Source of the DNA: Diplonema japonicum
Lineage: Eukaryota > Protista > Euglenozoa: Diplonemea
Reading direction: 5' to 3'
NCBI GenBank assembly: GCA_964019335.1
Contig: OZ025649.1
Location: 936,810 to 1,000,809 of the forward strand
DNA length: 64,000 bases
Below are positions 1 to 64,000 of the stretch, in pieces (positions within the stretch are counted from its first letter, which is position 1; every line of letters begins with the position of its first letter). The notes under the pieces are model-generated. The model was not told the DNA's origin, ran no database searches, and saw nothing but the letters and a program-made list of their open reading frames with translations. The translations under genes and the position numbers were made by a program.

Positions 1-597
1 ACGCGCGAGGAAGCTATCAAGTGCATCCTTGATGGGATCCATCCGACGGACGCTGTTGTGAGCACTACCGGAATGCCCTCTCGGGAGGTGTTTGAGCACA
101 GGGCGGGGACGGACAAGAACCACTCAAGGGACTTCTTGACTGTTGGTGGTATGGGGCACTGCTCTCAGATAGCTGCGGGTATCGCACTGAGCAAGCCTGA
201 GAAGCAGGTGTTTGTGATTGACGGTGACGGTGCGGCTATCATGCACATGGGCGGGCTCACCACTGTTGGGGGGATCGCTGCACAGAGGGAGGGTGCCCTG
301 AGTAACTTTAAGCACATTATTGTGAACAACGGCGCACACGACAGTGTCGGCGGGCAGCCCACTGTCGCCTTCGACATCAATTTCTCCAAGATTGCTGAAG
401 GCTCCGGCTACACCGTAGTTACCGATCCAGTCACCACCCATGATAGCCTCAAGGCTGCTGTTGTCAAGCTCAGGGAGACGGACGGTCCTTGCATCTTCGA
501 GGTGAGGGTGAAGAGGGGTGCTCGTTCAGACCTCGGCAGGCCCACCACCACACCTGTGCAGAACAAGGAGGCCCTGATGGAGTTCCTTAGTTTGTAA
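1..597 (+). CDS. ppd: Phosphonopyruvate decarboxylase, C-terminal TPP-binding part (5' end outside window)
   Basis: Frame open from base 1 (TREEAIKCILDG..VVSTTGMPSREVFE). Motifs DFLTVGGMGHCSQIA, GDGAAIMHMG..NNGAHDSVGGQPT and C-terminal LGRPTTTP..NKEALM are typical of Ppd/AepY. Confidence 0.85.
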   Translation, partial: TREEAIKCILDGIHPTDAVVSTTGMPSREVFEHRAGTDKNHSRDFLTVGGMGHCSQIAAGIALSKPEKQVFVIDGDGAAIMHMGGLTTVGGIAAQREGALSNFKHIIVNNGAHDSVGGQPTVAFDINFSKIAEGSGYTVVTDPVTTHDSLKAAVVKLRETDGPCIFEVRVKRGARSDLGRPTTTPVQNKEALMEFLSL

Positions 598-1285
598 GTA
601 GATACACATGCTTTTAACACGTTTCCGACATTTTAAATTTAAATAAGTTCTCCCATAGTACGCCAAGGCCATCCTATTTTTGTTCTTTTCATAGCTCGGC
701 AAGGAGGGGCAGCAGCCCGGTAGCCAGATTTGGTTACGTTTGGCGAACTGGGTTTCTGGCCTGGTATATTACACCTGCATTTGCTGCAGCGCATGACTGG
801 AGATTGGGACCCTGCACTGTAACTTTCCCGGAGACCTACCTGTGTACAGGGGTCTTACGGGTGTCTTTTTAGGGTAATAAGATGACGGCGCAATGGCGTG
901 CTATGGGTTAGTAGTATTTTGACCGGCAACATGCGCAGTGCAACACGTTGCACTGTGCTTCCTTCCTTCTTCCTTATATCTTTCGTTTTTTTCATTATGA
1001 TTCTTTGGAATTCTTCTCGTTACATATTCTTATAGCCTCTTGAGGTGGCTCAGTGTATTGTGCCTTTCTTTTTCTGGTAATCACATGCAAAGTGTGGCTT
1101 AGAGGCATTTCTGCAGCAAAGGTTCTTTTGCCTGCATAATGCCCTATTTGCCTTGCTTGGGGTGGCATCCGTTCTTCCTGTGGGTCGATGGTTCCTTTCC
1201 CGCAATTCTTTTTCTCCTTTTTCTTATGCTGGTCAAATTTATTTCCCTCGTGCTTCGCCTCTCCTGTAGCATATCTCTAGGTAGA

Positions 1286-2565
1286 ATGACCGAGGATGTC
1301 GAGTACAAGTCTGTACCCCTCCAGCAGGGTGTATCTGTATGTCTTGTTGTTTTGCTCAGCTTCTAACAGGTAAAAGTAGTGGAACTCAGTTTGATGCGTG
1401 AAGCATGGAATAATTTCAAGAGAGACGACTACGAGGACGACATGGACAGGGTATGTACCAGACTAGGCTGTAGCATGCTTACAGGTCGCGGGCAAGGTAG
1501 GCTCCATTCTGCATCAGCATCCCAGTGGTGCTTTCACCGTAATATTCGAAGGGAAGGCAGGTGGGCTCAAGAAGGGTGAGAAGCTGCGTCTCAAATTCCC
1601 CCCTAGGTATGTTTCACACCGGCTTCCACTTCCTACAGAGCACTGACTTCTTGCGATGTGGTGCCGGTAAAGAAACGAAGGCCGAGGCTCCCGAAGCACG
1701 TTAAGACGAAGAAGGCCCCCGCATCTCCTGTTTCCAGCACCCCTGCACCCACGGCCCCTTTGGTAGAGCCTGAGATTGTGAACGAGCCGCCACCAGAGTC
1801 CACGGTATGCTCAGCCGGGCACATCAACTGCCACCTGTAACACAGACGAATCAGAAGCGTATTGACGAGTGCTTGGTGCCGTCGCCCAAGCTGGCCGACC
1901 CTGTGGCTAGGGAGAAGTCCATCGAGGCTGAGAGGCTCCTAGCTATCTATGAGGAGGAAGAGGATTACATCAAAGAGGAAGACGTGAAACGGGTATGCTA
2001 CTTCACAAAGGAATATACTGAGCGGGGGATGTACTGATGGTAGCCAGGTTCTCAGGGTTTTTCCCGCCAGTATAGTTCCTTACCGTAATTAATGATTACC
2101 GACAGGATGTTGAGCCTGCTGAGCCAGCTAGCGAGGAGGACGATGCTGAGGCGGCCTTCTTGGATGACCTTGAGGAGGAAGAGGCCGCAGCGGCAGCAGA
2201 GGAGGAAGCGTTCCTCGACGATCTTGATGACAGCAGTGCAGCTCCATCTCCGCCGCCCTCGTCTGTAGGTTCGCCTCAGCAGCCGGATCCGCAAGAGGAG
2301 AACATTGCTCCTACGGACGATGGTCCTAGAGTCCAGGTCATCTATGAGCCTCACAACCCTGTAACAGAGAACACGAAGGTGTGCACATTGCATTTAACAT
2401 CATGTCCCGCAGCGCTTCGGTGGAGCAGCGCTCCGGTCGAAGCAGAGCAATGTCGATGACTCGAACGTCATCAAGCAGAAGACCTTCTGTACCTCACCTC
2501 GCAGGCAGGTGCTTGCAGGTGACAGCCTCAAGGTCGGCGATTTGCGTGCCAGGTTCGACCAATAA
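1286..2565 (+). CDS. Hypothetical protein, N-terminal Mind-bomb SH3-repeat-like domain plus Pro/acidic low-complexity tail; 7 exons
   Basis: Introns 1337-1369, 1451-1484, 1607-1638, 1805-1845, 1993-2105, 2379-2412 give one frame: VKVVELSLMREAW..DDMDRVAGKVGSI..GAFTVIF..KFPPRAL.. ending RARFDQ*. Confidence 0.6.
1993..2105 (+). other. Unusually long (113 nt) GT-AG intron containing an internal hairpin at 2008-2081
   Basis: GTATGC donor, GACAG acceptor, frame restored. AAGGAATATACTGAGCGGGGGA pairs with TTTCCCGCCAGTATAGTTCCTT. Confidence 0.7.
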
Positions 2566-2881
2566 CCACCCACCAGCCTGCGCTGTCTAGATCACTTAAC
2601 ACGCATTAGAGTCACTCTTATTTTGGTGTAAGAATGCAGAGGTGCGAAAGAAACGAAAGAATGATACTTATTTGTTAATAGGATGTTAAGTGGGTTGGTC
2701 ATATAGGCTCTACTGTGCGATCTCAGTGTACGGGTCAGCAGTATAATAGATCCTTATAGCCATGCTTCGTGCATTCGTGTTGTTCTTGTTTTTCATATTC
2801 TCCCCCCCCCTTTAGGTTTCACTTTCGTCTGTTTGTACTGCTATTTTTTCTTGTTCCTATGAGCAACGAACATAGGGCTCC

Positions 2882-5641
2882 ATGTTGGTTGCATCGTTGG
2901 TAAGCAGGGGCGATGCTACGTCTGGGCAGCGTGATGTGGTTGCGAAGGATGCCGTTCCCCGGAGGGTGCCGCCGAAGCTTACGATCCGTACGGCCAGCCC
3001 TGAGGTGAAGAAGCCTCGCAAGAGAGCAAAGACACTGATGACTAAGGTGAAGCTTCCGGCCCAGTTACCTCTTCCGGAGCCCCCTAAACGTGAGGCCACT
3101 TCTATCGATATGATTGCCGCAAGGATACAGGGCTACTCGCTGAAGGACTTTGAGGCAATTCAGCAGAAGCGACGACTACAATTCCACCAAGTGCATAAAC
3201 TCCTTCAAGACCAGGGGAGGAGGGCCACTGTCAGTAGATGGCGACTCGCAAAAGAGTTGGTGCTGTTTCACATGAGCAGTGAGGTCAGGGACGTGATGGA
3301 GAAGCTGAACGTCAGCAGCAGGGCAGCAGGGTACGTCATGAGATACATGCGCTCTTTCAGAAGAAGAAGGGAATCTAAAGTGATGCATGAGATCAGTAGA
3401 ACGCTTGCACAAGAAACAGAGCAGCACAGCCTCGTGACGGAGATTTCCGGCACTAAGGTGGCATATGCTAGACAGGCTGATCCTACGATGAACACTCCTG
3501 CCATGCTACGCCTCCGTCTTATGAACAGGTGTGACCCGCAGATACAACTGGCCATCCGGGAGGTTTGGATGATGATACCGAGGTGCCCTAAGCCGTGTAA
3601 CGATACGATTGACAAGCAGATCTACTTCTGGCTTGTAGGCTGTCTGCGTGAGGACTTTGTGAATGCCGATCAGCAGGCCGCCACGATACGTCAGGTGAAT
3701 GAGGAGTGGCTTGTGGAGTCAGGTAATTCCTTCCTCATGGACTACGAGGGATTCTACTCTTGTATCTTCACCCTTCTTGACGTGTGGTGTGCGAGTGTCG
3801 ATATTTCAGACTACATCTCTCTACTGAAAAGGATCCGTACCCGCATCGGCAAGTCCCGCCCCCTCGTCTACTCGACTAGGCTCTCATACCGCCATTGGCT
3901 GGAGTGGTCTCAGATGCAGCCAAGAGGTGTACTTGGGTCTACCGGTCTCAGGCCGAAGGAGTTCCCAATTCCTCTCACAGCAAATGAGTCCCTCATTGAG
4001 ACTTCTCCTCGGGAACGTCCAGTCAAGGTTCGGAAGCGCTCCAAGTCAGTCCGTGGCTCGCTGTTGAGGAGGGGGCGGTCACACAGTGTGAAGCCTTCTT
4101 TTTCTAGTTCTGATTCTGGTTCTGATGCATGCTCGTTTGCATCAGTGTCCACCGATCTGTCTTCTCTGGCATCACCTTTTAGCGAAAGAAGGAAGAAGGC
4201 CTCACCTACATTTCGGGATAAGAAGAAGGGGTCTATTCTCTTCGTTGGGGTAGATGATGGACAGGATAGGCGGGCGAGCAGGTGGGACGTGGGGGGCAAG
4301 AGGAGTCAGAGCTTTAAGTGGTCTAGAAGGACGTCTTTATACTCGGACTTTAGGAGGGACACCAAAACATGTGTTTTGAGCAATGCAGAGATGTGCAGGA
4401 GGGTGTCTCTGTCTATTCCTGAGGTGACAGGGCCTCGGCTGACAGAGGAGAATCTTCGGGCCTCCGCCTTGAGCAATACCTCTACAGGTCCAAGTAGCCA
4501 GACAAGCGGCGGCTCTGGTGGGGGTGCCTGTCGCAACCCTTCTTTTAGTGCTGTCCACATGGTCAACATCACTAGATTAGACAATTCTAAGGAGGCTCGG
4601 TGCGCTGCGCAGTTGCGTGAGGATCGTGCGCAGTCGTTGGTGATTCCTGTTCTAGGTAGGAGACCTGTCACCGATAAGCGCATGTTAGAGAGGATAGAAC
4701 ATGAAGCACTAGATGTGCTAGTAAGCAGCAGCACAGTATCAACCCCGCCGTTGGTCGGCTCTGAGGCTTTGAAGTCTCCTGAGCAAAGAACTAACATGAT
4801 GAATATCATTCGTCGAGAGCAGGTTAAGGACACCCTCCCCAGTACTTTGAAGGGAAGGGACATGAGCCTAATTAGAGTTTTAGTCATTAGGAATGAGGGG
4901 CTGACAACAAAGGATATTTGTTCTTTGTGCTCCCTTGACTTCGGCGCACTGCGGGTACTTAATGTAGACAACAACAAGGGCATAGGCAATGATGCTGTGA
5001 TACCGCTTGTGAGGATGATACGCAGGACGCCTTCTCTAGTGGTTGTGAGGATGCATGATTCTAGTTGCGAAGACAGATTGGGGAGGGTCGCGACATGCTG
5101 CGTTGAGAATATCTCTAAGGCGGCCATGCTACCATGGCACGTGAGGGAGGTCGAAGACGTGTTTAAAGTATGCGATGCGAAGGTTCCGGTCGGGACGGCG
5201 GTGCAGCTTCTTACGAGCAAGGCATCTAAGGCGGATAAGCGATTTAAGAGTTTCGTTGAAGCATGGAATTCCGTTGCAGTCTCAGCCGTGTGTAGAGATA
5301 TAGCTCGGCGGTCCCAGCCCGCAGATAACACCACGATGCTGGAAGTGTACAAGCTGCGGTCGGCAGCGTTCACTACCTCATTTCACCTCACCATCCAAGA
5401 GCACGCTGCGGGTAACCTACTAGCGGACCTCTCTTCTTACTACAGCGCCGCATGTATTACCACCCTGACCGATGTGTTCACCAAGATACTTGGACTACAG
5501 CCTGCCTTGAGACACTCTGCCTCTACTCATGGCTATCTTCAGGATGATAGGCTATCGGTATGTTTTGCCCTGGCCATCTGAACAACACAGTTTTTCGAAG
5601 CAGCTGCCCTTTCCTTGTTGTCGGCCTCAGAGGAGGCATGA
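2882..5641 (+). CDS. Large hypothetical protein with Ser/Arg-rich middle and C-terminal RNI-like leucine-rich repeats
   Basis: 899-aa ORF. LRR-like LRVLNVDNNKGIGNDAVIPLVRMI. Intron 5558-5590 adds a last exon FFEAAALSLLSASEEA*. Confidence 0.65.
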
Positions 5642-5693
5642 CATTCATTTACACAGTTAAGTATTACCACCATACGTTCTTTCATCCAAGTAC

Positions 5694-6901
5694 ATGCCGA
5701 CAGGGATGCAGGGAGGTGGCTTCATCAACAATGACACTATCAGAGGGGTAGATGTGCTGAGCGAGTATTCAGTAGCTACACTTTCGAGCAGCGATGAAGA
5801 TGTGAAGGATTTCAGCAGTGTGGTGTTCAGTGAGAACGGGGAGTTTGTGTATGCGGCAGGTGGCGGTATGGAGCCTCACGGTGTGTACTGCTTCAGGTTG
5901 AGCGACATCCAGAAGGCAGCAGTGGAAGGGCAGTCCACGGAGGCGATCAGGGGTGCAATGCAAGAGTTCAAGTTGCCTCTCGGTAAAAGGTGCGGCGTGC
6001 ACAAGTTGGCTGTGTCTCAGTTTATTAACTCAAGGTTAGGGAATAGTCAGCGGTTTTTGTTTTCCAGCAACAACGGGTGGGACCACTCTGTCAGGTTAGG
6101 TGTCGTGCGGCATGGGCTTCTCGACGTAGAGAGAACATACAGCGGGCACAGAGACCTCGTGACGAGTATTGTCACACCGCACGCAAACACTGAGACGAGT
6201 ACTTTTGTCACTACTTCGCATGATGGCACGGCATGCTTGTGGGGGGGGGACCAGCCTGGAAGGCCTATCTACAGATGGCGGTGTGACTGCTCTCCTGTAG
6301 CAGCCTACGACTGCACCGGTACAGTTGTTGCTGTCACGCGATCCTCTGACGCTGTCGACTTATATGACAAGCGCAAGCTGTACAACTACAACCTCAATCA
6401 TGGGCAGCCGAGGCCTTTAGCGACCTTCAACACTGGTATCCCTCTTGCAGAGGACGTCTTGTCGATGTCTTTCCTTCCTTATTCCCATCAAGGTGCGAGG
6501 ACGGAACTCCTTTCCGTCACAGGCACGAGAACCACATCGCTGATTGACACCTCAGGCCCAGAGGGGGCCAGCAATGTGTACCAGACGGAGACATCTGGTG
6601 CGACGTGCCTGCTGCCAGACGGAGCTGTCTCGCTGAGGGGGAGGTATGCATGTTGAAGTCCTTTACCGTCACAGTGACTCGGGTACTCTGCATTTTGCAA
6701 ACGCCTCGACCGGTAATATCATCAAGTCAGCTGACACTGGTATGCCTTGTACATTCACCACCCTTCTCAGGACTTACAAGGCCACTTACAGCGGCCGCCT
6801 TCTCGCATTCATATTGGGCAGCAGCCATCGCTGCAGGCCCTGTGCTCCAGTGCATTGTTTGGCCTTATAACAATATCCCAACGAACTCTATCGTGACCTA
6901 A
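5694..6901 (+). CDS. WD40 protein, WDR82/Swd2-like
   Basis: RTYSGHRDLVTSI..TFVTTSHDGTACLW, PVAAYDCTGTVVAV, VDLYDKR. Introns near 6644-6674 and 6740-6770 give GSDSGTLHF..PLTAAAFS, matching the WDR82 C-terminal layout. Confidence 0.6.
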
Positions 6902-6960
6902 CTCATTTTGTGTGATGTGTGCCTTGCTCCTTTCTTAATAATATTCATAACAGGAGAAAT

Positions 6961-7919
6961 ATGTCGGTCGAAAAAGAGAGGAAGGAGAAGAAGGAAAAGA
7001 AGGAGAAGAAAGAAAAGAAGGAGAAGAAAGAAAAGCGTGCGCGAGAGGAGGAGGATATTGAGGTCAGTGCTAAGAGGGAGAAGAAGGAGAAGAAAGAAGG
7101 AAAAGAGAAGGAGGATGCCAAGGTAGATGATTTGGAGGTGAGGGAGAAGAAAGAGAAGAAGGAGAAGAAAGAAAAGAAGGACAAGAAGGATAAGAAGGAG
7201 AAGGAGGAGCCAGTTGATGAGAAGAAAGAGAAGGAGAAGAAGGAGAGCAAAGAGGAGCAGGACGAGGAGAAGAAGGGTAAGAACGAGTCGAAGAAGAGGG
7301 TGCGTGAAGGGGATGACGGCCCCCCTAAGAAGAAGAAGAAGAAGTCTATAAAGCAGAAGCAGAAGGTGGAGGAGAACTTGGCCTTCCGTAGAGCATGTAA
7401 AGCACTGACGCAGTTCCGTGCAGGGCACTGGGGCCCCGACACGTGGGGTGATCAGATCTCAAAGCACAAGCTGAAAGCTATCATGGGTATCCTTATGACA
7501 TATGATCAGATGTACCACAGGTACCTGACAAGATTCCCTACTGAGGTGTGCATCGCGCTTCTTTGTTTTTTAATTTTTTCAGGTGAAGAGCCTCCTCGAA
7601 AGCGTCCCTCCGAAGTACGTAGACGAGATTCCTGCAGAACAGTTTTCAAAGTTCAAGCTGATCATCAAGGCTGCTTCATCAGAGGAGGAGCTAGCAAAGG
7701 TATGCTGCCGCCACATTACGCTCATCATTTGCAGGCAAAGAAGGAGCACGCAAAGAGGGTCGAATCCAAGCCGGGGTTCGAGGAGCGGAGACAGGAGAAG
7801 AGGAAGAGTTGGTTCATGAGGTCGGGGAAGAGGACGAAACAGTTCAACAAGTTCAAGGCGACAAAGGCGCAGGTATGACATTACATTCGAGGGACACATC
7901 ACAGGCGAACAAATGGTGA
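6961..7919 (+). CDS. Lys/Glu-rich (KKE-repeat) basic protein, probably nucleolar; 4 exons
   Basis: KEKKEKK repeats and PPKKKKKK NLS-like stretch. Introns 7546-7582, 7700-7734, 7873-7904. Confidence 0.6.
6973..7275 (+). repeat. Coding purine-rich (GAGAAGAAR)n low-complexity repeat
   Basis: Degenerate tandem GAG/AAG triplets encoding KKE repeats. Confidence 0.85.
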
Positions 7920-8003
7920 GTGCGTTACGATCACGTTAGTCATTTTATTTACAACGTTTTCTTGTACGAATTTCCTTGTCCGATAAGCACACAGGAGGTA
8001 AGC

Positions 8004-11000
8004 ATGAGCATAGTAACATATGTCAAGGCGTTGAGAGACACAGTAGAGAAAAGGTTTCGGCCGACCGTCCTTGTGCTATCTACTGATGGTGTTGAGTGCA
8101 CCTGCCGGAAGAACGGCATCAACCTCATCAGCCTTCTGCGTCCCTTTGCATCTCTTCCCAAGGATGTGCACACAAAGACGACAGGCGAGCCGTATCCATT
8201 GGGGTCTTTTGGGGTTCGCTTGACAGATTTCTCTGGCTTGTCGAGCATGAGTGAAGAGGACAAGGTCAGATGGTTTACAAAGGTATGAAGCCACAGCGCA
8301 GTAACGTGCACAGTTGGCGAAAGAAGATCTTGATTTCCGAAGGACAGTTGACAAGAAAAAGATGCAGGATTGGGAGAGTGACCTAGGCTATGTATGTGGT
8401 GTGACCCCTCCCATTTCACACAGTTGGCAGAGCAGAGTGATCCTTCACGCCCAGATATCGGCCCAGGTCAGATGACAAAGATTGTTGCCGATCTCTCGTC
8501 ACCTTTGCTGCAAAGGTTCAAGGAGGAGTACACCAACAGTTGCAGATTCACAGCTTTTGACACTTTTGATCACCCCGTTGCATGTATCTTGGCAGTGTCG
8601 GCCACCAGCCCGGACGCTATCGCAGAGCTCAAGGGCCTCTTCACTGTGCATCAGCCTGCCTTCACGAACCAGGCTGTTGACCACAACCAGGCGATGTTTT
8701 ACGTTTTAGTGCAAGACATGAGCATGCCGTGCAAGCAGTCTGAGGTGGACAGGATGTTTGCAGACATGAAGTCACAGTTTGGTACTCAGTGTTGCAGGCT
8801 GCTGCAAATCAACTCGAACAGCACGGGGACCATGCAGGTCGACCCTGCCAAGTGGGTGGAGCCTGTGACGATTGACAACCAGGTCCGCACGCCGAATGAG
8901 GGTCTTATGCAACTTCTGTCGCAGGAGGATGAGATGAGTGTCGCAAAGATGATGAGCAGCTTCATTGAGATGACACTCCTGCCTGACCTCACTCGGAGAA
9001 TTAAGACGCTGAACCAGTCTGTGGCGGATAAGCGGCAGGGCAGGATAGGCAAGATGATGACCTATTTTTGGCAGGGAAACAAGAACAATGATAACGCTTC
9101 GAAGCCTCCAAAGGAAGGGCCGCACTTCGGTCCTGAGTCTTGTGAGATGCAATTGAGAAAGCTTGCAGACTTGTGTTTCCTCCTTCATGATTATGAGACA
9201 GCTTTGTCAGTGTACAAGGTATGCACTTCTGATTGACACAAATGGTTTCTGCAGATACTTAGATCTGAACTTGGGTCGCAGGAGAGCAAGAACAAGAACT
9301 TGCACATATATCACGCGGCAGTGTCAGAGGGCATGGGCATGTGCATGGCTGTACAGCAGAAGAGGGATGCCGACACGCAGCTGGAACAGGCAGCAACGTC
9401 GTACATCAAGGGAAGGAGGCCCGACTACTCTCTAAGGACACGCCTCCTTCAGTACACACTTTCGAAGTTTTCTAAGAGCTACAAGTCAGCGGACATCATG
9501 AAGATGGCCTCCACAATAGACGAGAGGAACTCTCTTTACTGCGGGCTGTTCATCGAGGAGGCAGGCGTATCCTACCTGTATTGTAATGTATGTCGCGTGG
9601 CATAGTCTTCACAACACAACAGTACGCCGGGTTAACAACTACGCGGCTGAGAAAGTTTGCCTTCAACTTAACATTAGCTGGTATGGCCACGTAGTTAGTG
9701 TATTTCCTACAGGGTGTCGGTACTCGACATGCGGTTGCGCTGACCAGGCCTTGAGAGTCACAACGATGGCAGCTGCTGTGTACAATAGAATGAACTTAGA
9801 GAAGTGGAGATTGATAAACGAGCACGTGCAGCTGACACTCGCTAGATTGTGGCAGCAGAAGGGAGAGCTTGGGTATGGGAATGTCATATAATTCATATTT
9901 GCAGGAATGCCGTGTCTCACATGGGGAAGTACCTTGTGCAGGTGCAGGGGACGAGTGAGAAGATGGTCAAAGAGTTCAACGGCTACTTGCAGGCGCACCT
10001 TGAGTCCATCGAGGACAGGGTCTATGACGAGCTACCATTTCCCTTCGTTGACATGCTCGGCATTAAGCTCAACCCCACACCCCACGCTGAACTGTGGCAA
10101 AGCCCTACTTCGTATGCTTTGTCAGTGCAATGCAATATCACAGGAGTGTCGAGGCCTCGGTTCCAGCAGGCTGCAAGCTCGACGTTGCAGGTGTGCACAA
10201 GGAGTGGACCACTATGGAGGGTGACCTCGTCAACTCGGTGAGAACAGAAGTATGTTTATAGAGGTCTATTTCAATTGCAACTTACAACACAGTTTAAGAA
10301 TCTGAGGCTCCATCCTCAGCTCGAGAGATCACGTCAGGTCAGGAAGATGAAGAGAGTGGACATGAGTCAGCACCCAGACATCATTGTGGAAGGTGAGGAG
10401 GTCTTCGCCACCATCAGCATGACGAACCCTCTGACGCTCCCCTTGGTGCTTCACGAGGCTACCATCCTGTACGAGGTGACGCCAGAGAAGCCAGACCAGC
10501 TGTCTTCTATAAACCCCCCTTCTGGGAAGGTACTAAAGGGCGCATCTGTCAGCGACGTCACGATTGCTGCACAGAGCAAGGTTCCTCTGCGTCTCTCCTT
10601 CACCTCGCCTACTGCGGGCTGGGTCCGGTTAGTGGGTGTAGAATGGGCCATGACAACCGAAAGGTTGGTTAAAACCTCTGGGAGGTACATGTTTTACAAA
10701 GGGGCAGTTGACAATGGGGAGGTGGGAATGACAGCCGTTAAGAAGTTGACCTTACAGTGCACCGAGAGCGCACCGTTGATGAAGGTAGAGATCAGAGACC
10801 CTCCCCCGTTGTATATGCTTCACGGTGAAGTCACAAAGAGCGTCCTTTTGCTGCACAACAAAGGGGGTAGAGAGATGCAGCAGATCACGCTGAAGCTCTC
10901 AAGGGCGAACGTGCACATTGTGTGTATCCCCCTTCCGGAGGGAGGAAAGAAGGAGCAATATGAGGACGCGGAAGGTGTGTATGACACTTACTACCTTCCT

Positions 11001-12958
11001 GTTACCATCCCCCCTGGCGGAGTGTTCGAGCTCCCAATCTGGGTTCGTGCAGAATCTGGTAGCAACAGTCGCTCCGTGGTAAGCAACTACGTCCCTATCG
11101 TGCTGTGCTACGGTGATAATTCCCCTGATCCTATCAGAAGAACGAGCAAGATGGTAATCCACACCATTGTGCAACCAGCTTTGTCAATGCGAGCTCTCTG
11201 TCTCCCCCCTTCTTCCGTCAGGCCAGAGGCCGAAAGCGAGGCTAACTTCATTGTTTCCCTTGAAATCAGAAGTCTGCGACAACGTAAAGCCGGGTCACCT
11301 GACACTGCTATTGCTCTGAGGCAGGTTAGTGCCCTATCGTGCGACTGGGATGTGACACCTCTTGACGCAGATGCAGTGCAGATGCCTTGCACCATTAACA
11401 GTGGTTCTGCTTTCACAATAAGTTTCCGTGTGAAACGCCGCACAGATGGCCAGAAGAGAGCAGCTGCCTGCTTCTCGGAACCATCATGCTCCGGCTACAA
11501 GGTGGACAACCTTCCATTCAACTACTTCGCGGTCAATGCTCTCCCTGACACGGAGATTGGGACAGGCGGTGCAGGCAGCGTGGGAGTTGCAGTCATGAAG
11601 AGTAGGGGCGGCATGCAAATGTTCTTGGATAGAAAGGAGAAGAAGAACACTTCGGGCAGTACAATTGACAACACTGACTTCCCATTAGCCTTCTCCCTGT
11701 TCTGGTCGGCAGTAGGCGAGGACCCTTGTCCAGACCTTCCATTCACCGGTCAGGCCATCTGCTGTTGCCAGCCTTGCAACACGACTGTTAAAGCGTCCCA
11801 CAAGTGGCAGGATTCTTCGAAGGGAACTAAGAACCTGCTGCGGACGCGTGGTATCACCACAACTGACGAGGTCCCGCGGCCGCTGTCTTCTCAGGATCAG
11901 GAGCACAACATCATTGGCGTATCACTTTCTTTTCCTGGGGAGGCGAGGCACGACTTCCGTTCTAATGTACCCTGCACTGTCTCCGTCCATATTACTCTCA
12001 CGAACTACTACAGCTCTCAGCGGGAGGTGTGGGTAAGTTTCCTCAGCAACAAGGTATGCAGTGCTTTGTTAGATAGTTAATTTCTTTACGTGTAGGTAGC
12101 ATACAGAACGCAGACTCAGCAGGTGGCAGATACAGCTCCTGCCTCCCAGCCCCTCCCGTCCCTGGTAAAGGGTCCACAGCAGCAGGCGCAACAGATGAAG
12201 GTGGAGATCCCTTATATCCAATACCCAACTTTTCACTGGCAGGGCAAGAGCAAGCACAAGGTGTGAGCTTTTATTTCTGATAACTCCTCCAGGTCTTGTT
12301 CGGGTGTTATGAATCAATCACGATAGTGGCGAAGGCGCAGTTTCTTAGACCAGGAATGTTCAATTTGAACCAGTTTGAGATCAGGCCTAACAAGGAGGAC
12401 ACAGTAGTAGAGATACAGGTATCACACATGAGAAGAGGTCGTATCACATAACAGGGGAGTAAGCAGGGCATTGACACGACATGGCTCGTCAGCATCGTAC
12501 ATGACGAAGAGGCACAGACGAGAGATGTGGCCCCGTGCGCCGTCGTGGAGGAGGGCGAGGTAGTGCACGCTGATGTTTACAATGAGGTTGACCTCGAGGT
12601 GGAATGCGAAGGGGAAGAAGGTGAAGAGGAGGAGGAGAACGTTCCTCTCGGGAACTCAAGGTCAGGTTCACCTGATGCGCGTGACGAGGAGGAGAGAGGT
12701 AAAGACGATTCGGTTCAGGAGGAGAGAGACGAGGAACGGGATACTGAGGAGCAACAGAGGACTGAGCTCGAGGAACATGAGCTAAAGGAGCATGAGCAAG
12801 AGGGGAGTGAGCCCCAGGTACAGGAGCAGGAAGTGCAAATACCATCTACACACGCGGAGGAGGCGGAGGAGGAGGAGGAGAACCAGTCTCCTGAGCCAGC
12901 GGAATTTGACGAGCCAGGCAGTGCCGATCGCTCTCCATCACCTCCTTTGGACGACTGA
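8004..12958 (+). CDS. TRAPPC8: TRAPP III subunit TRAPPC8/Trs85; 12 exons, acidic C-terminal tail
   Basis: CRKNGINLISLLRPF, FDTFDHPVACILAVS, EMQLRKLADLCFLLHDYETA, RLRKFAF, W..INEHVQLTLAR, MTNPLTLPL. 11 short introns join the ORF fragments through to the 12527-12958 acidic ORF. Confidence 0.88.
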
Positions 12959-13099
12959 TGTAACATAACGAACGTTGAGATGCTATTTGGTCACAGGACA
13001 ACGGGGTTAGCCTTTAGTAGCTTCCATACCTTATGTCTTGTCCCTGCTTTCCCGACCGAGTATTTAATATGCGCTTTACCCATTCATCTCACTACAGGC

Positions 13100-14311
13100 A
13101 TGTGTCAAGGAAGGAAGGTGAAAGATGACCTCAATGCACAGGTGATGCTTGTTGTTTTGCTGTATGCAATACAAGGCATCCCGGCTGGTTTTATCGAGAA
13201 CTTTCTACCTATTATGCTGTACGCGAATAAGCAGGCGTCACTCACGGGGATGGGCTTGGTTGGGGTTCTGTGTTCCCCGTGGCTTCTCAAGTTTTTATGG
13301 GCTCCGTTCATTGACTATTACGGGACGAAGAAGTCGTGGATCCTGCCGTCATTGTGCGTTATGGTTGTGTGTTGCGGTATATGTGCAATGCAGAGCACAA
13401 CAGATGGCATAGGGTTGCCTCTCATTGCTGCGCTTCTAACGTTTACCACAGCCACGGCTGTGGAGGACTGTGTCGTAGACGGTTACGCAATGACCCTCAT
13501 TGATGCATTTAGAAGTTCGAGCTCGTCGCGGCGGATCTTAGCCATAGTGAACTCCGCTCAGGTGGTGGGGTTCAAGTTCGGGCATTTCTACGCAGGTGCC
13601 CCTGTGTGGTACGTCCACGAGGCGTTTGGCTGGTGGGAGATATGGGCCTTCATGGCAGTGCCTATTGTTCTGGCAGGTGTTTTGGCGTACAGGACAGAAG
13701 AACCGCAAGTAAAGAGAGACAGAACTAAGAGTCTCAGCGGTGCCTTAGGTACAGTCTCTAAGCATATAAAGGACAGGAGAACTGTTATGCTGATGATAGC
13801 CGCTGGTTTGATCAAAGGCAGCGAAAAGGTGATCATGAGCATGTACAAGCCTTACCTAGTGGACAGCGGCTACAGTGCCAGCACTGTCGGAGAGTGGGTA
13901 GGCCTCTATGGTACTGTTGCCTCAGCTGCGGGGTCCATAGCCGCATCGTATATCGTGGGCTACATGGACGCACAGGGAGCGGTGCAGCTTGCCCTTCTTG
14001 TACGTTTTGTCTTAGTTGTTATCTCGTTGGTCCTACCAGCCGGCCCAGCAGCATTGGCATTCCAGGGACTGGCATCTGGTGTGATCACCCCCGTCATGTT
14101 TGCATACCTTATGGAGGCTGTTTCATTGTCACCATACCCCGTCACGAGTTACACACTGCTTCAGACTTGCGATGACTTATCTCGTTTTGCGGGTGTGGGC
14201 GTCGCTGGCTATTTAGTTGAGCTCTTCGGCTACGGTCCTGTGTTCGCTGGTGCTGCAATCTCTCTCATTCTACCTTGCTATGTCATTTCAGGAATCGATT
14301 CGGATGTGTGA
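13100..14311 (+). CDS. MFS transporter, AmpG/MFSD3-like
   Basis: LLYAIQGIPAGF, PWLLKFLWAPFID, ATAVEDCVVDGYA; about 12 hydrophobic segments; intronless. Confidence 0.85.
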   Translation: MCQGRKVKDDLNAQVMLVVLLYAIQGIPAGFIENFLPIMLYANKQASLTGMGLVGVLCSPWLLKFLWAPFIDYYGTKKSWILPSLCVMVVCCGICAMQSTTDGIGLPLIAALLTFTTATAVEDCVVDGYAMTLIDAFRSSSSSRRILAIVNSAQVVGFKFGHFYAGAPVWYVHEAFGWWEIWAFMAVPIVLAGVLAYRTEEPQVKRDRTKSLSGALGTVSKHIKDRRTVMLMIAAGLIKGSEKVIMSMYKPYLVDSGYSASTVGEWVGLYGTVASAAGSIAASYIVGYMDAQGAVQLALLVRFVLVVISLVLPAGPAALAFQGLASGVITPVMFAYLMEAVSLSPYPVTSYTLLQTCDDLSRFAGVGVAGYLVELFGYGPVFAGAAISLILPCYVISGIDSDV

Positions 14312-14569
14312 GTCTTTTTCTAATTACAACATGAAGAGCCCCCGGACTAGCAATGTCTGTGTTTTTTCAGCGCCTGAGCGTTTGTCAGGCCCGGACCATT
14401 TCTGTCCGAGGGTTTTACTGAATTCTACTGGAGCTTTTTGGGTATCCGAGATTTTATCAGTTCAAGAGTTTTTCATGTTACAGTTGTCCGGCTTTTTTTT
14501 TCACTTTACAGTATTCTAGTACTGGAACCTGGGTATTGAGGCGGACTTCACTTCTAACAGCGCACAGTA

Positions 14570-16000
14570 ATGTTATTGTTGGCAGGTTGCTTTGTGGCTC
14601 TGGCTGCTGTTCCCTGTTGGGAGTCTGAGGGTGAGCGGTGGGCTCCTGGATGGATCGCTGCGGGAAGTACTGCGTTTCGCCCTCTTGGGGCGGGATGTTT
14701 GGTGGTTGACTGCTTTGGAGGTGTGGTTACGTCGACTGGAGGTGCTCCTGTGTGGGAGGCGATGCTGATTGCTGAGGACTCTCAGGGGAACACAACACAC
14801 GCTGTTACTTATCTCATGAACAGCAGCACCCCATACTACGCAAAGGTCTTCAATGCGGAAGCTACGACCAAGTGGACACTTGCCATTCAGAACCTCAACC
14901 ACGTCAGGCAGATCAGCATCAATGTTACCATCACCGTGATGCTTAGCCCCACACCCATCCCCGTCCCGCCCCCCGAGCCCGTATCTTATGACGAGCCTAC
15001 CGCCAAGGTTGCCCTCGTCTACTCATCGGCAGCCTACGCCATCCCTGAGAATGTGAAGCAGTGGGACCTCAACCAGTCATGCCGAGATGTGACGCAGGGC
15101 TTCTCACTCGTCAATATATTTGATGGGTTAAACAACAGCCTTTACACACCTTTCGGGTACGTAGGCCTTGACTATGACAGGGCATGGATTGTGGTTGCTT
15201 TCAAAGGAACAAATGGGACTAAGGACACGGTGGCAGATCTGATCCAGATATTCTCTGGCGCTACTTACTATCAGACAAAATGCGACATCAACGAGCACAT
15301 TTCTGGCAATACGCATGCTGGCTTTTGCCCCAGCTACAAGGTGATGCAGAGTCTAGGCCTGCTTAGTACTGTGCTTCAGTTAATGACTTCCAACCCTAGG
15401 TTTTCTGTGTTAGTCACAGGGCACTCACTTGGAGGTGCCCTCGGGACGTTGTTCCATGCCGATCTTATAAGCACTTTAAAGGCGACGAATCCTGCTTGGG
15501 TGCAGCGTGTGGTTAGTTACAGCTTTGGGCAGCCGCGTGTAGGGGGTGCTGGTCTGGCATTCAATCTTCCACAGATGTTCAGAGTAGTTCATGCGGATGA
15601 CTGCGTGCCCCACTTGTGCCCTTGTTGCGCTTCGGGGATTCAGTGTTTACAGGCAGAGACGTGCCCTTACCATGTTGCACAGGAGGTGTGGTACCCCAGG
15701 GTTGTGATGGCACCCGAGAACTACACCATGTGTGACCCCAATGATGGTGAGGACCCAAGGTGCAGCAATAGCCAGACTGTGACACTGTCAGTGCAGAATC
15801 ATCTCTACTACTTCGGGATGAAGGTTGGTGATTATTGGTATGTTTTTATTCTTTTCAGCACAGATTACAGTTACAATCCATCTGCATACAAGGAGTACGC
15901 AGCACGCGAGCAGTACACGCACGACTGGCTTCAGTCCCTTACGCCCTCACAGAAAGAGAGGCGCATCCATGCATTGAGGGGCGGTGTTAACGACATGTGA
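14570..16000 (+). CDS. Secreted class-3 lipase
   Basis: Signal peptide; IVVAFKGT, HAGF, VTGHSLGGA, SFGQPRVG, RVVHADDCVPHL, YHVAQEVW, NHLYYFG. Probable in-frame intron starting at 15838. Confidence 0.92.
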   Translation: MLLLAGCFVALAAVPCWESEGERWAPGWIAAGSTAFRPLGAGCLVVDCFGGVVTSTGGAPVWEAMLIAEDSQGNTTHAVTYLMNSSTPYYAKVFNAEATTKWTLAIQNLNHVRQISINVTITVMLSPTPIPVPPPEPVSYDEPTAKVALVYSSAAYAIPENVKQWDLNQSCRDVTQGFSLVNIFDGLNNSLYTPFGYVGLDYDRAWIVVAFKGTNGTKDTVADLIQIFSGATYYQTKCDINEHISGNTHAGFCPSYKVMQSLGLLSTVLQLMTSNPRFSVLVTGHSLGGALGTLFHADLISTLKATNPAWVQRVVSYSFGQPRVGGAGLAFNLPQMFRVVHADDCVPHLCPCCASGIQCLQAETCPYHVAQEVWYPRVVMAPENYTMCDPNDGEDPRCSNSQTVTLSVQNHLYYFGMKVGDYWYVFILFSTDYSYNPSAYKEYAAREQYTHDWLQSLTPSQKERRIHALRGGVNDM

Positions 16001-16155
16001 TATATGATTAATAAACGACTTACTACCCCCTTTTTTTTTTCAATCTGCTATTTCTGTTGCGATTGCTAAATTTGATGGAAGCTGTGTCTTTAGGCTACTT
16101 GCTTGTTGATCGATTGCTTGGCTTTTGATTGCATTGTATTAGTTACCGCAGGTAC

Positions 16156-17367
16156 ATGTTTCATGTCACTTTGCGAAGACAGCGGCGTTGGCTAGTCCAT
16201 AGGCCTTCAGTGGATTATGTACCACGCCGGATGGATGATGGGGCGGCAGCGAAGCACTTGCGAGGAATATTGAAAAAGGCACCAAAGGCGAAGGGTGATT
16301 ATGTCAAAGCCGGCAGCGTGTTCCGCAGGATCGTCTGGGAGAAGCACTCATTGGTCGCTTCAGAGAGTGAGATAGGAATACAGGTGTACGAGGTTTTATT
16401 CAAGTGGTGTGCTGAGGTGGGCCAGAAGGAGTATATGCAGTGCCTCGAAAAGGAAATGAGCGAGAGAGGGATTGAGAAGTCAGTGGTTGTTGTCACCAGC
16501 CTAATGCGTGTGGCAGACGACCCTACGCAGTTCATCTTATTTTTCGAGGATCGTGGCATCCCTTTACCCCATGGTGCCGTCAAGGCGCTGTTTTCCTTCT
16601 ACGCACGAACAGGAGACCAAGAGGCTGCAACTAAGCTATATAGATCTGTACACTTGAACGAGACGTTTCGTGCGATGATGATACGGTGCTGCGTTTCGAT
16701 GGGGGAGGCGCTTCCCTATTTCCATTCTTTGACCACACGCAGCAAGCCCAGGTACGGCGTGGACGCCCTTCTCAGCGTATGCCTGCGCACGATGGACACA
16801 GACAACGCGATGAAGCTTCTGAGGTTCGCAGTCAGCAGGGATACAGACTCAGCAAATAAGTACAACATCACGGCACTATTGTTCTTCAAGGCGGGCATGC
16901 AGGCGGAGGTGGAAATCGTCATGAACCTGATGTCAGAAAGGGGGAGGGTACCTGATTTCCACACGTACAGCACCTATTTTAGCTCTTTGGCCGCTTTAGC
17001 AGCCGAGGGCTGCCATGAGGCAATAGGCAAGGCTGAGTCCTTGTTCCGACAGGCAATTCTCGATGAGAAGCTTCGAGGCTCTCAAAGGATATATGGTGGT
17101 ATTCTTGAGGTATATAGCAAGGTAGGTGCATTACAAAAGGCAGAGAGAGTCCGTGAGGTTCAACGCGGCTACAAGGTGAAGGAGAGCAGTCGCTTCTTAG
17201 ATCTTTACCGAGAATGTCAGCTTTCCGCAGGCTATCTTCCTTCATCTCCAGTTTCAGAGCTAGCTAACACCCCAGTTTCAGTCGCACCCCCGTCCGTGGC
17301 GAAGAGTAGGAACAATGTTTGCAAGGAGAGTATTACCGATGTTGATTGGTACAAGCTCAACACGTAG
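16156..17367 (+). CDS. Pentatricopeptide-repeat (PPR) protein, likely mitochondrial
   Basis: Arg-rich N-terminus MFHVTLRRQRRW; PPR-like helical repeats EMSERGIEKSVVVVTSLM and LMSERGRVPDFHTYSTYF. Confidence 0.7.
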   Translation: MFHVTLRRQRRWLVHRPSVDYVPRRMDDGAAAKHLRGILKKAPKAKGDYVKAGSVFRRIVWEKHSLVASESEIGIQVYEVLFKWCAEVGQKEYMQCLEKEMSERGIEKSVVVVTSLMRVADDPTQFILFFEDRGIPLPHGAVKALFSFYARTGDQEAATKLYRSVHLNETFRAMMIRCCVSMGEALPYFHSLTTRSKPRYGVDALLSVCLRTMDTDNAMKLLRFAVSRDTDSANKYNITALLFFKAGMQAEVEIVMNLMSERGRVPDFHTYSTYFSSLAALAAEGCHEAIGKAESLFRQAILDEKLRGSQRIYGGILEVYSKVGALQKAERVREVQRGYKVKESSRFLDLYRECQLSAGYLPSSPVSELANTPVSVAPPSVAKSRNNVCKESITDVDWYKLNT

Positions 17368-17432
17368 CAGTTTTCATTATTAGCTTTCCTGGCTAAAGAC
17401 AACCGACAGGCCTTACACAGAATTATGATACC

Positions 17433-20400
17433 ATGTGCAGCTTCATAGCAGTTGTATTATCTCTTGCTGCTAGAGGCTCCTTCGAGGAACAGAGGCTTAC
17501 CCGCATCTATGCTCTCTCTGAGGAGCATACTGTGGCTTCATTTGAGTGGGATCTTGTAGGCCGACAGTATGCGCCTTCGGCAGGGGGCGATGTACTGAGT
17601 AATGTAAACGCTCTCGAAATGTCTGACGGGAAGAACTTTCTCAATTTGTACAACTACGACTGGAGCAGATGCCGGCAGGGGGATCTCCTGGAGTTTAGGA
17701 TGGCATTCCCTCTGGATACAATACCATCTCTGCATTGGAAGCAGAGCTCTGTGCCCACGTCGTCCTCCCCAGTCGAGGGGTACGAGGCTGTTGATGTTCA
17801 GATGCCTGGCTCTGGTGGCACATCGTTCGTTGGACTCCGCAGGGCAGTGTCTTGGGCTGTATTAGATGGAAGCCGTGGTGGTATTGGCTACCCAGGCCTT
17901 GGGGTGTCGATGTTGTCGGGTCAGTCTCTCCTCCCTGGCCCTTGCCATGCAGCAAATGATTCCACGGCATGGAGGTCGGCCTCCCTTGCGCCGAGTGGCT
18001 GTATCGGTGTGCTTGCAGTTGAGCTTTATGTTAGAAGAAGTACAGCTCAGCAGTACCACGTTGCTGTACGACCGAGTTCTGCATGCCAGTTAGGAAGGTG
18101 GGTGTATGTGACAACGAATAAGGGTCTTGCGAGGATTCCATTCAATACCATGTCTCGTTCTCTGCAGCACCTCACTTCTTCGTGTGACGTACCAGGGTAC
18201 TCAGTTTGGCTCGGGTGCTCGGGTCGCCATGTCGGAGTTTCAGGTGATGCAGTGTCTTGTGTAGTGAGTGACGGCTTGCTCGGGTTTAACCTTACCGAAG
18301 GCAGGGCATACCTAGAATCACATGTATTCCCTGTGGGTGTTGAGGATTTCACCGTCGCGGCGTGGCTCAGGTTTCTCGGAAGCAATTCTACAGGAGGCGC
18401 CACAACTATCATATCTATGGGTGCTCTGCGCGTGCAAGTGGACCACGACACCCCGATGATTGAGTGTATTCTTGATATCAGCACAAACTTCTCGGTTGCA
18501 TACCACACTCAGTGGAGTGTGCTATCTAGTCCACATCACTTTGCTTGTGTAAGGTCAGAATCTGGTACAGTACTGCAGTTGTTCGTGGATGGGGTGCTTG
18601 TTGATTCCCATAGGTCGTTGGTTGCGTTCGCGATCCCTCAGCAAGGTGAGGTGGGTTATGTGGGTTCCGCTTTTGTAAGTGACTTCAGACTCTACAACAG
18701 GGTGGTGCTGGTGGACGAGATGCGTGCGCTAACGTCTTGCGACAAGGGGGGTCCTTCTTCAGGCATCTTGTGCGATGCTGAGAATCAGGTTGTCTACTTT
18801 GGAGTCAGCCAGCAGGCGTTGCCGGGGACGTGTCGTGTTCGGTTCTACGACGTGCTGACAGGCCTGACGCGGGGTGTGTCGTCTTCTTGTCCTCAGTCGT
18901 CAAGCGCGCTGCACGGCATAGGCTTCGTGCGGTCCCTTAGCAAGAGTGGCCGTGATATACTAATGTCTGGCGAAGGGTCTTGGGCGCTTGTTTCCATCAG
19001 CGACAATGCTGACGTTGTTTTTATCAGTGTCGATAGTGCTTATGCGTGCAGCAGTTCTTTGGGTTCTGTATATGCTACTCGGGGTTCTTCCGTAGACGCT
19101 CTGATGTCTAGGTACGGCACCTACTGGCTTCGGGGAGTATACGATGGGCGTGGTGGGTGGCCTGCCGCGTCATGTGCTGCTTCACCTGCTTCCATTTTCA
19201 TTGGCGACCAGTGGGGCGTGCTGCAAGTGGACAGTGTGAGCAAGAGGTCGCTACGAGTCATAGGCTTCGTAGGTGGCGGTTCATCATATTGGAGGCCGCG
19301 GCACGATGGATTGAAGGCAACGGAGGTTCCAGTTGGAGAGGTTACGCACATCAGCATAACTGACATGGGTACGTTAGTCATAGTTGGTGGGGGAGGGATA
19401 TTTGTGTATCATGGAGCAGTACGGCAGGTGAGACACAAGCTTGTTTACGGACAGGTGGGCCTGAGAGCACAGGGTATTCGTGTTCCTGAATGGTCGGTTG
19501 AAAGGAGTAACGTTGCACCGCGTCAGGAGGAGATCATAGCTACAGTGACGACTGCAACGCAACAGGCCTGCATCCGTGAGTGCACCGGGCTGTCGTCGTG
19601 CACTGGCTATGTTTGGTATGCTTCTTCTTCCACGTGCAGCATGGTGAGTACAGTCGATGTACCCCTTATGGAGGCTGGTAGTGGTGACTTTCACAGAAAG
19701 ACCCTGGTGGTGGATTTTCAGAGTGCTGCGCATTTGGATTATAGTAGATTATCAGGCATCTTGGATGTTGTGCCTCATGCAATGTGCGAGCTTCGTGGCT
19801 TTCTTTATGTGGTCGGCGGCAATAGGCTGCTCCGCCTCGACCTCTCCACTCAGTCAATTTCTCATATCAGTGGAAATGGTGAAGCATCTTCCAGGCCTGC
19901 TGCTGATGGCTCTGCAACCGTGCATACAGAGCTGGTGGACGGCCCTATAGTTTGCCACCCCTCTGGGCTGCTCTACATGGGCCAGATGGCACACTCGTGC
20001 GTGCGGTCTTTCAACATCTCTTCCCATGAGCTACGGACAGTTGCAGGGACTTGTGGTGTCACGACGAACACTTCGGCTCCTTCTGGTTGGACATCCTCCT
20101 CCGCCTCAATATCCCCTCCTTCGGGGCTTTCTCTTGATGGAGAGGGCACTTCCCTGTTCATTGCGACTCCGCAGACGTACGTTGTGTGGGAGATGCTTCT
20201 GCAGCAGGGACTCATGAGGATTGTCGCAGGAAATGGTACGCAGCACCCCGCTGGATCTGTGAGCTCTTCTGGCAATGCGACTGACACATCGTTCCTGTTT
20301 CCCATGGCAGTGACTTGGTACGGTGGCATAGATGGGAAGAGCATTTTAATACGGGATTCACGCGTCGGACCTGGCACACTGCTGGACTTGAGCTCCGGTG

Positions 20401-23400
20401 ATGGTTACACAGGCTCATGGATCAGTGGTGATGCTTATGCAGTTGCGCAGCCTGTTTCTAGGAGCGATCTGGCGAAGACGGGTGAAGGCGATTATCCCTC
20501 TGCTAGCGAAGCACATATACCGGGAACATCGAAAGGAGGCATGGTACTTCTAGGCGACACGGTTTACCTGCCAGCATCAAGGTGGCCGTACGGTGTTATG
20601 GCAGTCTCACGGTCATCAGGGGGTGTTGCCCGCCTGCCTGGCTTTGACGACTTATTGGGTGCTACGGTTTCCTCGTCTTCTGACGGCACGTCACTATTTG
20701 TCGGTGGCAGCAGCCACGGGAGCGGCGTCGTGTGGCAGGTTGATGGGCTGCCTTCATCCGCGCTTTCGCTGAACGGTGTGGCTGCGTATCACAATATCTT
20801 CGGGGGGTTTGAGAAAGGGTTCACATTACATCTTAGCCTGCGCTACGATGTGAGCATAGGTAGCGGAAACTGGACGTGTCTCATGAGCTATGATTATGAT
20901 TCCATTGTCTTGTATGTTCAGGAGGATGCCTTCTTCATATCGGTGGAGGGCGACACGGCAGCAGTGCCCGCTTCGCTTGCTGATGGGCTGTGGCACAGGG
21001 TTGCAGTCGGGTGGTCCGTGTCTGGTAGGTGGTTCGTGGATTTAGATGGTGTTAGGACGAAGGGCACCAGCATTGGAGCCGGTACACTTTTCTCTCTGAC
21101 CGGGAGACTGGTCTTTGGGTGCGGAGACACGGTGGACAGGTCCCTTGTGCCCGATGCCAGTCTTGCGGACACCTATGTATCTCTACATGACGTTTCGCTG
21201 CTAAGTGATTACAGCGAGGTTCTATCTCCCGTGCTTGATGTGGGACATTGGTCACTCGATGGCCACGGTAAGGACTCTCTAGGAATGCACCATCTAAGTA
21301 TCGATTCAGGTGCCTTCTTCTCACTTGGCCCTGAGCGCTTGATTCCTCGCTTTACATCTCCTCTCGATATTTCTGACAGAGATGTTGTTGTTCTTGATGG
21401 GGGTGCCTCCTGGTCAGAAGGGGGCCCGTGCTCAAATAGTATTTTGTTGACAGGCGTCTATCAGGGAGCGCACTTAGGGTACGCACCTGTGGCTGATATT
21501 GTGGAGAGTAGGATGTTGTACTTGTCTGCTTGGGTGAGGCCACTAGTCTCAGATAGAAGCAAGCAGCAGGTTATTATATCAGTTGGTGAGATGTCCCTGC
21601 TCCTTACGAGTTCTTTGTTTCCGGCAGCAGCAATGGGAAATGGTATCTGCTCAGGCATCGTAAAGGTGCACGCGGGTGAATGGTCGCTTCTCTCGGCGCG
21701 ATATGATCTTGCATCTCAGATTGTCACTGTGCAGTACAATCGCGACGCGGTAGGTGTATGCCCTTTTACATGTGGCTTAGGCACGCCAGCTCCTGTCATG
21801 GTGGGAATTACGAGTGATAGACTGCATGCATTCAAGGGGCAGATAGCGATGCCAATAGTTGCAGCTGATGACGCTTGCATCAGATGCTCGCAACCCAACC
21901 AGGCAGCTCCTCAGCTCCTCATAGGAGCTGGTGGTACAACTTATTACGACGGGTCAGTGAGGTACAAGGGGTCTCAAATGCAATACACCACGACTGTTAT
22001 AGCGGTAAGCGAAGCAGCAGACTTTTCAATGGGTGCATGGGTCTATCGTCAGAGTGCTACTGGGCCAGTTTTACTGTTCGGTGTTCCTGACAAGGTGCCG
22101 GAGTTTTCAGGAAGGTGGTGTGTAGACGGCTTCGTTGGTGACATGAGCGGCGCTATTGGTACCAACTTCTCTGCTGTAGATCATTTAACTATGCCGCCAG
22201 CGGGTCGCTCAGGGCCAGTTTGTAGTGCTGCAAATTACTTGCTGGCATCTGCATCATGGCCGGCACATGGTTCCGTTTCTGCTTGGGTTCAGTATCTATC
22301 GGAGCCTGCGGTGTGGGCTCAGCCAATTGTGAGTTGGTCGACAGATGATCAAGCATCATACTTTTCTCTAGTTGTGGGCTCCCAGATGCATTCTGATAGC
22401 CTTGAAGGCCAGTGGTGTACAGATAGTCTTGTTGTGACAGATGGCGGGCCGTACAACAGGCGACTGGCTCCACTAGCCGTGGGTTCAGGTGGGTCTCCGT
22501 TTGTTAACCATACAGGTTCTCATTATGCTTGTGTGTTTGACGAGCAGTCTTCTCCTTTGTGGGCAGAAGCCACACCTTCTGGTCATGCTGCCATGCCTCG
22601 TTCTGGCACATATACTACTTGGGTATTCATCGACAGTAGTTTTTCGGGAGACTCGGCGGCCTTCACACTACTAGAAGCAGTGCGACCTCACTATTTAGAT
22701 CCTAACGTCAGGTTGCACGTATCTCATTGCTCGGGTAGCGGCTACTGTTCCCTTTCGCTGAGCGTTAGGCCCCGATCAAGTGCAACAGTTATCCAGGTGT
22801 CATCGTGGCCACATATGGACGTTCCCCTTAACACCTGGGTTCACGTTGCAGCAACCTGGGACGGTGATAATAATAATATGGTGACATTGTACGTGGATGG
22901 CCATGTGGTGAAGGAGGGCACTATCTCGGGAGATGTGCAGGATGCATCTATGCTAGTGATAGGTGGCAGACCCGACAGCGAGGAGAACTTGAAGGGCATG
23001 CTTCATGATGTGCGAATCTACAGATCGTCTCTGAGCCCAGCAGAGATCCAGTCCCTAGCAAGGCGTACAGAAACGACTCTTTCTTACTTGTCATGGGGAG
23101 TGAATGATACAGCGATCAGATGCGTCGACACTACATCTTCTGCAGGAGCCTTTCCAGTCGGTGAGTGGGTTCATGTCACAGCTAGTTGGGGAAGGGAGGG
23201 GTCATGGGTTCATGAGAGGAGCGCTTCCGGCCATGTACGCATGACTCAGTGCAGAGAGGTAGCCAATTCTACGCTTGGCCGCAGCACATTAGATATTATG
23301 AGGCTGGGTCACAAGCTCGCAGGCAGTCTATCTCTAGATACCAAGGCGTACATTTATGATGTGCGACTCGTGGAAGGTAGTATTAGCTTGCAGGACACGG

Positions 23401-26400
23401 ACTGGTTGTTTTCTCAGCCTGATTGGTCACTGAGTGTGAAGCTCATGGCAAGTGGGGTTCCTGTCCTGAGTAGTCAATACCACAGCTGGACATGTACCCA
23501 GGCTGCCGTCCTTCTTGCCACCTGGGTACACATTTCTGTTAACTGGGGACAGGAAGCAGTCACATGGTACTTAAATGGCGAACAGGTGTGCAGGTCAGAC
23601 ACGACGAGCACACCTCCAGCTATGTATGGTACTGGTTATGTAGGAGGGTCTCCTTGGGGGTGGTACTTTGATGGGTATTTAAGCACCCTCTTCGTCACCC
23701 CGCGCTCACAGCATGTGGGCAGTGTTAAGCGGCTGATGCAAGGCTCAGAGGCTGTATCTGCTGACTGCGACCTTTTGTCGTGGTTCCCTTTCGATGATGA
23801 TGCTGATGATGTGTTTCGCATGCATAGCTTCCGGGGGCACTTCGCTTTGAGTTCAGGGCACGGCAATGGGATGAGTTTGATTGCTGAAGCGGACAACACG
23901 CTCTCTTCAGATGATTGGTGGGGCATCAGTGGTGCCCCTGCTGTCTCGTTGTCTATTTGGGTAAGACACAAGGACTCTCTTAAGTCAGGTGGTCTTCCTG
24001 TTTTTCTGGGTTCTGACAGGGAGGATGGACCTAGATGGAGCGAGGGAAGTGGAACAGCACCAGTAAACGAGTGTTTCAGGGAGTCTCGAGTAGTGTTGAG
24101 CTTCTCGTTTGACACTGCACTCGACGCCACTGGGAGAAATCGCAATAAGGTGAGCAGGCAGAGCAACGTTGACATTGTAGCTGGGCGTCACGGCAGTGGG
24201 GTTAGGCTAGCTTCGAACAGTTTCTTGAAGGGTCTTGATCAGGCTGCAGGAGGGAGCAGGGATGCAGGACTCACGGTCATGTTCTGGGTGTATCACAGCA
24301 AGCCGGGCGCGGTACGTACCATGGATGAAAGACGTGCGTTGTATGAGGTGGCGAGAGAAGATGGCGATTCTGGAAGAGCCATTCTCGCATGTCAGTCTGA
24401 TGATGAGAAGTACGTCTACATGGCCTTTGACACCCCAGGAGGTGTTCAAGGGCCTGATAGCAGTGCTAGACACTTTGTCTACAATCAGTGGCAACATGTT
24501 GCAGCTACTATTGACAGCAGTGGAGAAGCATCTGTTTTCAGAGACGGCATTATTGTGTGGTCCGGGAGCGCTGTAAACGCATCTTCGCCGTGGGTGTGGG
24601 GCACCTCATCTACTATTGTAGGACACTACAATAAGGGCTATCGGGTGCAGGAGGGGGTGAGTTGTGGTGATCCGTCAGCTTCTTTTGTGCACCCCATGCC
24701 TGATGGGTCCAACTCCACTTACCTGATAGGTACAGTGCATGAGTGTAAGGAGAGATGTGACGCCTACAGCGAATGCGATGGTTTCGTATACATCTATCCT
24801 GGGGATGAAGCGCCGCCACACAGATGTTATTTCAGAACATCTACTTCTTACTCTGTGCCCGACCCACAGCGCGTGTGTTTTACGAAGGGGCGAGGTGCAT
24901 CGTCTCAGTTTGCCGACTTTGTCATCGATGACCTGGTGGTGCTCGATTATGCTGCGCCACTGGCATGTGTTCAGGAGGCATTCAGTGATTACAGTGCTGC
25001 AAGCCCATGCACAGACACAATCCCCGACGCAGCTGTGTCCATGAAGATCTCTTTTGCTACTGATCCTGGTAACCATCTTATGGCAGTTAGTGATGGCGTT
25101 CCAGTGGCTGCACTAGATGGTGTCACTGTTTTTGATGGGACCGCTTCTCTTTCTGGCATATCCGCGATCACTGCAGTTCAGGGGTGCACTTTGGTTGATA
25201 TGCACGCTATTTTAGGAGGCGAGTCCTACGACGCCCCCGTTATCGATTTAGAGCTTCCTTTATACACAGGTCGGTTGTATTCACTGCGTATTCAGGCAGG
25301 TAACAGCGACACAGTGGATCACGTACTTCGAGTTGATAGTTGGACAGAGGTGATCATTCCAGGTCAGAGCACAAAGCAGTGGTTCAGCGCAATTAGCGTC
25401 GTCACAGCTGACCTCGCGACGTGGAACATCACGTATGCAGGTGAAGGGTGGTTTGGTGGGAATGTTACGGTCTACCAGTTGGAGGTATGTGGTGCTGGCA
25501 CTGAGAACACTACGTGCATGGCGTGGCGATGTACGTGTCAAGGTGCATCTGACTACTTTGGCATCAGCAGTGAGACTGATGGCTGCACTGATGTCATCTC
25601 CATGACGTGGTGGCAGGCGAGCTTGTGCGCAACTTATCCACAGGTCGGCAGGCATCAGGCGTGTTCTTCGCAGAGGCCCTCTTGGAGTATTTCATGGTGG
25701 ATGAAGCCAGAGGGAGACGAGGTACAAGCCATACTTCCTTCAGCTATCGGGCATAATTGTAGTCTTGTGCATGAGGCTGTCAGGTCGTCTGCCCATGTTT
25801 CGCTTGGTGTCTGGCAGTGGTTCTTGTGTAAGAGTGCAGGTGGTCTTGTAATCCACTCTACAGTGGATGGTATCGGGTCTGAAGTGTGGTGGCACGACGG
25901 TGCTCCAGAGTTCCTTGTTGGCTCCTGGTCGCATGTCACGGTGGTGGTTGATGGAACTTCTAGACGGCTCTACAAGGATGGGGCACTCATTCACTCCCAC
26001 AACAGACCCTCTATGCAGCTGCAGTGGCATTCTACAACACAGTTTTTCGTATCGTCCTCAAACAGCAGCAGCCCTCTCCTTGTCCATGATATTTTTGTGG
26101 TACAAGGTTCTTATTGCGATCCTATATACCGCAACCTTGCGATATCAGGGATAGTGCCGTATGCATCACGTGTAGTCCCGTGTCAGCTATCAGCAAGCCG
26201 CCCTATTGTGCAGAACGGGCTGTGGGCTTACTACACTTTCGATGAAGGTTGGACGAGTGGTGGGGGTAGAGTGTTGCATGACAGTTCACGTAACAGGCGG
26301 CACCTGGTGGCTGTACCATCTGACAGTGCTTCGCTTGGTGCCGAGACGCATTCCGGTGCAGTGGCAGGTGCTGGTGGGTCCTACAGGGTTAGTTCTGTTC

Positions 26401-29400
26401 CTTTGCGCCAGGGCTATTCTCCTTCCAGTGGGCAGCTATCAGTTAGTTTTTGGGTAAACGCGCTTTGGACTGGGTACCAAGGTGAGGTACTGAGGAACTC
26501 CGTAACTCGAATTGTTTGTGAGACACGTGCCTGTGACTTGGTATCCGCAGGGTCGGTATTGACTGTCGTGGGCAACGTTTCACAGGACGTATGCAAAGAT
26601 CTGTGCATGAGTGATACTAGGTGCAGGGTGGCGACGTGGACACAGGGACTTGGAAGGATGTGTACTCTTGGTGAGTACTTAACGAGTTCGCCTCGTATCT
26701 TTCGAGAGCCCGTACAAGGGGCTGCCTATGTAAAGAGAGGTGGTGAGATGGTTACCAGTTGTAGAACATCAGGTAAGCGGTGCAACCTGTTGCCGCATTC
26801 AGGACAGGACAGTATTGTCATTTCAGACGTGTCTCTGTCTGAGTGTAGGTCTAAGTGCACCGAGCACAGGTGTCAGGTGGGCCAGTGGTCTGCATCTGTC
26901 TGCACATTATCTCCTTCCATGGCATCCGAGCCTCGGTATAGTAGCGGTGAGGTGGTTACTTTTGAAGCAGATTTGCACCCGTCATTCGGTGCAGTTGTGT
27001 TCAGTACCGGGTGTGAGGGACAAGAGCTACGAGTTGGTACGGCCTTCGGAAAGGTATGCTGGGCTTCAATGGATACCACACAACCAGCAGCTTACGTTGG
27101 GGTTACGAAGTAACAGGTCGGAGGCCAGCAGGGGTGCCGTTCTACGATACGAGGAGTCACTTCTTCAGCACGCCAGGTGGCATCACGTGGTATGTTAACA
27201 TTGGTTACCCATGTACATCATTATATCAGGTCTTTGTGCACCATACGTCACGGGCTTCAATCTTCATTGACGGCAGTTTCATAGAAGCTGAGGATTTCAG
27301 GAACTTGGACTCCTTGTTACCAGGGACGTGGCCGTCTTTAGCTTGGTGCGAAGACGCAGAATGGTTGGTCGGAAGCCCAGAGGTGGAGGTCTTGTTCGAT
27401 GATGTGGCGGTATGGAACAGGGCACTGGAGGACTCGGAGGCTATTGAAGTTTATAGAAGGACTGTGGGGTGGGCAGGGCTGTCACCCTCGGTGTGGCACC
27501 ATATCGTGTGGACCATGGACAGAGGCTTGCAGACTTGGTACGTGGATGGTGTTATGAACAAGACATGTGGCTACATCGGAGGCGGTCGTGTGGTGGGTAA
27601 GGGTTCACTGAGGCTTGGTAGCGGTGGGGCAGGACAGTTGCATGGCAATGTGGATGATCTAAAGCTGTTCTCAAGAGTACTTACGGGTGAGGAGATACAG
27701 AGTCTCGCCCTTGGCAGGGCTGCTGTTTCCGAGAAGAGGAAAACAGCACTTTCCCCGCCGCCTTACGACGTCTCAGATTGGGTTTCTGACCCCCCATCTG
27801 GTGGGAATAATATTCAGGTAGCACATGGTACTTGCTCTGGCTGTTCGAGAGACTGCTCAGACTTGTGTCATGAGTCTCTGTACTCCTTCGATGCGGGTGG
27901 CAAGGTGGTTGTCGATGAGTCAGGCAACGGGAGGCATGCATACTTAGATGGTCTCGAAGTGGGAGCTGGTGTTTTTGGCACCAGTTCTGTGAGGGTATGT
28001 TTATGTCTACCATATTATAAACTTAGGATCGTGGTGGTGGGTCTGTTGTGCTATCTGGTCCTGCCTACAGGGGCCTATGGGGTACGCAGCTCTCGCAGTC
28101 AGCAAAGGTGTCATTCATGGCATGGGTGATGCCTTTAGCAATGGTATATTGTGATTCGTTTTTCTTCTGAACACCTTCAGGACACTGGCACAATTTTATC
28201 GATAAGTCCATCGGGTCACGAAGGAGTAAACAGTTCGCATACACTGTGGCAGGATGGTGGTGCTCTGTGTTCAGGGGTTCACGCGGCGAGCTGTTGTACA
28301 GAAGACATTCTGATACCACAGCAGTGGCAACACATTGCTATGAGCACAGCACTGGACAAGGGGTCTCTCGTCCTTTATCACAACGGTGTTCTGGCTGCAA
28401 GATGCAGGACTCTCGAAGGACTGGTCTCGCTTCCGGCTGATCCGTACGTGTCACTCTTCACCAGCGTGAAGGGCACAGGAGCAGGTTTTCTTGGCAGTCG
28501 GGAGTCTTTTAGCGGAAGTATTGACGATGCGCGTCTCTCTTCTGCTGAGTATTCGGATGATGCAGTGCTACACGTGTACCTTTCTACTTGTGACGACTGT
28601 GGTACGTGTGCTGAGGTGAGCAGAACTGTTCTCTCTCCTTCTGATGACGTAACGCTGTTTGGTGGCCCCGCTGTCGCTTTACGGTCGCGAACCATTAAAT
28701 GTACAAGTGACATCACTTCTGCTGAGGTGCTGATTAGCTCTTTCATACGAGACGGGGCTGTGTCCCTCAGTGTTCCGTTTGTCGGTCCTAGTTGCAGTGT
28801 GTTGTGTAACACGTCATCTGGGGTTCATCTTTTAGGTTGTGGTTTTTATAAGTCTTCCTTGAGCTATGTGGGAGATGGATGGTTTCATTGCGTGGCAAGA
28901 CTCGCATCTCAGAAGAAGGGCAGGGCGACTGTCACCGTTGTGGTGCCCGATACAGTAGTTCTTGGTGCCTTCCAATACTCGGATGCATCATCTTGTGGTG
29001 ATGCTAAGATTAGCTATCCGGCAGAGTTATGTGATCCGCTGTTCCCAGGGAGCAGCCGGTGCTTGCCGGACCTGTGCACCATCGAATCCAACCCTCACAT
29101 CACCGATGTCCATTTCCAGCACGTGAGTCATTTACAGACTGCCGGTACTCATTTACAGATAGTGGCTCTGCCCTCTCTGTTGTCAAGAGGCATCAAGGTT
29201 TTCATCTCAAACATGTTCAATTGTAGTGACGTTGACAGTCATCGTGTTGCTGTTTTCGACACTCGCGGCATTGCAGAGATACCTTCTACTGATGCTGTAT
29301 TTAGCACTACTGATCGGGGTACAGGTTATATATGTGGTCAGGTGTTCCCAATCACTGATCATCATGCTTACGGGGTATTGAAGAGAATGGCCCTTTATCC

Positions 29401-30313
29401 TTGCACGGGCCCGTGCTTGCAGGGCGGTACGTGTGACATCACCTCTGGTACTTGCGTTTGCCCCTTCGGCTTCACAGGCCCTTCTTGCGATAAGATAGTT
29501 GACGGCTGCGCTATTGCCCCTGATGATGCATTCTGTCGTCAAGAAGGGGTTTTCGGTTTCACTTCCGTCTTGTCTATGGGGGGCTTTCCTACAGCCCATG
29601 AGTTATACCGAGTGGACCCTTGCGTCAGCCCTGTGTGCGAGATGGCGGGAGGGTCTTGCCACGCTCCTGGCATATGTGCGTGTCCCGAGGGCTTTCAGCC
29701 GCCGCATTGTCTGGGGTGTGTTGCAGGCAGAACAGGAGTTCTGTGCGATCAGTACTTGTGTACAAGGTACTGCGAGCATGGAGAATGCCGTGTCTCTAGC
29801 AATGGTGTCTCGCAGAGGTGCATCTGTTCAGAAGGCTGGAGGGGAGATGATTGTTCCCGGCCGCACGCGTTTTTCAAAGGCTTGAACGAAAGTGAGAGCA
29901 TTATTGTGTCGGAAGACGGCATGCAGATCACCTCATTGTCTCCCTTGTTGCGAGTGGTAATTGCTTTCCCACTTGACGATGATTTAGTCTTTGACTTTTC
30001 AGCATCTATCAGTGTCGGGTCTAGGGTGGGTCTGTGCAGAGCGGGCAGTCAGTCGGTAGTTGGGGGTGACGCCTCGAGCTGGGGCATCGAGGTACTCAAG
30101 AACGGTACATTACTGGCGTGTACTCATGGCAGCTGTTCAGCGCTCAGTGAGGGGTATGGAGCTAGGACATACACTATCCAGTTGGATACCTCATTTGTGA
30201 TGTCTGTACGTAGTGGGCAGCATGCGATGCATGTGTTCGGTTCTGTTTGTACAGAGCAGGACTGTGTAGGATGTGCATCGCTTTCTAGCGGTGCCTTTAT
30301 TTTGGTTCATTAA
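17433..30313 (+). CDS. Giant (~4,244 aa) secreted multidomain protein: NHL-like beta-propeller, about 11 LamG/pentraxin-like domains, 4 PAN/Apple domains, EGF repeats, C-terminal SPRY-like domain
   Basis: Exons 17433-27053, 27091-27189, 27230-27994, 28027-28143, 28181-30313, joined by four phase-0 GTAT..AG introns that rebuild LamG motifs (WHHV|VFV). Repeated FTxxxWV, WxHVxxxW and DxRxYxxxL motifs; CxxxC..C..C PAN motifs; CxCPxGFTGxxC EGF motifs. Confidence 0.85.
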
Positions 30314-30396
30314 GGTTAGGTTGTCAGGCTGGGGTTTTATTCGCCTTCCTTGTCACAGTCATCTCTTCTAGGTTGCTATCTATTAAACGAATTAAG

Positions 30397-31495
30397 ATGT
30401 TTTCGGGTCACTTCAGAAGGTCTGCTGGGAGGTTCGCGAGATGGTCCTCTTCTGCTGTTGCGGAGCCTGCGGCGAAGGCGAAGACGAGGGGTGGGGGCAA
30501 CTCTGTGATGGTATGTTGTATCATGTGCTTACTCATTGTCACAGATCAGTGTTGTTGGTGCGGTCGGTACCGCTGCTGCGGCTTACACATGGATGAAGCT
30601 CACGAGCTACGGCGACGAGGAGTGGAGTATCAGAGCGAAGGCAGCTGAACGTACAGCTCAGGTGAAGAGGGCCGATCCGGTTGGGCTGGGTAAGGAGATT
30701 GCTGACTACTTAAGGTTTACCGAGCCTGAGGCGAGCCCTAACCTGGTAGAGTTGGGAACCAAGCTCTGTGTCTGTGGTTACAGTGACGAGCTTGCCAAGC
30801 ACGAGAAGTTCCATATCATCGCCAAGTTCAAGGTATGCATGCATTGAGGTTGTTCACCACAAGCAGGAGGACAACAAGGTGATGAGTTGGGCTGACTTAG
30901 GTGCCTTTGTTGCTTACCACGCCCTTCTTGAGATGGGAGCGCCTCTCGTCAGCATGACCCCCTTCTTTGGTCGGTCCGAGTCTCAGGCCAAGAGTGTGGC
31001 TTCTCATTACAAGCCTATCCCTGATGCTAATGCCACTTATGATGACCTCGTGCAGTGGGGCAAGCAGTTCGACTTGGGTGTGCCTGAGGTATTGTTTCCT
31101 TTTCATTGGTATCTTCACAGACTATTGCGGTGTTGGGTGGGCAGAGCTCTGGCAGCGCGCTGTTCGCTTCGGGGTCTGACATGGAGCTCTCGCATCATTA
31201 CTACACCAACATCCTGAAGGCGGATGCGGAGGGGGACGCCAACCGCTTGATGTATGGCAAGGCGCTCATGGGTGACGAGTACGGGCGCAAGTGTTGCATG
31301 GTGTTTGCTGGTGATGAGCTCTACTGGAACAGGTACTTCGTCGACGGTCTGAACAAAATCCTCCTCCACAAGTGGACGAACCTCAGGGAGCTCCCCACTC
31401 GCATGCTCGGCACCACGACTGATGCTGCTTGGGCGACTAGGCAGAAGATGGTCTATGGAGTGCAGCACGACTACACCGGGTCCACTACCAGGTAG
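30397..31495 (+). CDS. Class I heme peroxidase (APX/CCP)-fold protein lacking catalytic and heme ligands; mitochondrial presequence plus one TM helix; 4 exons
   Basis: MSWADL..VAYHALLEMGAP..FFGR..IPDA, HYY..IL, KALMGD..FAGDE match the APX/CCP scaffold. RLAWH is replaced by ELGTK and GAHTLG by GGQSSG. Confidence 0.72.
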
Positions 31496-32154
31496 ACAGG
31501 TGCATAGGTTTTACGTGTCCTTTATATCCTAACTTCCTCTTCTAGCCTCATATACTACGATGTCAATGTTGTCTGTTTTCTAAGGCGCGCGTCCCTGATG
31601 CGCTGCGTTACAATTCAGGCGGAAAGGATAGTGGAGACATGCATGAGAGTCTTCGCTCCAGTGAAACAAGAAGGTAAGCTGAAAGAACAGCAAAAGAAGA
31701 AAGAAGAATAAATTGACAGAATTGATTTTGTTCCCTCCCTCCTTTTTATTTTTTTTGCTTTACATTTTCCTTTTGTTCTCTTTTTTTTTTAAGCGGATTC
31801 TTTATTACGGGCTTTCTTTTTTGGCTTTATGGTGTCAATCAGCTACTTTCGAAGTGTTGTTCTGATTCTTGTTTTCCTTGCAGAATACATAACGGTAAGT
31901 CTTATTGTTTGGGGATAAAAGGAAAACTAGCTTTTGAAAAGATTGTAGTGCACAGAAAAGATATTATAGGGACCCCTTGCCGCCTCTCGTGAGCGCCTAC
32001 CTGGAGCTGATTAAGGCTATGGATGGCTGACGAAGCGACATGTCCCCTTTGTGTCCAAAAATGTGATTTCTAAGGACGACATGGCCCTTCACCTCTCTAC
32101 GTGTTTTTGTTTGTTTCTTTCCTTCTTTTTGTAGGCATTAACAGGAAGTGCGAT

Positions 32155-32962
32155 ATGTCTTTCTTCAGCAGAGCACGTATTGGGGTGGCTTTTCTTGCCG
32201 GCGGCATTGCCTACAAAACAGGCAGTGTGTCGAACACTCTGGCTGAGCAGAAGCACACCACCCAGTACGCTGTGAATGCGGAGAACTCCATCTGCGCATT
32301 GGACATCTCGATCGGTGGTAAGCCAGCAGGCAGGGTGGAGGTAGAGCTCTTCGACGACACTGTGCCGAAGACCTCGAAGAACTTCCGCATCCTCTGCAGC
32401 GGGAGGTACAAGGAGTGGGCGGGCGATTCCGACAAGGGGTCGTCTTCCTGGCTTTTCGGTGGCGGCTCTCCAGCCCCTGTTACATACAGCATGAGTGTGA
32501 TACACCGTGTCATCCCGCGGTTCATGATGCAAGCTGGCGATTTCACCAACGGGAACGGGACTGGTGGAAGGAGCATCTACGGCCCGAAGTTCCCTGACGA
32601 GAGCTTCAGCGGCAAGGCTGGGAAGCACTTTGCAGGGTATGCTACACACTGTTGAATAACTTAACACAGGTGCCTTTCGATGGCTAACTCAGGCCCCAAC
32701 ACAAACGGGTCGCAGTTCTTCATCACCTTCGACAGGACTACATGGCTGGACGGCAAGCATGTGGTGTTCGGGCAGGTGCTAAGCGGAATGGACATTGTCA
32801 ACAGCGTGGAAAAGGTTGGGAGCAGATCAGGCGCGACGCGTGAAGATTGCATGGTATGCAACACGCCTAACAACCACTCCATAGGTCACCAACGCTTGTG
32901 TGCTGAAGAAGCCAAGCGGGGCGCTAGAAGAGTTGGCCTCTGATGAGGCTTATCGGTGTTAG
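32155..32962 (+). CDS. Cyclophilin-type peptidyl-prolyl isomerase with possible mitochondrial presequence; 3 exons
   Basis: [70 protein letters not shown]. Confidence 0.95.
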
Positions 32963-33032
32963 TAGTGGGGTCTTGTGGGTTTATAGTAGGTCTGAATGTT
33001 ACGATCACGTCCTATCTCAGTTAGCAAGAAAG

Positions 33033-34378
33033 ATGGTATTGCGATGCGCATTGAGACGGTACACGCAAGAGAGCGCCTCACGGGCAAAGGCAGAGATTGA
33101 CAATTATTTTTCTATACTGGAGAAGTGGAGCGATCCTTGGACTCCTTGTCTGACGGAGTTCCCTCCAACAGTGCGAGAGCTGGAAGGGTCTGTTGACTGG
33201 TCGGTTAACGGGAATAACGTGATCGATGCGTGTAATGCTTTGATTATGCCGAAGGAACGTTGGCAGGAGGCCATGGATGTGCGGGAGAGGATCGAGAGCA
33301 CTCTGAAGAAGGTATTGTAGTTTCATTCACTTTAGCATCACGCAGGTAATGACAGAACAGAATCTACAGCTATTTACTTTTGGGTCCTGCATGAGCGGCC
33401 TTGGCACAGCACAGTCTGACCTTGACCTTGTGATCATGCGGTGCGACAAGACGGGAAGGAGTTTGAACGCAAACAACAGAGAGGTATGTGACATGCATAG
33501 CAACTACTTTGGTAACACTAGGAGCAAGTAAGCCACCTTGATGACTACTACAAGATGCTCAGCAATAATGGATTCGATAACATGAGGGTGATCTCGGCAC
33601 GCGTGCCTATTCTACGCAGGGAGGGTCCAACTGGAATCAATTTCGACATTAGTTTATTTTTCCACGGTGTGAGGAACAGCCTGCTGCTTAGGGAGTACGC
33701 AAGGGTATGCGACGTTACGAGCACGCAACGTACACTCACAGAGCTGCCCGTTTTTCATGCCCATGTCTGTCGTCCTTCGCGAGTGGGGAAAGCACATTGG
33801 CATCTGCAACTCGTTGACGGGCTTCTTAACTCCGTACTGTCTCAACATCATGATCATCAAATACCTTGTTGAGGAGGCGTCGAACGACTTCATGGTTCCC
33901 ATCCCGCCTCTCCTCCCACCCAGCTACTACCCTACTTCGCCTTCTCAGTATCTCCCACCGCCCCGTGAGATGCAGCGGCGGGAAAAGATGTTCGTCAAGG
34001 ACCTTGGGATGCATATCGCAGGTTTCTTGCGATACTTTGCATGCTACCATTGGATGGAGAAGGTGATAAGCGCAGGCGATCCAACCAACGACTCCAGACA
34101 AGGCAACCCCTTGTGGGAGGGGAATCAGTCAGATGTTATCATTGAGGAGATGTTCTCACAGCAGGACAAATCACTCCCTATTCCCAACATGGGACACAAG
34201 GTTTGCCACCCTCACTTATTAGTCAGCACAGGTTGATGCTATGAGGCTTTTGGCGATTCGTGAAAAGCTCATCTTCTCTTACTTCCATGTCGTTCATCAC
34301 AACCACCTTCCACGTTTTCCAGAGGACCGGTCGTCGCCACGCTGGCTCCCCATGGTAGATAAGGCGGGATCGATCTAA
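33033..34378 (+). CDS. Terminal nucleotidyltransferase (TUTase; Cid1/TUT4/RET2-like), likely mitochondrial; 5 exons
   Basis: FGSCMSGLGTAQSDLDL, ARVPIL, FDIS..GVRNSLLLREY, LREWGK..GFLTPYCLNIMIIKYL; presequence MVLRCALRRY. Confidence 0.85.
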
Positions 34379-34489
34379 GAAGACACAAGTTATGTGATTC
34401 GCCAGGGCATGGCTGTTCCTAGATCTTTTCGATGGCTAGAGCTAGTGTAGACTCTTCCTTACATACCCCCAGTTGAATTCATCAAGGAA

Positions 34490-36124
34490 ATGGAAGATGG
34501 GGTCGTCGCGGTGCCGTACTATGAGACAAGGGGTGGAGAGGAGGTAGTGCTGGTGAAGGTGCCAGCGGGCATAGCCACGCGTAGTGCATTCAGCAGCGTT
34601 ACAAGGGACGTGGTGCGTTCGTTGAGCAGGATTGTGGACATATGTCTCGGTCCCGACGGAATGATGCGGGCAACAATGGACATGACAGGGCAGGTGGGTT
34701 TCTCGTCGTCGGGTTCGAGGCTGCTATCGAAGACACGCAGCACGCACCCCATTACAACCCTGGTGATGCAAAGCTTGCAGAGGTACGAAGGAGAGAGGGG
34801 TGACGGCACAATTACGTGGGTCATGCTGCTCAGCTTGCTGATAGATGGCCTTAAGGACAAGGATATACAACGCAGAGATATTCTGGCATTTCAGAAGCAG
34901 ATTCCAGAGGCTATAGACACAGTTATGCGCCGACACAGAGTGCTCATGACCGAGGGCGATGTCATTGCCAACACTGTTGAGAGTGTGGTGTCGACTTGCT
35001 GCACAGGCCAGGCTGCAGATGTTATCATCAACTTGGTGGTGAGTTACTTCAAGAAGCGAGGCAAGGTGCATGGCGACTGGAACATCGTGAAGGTTGATGG
35101 CGCGCCTTTGGCTCAGTCCTGTGTACTGAGCGGCGTTGTATTCAAGGGTTCCTTAAAACACCCTCAGCTCCCTAGGGCAGTCGCTGACACGGGTGTTTTG
35201 CTGCTCTCTCACCATTCACTCTTCAGTAACACAGAAGAGGAGGCTATCAGTTACGAGATGACTGGTGCTGAGTTGTCTGTTGGTGCAGAGAGGGTGAATG
35301 CTGCTCTCCATCAGTTTACAGAGACCCTCTTCTCCAGAGGTATCAGGGCTGTCTTCACATCGGGTATTTTACCGTACAGCATGGCATCTGAATGCGCTAG
35401 GCGGGGGGTGTTCATGTGCGACGGGATCGACAGGAAGGACATAACCCTTCTATCTGATGCTCTTGGTGTACCTGTTGTAGCACCTTTCTCCGTGTTATTC
35501 GACAATATTGGCACAGAAGACTATGCCTACGCCAGCAGGATTGAGTGTTTGAATAAAGGCATGGTACGGGTTCACTGTTCGAAGAGTACTGAATGCTCTA
35601 TTATCATGACAGCACCCAGTTCAGGTCTTTCAGCAGATTACTGCGAGCTTGTTGACAGGTGCATACGATGTGTGCAGTTTGCTGTGAGAGACAGGTCTGG
35701 TGAGCAGGTGGAGGTAATAGGGTCTGCAGGACAGGATTTATTGATAGCGGCAAAGGCTGTCAGAAACATGTTCCCCTCAGTACTAGGTTGTGCTCTTGCT
35801 GATTCTCTACAGGGGGTTGTTGTGTGTCTTCTTTCTAATACTTTAGGGAGCAAGCATGAGGCCGTCCACATGATGCTTCGGGCCTCTGATGCTTCTCTTG
35901 GTGCTGTCTCGACTATCCATGTCCTTCATAAGCTACACGCCGCAGGGTCTCACTGCGAGGTCCTTGCTCCGGCAGAGGTAGGACTCATTCACCCCCTCTC
36001 GGCAGCCGGCCATCTCATCTCTTCTGTCCTTGATACCTTCTCTTTTTTAAGCAAGGTTGACATGCTTACACCATCAAAGTTACTTGCAGGGTCTTCTCGT
36101 GTCCAGCAGGTGGGTCTGGTCTAG
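34490..36124 (+). CDS. BBS10: Group II chaperonin-like protein, BBS10-like
   Basis: CLGPDG..TGQVGFSSSGSRLL..HPITTLV..GDGTITWVMLL follows BBS10 (GPEG..GEVLLSRNGGRLL..HPIA..GDGAKTF) rather than canonical CCT GDGTT; intronless. Confidence 0.65.
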   Translation: MEDGVVAVPYYETRGGEEVVLVKVPAGIATRSAFSSVTRDVVRSLSRIVDICLGPDGMMRATMDMTGQVGFSSSGSRLLSKTRSTHPITTLVMQSLQRYEGERGDGTITWVMLLSLLIDGLKDKDIQRRDILAFQKQIPEAIDTVMRRHRVLMTEGDVIANTVESVVSTCCTGQAADVIINLVVSYFKKRGKVHGDWNIVKVDGAPLAQSCVLSGVVFKGSLKHPQLPRAVADTGVLLLSHHSLFSNTEEEAISYEMTGAELSVGAERVNAALHQFTETLFSRGIRAVFTSGILPYSMASECARRGVFMCDGIDRKDITLLSDALGVPVVAPFSVLFDNIGTEDYAYASRIECLNKGMVRVHCSKSTECSIIMTAPSSGLSADYCELVDRCIRCVQFAVRDRSGEQVEVIGSAGQDLLIAAKAVRNMFPSVLGCALADSLQGVVVCLLSNTLGSKHEAVHMMLRASDASLGAVSTIHVLHKLHAAGSHCEVLAPAEVGLIHPLSAAGHLISSVLDTFSFLSKVDMLTPSKLLAGSSRVQQVGLV

Positions 36125-36185
36125 TGGGTATTGATTCACGGTGTACCTCGTTTTTATCCGCCCATCAGGATTAGTTAAAAGTAAG

Positions 36186-37794
36186 ATGACTGCCGAAAAG
36201 GTAATTGAGATCCAGCAGGACATTAAGGTATCCCTCTCTCACTTAGCTTCATCACCCAACAGCACAAGGCGGAAGACTACCGTGCCTTCCTCGATGATCT
36301 TAAAATATGGGAGAATGACATCAAAAAAAAGGATACTTCCGTTTGTAAAAAGAGTAAGGTATGTGGGGCAGGACCACAGTTAGTCAAACAGATTGAAGCT
36401 GATTACCCCCCTGTAAGGGGTACCGTTAACGAGGATGTGCTCCTCAAGCAGGAGGAGAGCAGACAGAGGGATGACCCTGTGCTACGGGAGAAGGCCCTAG
36501 GGAACGAGTTCTTCAAGAAGGGGAAGTACAACGAAGCAATTAAACACTACTCGAAGGGCATCGGGTGCGATCCTGATGATTCCAACGTGCATCTTCTGTA
36601 CGCTAACAGGTATTCCGCATTGTTTTTTATCACCACCCCATAGAGCGATGGCTAGTTTGAAACTCGAGAAGTGGGCGGATGCCGAAGATGATGCCACGAA
36701 GTGCGTCCAGAGCAACCGGACCTACACAAAGGGGTTCTTTAGGCGGGCACTTGCACGGAAGGGGTCAGGGAAGCTCAAGGAGGCTATCACGGATCTTAAT
36801 ACGGTATACACGCACTTGTCTATTTTATCTTGTATCCTACAGGTACTGGTTCTCGAACCGGAGAATAAGGAGGCGAGGCAATTGATTGCACAGATGCAAG
36901 CAGATGTGAAGAAGCAGGAGAAGGTATGTGTATGCTAGGGTCGGTGCATTTTCCGCAGGTAGAAGCACCACCCGTGCAGAGGAGGAAGCTGCAGATTGAA
37001 GAGGTCGATGACGATGACGATGATGACGAGGAGGATGAGGTAGACATACCTATCAGGCGCAAGGAGACAACTACTACACCTGCGGTTCCAACTCTAGTGC
37101 CTGAAGCAAAGGCGGCAGTCAAGGCAGCACCTCAGCATGTTGATCCGTCGTCTGGTGTCGAAATTCTGGATGACGACACCGAGGAGCGAGGGAAGTCCCT
37201 TCTGGCAGCCTCTACAACACCACCCGCGTCCTCTAATGCTGCAGCACCTGCGCCAGCACCCACCGCCCAGAGGCCCCAGCCCACCACAAAAGAGTCCAGT
37301 CCGAGGGGTTCGGGCAAGGGCATTGTCCCTCGTGAGGAGGCTATTTCTGCGGCGAAGGTATGCTAAGATGTCACAACGATTTACACTCACAGAAATACCT
37401 CGAAGAAGGGCAGAGGGAGGTTCCCAAGACTTTTCTTCAGTTTGAGCGCACATGGAACACCCTCAAGGAGGCTGAGAGACCAGGTTACCTGTATAACATC
37501 CCAACAGAGAGGCTCTGTGATTTCTTCAAGTCCAACATCACAGAGGACATCCTAGGCGATGTGGTGTCGGTGATCCACAGCACTGTGACAGCTAACACAC
37601 AGGAGAACAACAACAAGGTTTTTAGTATCCTTCGCCAGTTGTCTATCCTTGACAGGCTCTCTGCTCTTCTGCTGTTCCTTGATGACTCTGTAACAGTGCA
37701 GCTGAGAGCCATTCCGAAGCTCTTGGCCGGGAAGGTCCCCGATGCAGACCTGAGGAGAGTGGCCAGCAATCTTAACAAGAGGATTGACGAGTAG
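36186..37794 (+). CDS. RPAP3: RPAP3-like TPR co-chaperone (R2TP); 7 exons
   Basis: N-terminus MTAEKVIEIQQDIK..FLDDLKIWENDIKKKD; TPR clamp KALGNEFFKKGKYNEAI; RRKLQIEEV; RPAP3_C-like PKTFLQFERTW. Confidence 0.85.
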
Positions 37795-37895
37795 ATAGCA
37801 TTTCAGCTTGATGCTCAACCTTAATATGATTTAAACTTAAACTTCGTTTATTGTTGTTGGCATTACAGCATGATTTTTCCAGTTCGCACACACAA

Positions 37896-38327
37896 ATGAC
37901 CGTCTACGTGTTGACGAGGAGGACTCCTGAGGAGTCGCTGGGAATGGATGTGGGGCGGTGGGCTGGTGGTATGCTCACTATTGATGAGGTATTGAAGGAT
38001 GGCATGGCTGAGCGTGCGGGGATTCCTCCCTTCCGCACACTCCTGAGGGTGGGTGGCGTAAAGGTGTACAACGTGAACAGCCTTCAGGAGGCAGTGCTGC
38101 AGGTGAAGTTTTGCATGTCGTTCGAGGTAGAGGTGAGCAAGGATAGCGACAGGAGTACTGCGAAGCTGCTGAGAAAGCGCCGCAGGTCAGTGACCCCTCC
38201 TTCTGAGAGTTCTGACAGAACCTCTGAGCCTTCCACACCCCTGCTGCCCTTGAAGTGGATGGATGAGTTCAACCCGCGAGATGAATCCACACTTCCTTAC
38301 CAGCCTCCCATGATTTCATGCTGTTAG
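37896..38327 (+). CDS. Small PDZ-like domain protein
   Basis: ESLGMDV..LTIDEVLKDGMAERAGI..LLRVGGVKV. Confidence 0.7.
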   Translation: MTVYVLTRRTPEESLGMDVGRWAGGMLTIDEVLKDGMAERAGIPPFRTLLRVGGVKVYNVNSLQEAVLQVKFCMSFEVEVSKDSDRSTAKLLRKRRRSVTPPSESSDRTSEPSTPLLPLKWMDEFNPRDESTLPYQPPMISCC

Positions 38328-38782
38328 CAGCCTGGTCAAATGGCATCGGTATCTCTGGGTGTTAGCTCACCCAGTAGAGTTTATAAAGCCCACTGAGGTC
38401 GCCAGATACAGTGGTACCTCTGGTAGTTGGCAGCACAGCCGCTACCTATCAGCTCCTGAAGGGAAGCGTGCCCTCAGGTTCGCAAATCAATAATCAAACT
38501 CAAAAAATGTGAATCAATAGACTTAAGAAACCTCTCGAATAAACTTTTGAACTTTTTTTGTAGCTTTCCTAGCAGTAGGTAGCAACTCCCTCTCTTATTA
38601 ACCCTTTTTTTTGTTTTGAACACCTATTATTTTGCATCTCTGCTGTTATAAGCTCTCATCCTCTCCAGACGGATCAAGAGTCGCGGCATGAGATGCTTGG
38701 TTTTTTATATTCTTTTATTTATGTTTTATTTTTTTCTTCTGCTGGCAGCTCACAACATTCTCATCTAGAATTACAGGTACAA

Positions 38783-39556
38783 ATGCATGTTGTTGTGGCG
38801 CGTCATGGCGAGAGGTTTGATTACACTGACACTTCTGCGTGGTTAAGCAGTGATGAAGGGAAGGCGCGGCCCTGGGACCCTCCCCTTACAAAGGTGGGTG
38901 AGGTTCAGGCAGGTGCACTAGGAGCAAGGATAAAGAGAGAGCTCGAGGAAAGGGGCCTTCCGCCAGTGACAAAGGTCGTGTCATCTCCCTTTCAGAGAAC
39001 ACTACAGACGGCGCACCACTGCATCGAAGGGTTGGGAGGTGGTATTGATATAATTTCTGACGTTCGTGTGGTGGAAGCACTCACTGAAAGCTGGTTCCGG
39101 TCGTGGTGTGTACCCGGTTCCACGTGCAGGTGGGGTGGCCCACCTCACTGCTCCGAGGGAGTTCCGGTTAGTCGTGAGAGTCTGCATCCTGCTGCCTTGG
39201 GCGACATCTCAACTTGGTCCCGCGAAGGAGAACTGCTAACGTCAGTGTCCCCATTCGTAAAAGAGGGTGTCCCTCAGGCCACCTTGGGGCATATTGCTTG
39301 GGGTTCTTTTGAGACTATGGATACTTGCAGAGAGCGATCCTTTGATGCAGCATCTTCATACGCCAGCCCCTCAGGTACTACAGTTATTATCACCCACGGT
39401 GCGCCTTTAGCAGGTATTTTCCAGTCTGCAATCGACCCCACTCTTGTGACCGACGAGAGCTGGGGGAAGTATGTTCATATGTTTTTGTATAAGATTGACC
39501 AGGGGAAGTGGTCTGTTATATGTGAGGGCAGCAACCACGCTGCACCTTGTAGTTGA
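38783..39556 (+). CDS. Histidine phosphatase (phosphoglycerate mutase superfamily)
   Basis: VVARHGERFD, DPPLTKVG..QA, SSPFQRTLQTA, IITHG. Confidence 0.9.
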   Translation: MHVVVARHGERFDYTDTSAWLSSDEGKARPWDPPLTKVGEVQAGALGARIKRELEERGLPPVTKVVSSPFQRTLQTAHHCIEGLGGGIDIISDVRVVEALTESWFRSWCVPGSTCRWGGPPHCSEGVPVSRESLHPAALGDISTWSREGELLTSVSPFVKEGVPQATLGHIAWGSFETMDTCRERSFDAASSYASPSGTTVIITHGAPLAGIFQSAIDPTLVTDESWGKYVHMFLYKIDQGKWSVICEGSNHAAPCS

Positions 39557-39618
39557 GTATTATTTTTTGTATTTGTGTTAGTAATTCAGTATCTTTCATT
39601 CAGCAGGTTGGCGCGAAG

Positions 39619-42007
39619 ATGCCGACTGCTGTACACAGTACCCGTGTACCGCCTGCTCCTAGCATGGTGTATCCCGTGTCACCCGGTGGCGGCATGTACT
39701 CCCCGAGTCGGGGTGTTCTTTCATCTAAGCAGTTTGCCCCGGTGTCACCTGACAGAGGTCTGCTCTCCCCTACGAAGCCCGGTTCGCCGCCCTCAGCTGC
39801 ATTGTACTCTCCTCCGGTTGTCTGCGAGAGGAAAGGCCCCAGGATTCGGACCGCGAGGTCTTTATCGCTTGAGCGGGCTTGTGACCCCGGGTCTCCTGCG
39901 CGCGCACATTGCATTGCAGCAGCAGACCAGCCGCCGCAGAACGCTGTTTCTGGGGCGAAACCTGCGCAGGAGAGTAGGCCACCTGCGCAGGAGAGCAAGC
40001 CACCTCCTGCTCCAAGGCAGGGCAGGCTTTGGGGTCAGATTGCGCAGCTTCAGGAGGAGGTAAAAACTATCAAGGATTTCAGCCGTAACCTAGACGGCAA
40101 GCTACAGGAGTTGGGAACAGGTCTAGTTAATAGGTGTGTCTTGCATTTCTATTTTACACGCATAGCAATACGACGGTCGGGAGGAACACAGAAGAGATCC
40201 AAGAGCTCCGTGGGGTCATGACTGCGTCTTTAGACGACCCTGTCAAGCTGTTAGAGGACAGTCATCAGAACGAAGTGGTATGTCTCAGATATCACAGATA
40301 ACGGTTAACAGAGCCTCGTACGAGAGGCGGAGGAGAAGGCGCGGAAGCTGGCTCTTGAGGTGGAAGAGCTGATGCGGTGTGATCGGAATAGAGTGCGCTA
40401 CTCACAGCGCGTGCCTCTTCCGGACCCTGCTACGCTTCCTGGGTATGTTTCGTCCACTTATCTCACTTCCTTAGGTGGTGCCCGGAGACAGATATGCAGT
40501 CCATGTCTGTGTCGTCGGTATCACGGACTAAGAGCTCTATCAGCTCCCGTGCTTCAGATAGGTTGTTGACAATGAACGCAACGCTGCCTTCTATCATCAG
40601 GGAGCCGACCGGCACTTCCTGCAGCTGGCAGAGTACGGCATGTAACACGCCGTGTATGAGCTATTCTTCTGTTTGTGAAACTGAGAGTGTGGTAGCTCCG
40701 CTTAACCCCCGTCCTGCATTGGTCGACCGTGCAACGTCTCCTGGGACCGACACTTCACAGTACACTCCGCGAAGGAGCGTTTCTGTTCAAGTGACGCAAA
40801 GCCTCTCTCCAGTTGAACGTGAAGATACTCACAAGTCTCCTATTGCCCCTGTGGCACCTTCTCCCTCTCCTGTGTCTATACCGTCTAACCCTGCTACCCT
40901 GCGGTGTACGTGTTCAGCGTCAATATCCGACCTACCTGCTTCTGCTGTGTCGGACCCATGTACAGCTGTTTCTCATGCTAGCACCGTACGTACCGCACTC
41001 AGTACGAGGGTTAGCACTGTCCCTAGCATTGCAAGTACGGTATGCACAGCAGCTTCGCGGGAGGTCGGTACAGATAGTGGAACTTCTACTTTTGGCGTTC
41101 CAGCTATTGCTAGCAATCCTGCTGGGTTTCATCAGCATTCGTTGTTGAGACAGCAGTCGTTAACAGCATCAACTCCTGCCAGGAGACAGCTAAACTGCAA
41201 ACAGGCGATCGGCGTTGTTTCTAGTCCTTCTGTTGGTGGGCCGGGTGGAATGAATCGGAATTTTCATGCAAGTACCCCTTCTGTTTTGCAGCTCCCTGTG
41301 TCAGGGCATTCTGCTGATTCACAAGTGTTGCGTGCGTCGCACAAGACCTTTATGCAGCCATCTCACGATGATGAGGTTCTGAGCAGGCCCTCCCGGGATC
41401 CTCCTAACACTGCACTAAGCCATGCTACAGGGACTCACAGCGAGCAGAGTTCTCAGAGCGTTCTTAGCTCTGTGACCCTATCTCAAGGGTTTCGACCTAC
41501 GGACTACACTTCGCTGGGTGACGAGGACCGTACTTCAGGGAAGGTCAGCTGCACTTCGTTGAGCGACGACAGCCGTGCTTCAGGGCAGCAAGGTGCGCAT
41601 CACAGCATAGTGCTTGATGTGAGCAGAGGTGGGTCTTCATCTGCTGGGTATGTGGGTTCTGTGCCCTGCAGCCTGTCAGAGCCCCAGTTCCAAGGTTCTA
41701 GGTACTCGAGCCCTGTGAGAAGCAGCAGTATGTGTAGCATCCGAAGCACGCGGGTTTCAGAGGCTATGAAGGTAGTAGGGCTGGAAGGTATGCAGAGCTT
41801 TAGCAAATCATCCCCTGCAGCTATCATATCTAGTCGGCAGATAAAGTTCGAATCTGCACGCAAGGCCCTCTCTTCTGGTGACAGTGATGCAGCACGTGCA
41901 TTGCTCCTGCAGTGCGCTTCTGACTCCCAGGTATGGCATCACTTCCTACTACGTCCCACCAGGCGATGACACGGTCTTTTAAGGACTCACTAGTGGGCCA
42001 TGTTTAG
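39619..42007 (+). CDS. Hypothetical Ser/Pro/Thr-rich protein with a coiled-coil segment; 5 exons
   Basis: Four short introns (near 40134, 40278, 40443 and 41931-41962) link ORFs 39553, 40360 and 40494; ends SLVGHV* (TAG 42005-42007). Confidence 0.55.
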
Positions 42008-42097
42008 ATTAGATTTTCAGCTTTGTACCTTCTTAACTTGTATTCAAGGCGCGATATCATCTATTCCCGTTATAACCAGCAGTTACACATATGGGAC

Positions 42098-43777
42098 ATG
42101 AGGCCGTCGACAGCACCAGCGGTGCAAGTGCCCAGGGGCATTGCAGAGAATGACAAGGAGCTTTTAAGCATGTTTTTGTCTGAGGACTTCACAACGCTTT
42201 GTTCGGACCCAGCCAGAATTCCTATGAAGGGTGTGCAGATCGAGACTGGAGTCTCTCTAAGACTAGTATGAATCAAGGTCATCCACAACATAAAGGCAGA
42301 GGCGGCTTCTGACAACCCTAACAGCGTGTAGAACTCTTCTGCGCAAGGCTTGGAGTAGCAGTAGAGTGAGGGGGTCATCTGAGAGGGCCTTCCTTATGCT
42401 CGAGTGCGAGCGTTTGAAGGCATGGTCTTTACCAACGAATAACACACCACAGGACTTGGTTGGAGGGCTCGAGAGCAGGGATCCCAACACGCTGACAGAC
42501 GCGTTCTGGGCGCAGGCAGAGGATTCCATGTCCATCGCAAAGGTCCTCAGCAGTAAGTCGCCACACTCTTCGTTTGCCTCGTGTAAGGCGGTAGTCCCGA
42601 GTAGTTTTATTGAGGAATCACAAAGGACGCGTCAACCTTCTCGGTTTATAAGCACAACGCTGACGTGTGCGCAGACTGCGAAGGTGCAGAGGAAGGTACT
42701 GTGCGCATGTGCACACCTAGACGACAGTTCTATTTTGTACACCGGGTGTGCTTCTGGTGAAGTGCTGCAGGTAACACTTCCGTGTGGAAAGAGGGATGTT
42801 AGTGCAATCGAGGTTTTATCCACAAGTCATGTGTATGCCGTGACACATGTTCTGTGCTGCAGGATACGCGAGAGGGACGTGCCCTTCGAGGATGTGTTTG
42901 TCGTGTCTGGAGGTTTTGACAAGACAGTACGGATCATGAATATCACTAAGGGTAGGGTATACAGAGTTCTTCAGTATCACAGAGGGGCCATGTCAGCCAT
43001 GTGCTGCTGGGGCGGCCAGCTCATCACTGCGGGGCACGAGGGTGCGCTATTGGTTTGGGATATCACGAGGCGTACGTGTGAGTCTCTTCTGGCGTGCTCT
43101 GACGAAGGCAGGGTCGTGACCTCCCTACTTGCAGAAGGGCAGTTGCTTGTCATCGGCTACCAGTCGGGTGTCGTGAGGGTATATGTGTCACCAAACGCAG
43201 CGGCACTCAACAGTGCTGAAGGCCCTCCTCCGGTATGCTGTGGTCAACCGTTCATTCAAATCAGCTACGGCTATGTTTCAAGTTCCTTGCATCGGCCCCC
43301 ATTCGGCGGGACATACCGATGCAGTTTCTGCCGCCGTCGAGTGACGGCTTGCGGGGACACAAAGGTGATGTTACTGCAGTCGCACTGCGTGATGACATGT
43401 CGACACTCTTTACAGGTGGCGCTGATACTCATGTCATCAAGTGGATGCTACAGAAGAAGGATCAGGCATGGAAGGTCAAGGCACATGCAGCCTCTGTAAA
43501 TTATGTGCTACCCATAGGCCTTTCTCTTCTGGCCACATCAGCAGATGATGGTTTACTGAAGCTGTGGGATGAAGATAACATGCTCCCTATACGTGTGATG
43601 TCTCCCCACTACAGTGTTGTCACGTGTCTCTTGAGGGTGTCAACCAAGGATGCAGGCATGTCCTTTTCGGAGAAGCGGACGAAACGTGACCCGTGGCCTA
43701 CTGTAATCACCACGTGCGAAGACTGCATCGACACTTGGGTATTTGGGTCGGACCGGCAGCAAGCATTTTATAACTAA
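42098..43777 (+). CDS. WD40-repeat protein; 3 exons (start uncertain)
   Basis: VVSGGFDKTVRIMN, LITAGHEGALLVWD, GHKGDVTAV..LFTGGADTHVIKW, LATSADDGLLKLWD. Introns 42266-42299 and about 43233-43264. Confidence 0.75.
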
Positions 43778-43828
43778 GGTCTAATTAGAATTTTACAAGA
43801 GGTTTTCAGTTATTCAGTTATCACAGTT

Positions 43829-44596
43829 ATGACTAAGAATGTCGGTCACTGTAGCCCCACATCAATCTACGGGTGGCTGGTACAGTTGTGTATTGGCATC
43901 GTAGGGATGAGCAGTATCTTGTTCAAGTGGAGTTTGGAGAAGCCGAGAAGGTCGTTCGGTACACTGCTTCTGGATGTTTCAAAGCAGATCGTAGGTGGGT
44001 TCATCACGCATTTCACAAAGGTGGGGTTCAGCGTCATCATTGACCATATGTCGACGGATTCATGTGATTCGTCGATTTCCTGCTGCGACACCGAGTGCAT
44101 CGCGTATGTAGTGCAGTCGACCTTCCAGGCGGTTTTGGTTATTCCTCCTGCCTTCTTTTTGTTGAAGGGTTTGGTTCATTTGGCGACTAAGAAAGAGTGG
44201 GACTTATTTGTTCCCTTCGGGCACTACGGCAAGCCGTATTGCAAGAAGCGAATTGCAGCACAGCTGGGTATATGGGCGCTAATCATGGGGTTCTGTAATG
44301 CCACGATCGAGGCAGCTTTTTTCATCCCTTTGAGGGATCAGCTGAACGACGCTGGTGAGTTCCTTCTCTCGTGGGTCCGATGCGCCGACCACTCTGCTGA
44401 GCTTTGGATGGTAATCCTTGTCATCCCCATGTTCATCGACACAACGCAGTACCTTGTCTACGACTGCATTATTTCGCACAAGCCCGGCCATGACGACGCG
44501 TCTTCCGTCTGCTCTACCGATCATGTCGATGAGACGAGGTCTCTTCTCACATACAATCATCCCTCCCCACCTGCCGACAATGGGTCCGTCAATTAA
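43829..44596 (+). CDS. STIMATE/TMEM110/YPL162C-family membrane protein
   Basis: KWSLEKPRR....LLDVSKQIVG..HF, C..Y, FGHYGKP, QLGIW, VILVIPMF....QYLVYD..I. Confidence 0.8.
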   Translation: MTKNVGHCSPTSIYGWLVQLCIGIVGMSSILFKWSLEKPRRSFGTLLLDVSKQIVGGFITHFTKVGFSVIIDHMSTDSCDSSISCCDTECIAYVVQSTFQAVLVIPPAFFLLKGLVHLATKKEWDLFVPFGHYGKPYCKKRIAAQLGIWALIMGFCNATIEAAFFIPLRDQLNDAGEFLLSWVRCADHSAELWMVILVIPMFIDTTQYLVYDCIISHKPGHDDASSVCSTDHVDETRSLLTYNHPSPPADNGSVN

Positions 44597-44793
44597 GTGT
44601 AAGCCCGCTCGTGTGTTTTGTCATATCTTTTCCTTGCGAGTTGTTTCTACGGCATGACCGTGCTACGCGTGAGTTCATTCTTTTACCGACTTCAGTTTAT
44701 GATTGGGCCCGGTCCGTTATTTGTGTTAGTTTTTAAGTATTCAGTTGTTTGTTTATTTAGATACTTTGAGTCGGCATCAGGTTTCAGTTCAGG

Positions 44794-46158
44794 ATGGGGG
44801 ATCACGGTTCATCAAAGTATGACAGTATTAGTGAGGCTGCTTGGCTGGCGAAGGTCCATACGCCGTGCCTGCCGCACCCCGAGCTGAGGGCACATCTGAC
44901 AGACGTCGAGTCTGAAGAGGGGTTCGAAGAAGCTTTTGTAGATGTGCTTGTTGAGATCCCAGCAGGACTCAGGAAGGTCATCTCTGGAGGAAGGTGCCTA
45001 AGGCTCAGATCACTCAAAACAGAAAGGTTCTTGAAGCAGTTGTTTCATGGCATCGCAGACCACTCACCTGTCGGCGTCACACTCAAGCCGTACGATCTTA
45101 GCCACGCGCATGTTGTAAGCACTGGTGGGGATGTACTTCTAGTATTTCACGCAAAAGAGTTCCCTAGGGAGTACCGCCATTCTACTGTAGCTCCTGTGCT
45201 GCCAGTTGGCCACTATGACATGGGTGGTGTACACGATCCTCGCCACGGCACGGTGCACTCTGTGAAGGATTTAGACTACCACCTACGGAACTACATCTAC
45301 ATCCTCTCGACAAATACAATCTACTTAGCGGATCCCGCGCACAAGTCATTCCCGTCTGAGCTTCTGTCAAACCAGGAGTTCTGCACACTTGATGAGTGGA
45401 AGCTAGGCACTGTGGTAGGCGATGTTAACTACTTGCAGGGATACGGGGTGCTGATGGCACCTAGGCATGCCTTAAGGTGGCAGACACGAGTGCGCCATGC
45501 TGTAGGCAGGGTCCAGGCGAGGTCTTCGAATGCTACTTCTGAAGAGTTGAGCCTGATGGACGAGTTTTCACAGAGTATTGTGAAGCTGCTGCGAGAGGAC
45601 ACGATCAGCTTGAGTGATTCAATGTCCGAGTTGTTACATTTGTTCAGGACCGCTTCCGAGGAGGATCTAGAGTGTTTGGCAAATGGTGGCAAGGTGTTCG
45701 GGTTTCCAGAGGGTGTGTGTGCCACGTTAGCTTCCTATGCCGAAGATGTGCTTGGGGAGAGGGTGGAGTCAAGGAAGCATGCTGCGACGAAGCACAAGGA
45801 GGAATTGGTTGGGAAGGGCGTTTGTGCCTTTCATGCCGAGGAGTTTCTAGAGTTGACTTCAACGCAGCATGGGTTTTCAGCTTTCCGTGCGATGCAGGTA
45901 CTGGAGGTGGTCCACCCGCGGTACAGATCAGACGAGAACACTATGACCTTCGGTGATAAGTCTTATGATGTCTCGATTGCTTCCACTGCCTGCAGGATGG
46001 TGTACTATGCCGACTCGGCGCTAGAAGCACTTTCGATGCATGAGAGTTCGGGGGTGCCGCTTCATGCGGCATGCGATAGCGTCGTGCAGAGGAAGGAGGA
46101 GTTGACTCGCATGCAGATCAAGAAGCAGCAAGAACAGCAGCTTCGAAGGAATAGTTAG
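44794..46158 (+). CDS. Hypothetical protein, 454 aa
   Basis: Long intronless ORF in the same orientation as the rest of the unit; no family recognised. Confidence 0.7.
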   Translation: MGDHGSSKYDSISEAAWLAKVHTPCLPHPELRAHLTDVESEEGFEEAFVDVLVEIPAGLRKVISGGRCLRLRSLKTERFLKQLFHGIADHSPVGVTLKPYDLSHAHVVSTGGDVLLVFHAKEFPREYRHSTVAPVLPVGHYDMGGVHDPRHGTVHSVKDLDYHLRNYIYILSTNTIYLADPAHKSFPSELLSNQEFCTLDEWKLGTVVGDVNYLQGYGVLMAPRHALRWQTRVRHAVGRVQARSSNATSEELSLMDEFSQSIVKLLREDTISLSDSMSELLHLFRTASEEDLECLANGGKVFGFPEGVCATLASYAEDVLGERVESRKHAATKHKEELVGKGVCAFHAEEFLELTSTQHGFSAFRAMQVLEVVHPRYRSDENTMTFGDKSYDVSIASTACRMVYYADSALEALSMHESSGVPLHAACDSVVQRKEELTRMQIKKQQEQQLRRNS

Positions 46159-46251
46159 ATATTATTGTCAATTCCCTAGCTACAGTTATTTTTTCAGTAT
46201 TGTTTCTGTTTATCGCCCTTCTTTTATTCAGCAGGACAGGAAAGAAGGACA

Positions 46252-47472
46252 ATGAAGCAGAATATTGTTTTTGGCATACTTTATCTGAACATTGTGTTGT
46301 ATGCCTTCTGCTACATGATGCAGCAGCCTGTTCTGCCTGACTTAATTAAGACTTATGTCGGAGAAGGTACCTCTACGGAAGTAGAGTGGGCGAAGCTCCA
46401 GACTGTCTTTGCAGCGCTGCAGATGGTTGGTGTCCTCACGTCTGGGTACATCAGCGATGTCATGGGGGCAAAAACGGTGTTGATTCTATCGCAGGTGGCG
46501 TCTATCTTGGGATATGGGCTACAATGGCACACTGACAGTCTAATGGGTCTGTACGTGAGTAGGATTCCGGGTATCTTTCAGCACGCTTTCATGGGCACAG
46601 CTGCTTACATCACAGACGTCACGCCTGCTGCATCAAGATCACAAATGCTTGGCTATATTCAGCTTGCTTATGGCGTAGGCATGGTTGTGGGGCCACTCAC
46701 GGGCGGCTACTTCAGCGATGTTGACCTCAGCTTGTGCTCTTTTACCGCGACAATTGTTTCCTGCTTTGCGCTAGTCCTTATTTTGATGCTTCCAAACACT
46801 AAAGCAGGAATCCAAGACAAGACAAAGCCTGACAGCTCCATCTCTGAGTGCCTAAAGGTCCTTGCGATTCCTGAGGTAAGGCATGTCACCTTCATGAAGG
46901 TCTTTGCTGCGTTAGCGATGTCCACGTGGCAGTCAACATTTGTTGTTGCTGCTGAGAACTTTGGATTTGGTTCTAAGGAGCGCGGATATGTAATGGTGTA
47001 CATGTCCGTGATAGGGATGGTGTTTATTGGTGTTGGTTCTATTAAGCGTCTAGAGGCACTTTTTTCGATAAATGAGTTGAACATTTTGACAGGTTGCTTA
47101 TTAGCAGCGGCTTATATTATTGTGCCTTCGTCAGCTTGGGTCACAGGCCACGTAGCGCTGCCATACGATATTAAGGTTCCCCTGTCTGTAGTTATGCTTG
47201 TGGTACTTCTCATTCCCATTGTCGGTGGGACTGCAGTGCTTCGCTCCACTATCCCGTCCCTTTTTACGCGCTCTGTTGACAGCTCGAAGAGTGGTTTAGT
47301 CCTGGGTGTAGACATGTCACTTGGCTCGTTGGCTGGTCTCGTTTCACCTTCATTTGGAGCAGCTGTCTACTCTTACTTCGGGTTCCAAGGGCTAGGGTTG
47401 TCATGCTCTCTTCTTGTACTTGCGATGTCTTTGACGTCTTACTTAGACTTGGGCAAGGCTAAGAGGGACTAG
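46252..47472 (+). CDS. MFS transporter, SLC22A18/TetA (DHA1)-like
   Basis: GYISDVMGAK motif A, SRIPGIFQH, AYITDVT..R..LG..YGVGMVVGPLTGG; 12 TM segments. Confidence 0.9.
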   Translation: MKQNIVFGILYLNIVLYAFCYMMQQPVLPDLIKTYVGEGTSTEVEWAKLQTVFAALQMVGVLTSGYISDVMGAKTVLILSQVASILGYGLQWHTDSLMGLYVSRIPGIFQHAFMGTAAYITDVTPAASRSQMLGYIQLAYGVGMVVGPLTGGYFSDVDLSLCSFTATIVSCFALVLILMLPNTKAGIQDKTKPDSSISECLKVLAIPEVRHVTFMKVFAALAMSTWQSTFVVAAENFGFGSKERGYVMVYMSVIGMVFIGVGSIKRLEALFSINELNILTGCLLAAAYIIVPSSAWVTGHVALPYDIKVPLSVVMLVVLLIPIVGGTAVLRSTIPSLFTRSVDSSKSGLVLGVDMSLGSLAGLVSPSFGAAVYSYFGFQGLGLSCSLLVLAMSLTSYLDLGKAKRD

Positions 47473-47722
47473 AAACGCTGTAGGGATACACCTTTTCTTC
47501 GTCAGAGGTCATTCTAGAAGTCACAGAGGCCGCAGCGAAGGCTCATGACTCTTCAGTGACGAGGTGGACGATTTTAGGTTACATTTTTTTCTGCACTTTG
47601 AATTTTTTTTAAGGCGATCCTGTCATATACTGCAGGTTCCCTACAGAGACACCTTTTTTGCGAATTATTATGCTTCATTTCTTATTCATCTGTTTAAACT
47701 ATCCGAAGCTTAGAAAAGAAAT

Positions 47723-49242
47723 ATGGGACGTGAGGCAGGTGCCGTAGCCCGGTGGACTGCTCTAGATGAGCATGGGAACAGTAATTCACGGCATCAGCCA
47801 TATCCGCAGAAGGATCTGGTCACGAGGGTGAAGAACATGCAACGGACAGACGCCATGTTTCGGGAGGCGTGGGACCAGCACTGCGACGTCGCAGGAACGG
47901 GTCTTAAGGACCCCGCGAAATATGACGAAGCGTTCCTGCAGGAGGCTCTTGACAAGCTGCCGAAGAGCAATGCAAACAAGACAAGTAAGAGTACCTCGGA
48001 CCTCAGCGAGACCATCAATAGCACCCTCAACAATATCAGTGGCGCTATACCTCAGATCACTCCTGCAGCAATCCAGCTGGCAGCAGGAGTACTCTCCGGT
48101 CAGGGGCAGAGCGCAGATATCAATCAACTGGCAGTGCTGGCAGGCTTACTTAGTGCTGCAAACGCCGGAGGCAGCAGTGGGGGTGCTTCAAGCGACGCGG
48201 CTGTTACAGACGATCAGAAAGCTGCGAGGCCTAAGGCGGTGAAGGTTTGCGACACGTTAAAGAAGTTTGGCCAGAGTATGTCCTTTGCTAGTACTTCATG
48301 TACACCATAGGTTATGCGATTGAGTTTTATGCCTTGCGGAGGCTCCAGGAACACTCCCAGAGTGTGAGGCACGAGGTCATGATGGGTGTGAAGGCGAATA
48401 CAGACCCTAACGTTTCGAACACTCAGTTGGTCATGAAGCTTTGCAAGCAGGTGGAGAATGGAAGACCTCTCAAGAATACTGAAAAGAAGAATGTCCCATA
48501 CTGCCCTCAGGCATCTTCGACAGACGTGCGGCAGTGCAGAAAGGGACATAAGCTGGAGCCGAAGAATTATTACAAAGAGAAGTGCGAGATTTGTTTAAAG
48601 GTATTTTCCGCACTTTATCCACTGCCTGCAGAATGATGGGATATGGGAATGCGACCTGTGTAGGTACTTTATCTGCACGGAGTGCATCGAGCAACGGCAG
48701 ATCAAGGAGGTATGTCCACTGGTAAGCACTTTCATTCATTATAGATGGTCATTACTCCTGCGCTAGTAGGGCTTCTGATCGGTACGGGGGGAAGCAATCT
48801 TAAGAGGCTTCAGAAGAAGGTGGTTGGCGCTGTATTTAGAATCCCAAAGAAGGAGGTAGATACCTATGTGTTTTTGTAACGTTTTCAATTATAGGAGCTT
48901 CCAGAAACGCCTGTGCGAGTGATAGGCAAGCCTGATGATCTGCACAAGGCCTTCGCGGCTATGAACGAGATGATCGCTCAGTTTGGTGAGGGTGTCGGCA
49001 TCGGGGCCCCAAAGGTATGCTGCTTGATTGTGTAAAGCATCCACCAGCCTGGTTTCGAGTTTCCCATTGGGAGCACCGTTAGGGTGTCGGGGCTGCAAGA
49101 GGCGACTTGTCTGAACAATGAAATGGGGAAGGTAACGGGATATGGCAAGGTGGATCAGACTGGTCGCGTGATGGTTGCGTTTCACAACAAGGACCATGGC
49201 GAGAGGCTTCTTAAACCGATTAATCTTAGCCATGTGAACTAA
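47723..49242 (+). CDS. RNA-binding protein: N-terminal helical module, C1-like zinc finger, KH domain, C-terminal SH3/KOW-like module; 6 exons
   Basis: CRKGHKL..CEIC..CDLCRYFICTEC; KH VGLLIGTGGSNLKRLQ; GSTVRVSGLQ..LNNEMGKV..LKPINL. The 3' half is absent from the ORF track and is recovered only by splicing. Confidence 0.75.
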
Positions 49243-49308
49243 TTCTTATTTCTAAGTAGACTTGTATTTTCTTTGTCTGCTTTACTTCATCACAGCACAG
49301 GTGGCAAT

Positions 49309-49635
49309 ATGTTGGCGGCAGTACTTCTCATAGTTGTGGTCTCTGGTGCGGCAGGGCTCGAGGCGGTATGACTTTGTTTCCCTCGAAGATCAGCACAGCC
49401 CGTACCTCTGCCCACTCCGACAGGATTGCCGCGGCCGTCACCGACGTTGTCTGTCGGGCTCCACGTAAGCAGGAGCAGGGTGCGTATGCCTCCCGCTGTT
49501 CTAGCAGCTGATGCGCTTTCTAACTGCAGTACAACAGGCCGTGCATATGACACACTCCACGGTCACATTGGGACGGATGGTATTTTTCTGTACTTGTACC
49601 GCTGCATCGGGCATTTTGTGTCCTTCTTCCGGTAG
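49309..49635 (+). CDS. Small putative secreted Pro-rich protein (~98 aa); 2 exons
   Basis: Signal-like MLAAVLLIVVVSGAAG; GTATGA..CACAG intron joins to ORF 49426-49635. Confidence 0.45.
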
Positions 49636-50094
49636 ATTATCGGATCTTAAATTTGATCTTTTTTCTAGTTTCAGTCTGTTACTTTCACATATATTCTTTA
49701 GTCGTAGTTACGCTTGCATGCCACATTATGGCAGCAATGAAGGTCTCGTATTCTACCGCTTAGGTTCTCCAGATTTTCTGCGAACTGAATCGATTGGACT
49801 GCTGGGCTTGCCCACCCTTGTTCCACCTTTTAGCTTATATTTTTTTATCCGTGGATTCCCTGTGTTACGGCTATTCCCGTTCCGAACCCGCTGCACGGCG
49901 GGAACCGAACGGCACTCTCGAATCATCAACTTGAACTTTTTCACAGTTTCTCCTCTTTCTTACTCCATGTAACTTATAATATAGGTTAACACCGCAGTTG
50001 GTTTCCCTTCGTTGTTGTAGGCTCAGTCTCGAGGCGACCCAGCTTTTACTTTTCTTTGATTGGTTTTTTTGTGCAGTAGTTCTACAGGAATAAG

Positions 50095-51102
50095 ATGCGT
50101 GAGTGCCGTGTTGTGCTGTATGGCTACGGGTCTGTCGGGAAGGCCTTCGTGGACATGCTGGTCGAGAAAGAGGAGTTCTTGAGGGGTGAGGAAGACGTAG
50201 AGTTTAAGGTGTTTGGCGTCGTAACGAAGAGGCATGGGTGGGTACTGAGTGAGACTCCTTTAGACCTCGTTCAGCTGAGGACTACCGAGGAGTTTGAAAG
50301 ATCTTCTACCGACCTCCCGCCAGTCGCAGATCTCATGAAGCAGTTGTCCCAATCACCCTACTGCGTGGATGTAGTCATAGAGGCCATTCCTACGAACTAC
50401 GAGACAGGCGAGCCTGCACTCAGCATCCTCCGCAGTGCACTGCAGAATGGCATGCATAGCGTTACTGCCAACAAAGGGCCTGTTGTGCACGGGTATTCGG
50501 AGCTCACGGAGCTGGGCCGTACTACAGGCAAGAAGTTTTTGTTTGAGTCATCGGTTATGGATGGTGTCCCTATCTTTAACTTGGCCAAGAACTGCCTGCG
50601 GGGGGCTTCCATTAAGGGCTTTAAGGGTATTCTTAACTCAACTACAAACGTTGTGCTCAGTGGCATGGAGAAAGGTTTGACTTTCGAGCAGTCACTTCAG
50701 GAGGCCCGCGACATTGGTATCGTTGAAGAAGATGCCAGCGGTGACATCGACGGGTGGGATGCTGCTGTAAAGGTCGCTGCCTTGTCGACTGTCCTCTTTA
50801 GGACGCCTGTTTCGCCTTCTGATGTGCCGAAGGAGAGCATCAAGCATCTAACACCCGAGCAGGTGAACAGGGTTGCTTCAGAGGGCAGGCGTTTCAAGGT
50901 TATTTGCAGTGGCCTTCCTCTCAAGGTGGCACTAGAGGAGGTACCTCCCTCTTCTCCGTTTTATAACATTTCTGGTGCCAGTGCTGCTGTAGAGATTTAC
51001 ACAGATGTCCTTGGGCCAATCACCGTAGTGAGCACCAATCCGACGAACAGTGACACGGCATATGGCGTTCTGTCTGATTGCCTGGAGGCTGTGCGCTGTT
51101 GA
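50095..51102 (+). CDS. hom: Homoserine dehydrogenase, short form without ACT domain
   Basis: GYGSVG Rossmann motif, VTANKGP, FESSVMDGVP, GILNSTTN, DIDGWDAAVK; intronless. Confidence 0.93.
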   Translation: MRECRVVLYGYGSVGKAFVDMLVEKEEFLRGEEDVEFKVFGVVTKRHGWVLSETPLDLVQLRTTEEFERSSTDLPPVADLMKQLSQSPYCVDVVIEAIPTNYETGEPALSILRSALQNGMHSVTANKGPVVHGYSELTELGRTTGKKFLFESSVMDGVPIFNLAKNCLRGASIKGFKGILNSTTNVVLSGMEKGLTFEQSLQEARDIGIVEEDASGDIDGWDAAVKVAALSTVLFRTPVSPSDVPKESIKHLTPEQVNRVASEGRRFKVICSGLPLKVALEEVPPSSPFYNISGASAAVEIYTDVLGPITVVSTNPTNSDTAYGVLSDCLEAVRC

Positions 51103-51158
51103 ATAGTGTCGAACTCTATTTTGTATTTCGTTCCTCTATAAATAAGCCATTTAGGGTC

Positions 51159-52184
51159 ATGACGACACAAGTGCCGGTTCCGTATGCAAGTACACCTCCT
51201 GTACCAAGGTCTGGCCACTGCTCGGCGTTGGATGAGGATAATGGTGTGTGGTACGTCTACGGTGGTCTTGGCGCGCGCAGGTACGGCGATCTTTGGTGCT
51301 TCTGCTTTGAGAGCCGAGAGTGGAGGGCCGTTGATACTCGTGGTGAGGCTCCTATCCCGCGGAGTAAAGCTTCACTTGTGAGGTACAAGGATCAGCTTTT
51401 GTTGTTTGGAGGGTGGGGGATCGGTCACAGGAATAGTGGCGATGCTAAGTTGAACGATTTGTGGCGCATAACTATTGGTGAGTGGGAGTGGAGAAGGGTG
51501 GATGTAAAGGGTAACAGCCCTCCTCCTCGGAGCAGCCACAGCTGTACATTGATAGGAAGCAGAATGTATTTGTTTGGGGGTATTGGTTCCCAGAAGTACA
51601 GTGATCTTTGGTGTTTTGACTTTCCCTCTAGTACGTGGCGTCAGTTGGCCACGTCTTCTGCTCCAGGAAAGCGGAGTAGCTATGGGGGTCTTCACTTTTA
51701 TAGGGGATGCTTGTTGGTTGTTGGCGGGCTTGGCTGTGGGCAGTTTAATGACACATGGACACTGGACTTAGAATCTTATCCACTTGTTTGGAAGCAGCTG
51801 GCATGCACTGGTGAGATACCTTCGAAGCGGGGTAGACATGCAGCAGGTATTGTTGGTGACAAGCTTTTGGTAATGGGGGGGACCAACCTTCGTAAGTCTC
51901 ATGCCGATGTTTATACCTTAGATCTAACCTCAGGTGTATGGGTGCAGCACAAGACAGGAAGCAGGTTCCTTCCCCGTGACTCGGCGGTGTCTTGCGTTTG
52001 GAATGATGAGCTGATCATCCATGGTGGCTGCAACAACTTGAAGGTTTGGTACAGTGACATGTGGTCTTTTGGCTATTCTGATACCCTTCGTTCTGACGAC
52101 GTTCTAGAGTCCATCCCCAGCGAGACTTTCACATCTGATGACGTGCAGGATGACGAGGACGAGCTTGCAGGAGCTCATGAATAA
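51159..52184 (+). CDS. Kelch-repeat beta-propeller protein
   Basis: Six repeats of PxPRxxH..YxFGG..DLW; acidic tail. Confidence 0.92.
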   Translation: MTTQVPVPYASTPPVPRSGHCSALDEDNGVWYVYGGLGARRYGDLWCFCFESREWRAVDTRGEAPIPRSKASLVRYKDQLLLFGGWGIGHRNSGDAKLNDLWRITIGEWEWRRVDVKGNSPPPRSSHSCTLIGSRMYLFGGIGSQKYSDLWCFDFPSSTWRQLATSSAPGKRSSYGGLHFYRGCLLVVGGLGCGQFNDTWTLDLESYPLVWKQLACTGEIPSKRGRHAAGIVGDKLLVMGGTNLRKSHADVYTLDLTSGVWVQHKTGSRFLPRDSAVSCVWNDELIIHGGCNNLKVWYSDMWSFGYSDTLRSDDVLESIPSETFTSDDVQDDEDELAGAHE

Positions 52185-52372
52185 TAGCATCTCTTCCCGC
52201 TTTTGTTTTCCCTTGCCTTTTCTTTACACAAGAGGCTGTCCTCACGTGTCTTTTACTTTGAGCTTTATTTCTGAGAGTCTTTTTAGACTCTTTTTTTTAG
52301 GAGTTAGATTTTGTTTTCCACGATGACAGTCTGAGAGTGTGAGAACGGGCGTCTTTAGGTTTTACAGGGCAC

Positions 52373-54286
52373 ATGAAAAGGGTGCTTCAAAGACTGCCAT
52401 ACGTGCGATATTGCACCACCAGAGATGATGAATGCGTGTTGGATGAGGTAGCTTTGGGTTTGGATGAGCTTGATTTAAGCAAGCCGACGAGGACAGTGGA
52501 GCACAGACTGAGCACGAAATCAAGGCATGCTCCCAGAAGGTGGCCGGGCTTCATGACTGCTGCTGTAGACACAGAAGCCCCGTTGATACCACGGCACATT
52601 AACAGCTACTCTACGATCCCTTCGACGTGGGTGGAGTTTCAGGATCAGAGCGATGAGGTTGCAAAGACACTCTCTGGTGTTCCAGAAGCTGACCCCGGAT
52701 GGAAGGAGGAGGCCCGCAAGAGGTTTGCCTTGATAAAGAGTGAGAGAAGTCCTTCAGTGCTTGATGCTGTTAATTACATCACTCCGGAGACTGCATTTAA
52801 GATTGCAAGAAGGGTGTCGAGGAGAGTGTGCTATCACGCTGGCAGCGTGCATTCGTCAAGGGGTTGGGGGGCTCTCACTAGGTTGAAGCGCTCAAAGAGC
52901 GGTGTTTATGTCTCTGACAGCTGGGTGCAGGCCGTACAGGTGTACTGCATGCTCCTCGAAGCTGGTGTTCCGTGCAACTTGTCTACAAAGCAAATCTGCA
53001 GGAGGCAGCTGCACGCGCGCCACACCGTATCTACCCTTGATGAGGTGGATTACCAGACGAAGGTGGATGTGGGTGTTCTTGACAATGGTGATCGTGCTGC
53101 AGACATTGTTGATGGGCATCTTTATACTGCTGCACTTATGGGACTTCCAGCAAGGGAGTTTCACGTCCTTGGCTGTCGGGAAGGAATGCCTATGATCCGG
53201 CAGTTGTCAGAGGCTTGTGGTGACAGGTTTTTGACACGGGGATACGAAGACCCAGTACAAGATGTCGGTGTTGTGCAGAGCACATCCGATGTAATCGACC
53301 TAGGCGACGTGGTGGTCGTGGACAGTGCTTCCACGGCACAGCTTCTACGAACGTTGAAACACTCATGCGGTGTGATTCATGCAGCCATGTCTCGTGATTT
53401 GCTTGTATCTCAGGTGCAGGCTTTCCATGATAAAAAGGTTGATGTCCTTCTCGCCGATGTTGATATTCTGTCGAGTTCTGCACTCTTCTTGAGGGCTTCG
53501 CGAATGGTGGTTCCAGATGAGATGCATGGGCACTCTAAGCTTCATATGGTATGGAGGTAACATATATCAGCTCTTTCAGGTTGTGGGGCGGTGTGAGCAT
53601 GTGGTCATTACGGATGCAGTGGCACGGGAGTTGAGTGACAGGAATTCTATTCTACTTTTCAGAGCAGGTATGAAACATGAATGATGTCATCACCCGCTCA
53701 GGGATACTGCCTACTCCTAGTCACCTCGTAGCTCTCTATGAAGGGTTACAGCAGGGAGAGCTTCCCGATGTTGATGTGATACCCGCGGGAAACCCAGTTT
53801 CACAAATACTCTCGCTCTTCAGCAGATTAGTTCTTCTAGACACGAGCAGGTTCTTTATATGTGACACACTGAAGCAGGAGAAGGTTGGTGAGTTGATAGG
53901 CCCACTCAGAGGTCTTTCTTGGATCGATGCCTGGGTTTTCTGCAACTTACCCGTCAGCTCACAGATGCTTTCATCATCAGGCATTGTAGACATGTTGAGC
54001 ACATGTATCACAAGGCATGCTGCGGGTGTTGCTTGCTTGCCTCCCCCGAGCGACCCTCTTACTGTGTATGGTGCTTCTTCGTTTTCAGAGGTATTCCATT
54101 TCATATATTTCACACCTTCATTCACAATAGGCATGTGAGTCTCTGATGCAGCAGCACATTTTGTACTATCACTTATCGCAGCGGTTTCCTGATTCTTTTC
54201 CTCACATCAAAGAGGTCTTCCGAACTGTTGACTACCTGACAAAGCTTCTCATGCGAGAGTTGTCAAAGCTCAACAGGCTAAAATAG
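52373..54286 (+). CDS. SUV3-like mitochondrial helicase paralog with degenerate Walker A/B (pseudo-helicase); 4 exons
   Basis: Colinear SUV3 landmarks: AR..SRRVCYHAG, KSGVY, AGVPCNL, ALMGLPAREFHVLG, RAGILPT, WVFCNLPV, LYYHLSQRFPDSFP. Confidence 0.8.
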
Positions 54287-54336
54287 CTTTACACCTTATC
54301 CAGGCTATGTAGCAACAATAAGCCCTACAGTAACAC

Positions 54337-55092
54337 ATGGCTATAACATGGCAGGAGCTTCGTGACTGTTACGGCATTGGAAAGAGGGCAGAAGGTAGGT
54401 TTTTGAGAGGCGATGTTGTGTACAGGCACAGCAAGAGTTGGCCGAGTTCAAAGCAGGTAAAGTTGATCGATGCTGATGGTTGTTGTGCCGCTGTTTTTTT
54501 CTACCTTCCCGATCTTCCTGAGCCCTTTCACTATGACATGGTGCAGCCAGGAAGGGGCATTGAAATACACAACCCAAGGCTCCACAAGTTCCTGGATCAC
54601 CAGGAAGGACTTCGTGTAGAGGAGAACGACAAGGTAGTGTTGCTTCAGCAAGATGACGAAGGACAAGAAGGCCGATACGCTGCTGGTCTGAAGGGTTTGG
54701 GTAACAGGTACTACCACGATAAGGAGTACCAGCTTGCGATCGATACGTACAGGATGAGCATGGAGTATTGCTCTCGGGATGCTGGGGCACGCTTAGCATG
54801 CCACTTGAACATGTCTGCATGTGCGTTAGCACTACAGAAATACTCCGGTGCAGACACAGAGTGCCAGAAGGCAATCGCTATCGACCCATACTCGACGAAG
54901 GCACACTACAGGTCGGCCTTAGCAGCGAGGGGGAATAACGACACAGCCAAGGCGTTGAGTTGCTTTGAGAAGGCATATAAGCTTTCACCAAAGGATCCAC
55001 TCATCGCCAAGGCCTATCAGCAAGCACAGAGAGAGTACATGCAGCAGAAGAAAAGAGAGCAGCAGGTTTGGGGAGGCGTCTTTAACAAGTAG
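54337..55092 (+). CDS. TPR co-chaperone-like protein with an uncharacterised N-terminal beta domain
   Basis: LKGLGNRYY..YQLAI..Y, HLNMSAC, KAHYRSALA, KAYKLSPKD. Confidence 0.85.
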   Translation: MAITWQELRDCYGIGKRAEGRFLRGDVVYRHSKSWPSSKQVKLIDADGCCAAVFFYLPDLPEPFHYDMVQPGRGIEIHNPRLHKFLDHQEGLRVEENDKVVLLQQDDEGQEGRYAAGLKGLGNRYYHDKEYQLAIDTYRMSMEYCSRDAGARLACHLNMSACALALQKYSGADTECQKAIAIDPYSTKAHYRSALAARGNNDTAKALSCFEKAYKLSPKDPLIAKAYQQAQREYMQQKKREQQVWGGVFNK

Positions 55093-55174
55093 CCATAAGA
55101 CCACTTTAATACTTAGCTATACTTCATCTTATGATACATCTGCAAAGCTCTTCCAGGTCATATGCTCGTTGGGA

Positions 55175-56830
55175 ATGTTTTCTGTATGTGTAGCGGCAGA
55201 TGTTGAGAATGTGAAGCACAATTTCGAGCTTCGCTTCGACGCTTGTCCTACTTTGGAAGCCTTGAGAGACCGCACAGAGAGGGTGTACAACAGCGAGTTT
55301 AAAGGAATTGGATTCAGTGTGAACAGATGGCACATCTTCAAAGATGACTGCAATGAGTGGGTGACACTACAAGACGAAAGCCAGCTTTCCGATCAATGCC
55401 AGCTCTATGCATTTCAGCTGAACTGGAAGTCTGAGTCGCAGGCTCACATACCTCCTCCGCTTCAGTTCAGCGAATCTGCCCACTTAGAAGACAGGGCAAC
55501 TGCAATCTTCATGGACTTTGATACCACTGCTAAGGGGTACCTCACATTCGACGACGTCGTGAGTGGTTTGGAGAAGCTTGAGGTACCTTTCCCCGTGCAG
55601 CAGATCGAGAGCATGTTCACAAAAGCCGATCTTAACCAGGATAGTCTCCTGTGTCTTACGGTATGTGACCCTGGTTAATGATCGCAGCAGGAATGGAGTA
55701 CGTGGATGAATTCTTATAAAACTCTTTGTGACGGTGTCTACTACAGGAGTCAGGAGTATGAGCACACAACGAAGATATCACTTCAGCTATTGGGAGGACG
55801 TGAGGCTGCAGCAAGAGCTTGCTTTGATGGCAGTGGAGTTGGAAGAGATGAGAAAGGCAGAGCACAGGGCAGTGGTGTACTTTCTAAAGGTGCAGCAGTC
55901 TGTACAGTGCCAGGAAGAGCAATGTGAGTTACGCGCAAAGGTGTGCTTGATACTAAGTTTCATTCATAAGCAGGCAGTTTCTGATTCCGTTCACCGCAGC
56001 GAGCTCTTGCAGCAAGAGCTAGAAGAAACAAGGAGGGGTATCAGAGACTTAGAGGGCCGTGTACGGGGGTCTTCACAAGATTTGGGGGGCAAGATAACAT
56101 CTCACCAAGAGGACGCCACAAATTGCGTACAGGAGGTAGAAATCTGTTGTAAGCAGCTTGAGAAGGCTAGTTCCGGGGTGGAACGGGCAGTGCAGTTCTT
56201 GCACGATAAAGAGGTGAAACATAGTAATGCAAAAGACGAGTTGATGGACATCGAAAAAGAACTGGGGCATATGAAGGACAAGGTGGGTGCTCTGGAGGTT
56301 GAAGAAGCTGGGAGGTCTTCCGTCACGTCAGTCGGAGACATGGCGGTGTTCGAGGCACAGCTTCAGTTTGCAGACGGTGTTGTTCTTAAGTTGCAGAGTG
56401 CTTTGGCAACGGAGCAGGAGGTGTACAGGGTATGCTCTTTTCTTTAACTTTACTTCTTCGCCAGGCATGCTCGCATGATCGGCAGAGGTGCCACTACAGT
56501 GTGAGGTCCGAGTCCGACCTGCTGCTCCTTCACGAGCAGAACGAGGAAAAGGCCAAGGAGGTGGAAATTGGCCTGTCAGCTGAGGTGAGGAATGCTGAGA
56601 AGCGGCTATCTCGCTGTGAGGCAGCGCAGAAAGACGCCCTGGCTGAGACGTGTGATGTAGTGCAGAACAACTTGCTTGTCAATCGAGAGATCAGTCTAAA
56701 GTCGCAGAAGGCACAGTTGGCAGTACAGGTATTACGGGTTTGCGGATTTTTCATGCAATGACATTAGGAAGCGGCTTTGTTGGCAGGGCAGTCAGTTTTC
56801 TCAGATGGCTCTTTTCGGTCAGTACGATAG
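55175..56830 (+). CDS. BILBO1-like cytoskeletal protein (ubiquitin-like NTD, EF-hands, long coiled coil); about 6 exons
   Basis: VCVAADVENVKHNFELRF..P..L..EWVTL....QLSDQCQLYAFQ..ESQAHIPP matches the BILBO1 NTD; EF-hands DTTAKGYLTFDD and DLNQDSLL; YYRSQDYWED after splicing. 3' end uncertain. Confidence 0.85.
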
Positions 56831-56934
56831 GTGCTGGCACATCGCGCATCGGGCATGGCTCGTAGATTAGATTGTACTAACTTACTCAGTTTATTTTGAT
56901 TCCTCTGCTATATATATACGATATCACAGGGATA

Positions 56935-58541
56935 ATGAATAGGTACAACTCTTCTGTGAGCGGTACACAGATTGTTCAGGCTTACGCGGCAAAGAGAGCA
57001 GCGCAGCTTGAGCATGCGAGGTTGCTGAAGGTTGAGAGAGACAAGAAGAAGGGGAATGACGATGCGCTGTCGGAGCAGCCTGTCAATGCCTACACAACCC
57101 AGAGTACAGAGAGGTCTCTGTCACGGGATCCCACCACGTCTAACCCAATCACTAGAACAGTCAAGCCCTCCCCCCAAACTCCCAAACCTTCCCCCCAGCC
57201 AGTGTCCAGTTCATTCACACAGCCTAGGTCTAGCTCCGCTTCTGTTCTCGTAGGTGAGGCCGATTTATACAGGGCAGTCCAGGTATAGGATAGTTTTCTT
57301 TTTTGCAACAGTCACAGGCTGGCATCATCACCATGGACCAGTGCAGAAAGCTGTGGGACACTTTTCAGCAGGCCGGTACGCCAGCCGACGATACGCCAAA
57401 GGAGAGCGTCGCCACGCCTTCTTCAAGTAGATACCGCATGCAGCCATCTCAGCCTGCGACTAGTGCGCAGCAGCCTGCTTCACCTATGCAGGCGCAACCT
57501 GATTCTTTGAACGATCCTGCAAGAATGCAAGCACAGGTTGTTGAGGCACAGATGAGAGACCAGGTATGTTATGTTCATATATGTTAATCACATTCAGGAT
57601 GATGGTGGCTGGAACATGAGTACCACAGTGGCCTATGATGACCTGGATGACGACGACACTTTCGTTAAGAAGAACTTTTCCAGCAGAAAGAATAGCATCC
57701 AGAAAGCGAAGGAGCCGCGTCACCAGGCTGACACGCCTTGGCAGGTAGACGCGGAGCCTGTTTCGCAAGGTTTCGGCGAACCGCCAAAGATCCCAACTCG
57801 CAAGACCCCAGCAAAGAAGGCAGCTGTCCGTACGGCAGCGTCTTCCAGGACAAAGGGTGCTAGGTCGAGTTCCACAGTGCAGCCCAGCCATGGTGGCGGG
57901 TACTCTGCGGGTGGTGACAATGGCTACAGCTCACGTTTAGAGTCCTCAGGCCCAGTGGAGTCATCTGGCTACCGCGTAGAGGCCTCGGGATTCGGTGGCA
58001 TCCCTACAACAACTGTGGACTTGGACAACTTGCCCACAAATGCAGTTCAGAGCTCATCATTTGAAGCAGAAGCCATGGATGCAGCTTCGGAGGCGCAGTA
58101 CCCGTGCAGCAAGGTATGCGGTGTTATGCCTTTACATCCCTTCTTTAGTGCGGCAGATCTTTCAGAGAGGCTATTCTGAAGCGTCACACACAGAACTGTG
58201 GCAAGCAGAAGCAGAGAAAGCAGTTTGATGCGAGCAAGGCACGTGAGCTGCCTGAGCAGAATATGGTGCAGAAGACTCGCGAGACCCCACAGGCATCGAA
58301 GAAGTCTACGTGGAAACAGCACCACGAGCAATTCCAGGCTGCAATGAAAAACAACAAATTGGTGCGACAAGTAGAGAGCGGTGCCCTTCCTGCCTCAGCT
58401 TTGGCTGCCGCCCCCCCGCCGCCAGACAACCGTGTCCCCTGTCCTCATTGCACAAGGAAGTTCGCTGCTGAGGTGGCAGAGCGCCACATCCCGAAGTGCA
58501 AGAATATCTTGGCAAAGCCTAAGAGTTTGAGGCGGTACTAG
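56935..58541 (+). CDS. ZC2HC1-like C2HC zinc-finger protein; 4 exons
   Basis: YPCSK|CGRSF..LKRHTQNC, STWKQHHEQFQAAM, VPCPHCTRKFAAEVAERHIPKC. Confidence 0.85.
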
Positions 58542-58783
58542 TTCTTAGATACCGCAGCCACAAGAATAGATATTAGATATAGCAAACACAGAATGTTGTT
58601 TGATACTCTTCGGGCTCCTATCCCTCTCAGACTATGTTACTTTACTCGCTTTCCCTTCTTAGAAGACTATTTTCCTTTAAAATTTTTATTGTTTCTCTTT
58701 TTTCTTTTCTGATTCTTTTCTTTTAGCATAATTTTTATTCGCGGGTTTATTTGGTATCCTCACTCTAGTACCACACACTAGGT

Positions 58784-59287
58784 ATGTCTTGCGTAGAGCA
58801 TGACATCCACGCTGTGCTTGCTGAGGTTGCGGTGTTCGCTAGATCGTTGCCAATGTCTTTCGTGAAGCTAAGGAGCGACACGTGTGCAGTTCAGCATGAC
58901 AAGCATCTTGCGGAGTGCTGTGATAGGGTGGAGGAAAGTGTAATTAGGGTGGGATCTGTGCTTCAGAGCCTTAGCCAGAGCTTTAAGGATAGATCGTTTG
59001 TATCAGACTACGAGTCAAGGGTCTGCCGTGCCATCAGTCGGCTAAGCTGCTTGCCGTCTGACATTGGATCTTTCTTAGAGATGGAGCTCTTCTCATACTC
59101 CACACCAATTCCTAAGTGGGATGAATTCAAATGCAGCTTTCCATTCGCGACTTACTACAACCTTCGAGATGCCCTTTTGGATGGCGGCATCCAAGCAGAG
59201 GATCGAAGCAGCGCCATGAACATGCTCATCACTCTCATGTCGGTCGAACTCAGTCACAACGGTAGCTTCATATCTTACCTCAGATAA
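58784..59287 (+). CDS. Hypothetical protein, ~167 aa
   Basis: ORF following a polypyrimidine tract and AG. Alternative end at 59301 if 59243-59283 is an intron. Confidence 0.55.
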   Translation: MSCVEHDIHAVLAEVAVFARSLPMSFVKLRSDTCAVQHDKHLAECCDRVEESVIRVGSVLQSLSQSFKDRSFVSDYESRVCRAISRLSCLPSDIGSFLEMELFSYSTPIPKWDEFKCSFPFATYYNLRDALLDGGIQAEDRSSAMNMLITLMSVELSHNGSFISYLR

Positions 59288-59392
59288 GCGAGGAACACTA
59301 ATAGGTTTACATTTATTACGGGTTCTGCAGAGGTTTTGTATCTAGTGGCGACAGGTGGCTTTTGAGGTCAATAGATAATCTCTTATCAGGTG

Positions 59393-60707
59393 ATGGACCT
59401 CTCTGAGGGGAGAATCAGCGGCGAGATAGCAGAGGCAGTGGCCACTCGTGGTGCACGGTTTGTGGATAAGTATAGAGTACTGCATAGCACACACGCAGAT
59501 GACTATTTTTTAAAGGATCCTTTGGGTGGAGTAGCATCTGACTTGGTAGATGCCATAGATGGGTTATCGTTCAAGCAGTGTATGCAGCTCCCTGAGAGCT
59601 CTAGCCGTGATTTTCCTGTAGCCTTACAGGACTTTCTCTCAGAGGTGCGCGCAAGCTCCTTGCCGGTTAAGCAGCCTGCTGCAAGGCGACCGTCAAGACT
59701 GAGAAAGAACTTTACACCCAAGAAGCAACACGAAGTCGATCAGCTTTCGGCGCTTATCAGCAGCTTGGCAAGCACAAGTTGCACTGAGTGGGTGGTGAAC
59801 ATAGGTGAAGGAAAGGGGCATTTAAGTGAGGTGATTGCTGAGATGGCGTCAGTGGATGGAGTCATTGGCATTGACTGTGGCATACACAGAGATGACGGAC
59901 GAACAGCAGCATTGGAGATGTATTCCGTCAAGTGCCGTGTGACGCAAGATATGGTTGCGGAGGACTATGTGTCTGTCATTAACCAGTCAGTAAAGAAGGA
60001 TCTTGTACGCCCGTGTCTTGAAGGCAGTGCTCTGGTAGGGTTGCACGCTTGCGGTGATCTTGGCAGCTGTGTGGTTCGGACTTTCGCTTCTTCCTCGGCT
60101 TCGTTCTTGGCCTTGGCACCGTGCTGCCACCATGCTCTTACGACAGTCGGGTTTCCTCTAAGTGCTCACCTGCAGGCACTTGGGACCCCTTTGGATTCCA
60201 CTGCATCAAGGCAGGTAGCTTGCATCGCAAGTGCCCGGTGGTCGGCAGAGGTATGCTAAACGTTATCGTCAGAAATTTCGAAAGGGCGATGACCAGCTCC
60301 CGAAGTACAGAATGCACTACTATCGATCTGTTGCCGCTTCCTTACTTCCTGAAAGGTTGTCTTTGCCCCCTTCATTTCTTCGGAAGCTTTCTAAGCAGAC
60401 GGACTTGTCCCTAGCCACATTCGTCCGCACAGTTTGCACATTTCTTGGGAAGAGCGATGCTGACACAAGGCAGATGTTGCTTGAGGCAGAGAAACATGAC
60501 ACAGAAGCCTCCTTTAAGAGATTCCTGACCTTTATGACGTTGAGGAGAAGCACCGCGCCCTCACTGGAGACCATGTACCTACTAGACCGTTATTTGTACT
60601 TACTTGAAAAGGGCTGCAGGTGCTTCTTGCTCCCATTGTTTGACCCAGTTTTATCCCCTCGGAGCTACGTGCTGGTGGCCACTCATGAACATCCGCAAGG
60701 GTCGTAG
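59393..60707 (+). CDS. METTL25/RRNAD1-family SAM-dependent methyltransferase; 2 exons
   Basis: KKQHEV, VVNIGEGKGHLS, LVGLHACGDL, APCCHH, LDRYLYL, LPLFDPVLSPR; intron starting at 60251. Confidence 0.88.
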
Positions 60708-60838
60708 TTCTGTCTTCGATGTAACGAGCTCCTCTTCTGGCTGCAGATCTTTTGCGTCATTCATTCACTGACTCCTCTGATCTGCAGACTTCCTTCATAC
60801 ATTTGCTTATCTAAGAATACCATTTCAGGAACACTACA

Positions 60839-62047
60839 ATGTTGAAGGTGAGCAAGTGGGATCTTGTGTGTGATGCTGCTAGGCGTGCAGCGAAGGAGAA
60901 TAACTTGAGTTCAAAGATTGTGAATTCAGCAGTGCAATTGTCGGAGGAGGACCAGGTGAAGTTAATGCGCGAGAAGCGAGCAGATGTAGTGCCGTTAGAA
61001 GAAAGCGTGATGCGGTGGTTGGCCTATGTAAGACACAAGCACCCCACTCAGTGGCAGGAGAGGAGGATGGAGTTTGTAAGCAAGGTAGCGGGTACGTCGG
61101 TGTACACGAATTGTGCCGCGATGAAGAAGTTATGTGAGTATACCAACAGGGTGGACAACCTTGCTAAGTTGTATACTGGAATCGTGAATGAAACACCGAA
61201 GATATTCCCAGCTAGTCCCTCCCTCTTGCTACCGTACCCTGTGCAGCTGGTACTGCGGGAGCGCTTCTTCAAAAGAGTTACTATCAGATGCGTGCAACAC
61301 CTTCTTGTACACTCCAGGGAGAGTCAGCTACTCATATGCCAGAAGTTAAAAAACTACGCGGGCGAAGAAGAGCTTGTTCAGCATGCCATGGCCTTTGGGC
61401 AACGCAGGCATGAATGGATGTCGCCAACTGTGATAGAGTGCCTGATGCGAAGCGTAGGGACTGATCAGCTCCCATCGATGCATTATCTCAGTGAGTCCAC
61501 TTACGAGTGGCTCTCGTTGTTACCTGCCAACATCGTTATTGCAGGTTTTAGGCGATTGACGAACTACACAGGCAGCGTGAAGGACCATAACAAGCTATTG
61601 AGGGATTTGACAAAGGTAAGCAGCGGTCAAAAGAAGGCATCGAACACATGTGAGCAATTGCTCTCACACTACCCACCAGAAGAGGCTGCGGTTATCGAAA
61701 ACCGTGCGGCAACAGAATTCGCGAACGCCAATGCCCCAGTTCTGAGAGCAATCCGAGAATACCAGTCCCACCTTACAGCAAGAGTAAAAGCAGCACTCCG
61801 TGTTCTTCGCCACAACAAGTGCGTCACAATACCTAAGTCCCTATTGGACATGATGGCGGTGTATCCCCCGTGTGTTCTGGAGGAAGCTATTTCGCGTACG
61901 TCTGACTACGGTGGTGAGATTAAGCACATGCAGTCTTTCATGACAACGATCTTAGAGACTCTTTACAAGACAGAGCCAACACGAGGTAGGAGGAAGAGAA
62001 CAAAGAGAAGAGAGGGTCAGCATAAGAGAGTAAGTTGTAAAGTGTAG
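60839..62047 (+). CDS. Hypothetical helical protein, 402 aa, basic C-terminus
   Basis: Long intronless ORF; last gene of the co-oriented run. Confidence 0.7.
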   Translation: MLKVSKWDLVCDAARRAAKENNLSSKIVNSAVQLSEEDQVKLMREKRADVVPLEESVMRWLAYVRHKHPTQWQERRMEFVSKVAGTSVYTNCAAMKKLCEYTNRVDNLAKLYTGIVNETPKIFPASPSLLLPYPVQLVLRERFFKRVTIRCVQHLLVHSRESQLLICQKLKNYAGEEELVQHAMAFGQRRHEWMSPTVIECLMRSVGTDQLPSMHYLSESTYEWLSLLPANIVIAGFRRLTNYTGSVKDHNKLLRDLTKVSSGQKKASNTCEQLLSHYPPEEAAVIENRAATEFANANAPVLRAIREYQSHLTARVKAALRVLRHNKCVTIPKSLLDMMAVYPPCVLEEAISRTSDYGGEIKHMQSFMTTILETLYKTEPTRGRRKRTKRREGQHKRVSCKV

Positions 62048-63177
62048 GCTTACCCTGCCTTCTTGCATAGTGTCAAAAGAGGTAGCCTATGCCGACAATG
62101 AAAGGGAAGGGTATTCATTTGAAAGGGTATTTAACTTAGGTCGCTTTCTTTCCATTCTGTTATTTTCTTTGAGCATCTTTCTCTTTGCTTGTCTCCCGTG
62201 ATCGGCATTTTGTTATCGCTAAGTTACCGTGCCTCCTCTCGTGGCCTTGCAATTCAAGACCCGCAAACCCCGACTACGACCGATTATCAATAATATTACA
62301 CTTCGGTCACATTTTGTAAGCTGCAAGCATGAGGTACAGCGCAGGGTGCATTACCATTATTTCTGGGCCCGTAGGGCCGCTGTTTGCTTAGGAATGGCAT
62401 TTTAGAGGTCGAGAGGTGTAACAATGTGCAGGAGACGACACTAAATGTTTTACCCGGGTATATTAAGGCGTGGGGTTTTTGGGAGTGGGATTTGCCCTTG
62501 AGCATCGATCGCCTTTTATTTTTGCACTTGTGTATTTTGACCTATCTTGTTCAAGCTTAGATTGAACTATTTCGAAGTATTTTCCTCGCGTAAGGTTCGC
62601 CAATTTGAAATACCTTGAAGGGGGAGGGAATCAAGAAGTGAGAAGAAAGAAAGAATGAGACACACACGTGTTTGTGAATACCAAAGCTGAGTGGAAGTGG
62701 CAGGGAAGGAGACAAGAAGGCTGCGAGTGCTTTGTGTTCAGGTTGGGAGGGGAACATGGAGAAATTCAAGGGAGCGGGCTCATGGTGTTGTCCATGTGGT
62801 ACGGGCACAATGGCAGGGCCGAAGGGTAGTGTTGAAAAATCTTGAAAGGCTTGTGGTGCCAGATAAGGTGGTGAACATTGGGGGGCGGGACCTCCTTTCT
62901 GGTCTGTCATTGACATCGACTCCACAAGCCGCGGGATTCGGAGATGGCGTTGAGGGCTGTGGTGTCTCTGGGCTGCTGAAGACATATTTGCTTCTTCTTC
63001 CCACAACCTGCACTGCGAATCCGTACTTGGTGGCTTCATACCCCGACGCCCCCAGAAGCGGACTCCACGAAATGTCTCGTCGGTGCCCCTCCAACGGTCT
63101 GTTTTTTTTTTTTTTAGAGGTGCTGTTGACAGGCACCCCTCTCAACGGCATTGCGTTGGATTTTGTCAAGTGCTCGG

Positions 63178-63206
63178 CCCGCAAACCCGCAAACCCGCAA
63201 ACCCGC
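63178..63206. repeat. (CCCGCAAA)n octamer tandem repeat, about 3.6 copies
   Basis: cccgcaaacccgcaaacccgcaaacccgc followed by a T-tract. Confidence 0.9.
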
Positions 63207-63635
63207 TTTTTTTTTTCTTTTTTCTTTTGTGGTGATGTGTTTTTCCTGTTTTTGATTTTCTTCTTCCCCCGCTCTATGCTTTTTCGCATGGACATTGGTC
63301 ACTCTGCCCCTTTCCCCTTTTTTGATTCTCCCTCTTTCCCCCTCCTAAATTTTACCCCCTGCCCCACTCATTCCTCCCTAGTATGTTTTTGAATTTGCCT
63401 CTTCTTCTTTTAAGCCTTTTTTGAGATTTTTATTTTTGAATTTTTATCATTTGCTTCTTCTTCTTCCCCTCTCCCTCCAATAAAGAAAAAGAGAAACCCA
63501 TGCCTTCCTCCCAGGTTGGGGCTTGATTGTCTGTTTTGGAATATTTTTATTTTCTCTTAAGGTTTATCGTGCCTTGTGTGTCTTTTGAAGAAAAAAAAAA
63601 AAAAAAAAACATTCTCAAGTCCCCCTTTTTAAAAA

Positions 63636-63674
63636 AACCAACGATTCTAAAGCTACAGTTTCTGTACTTTATTG
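63636..63674 (+). ncRNA. Spliced-leader (SL) exon, 39 nt, diplonemid type; gene versus retrocopy status unresolved
   Basis: AACCAACGATTCTAAAGCTACAGTTTCTGTACTTTATTG: 39 nt, AAC(Y)AACG start, conserved ACAGTTTCTGTACT-TATTG end, followed by GT. Confidence 0.92.
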
Positions 63675-63973
63675 GTCGTCTGTGTTTTTGTTGGTGCCTG
63701 CTGCGTCCGCTCGGTGTCCGTTCGTCGTCGTCTGGGGAAAGGATCCCCTCCCCCCTCAACACAAAAAAAAAAAATAAAAATGGACCCTAGACGAAACGTC
63801 GTCGGAGACCGCCGCCCGCAGGAGGAACGCCTACGAGAGACGCCGACCAAGCCGACCACCCGACCAGACCGAAATCTGGCCGGGCAGTATGGCCCCTCCC
63901 CTCCCCTTAGATCCCCTCTAGATGTCGTCAAAAATAATAAAAAACATAAAAAAATAGAACCACCCGCAGCCAA

Positions 63974-64000
63974 CCCGCAAACCCGCAAACCCGCAAACCC
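63974..64000. repeat. (CCCGCAAA)n octamer tandem repeat running off the window end
   Basis: cccgcaaa x3 plus ccc, with a degenerate copy at 63963. Confidence 0.9.

Follow-up and report, generated by a model that had tools for sequence, protein, structure and literature searches.

A candidate three-level nest of LamG domains in a 3226-residue diplonemid reading frame

We analysed a window of 64,000 nucleotides from Diplonema japonicum (contig OZ025649.1, positions 936,810 to 1,000,809), in which a single stop-free open reading frame on the + strand (17433..27113) encodes 3226 amino acids; residue r begins at nucleotide 17430+3r of the window. The product has a hydrophobic N-terminus and several Laminin_G_3 and PAN/Apple domains, and homology indicates that the gene continues downstream in a different frame. 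The host protein is a giant one, probably of a secreted or surface type. Over the whole protein, Pfam Laminin_G_3 (PF13385) scored 178.8 bits across five stretches, above its gathering score. The pentraxin profile PF00354 remained below its own (17–22 bits, cut-off 25) and was confined to the C half of the domain that we call C. No paralogue was found in the genome from which the window derives, a word-index protein search for family members returned P0010 as its sole match, and a sequence search of the PDB yielded just weak LamG matches.

Within this frame, six half-domain motifs are arranged N, N, N, C, C, C, all at the places given in the preliminary description. The three N-half motifs are FSMGAWV from residue 1531 (nt 22023), GSVSAWV from residue 1613 (nt 22269), and GTYTTWV from residue 1724 (nt 22602). 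The three C-half motifs each come with a partner: WVHVAATWD from residue 1802 (nt 22836) with LHDVRIY at 1857–1863, WVHVTASW from residue 1912 (nt 23166) with IYDVRLV at 1973–1979, and WVHISVNW from residue 2031 (nt 23523) with FDGYLSTLFV at 2080–2089. Three canonical domain starts (GGTTYYDGS, GRWCVDG..DMSG, and GQWCTDS..DGGP, the latter two opening with entry motifs from residues 1560 and 1659) all lie upstream of three canonical “aLs..ei..l” tails, which appear in the order C, B, A. The junctions between the parts fall inside the uninterrupted frame, in line with the earlier claim that they are intron-free. In this region, Pfam recognizes only one complete and two half domains.

The innermost unit, domain C (22407..23069, + strand; residues ~1659–1879, GQWCTDS through LHDVRIYRSSLSPAEIQSLARRT), is the only complete contiguous LamG of the three. 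It matched Pfam Laminin_G_3 at 78 bits, with residues 1722–1873 covering profile positions 16–151. We ran AF2 on residues 1470–2112 and 1555–2000, each with a five-sequence alignment, and domain C was modeled at pLDDT 65–92 over residues ~1720–1879; of the three units, it was the one resolved as a jelly roll with two sheets and about 13 strands. VIA fold searches matched the model to CBM40, pentraxin, and neurotoxin (BoNT) Hc-N jelly rolls at Z 16.7–17.4 (for the CBM40 structure 6er4_A, 175 of 194 residues aligned at rmsd 2.7–2.9). Its likeness to PTX3 and SAP (Z 14–16) reflects the superfamily common to both.

Four pieces flank this domain on the + strand. A_N (21918..22112; residues ~1496–1560), assigned to the outer LamG as its N part, comprises strands b2–b5, including FSMGAWV and GPVLLFGV. 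Next comes B_N (22113..22406; residues ~1561–1658; b1–b6), the corresponding part of the middle LamG, which consists of the entry strand (G)RWCVDG..DMSG and then PVCSAA, GSVSAWVQY, QPIVSWS, and SYFSLVVGS. Beyond domain C lie B_C (23070..23420; residues ~1880–1996; b7–b13), with which the middle LamG would end, containing LSYLSWGV, TAIRC, WVHVTASW, AYIYDVRLV, and the tail GSISLQDTDWLF, and the C part of the outer LamG, A_C (23421..23717; residues ~1997–2095; b6–b13), containing WSLSVKLM, GVPVLSSQ, HSWTC, WVHISVNW, and FDGYLSTLFV.

Profile searches assign these pieces to complementary parts of a LamG domain. Against Pfam Laminin_G_3, A_C reached 35.3 bits (cut-off 27.6), with residues ~2018–2086 covering profile positions 69–138 only, and B_C gave a weak match of 13.1 bits (residues ~1899–1920, positions 68–89 only); a Pfam search with the N pieces alone returned no match. 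We then scored single pieces with an independent HMM trained on 400 LamG domains taken from unrelated proteins. Throughout the five-member family, the N pieces mapped to HMM positions 20–93, a zone that contains the FTISAWV motif, and the C pieces to positions 101–201. Matches of A_N and B_N were weak (0.5–15 bits) but beat their shuffles in nine of ten cases (0–1 of 300 shuffles reached the score), a result equal to or better than what the N half of domain C, itself undisputed, achieved. In the sequence studied here, A_N covered positions 33–73 at 8.0 bits, a score reached by none of 300 shuffles, and B_N covered positions 61–92, extending to 20–93 in the homologue P0020 (15.4 bits). For the C parts, hhalign matched the B_C family profile to the LamG reference with P 7e-7 over columns 47–149 and to the C half of domain C with P 1e-8, and B_C of the P0014 orthologue covered HMM positions 114–195 at 21 bits. 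The corresponding values for A_C were P 2e-9 and 1e-10.

The spacing of the C-half motifs differs from that of tandem LamG arrays. A survey of 154 unrelated LamG-rich proteins gave 704 neighboring LamG pairs, spaced at least 150 residues apart with a median of 225. The W-x-H-V strands of the present region are only 110 and 119 residues apart, leaving no room for an N half between them. Strand counts, taken from DSSP on the AF2 models together with the sequence, tell how each half would be completed. Four strands separate the “TWV” and “WxHV” strands in domain C; in B, two of these precede the insert and two follow it, and in A, one precedes and three follow, so that relative to domain C none is missing and none is duplicated. 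HMM mapping and strand counts therefore both show what is expected of a nested insertion, namely an interrupted host whose segments fall on complementary profile parts. Each gap also holds a complete domain: C within the gap of B, and B within the gap of A, the latter on condition that B is one domain. Conversely, judging by their sequences, neither contiguous flank (N+N or C+C) can be a complete LamG, because each carries one profile part twice.

The suggestion that the same pattern might recur in other diplonemids was borne out by four collinear homologues, all of which keep each of the motifs and the N, N, N, C, C, C order. They include KAJ9456245.1 (hypothetical protein DIPPA_24367)/KAJ9456244.1 (“Teneurin-a”) of Diplonema papillatum and the transcript EP01062_P026628 of the hemistasiid Namystynia karyoxenos. 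The diplonemid orthologues are 29–36% identical in the region and collinear along nearly the whole protein, and we found no published description of their architecture, their annotation being hypothetical or an automatic name only. Across these five sequences in all, the entry motifs and ten cysteines, which would probably form five disulfides, are kept, with one Cys pair common to B_N and C_N (RWC..C and QWC..C) and another common to B_C and A_C (IRC..TQC and WTC..QVC). Invariant residues among the homologues include W1536 and V1537 in A_N and R1561, C1563, C1597, W1618, W1628, Q1630, and P1631 in B_N. Indels cluster at three of the four proposed junctions, and the junction between C and B_C has none. 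The similarity spans the whole 616 amino acids of the region, and contigs from the runs of two separate studies, possibly the source assembly itself, reproduce the entire 1929-nucleotide stretch without a single difference, gap, or joint. Conservation, matching contigs, and the shuffle controls together lead us to reject both a chance similarity of the motifs and an artefact of assembly; we found nothing in favor of either and consider them a negligible prospect.

The structure prediction suggested in the preliminary description resolved domain C as a LamG; the outer shells were left unconfirmed, with A and B modeled at low confidence, and we observed no three-dimensional contact between the halves. 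The whole-region model had a mean pLDDT of 44.9, with A and B at 25–60, and the model of B together with C had a mean of 51.6, with the B halves at 40–60. Domain C filled the match lists of the fold searches on both models. Low confidence everywhere beyond C would also be seen if an intact LamG were flanked by mere half-domain remnants, with N+N and C+C forming pseudo-sandwiches or other beta-rich forms or being partly disordered. Yet low pLDDT is expected from a five-sequence alignment, and the invariant W, C, G, and D/R positions in both flanks across diplonemid genera argue for selection acting on the flanks as folded units. When the strands of matching halves are added up, moreover, they total exactly one LamG each.

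We also compared rejoined halves with their separate pieces and with other pairings. The expected gain did not appear: rejoined A scored 36.1 bits against 34.2 and 2.8 for its pieces, and rejoined B scored 9.2 bits against 10.4 and -1.9. These comparisons included an HMM of bacterial LamG domains seeded on domain C, which brought no gain upon rejoining. The lack of gain accords with the remnant explanation, but the test has low power, because even in domain C the N half adds just about 9–11 bits. In global alignment, the contiguous B_C+A_C reached 40.7 against the LamG reference, again as remnants might, whereas A_N+B_N, with two N motifs and no C motif, failed with a score of 9.3, compared with 47.3 and 43.5 for the nested constructs. 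Weighing these points, we regard flanking remnants as unlikely.

A second alternative pairs the halves crosswise, A_N with B_C and B_N with A_C, as two intertwined LamGs around C. Sequence profiles do not separate this arrangement from nesting: crossed pairings scored about equal to nested ones in profile tests, local and global hhalign across all pairings confirmed the profile part of each piece with nested and crossed indistinguishable, and the crossed constructs reached 38.9 and 52.0 in global alignment, against the 47.3 and 43.5 of the nested ones. The geometry speaks against it. Short linkers connect A_N to B_N and B_C to A_C, and if B is one domain, its ends already bring A_N and A_C together; crossed halves would instead need the end of B_N to meet the start of A_C across C plus B_C. 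We found no precedent for crossed LamG pairing in the literature and know of none, and consider it very improbable.

The preliminary description read the region as A[B[C]B]A, and half-domain order, a complete C, and conservation partly uphold this reading, with the packing of the A and B halves left unconfirmed by AF2. We consider it probable that residues ~1496–2095 comprise three LamG (concanavalin-A-like jelly-roll) domains in this arrangement, which, on the sequence evidence, seems the most economical reading without being proven. Because the LamG fold places its first strand next to its last, a complete LamG can be inserted in a hairpin loop of another and leave the strands of its host undisturbed. 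Domain C would be seated in the b6/b7 hairpin of domain B, and B together with C in the b5/b6 hairpin of domain A, such that repeated hairpin insertion would produce three starts followed by three ends. The halves of A, and likewise those of B, would then pair in three dimensions, and we infer that the arrangement arose by insertion. This would likely yield a lectin-like module of three lobes, compact and rigid, as opposed to a beads-on-a-string array. Since the host protein also has PAN/Apple domains, a role in binding ligands or prey surfaces is probable.

As for the source of the inserts, phmmer comparisons of the pieces with the whole protein detected no mutual similarity between the N halves at the single-sequence level, so a recent duplication is not indicated. 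In a C-half profile matrix of the eight LamG domains of the protein, A and B each scored best with C (62.2 and 45.5), as did D1, D4, and D5; local self-duplication as the origin of A and B is thus not demonstrated.

That a three-level, same-family LamG nest is conserved among diplonemids including Diplonema and Namystynia, within a protein of repeatedly inter-inserted LamG and PAN domains, strikes us as an evenly balanced proposition. If so, recursive self-nesting would be described here for the first time in the ConA-like fold, with a jelly roll of ~200 residues repeatedly taking the part of host as well as guest. Such a nest would further hint that domains are added in a way typical of the lineage and independent of introns, by inserting them into hairpins; the eukaryotic gene concerned is intron-poor, and exon shuffling is no obvious route for it. 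A block of this kind would lend itself naturally to testing structure predictors and domain parsers, and the locus draws attention to an uncharacterized family of giant, lectin-like diplonemid proteins; diplonemids are very abundant among marine protists.

Several known systems resemble this architecture in part. Tandem LamG/LNS arrays (laminin alpha LG1-5, neurexin LNS1-6, agrin, and bacterial Laminin_G_3 giants) are built from the same domain family, and domain C superposes on their domains at Z 11.6–13.1, but they are beads on a string, unlike the close spacing found here. The structure 1JHN, a calnexin/calreticulin lectin domain with an inserted P-domain arm, matched the model bearing domain C at Z 11.5 (1jhn_A). 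Calnexin and calreticulin similarly exemplify a ConA-like sandwich that tolerates a large loop insertion; their insert is a proline-rich hairpin, whereas here it is another ConA-like domain. The preliminary description knew of no triple self-nesting of LamG domains, and our literature search for nested LamG domains found no description either, but nested and recursive same-family insertion as such is already published (PMC13114784). [quoted passage not shown] An A1-B1-C-B2-A2 insertion, identical in bracket topology to our reading, has been reported, e.g., for ndhH A5GWA1, given as a topology example only (PMC13114784). A close parallel is SI3 of the cyanobacterial RNA polymerase beta' subunit (rpoC2), with recursively nested sandwich-barrel-hybrid/HABAS domains (PMC13114784; PMC11515920) and same-family nesting up to six levels (PMC13114784). 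SI3 has another fold, belongs to a bacterial cytoplasmic enzyme, and has solved or confidently predicted structures, whereas the diplonemid case concerns LamG/ConA-like domains of a eukaryotic extracellular-type protein at three levels, the outer two without structural confirmation. In both, on our reading, small beta-rich domains of the same family are inserted time and again, and several N parts in a row precede a row of C parts in one polypeptide.

The proposed nest, read A[B[C]B]A from outer to inner LamG unit, lies in an ORF at window 17433-27113 (+ strand; 3226 stop-free codons, residue r starting at nucleotide 17430+3r) of a 62.5-Mb genome comprising 132 contigs. The product carries a signal-like hydrophobic segment at its N-terminus, and Pfam detected Laminin_G_3 (178.8 bits in five stretches), PAN_1 and PAN_4. 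LamG folds are typical of carbohydrate or protein binding. From these folds, the signal-like N-terminus, the PAN/Apple modules and many conserved cysteines, we infer an adhesion or lectin protein that is secreted or sits at the surface; nesting, if true, would fix three of its binding modules in one rigid body. The 1929-nt stretch with the proposed nest recurred in contigs from runs of two studies (none RNA on record) with 0 differences, gaps or joints; these contigs may be the source assembly itself. Elsewhere in the protein, a conserved block without a Pfam match (window 19700-20450, residues ~760-1000; GGHRLLRV..., repeated G-x-G and 'TP..VW' motifs), collinear in all homologues, resembles a beta-propeller or a region of NHL-type repeats. 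The gene also extends past the stop at 27113 (window 27056-30313, + strand): homology to Diplonema papillatum KAJ9456244.1 (4542 aa) and a Namystynia protein goes on in another frame from ~27224 to 30307, with an in-frame stop (28127-28129) inside the match, which suggests that the gene has small introns or uses alternative 3' ends, and that the real product is ~4,200 aa long.

Every motif named in the preliminary description was found where it had been placed: the N-side motifs FSMGAWV (residue 1531), GSVSAWV (1613) and GTYTTWV (1724), the entry motifs GRWCVDG (1560) and GQWCTDS (1659), and the C-side motifs WVHVAATWD...LHDVRIY (1802-1863), WVHVTASW...IYDVRLV (1912-1979) and WVHISVNW...FDGYLSTLFV (2031-2089). 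The three AWV strands are separated by 82 and 112 residues and the three W-x-H-V strands by 110 and 119, distances insufficient to hold complete domains. Among 704 consecutive LamG pairs from 154 unrelated proteins, spacing was never below 150 (median 225), and short spacings were confined to the diplonemid family of the host protein.

Profile searches assigned the pieces to opposite halves of the fold. Scanned alone, unit C gave a full-length Laminin_G_3 match (78 bits; residues 1722-1873, profile 16-151). Residues 2000-2105 matched profile positions 69-138 only (35.3 bits, cut-off 27.6), residues 1885-2000 positions 68-89 only (13 bits), and a Pfam scan of residues 1490-1700 gave no match. 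Since the LamG N half is poorly conserved, we also scored each piece alone, in the host protein and four homologues, against an independent HMM. The 400 near-full-length LamG domains used to build this model came from 154 unrelated proteins, all LamG-rich and obtained by database searches. The model's N part (20-93, including the FTISAWV strand) was matched by the N part of A in 5/5 proteins and that of B in 4/5, with scores that equalled or exceeded what the N half of domain C, itself undisputed, achieved; positions 101-201 were matched by all C pieces. In 9/10 of the A and B N-part cases, 0-1 of 300 shuffles per piece reached the observed score. Family-profile comparisons agreed on this placement: the C parts of A and B matched the LamG reference (P 2e-9 and 7e-7) and the C parts one another (C with A 1e-10, C with B 1e-8, B with A 5e-5), while the N pieces aligned mutually at the AWV strand (P ~0.01-0.02).

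Strands were counted from the sequence and from DSSP assignments on both AF2 models, and the tallies were complementary. Between its TWV and WxHV strands, domain C has four strands (FTLLEAV, VRLHVSHC, YCSLSLSV, VIQV); B has two before its interruption (QPIVSWS, SYFSLVVGS) and two after (LSYLSWGV, TAIRC), and A one before (GPVLLFGV) and three after (WSLSVKLM, GVPVLSSQ, HSWTC). The joined halves of each outer unit thus amount to exactly one LamG's strands, and the insertion sites would be the b6/b7 hairpin in B and the b5/b6 hairpin in A. In C itself, an invariant Cys pair (HC-SGSGY-C, window 22725-22745, residues 1766-1772) closes the b6/b7 hairpin, the counterpart of the hairpin in B that would host C. 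After three canonical domain starts come three C-terminal 'aLs..ei..l' tails, likewise canonical, first that of C, then that of B and last that of A: a bracket structure, ((( ))).

This order of motifs is conserved. When 1.84 billion representatives were searched exhaustively with HMMER, four proteins were found to span the whole 616-residue block in a single stretch (29-36% identity), and three of the four are collinear with nearly the whole host protein. The four are P0020 (D. papillatum KAJ9456245.1, which also has a longer isoform, KAJ9456244.1, with the automatic name 'Teneurin-a'), P0011 (a Namystynia karyoxenos transcript), and P0010 and P0014 (from ENA assemblies). The pattern sought in other diplonemids was there: none of the four lacks any of the three N motifs, the two entry motifs or the three C halves. 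Ten block cysteines (1563/1597, 1662/1700, 1766/1772, 1897/1940, 2021/2053) are invariant in four or five family members; an 'xWC...C' pair is common to the N parts of B and C, and an 'xxC...xxC' pair around the W strand to the C parts of B and A. Of the four proposed junctions, that between C and the C part of B has no indels, and length variation is concentrated at the other three. The argument for nesting is built on complementarity, spacing, strand bookkeeping, short linkers and conservation.

Rejoining the halves, by comparison, neither supports nor refutes nesting. The preliminary description had looked for rejoined outer halves to outscore their pieces, and the bit scores did not bear this out: 36.1 bits against 34.2 + 2.8 for A and 9.2 against 10.4 - 1.9 for B, with 110.3 against 99.1 + 2.6 for the control C. 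In global profile-profile alignment, nested constructs spanned the full template (47.3 and 43.5) and the contiguous block of both outer N parts failed (9.3), but the contiguous C parts of B and A reached 40.7 and crossed pairings 38.9 and 52.0. As to three contiguous sandwiches, neither AF2 model contains complete ones in the flanks, but at a flank pLDDT of 25-60 this carries no weight. AF2 had only five sequences as input, with whole homologues in the alignments and query ends smeared; mean pLDDT was 44.9 for residues 1470-2112 and 51.6 for 1555-2000, and only domain C was confident (65-92, against 25-60 for A and B). Domain C also took up the fold-search results, superposing on CBM40, pentraxin, PAPP-A LamG and clostridial neurotoxin Hc-N jelly rolls (Z 16.7-17.4, 175/194 residues aligned).

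Recursive self-insertion of LamG copies is a plausible origin of the proposed nest. Single-sequence similarity among the halves was undetectable, divergence being too great. When C-half profiles of the protein's eight LamG units were compared in a matrix, both A and B came out nearest to C, as did three other units, C being the most canonical. The ORF is uninterrupted across the junctions, as had been claimed, so an intron-based route, if any, left no trace. Two further sites were observed. At window ~24450-24900 (residues ~2341-2490), a LamG unit with WQHVAATID appears to have a PAN/Apple module (CKERCDAYSECDGFVYIY...) ahead of its last strand, another insertion into a LamG of this protein. 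The downstream ORF (window 27356-27736, + strand) shows a match to the last strand and tail of LamG (HMM 162-201) and, six residues further on, a second C-half match (HMM 119-208), back-to-back domain ends once more; W-strand spacings at the equivalent place in homologues P0020/P0164 and P0014 are 96-100 aa.

That triple LamG self-nesting lacked a known precedent held for LamG itself: our literature search found no description of nested LamG domains or of the host protein's diplonemid family. It did not hold for the architecture, as A1-B1-C-B2-A2 nested insertions are already published (PMC13114784). In the SI3 region of cyanobacterial RNA polymerase, recursive nesting reaches up to six levels, with inserts mostly from one hybrid-motif family (PMC13114784). 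Nesting there is recursive and mostly within one family, as proposed for the LamG units, the family being hybrid-motif in SI3 and LamG here.
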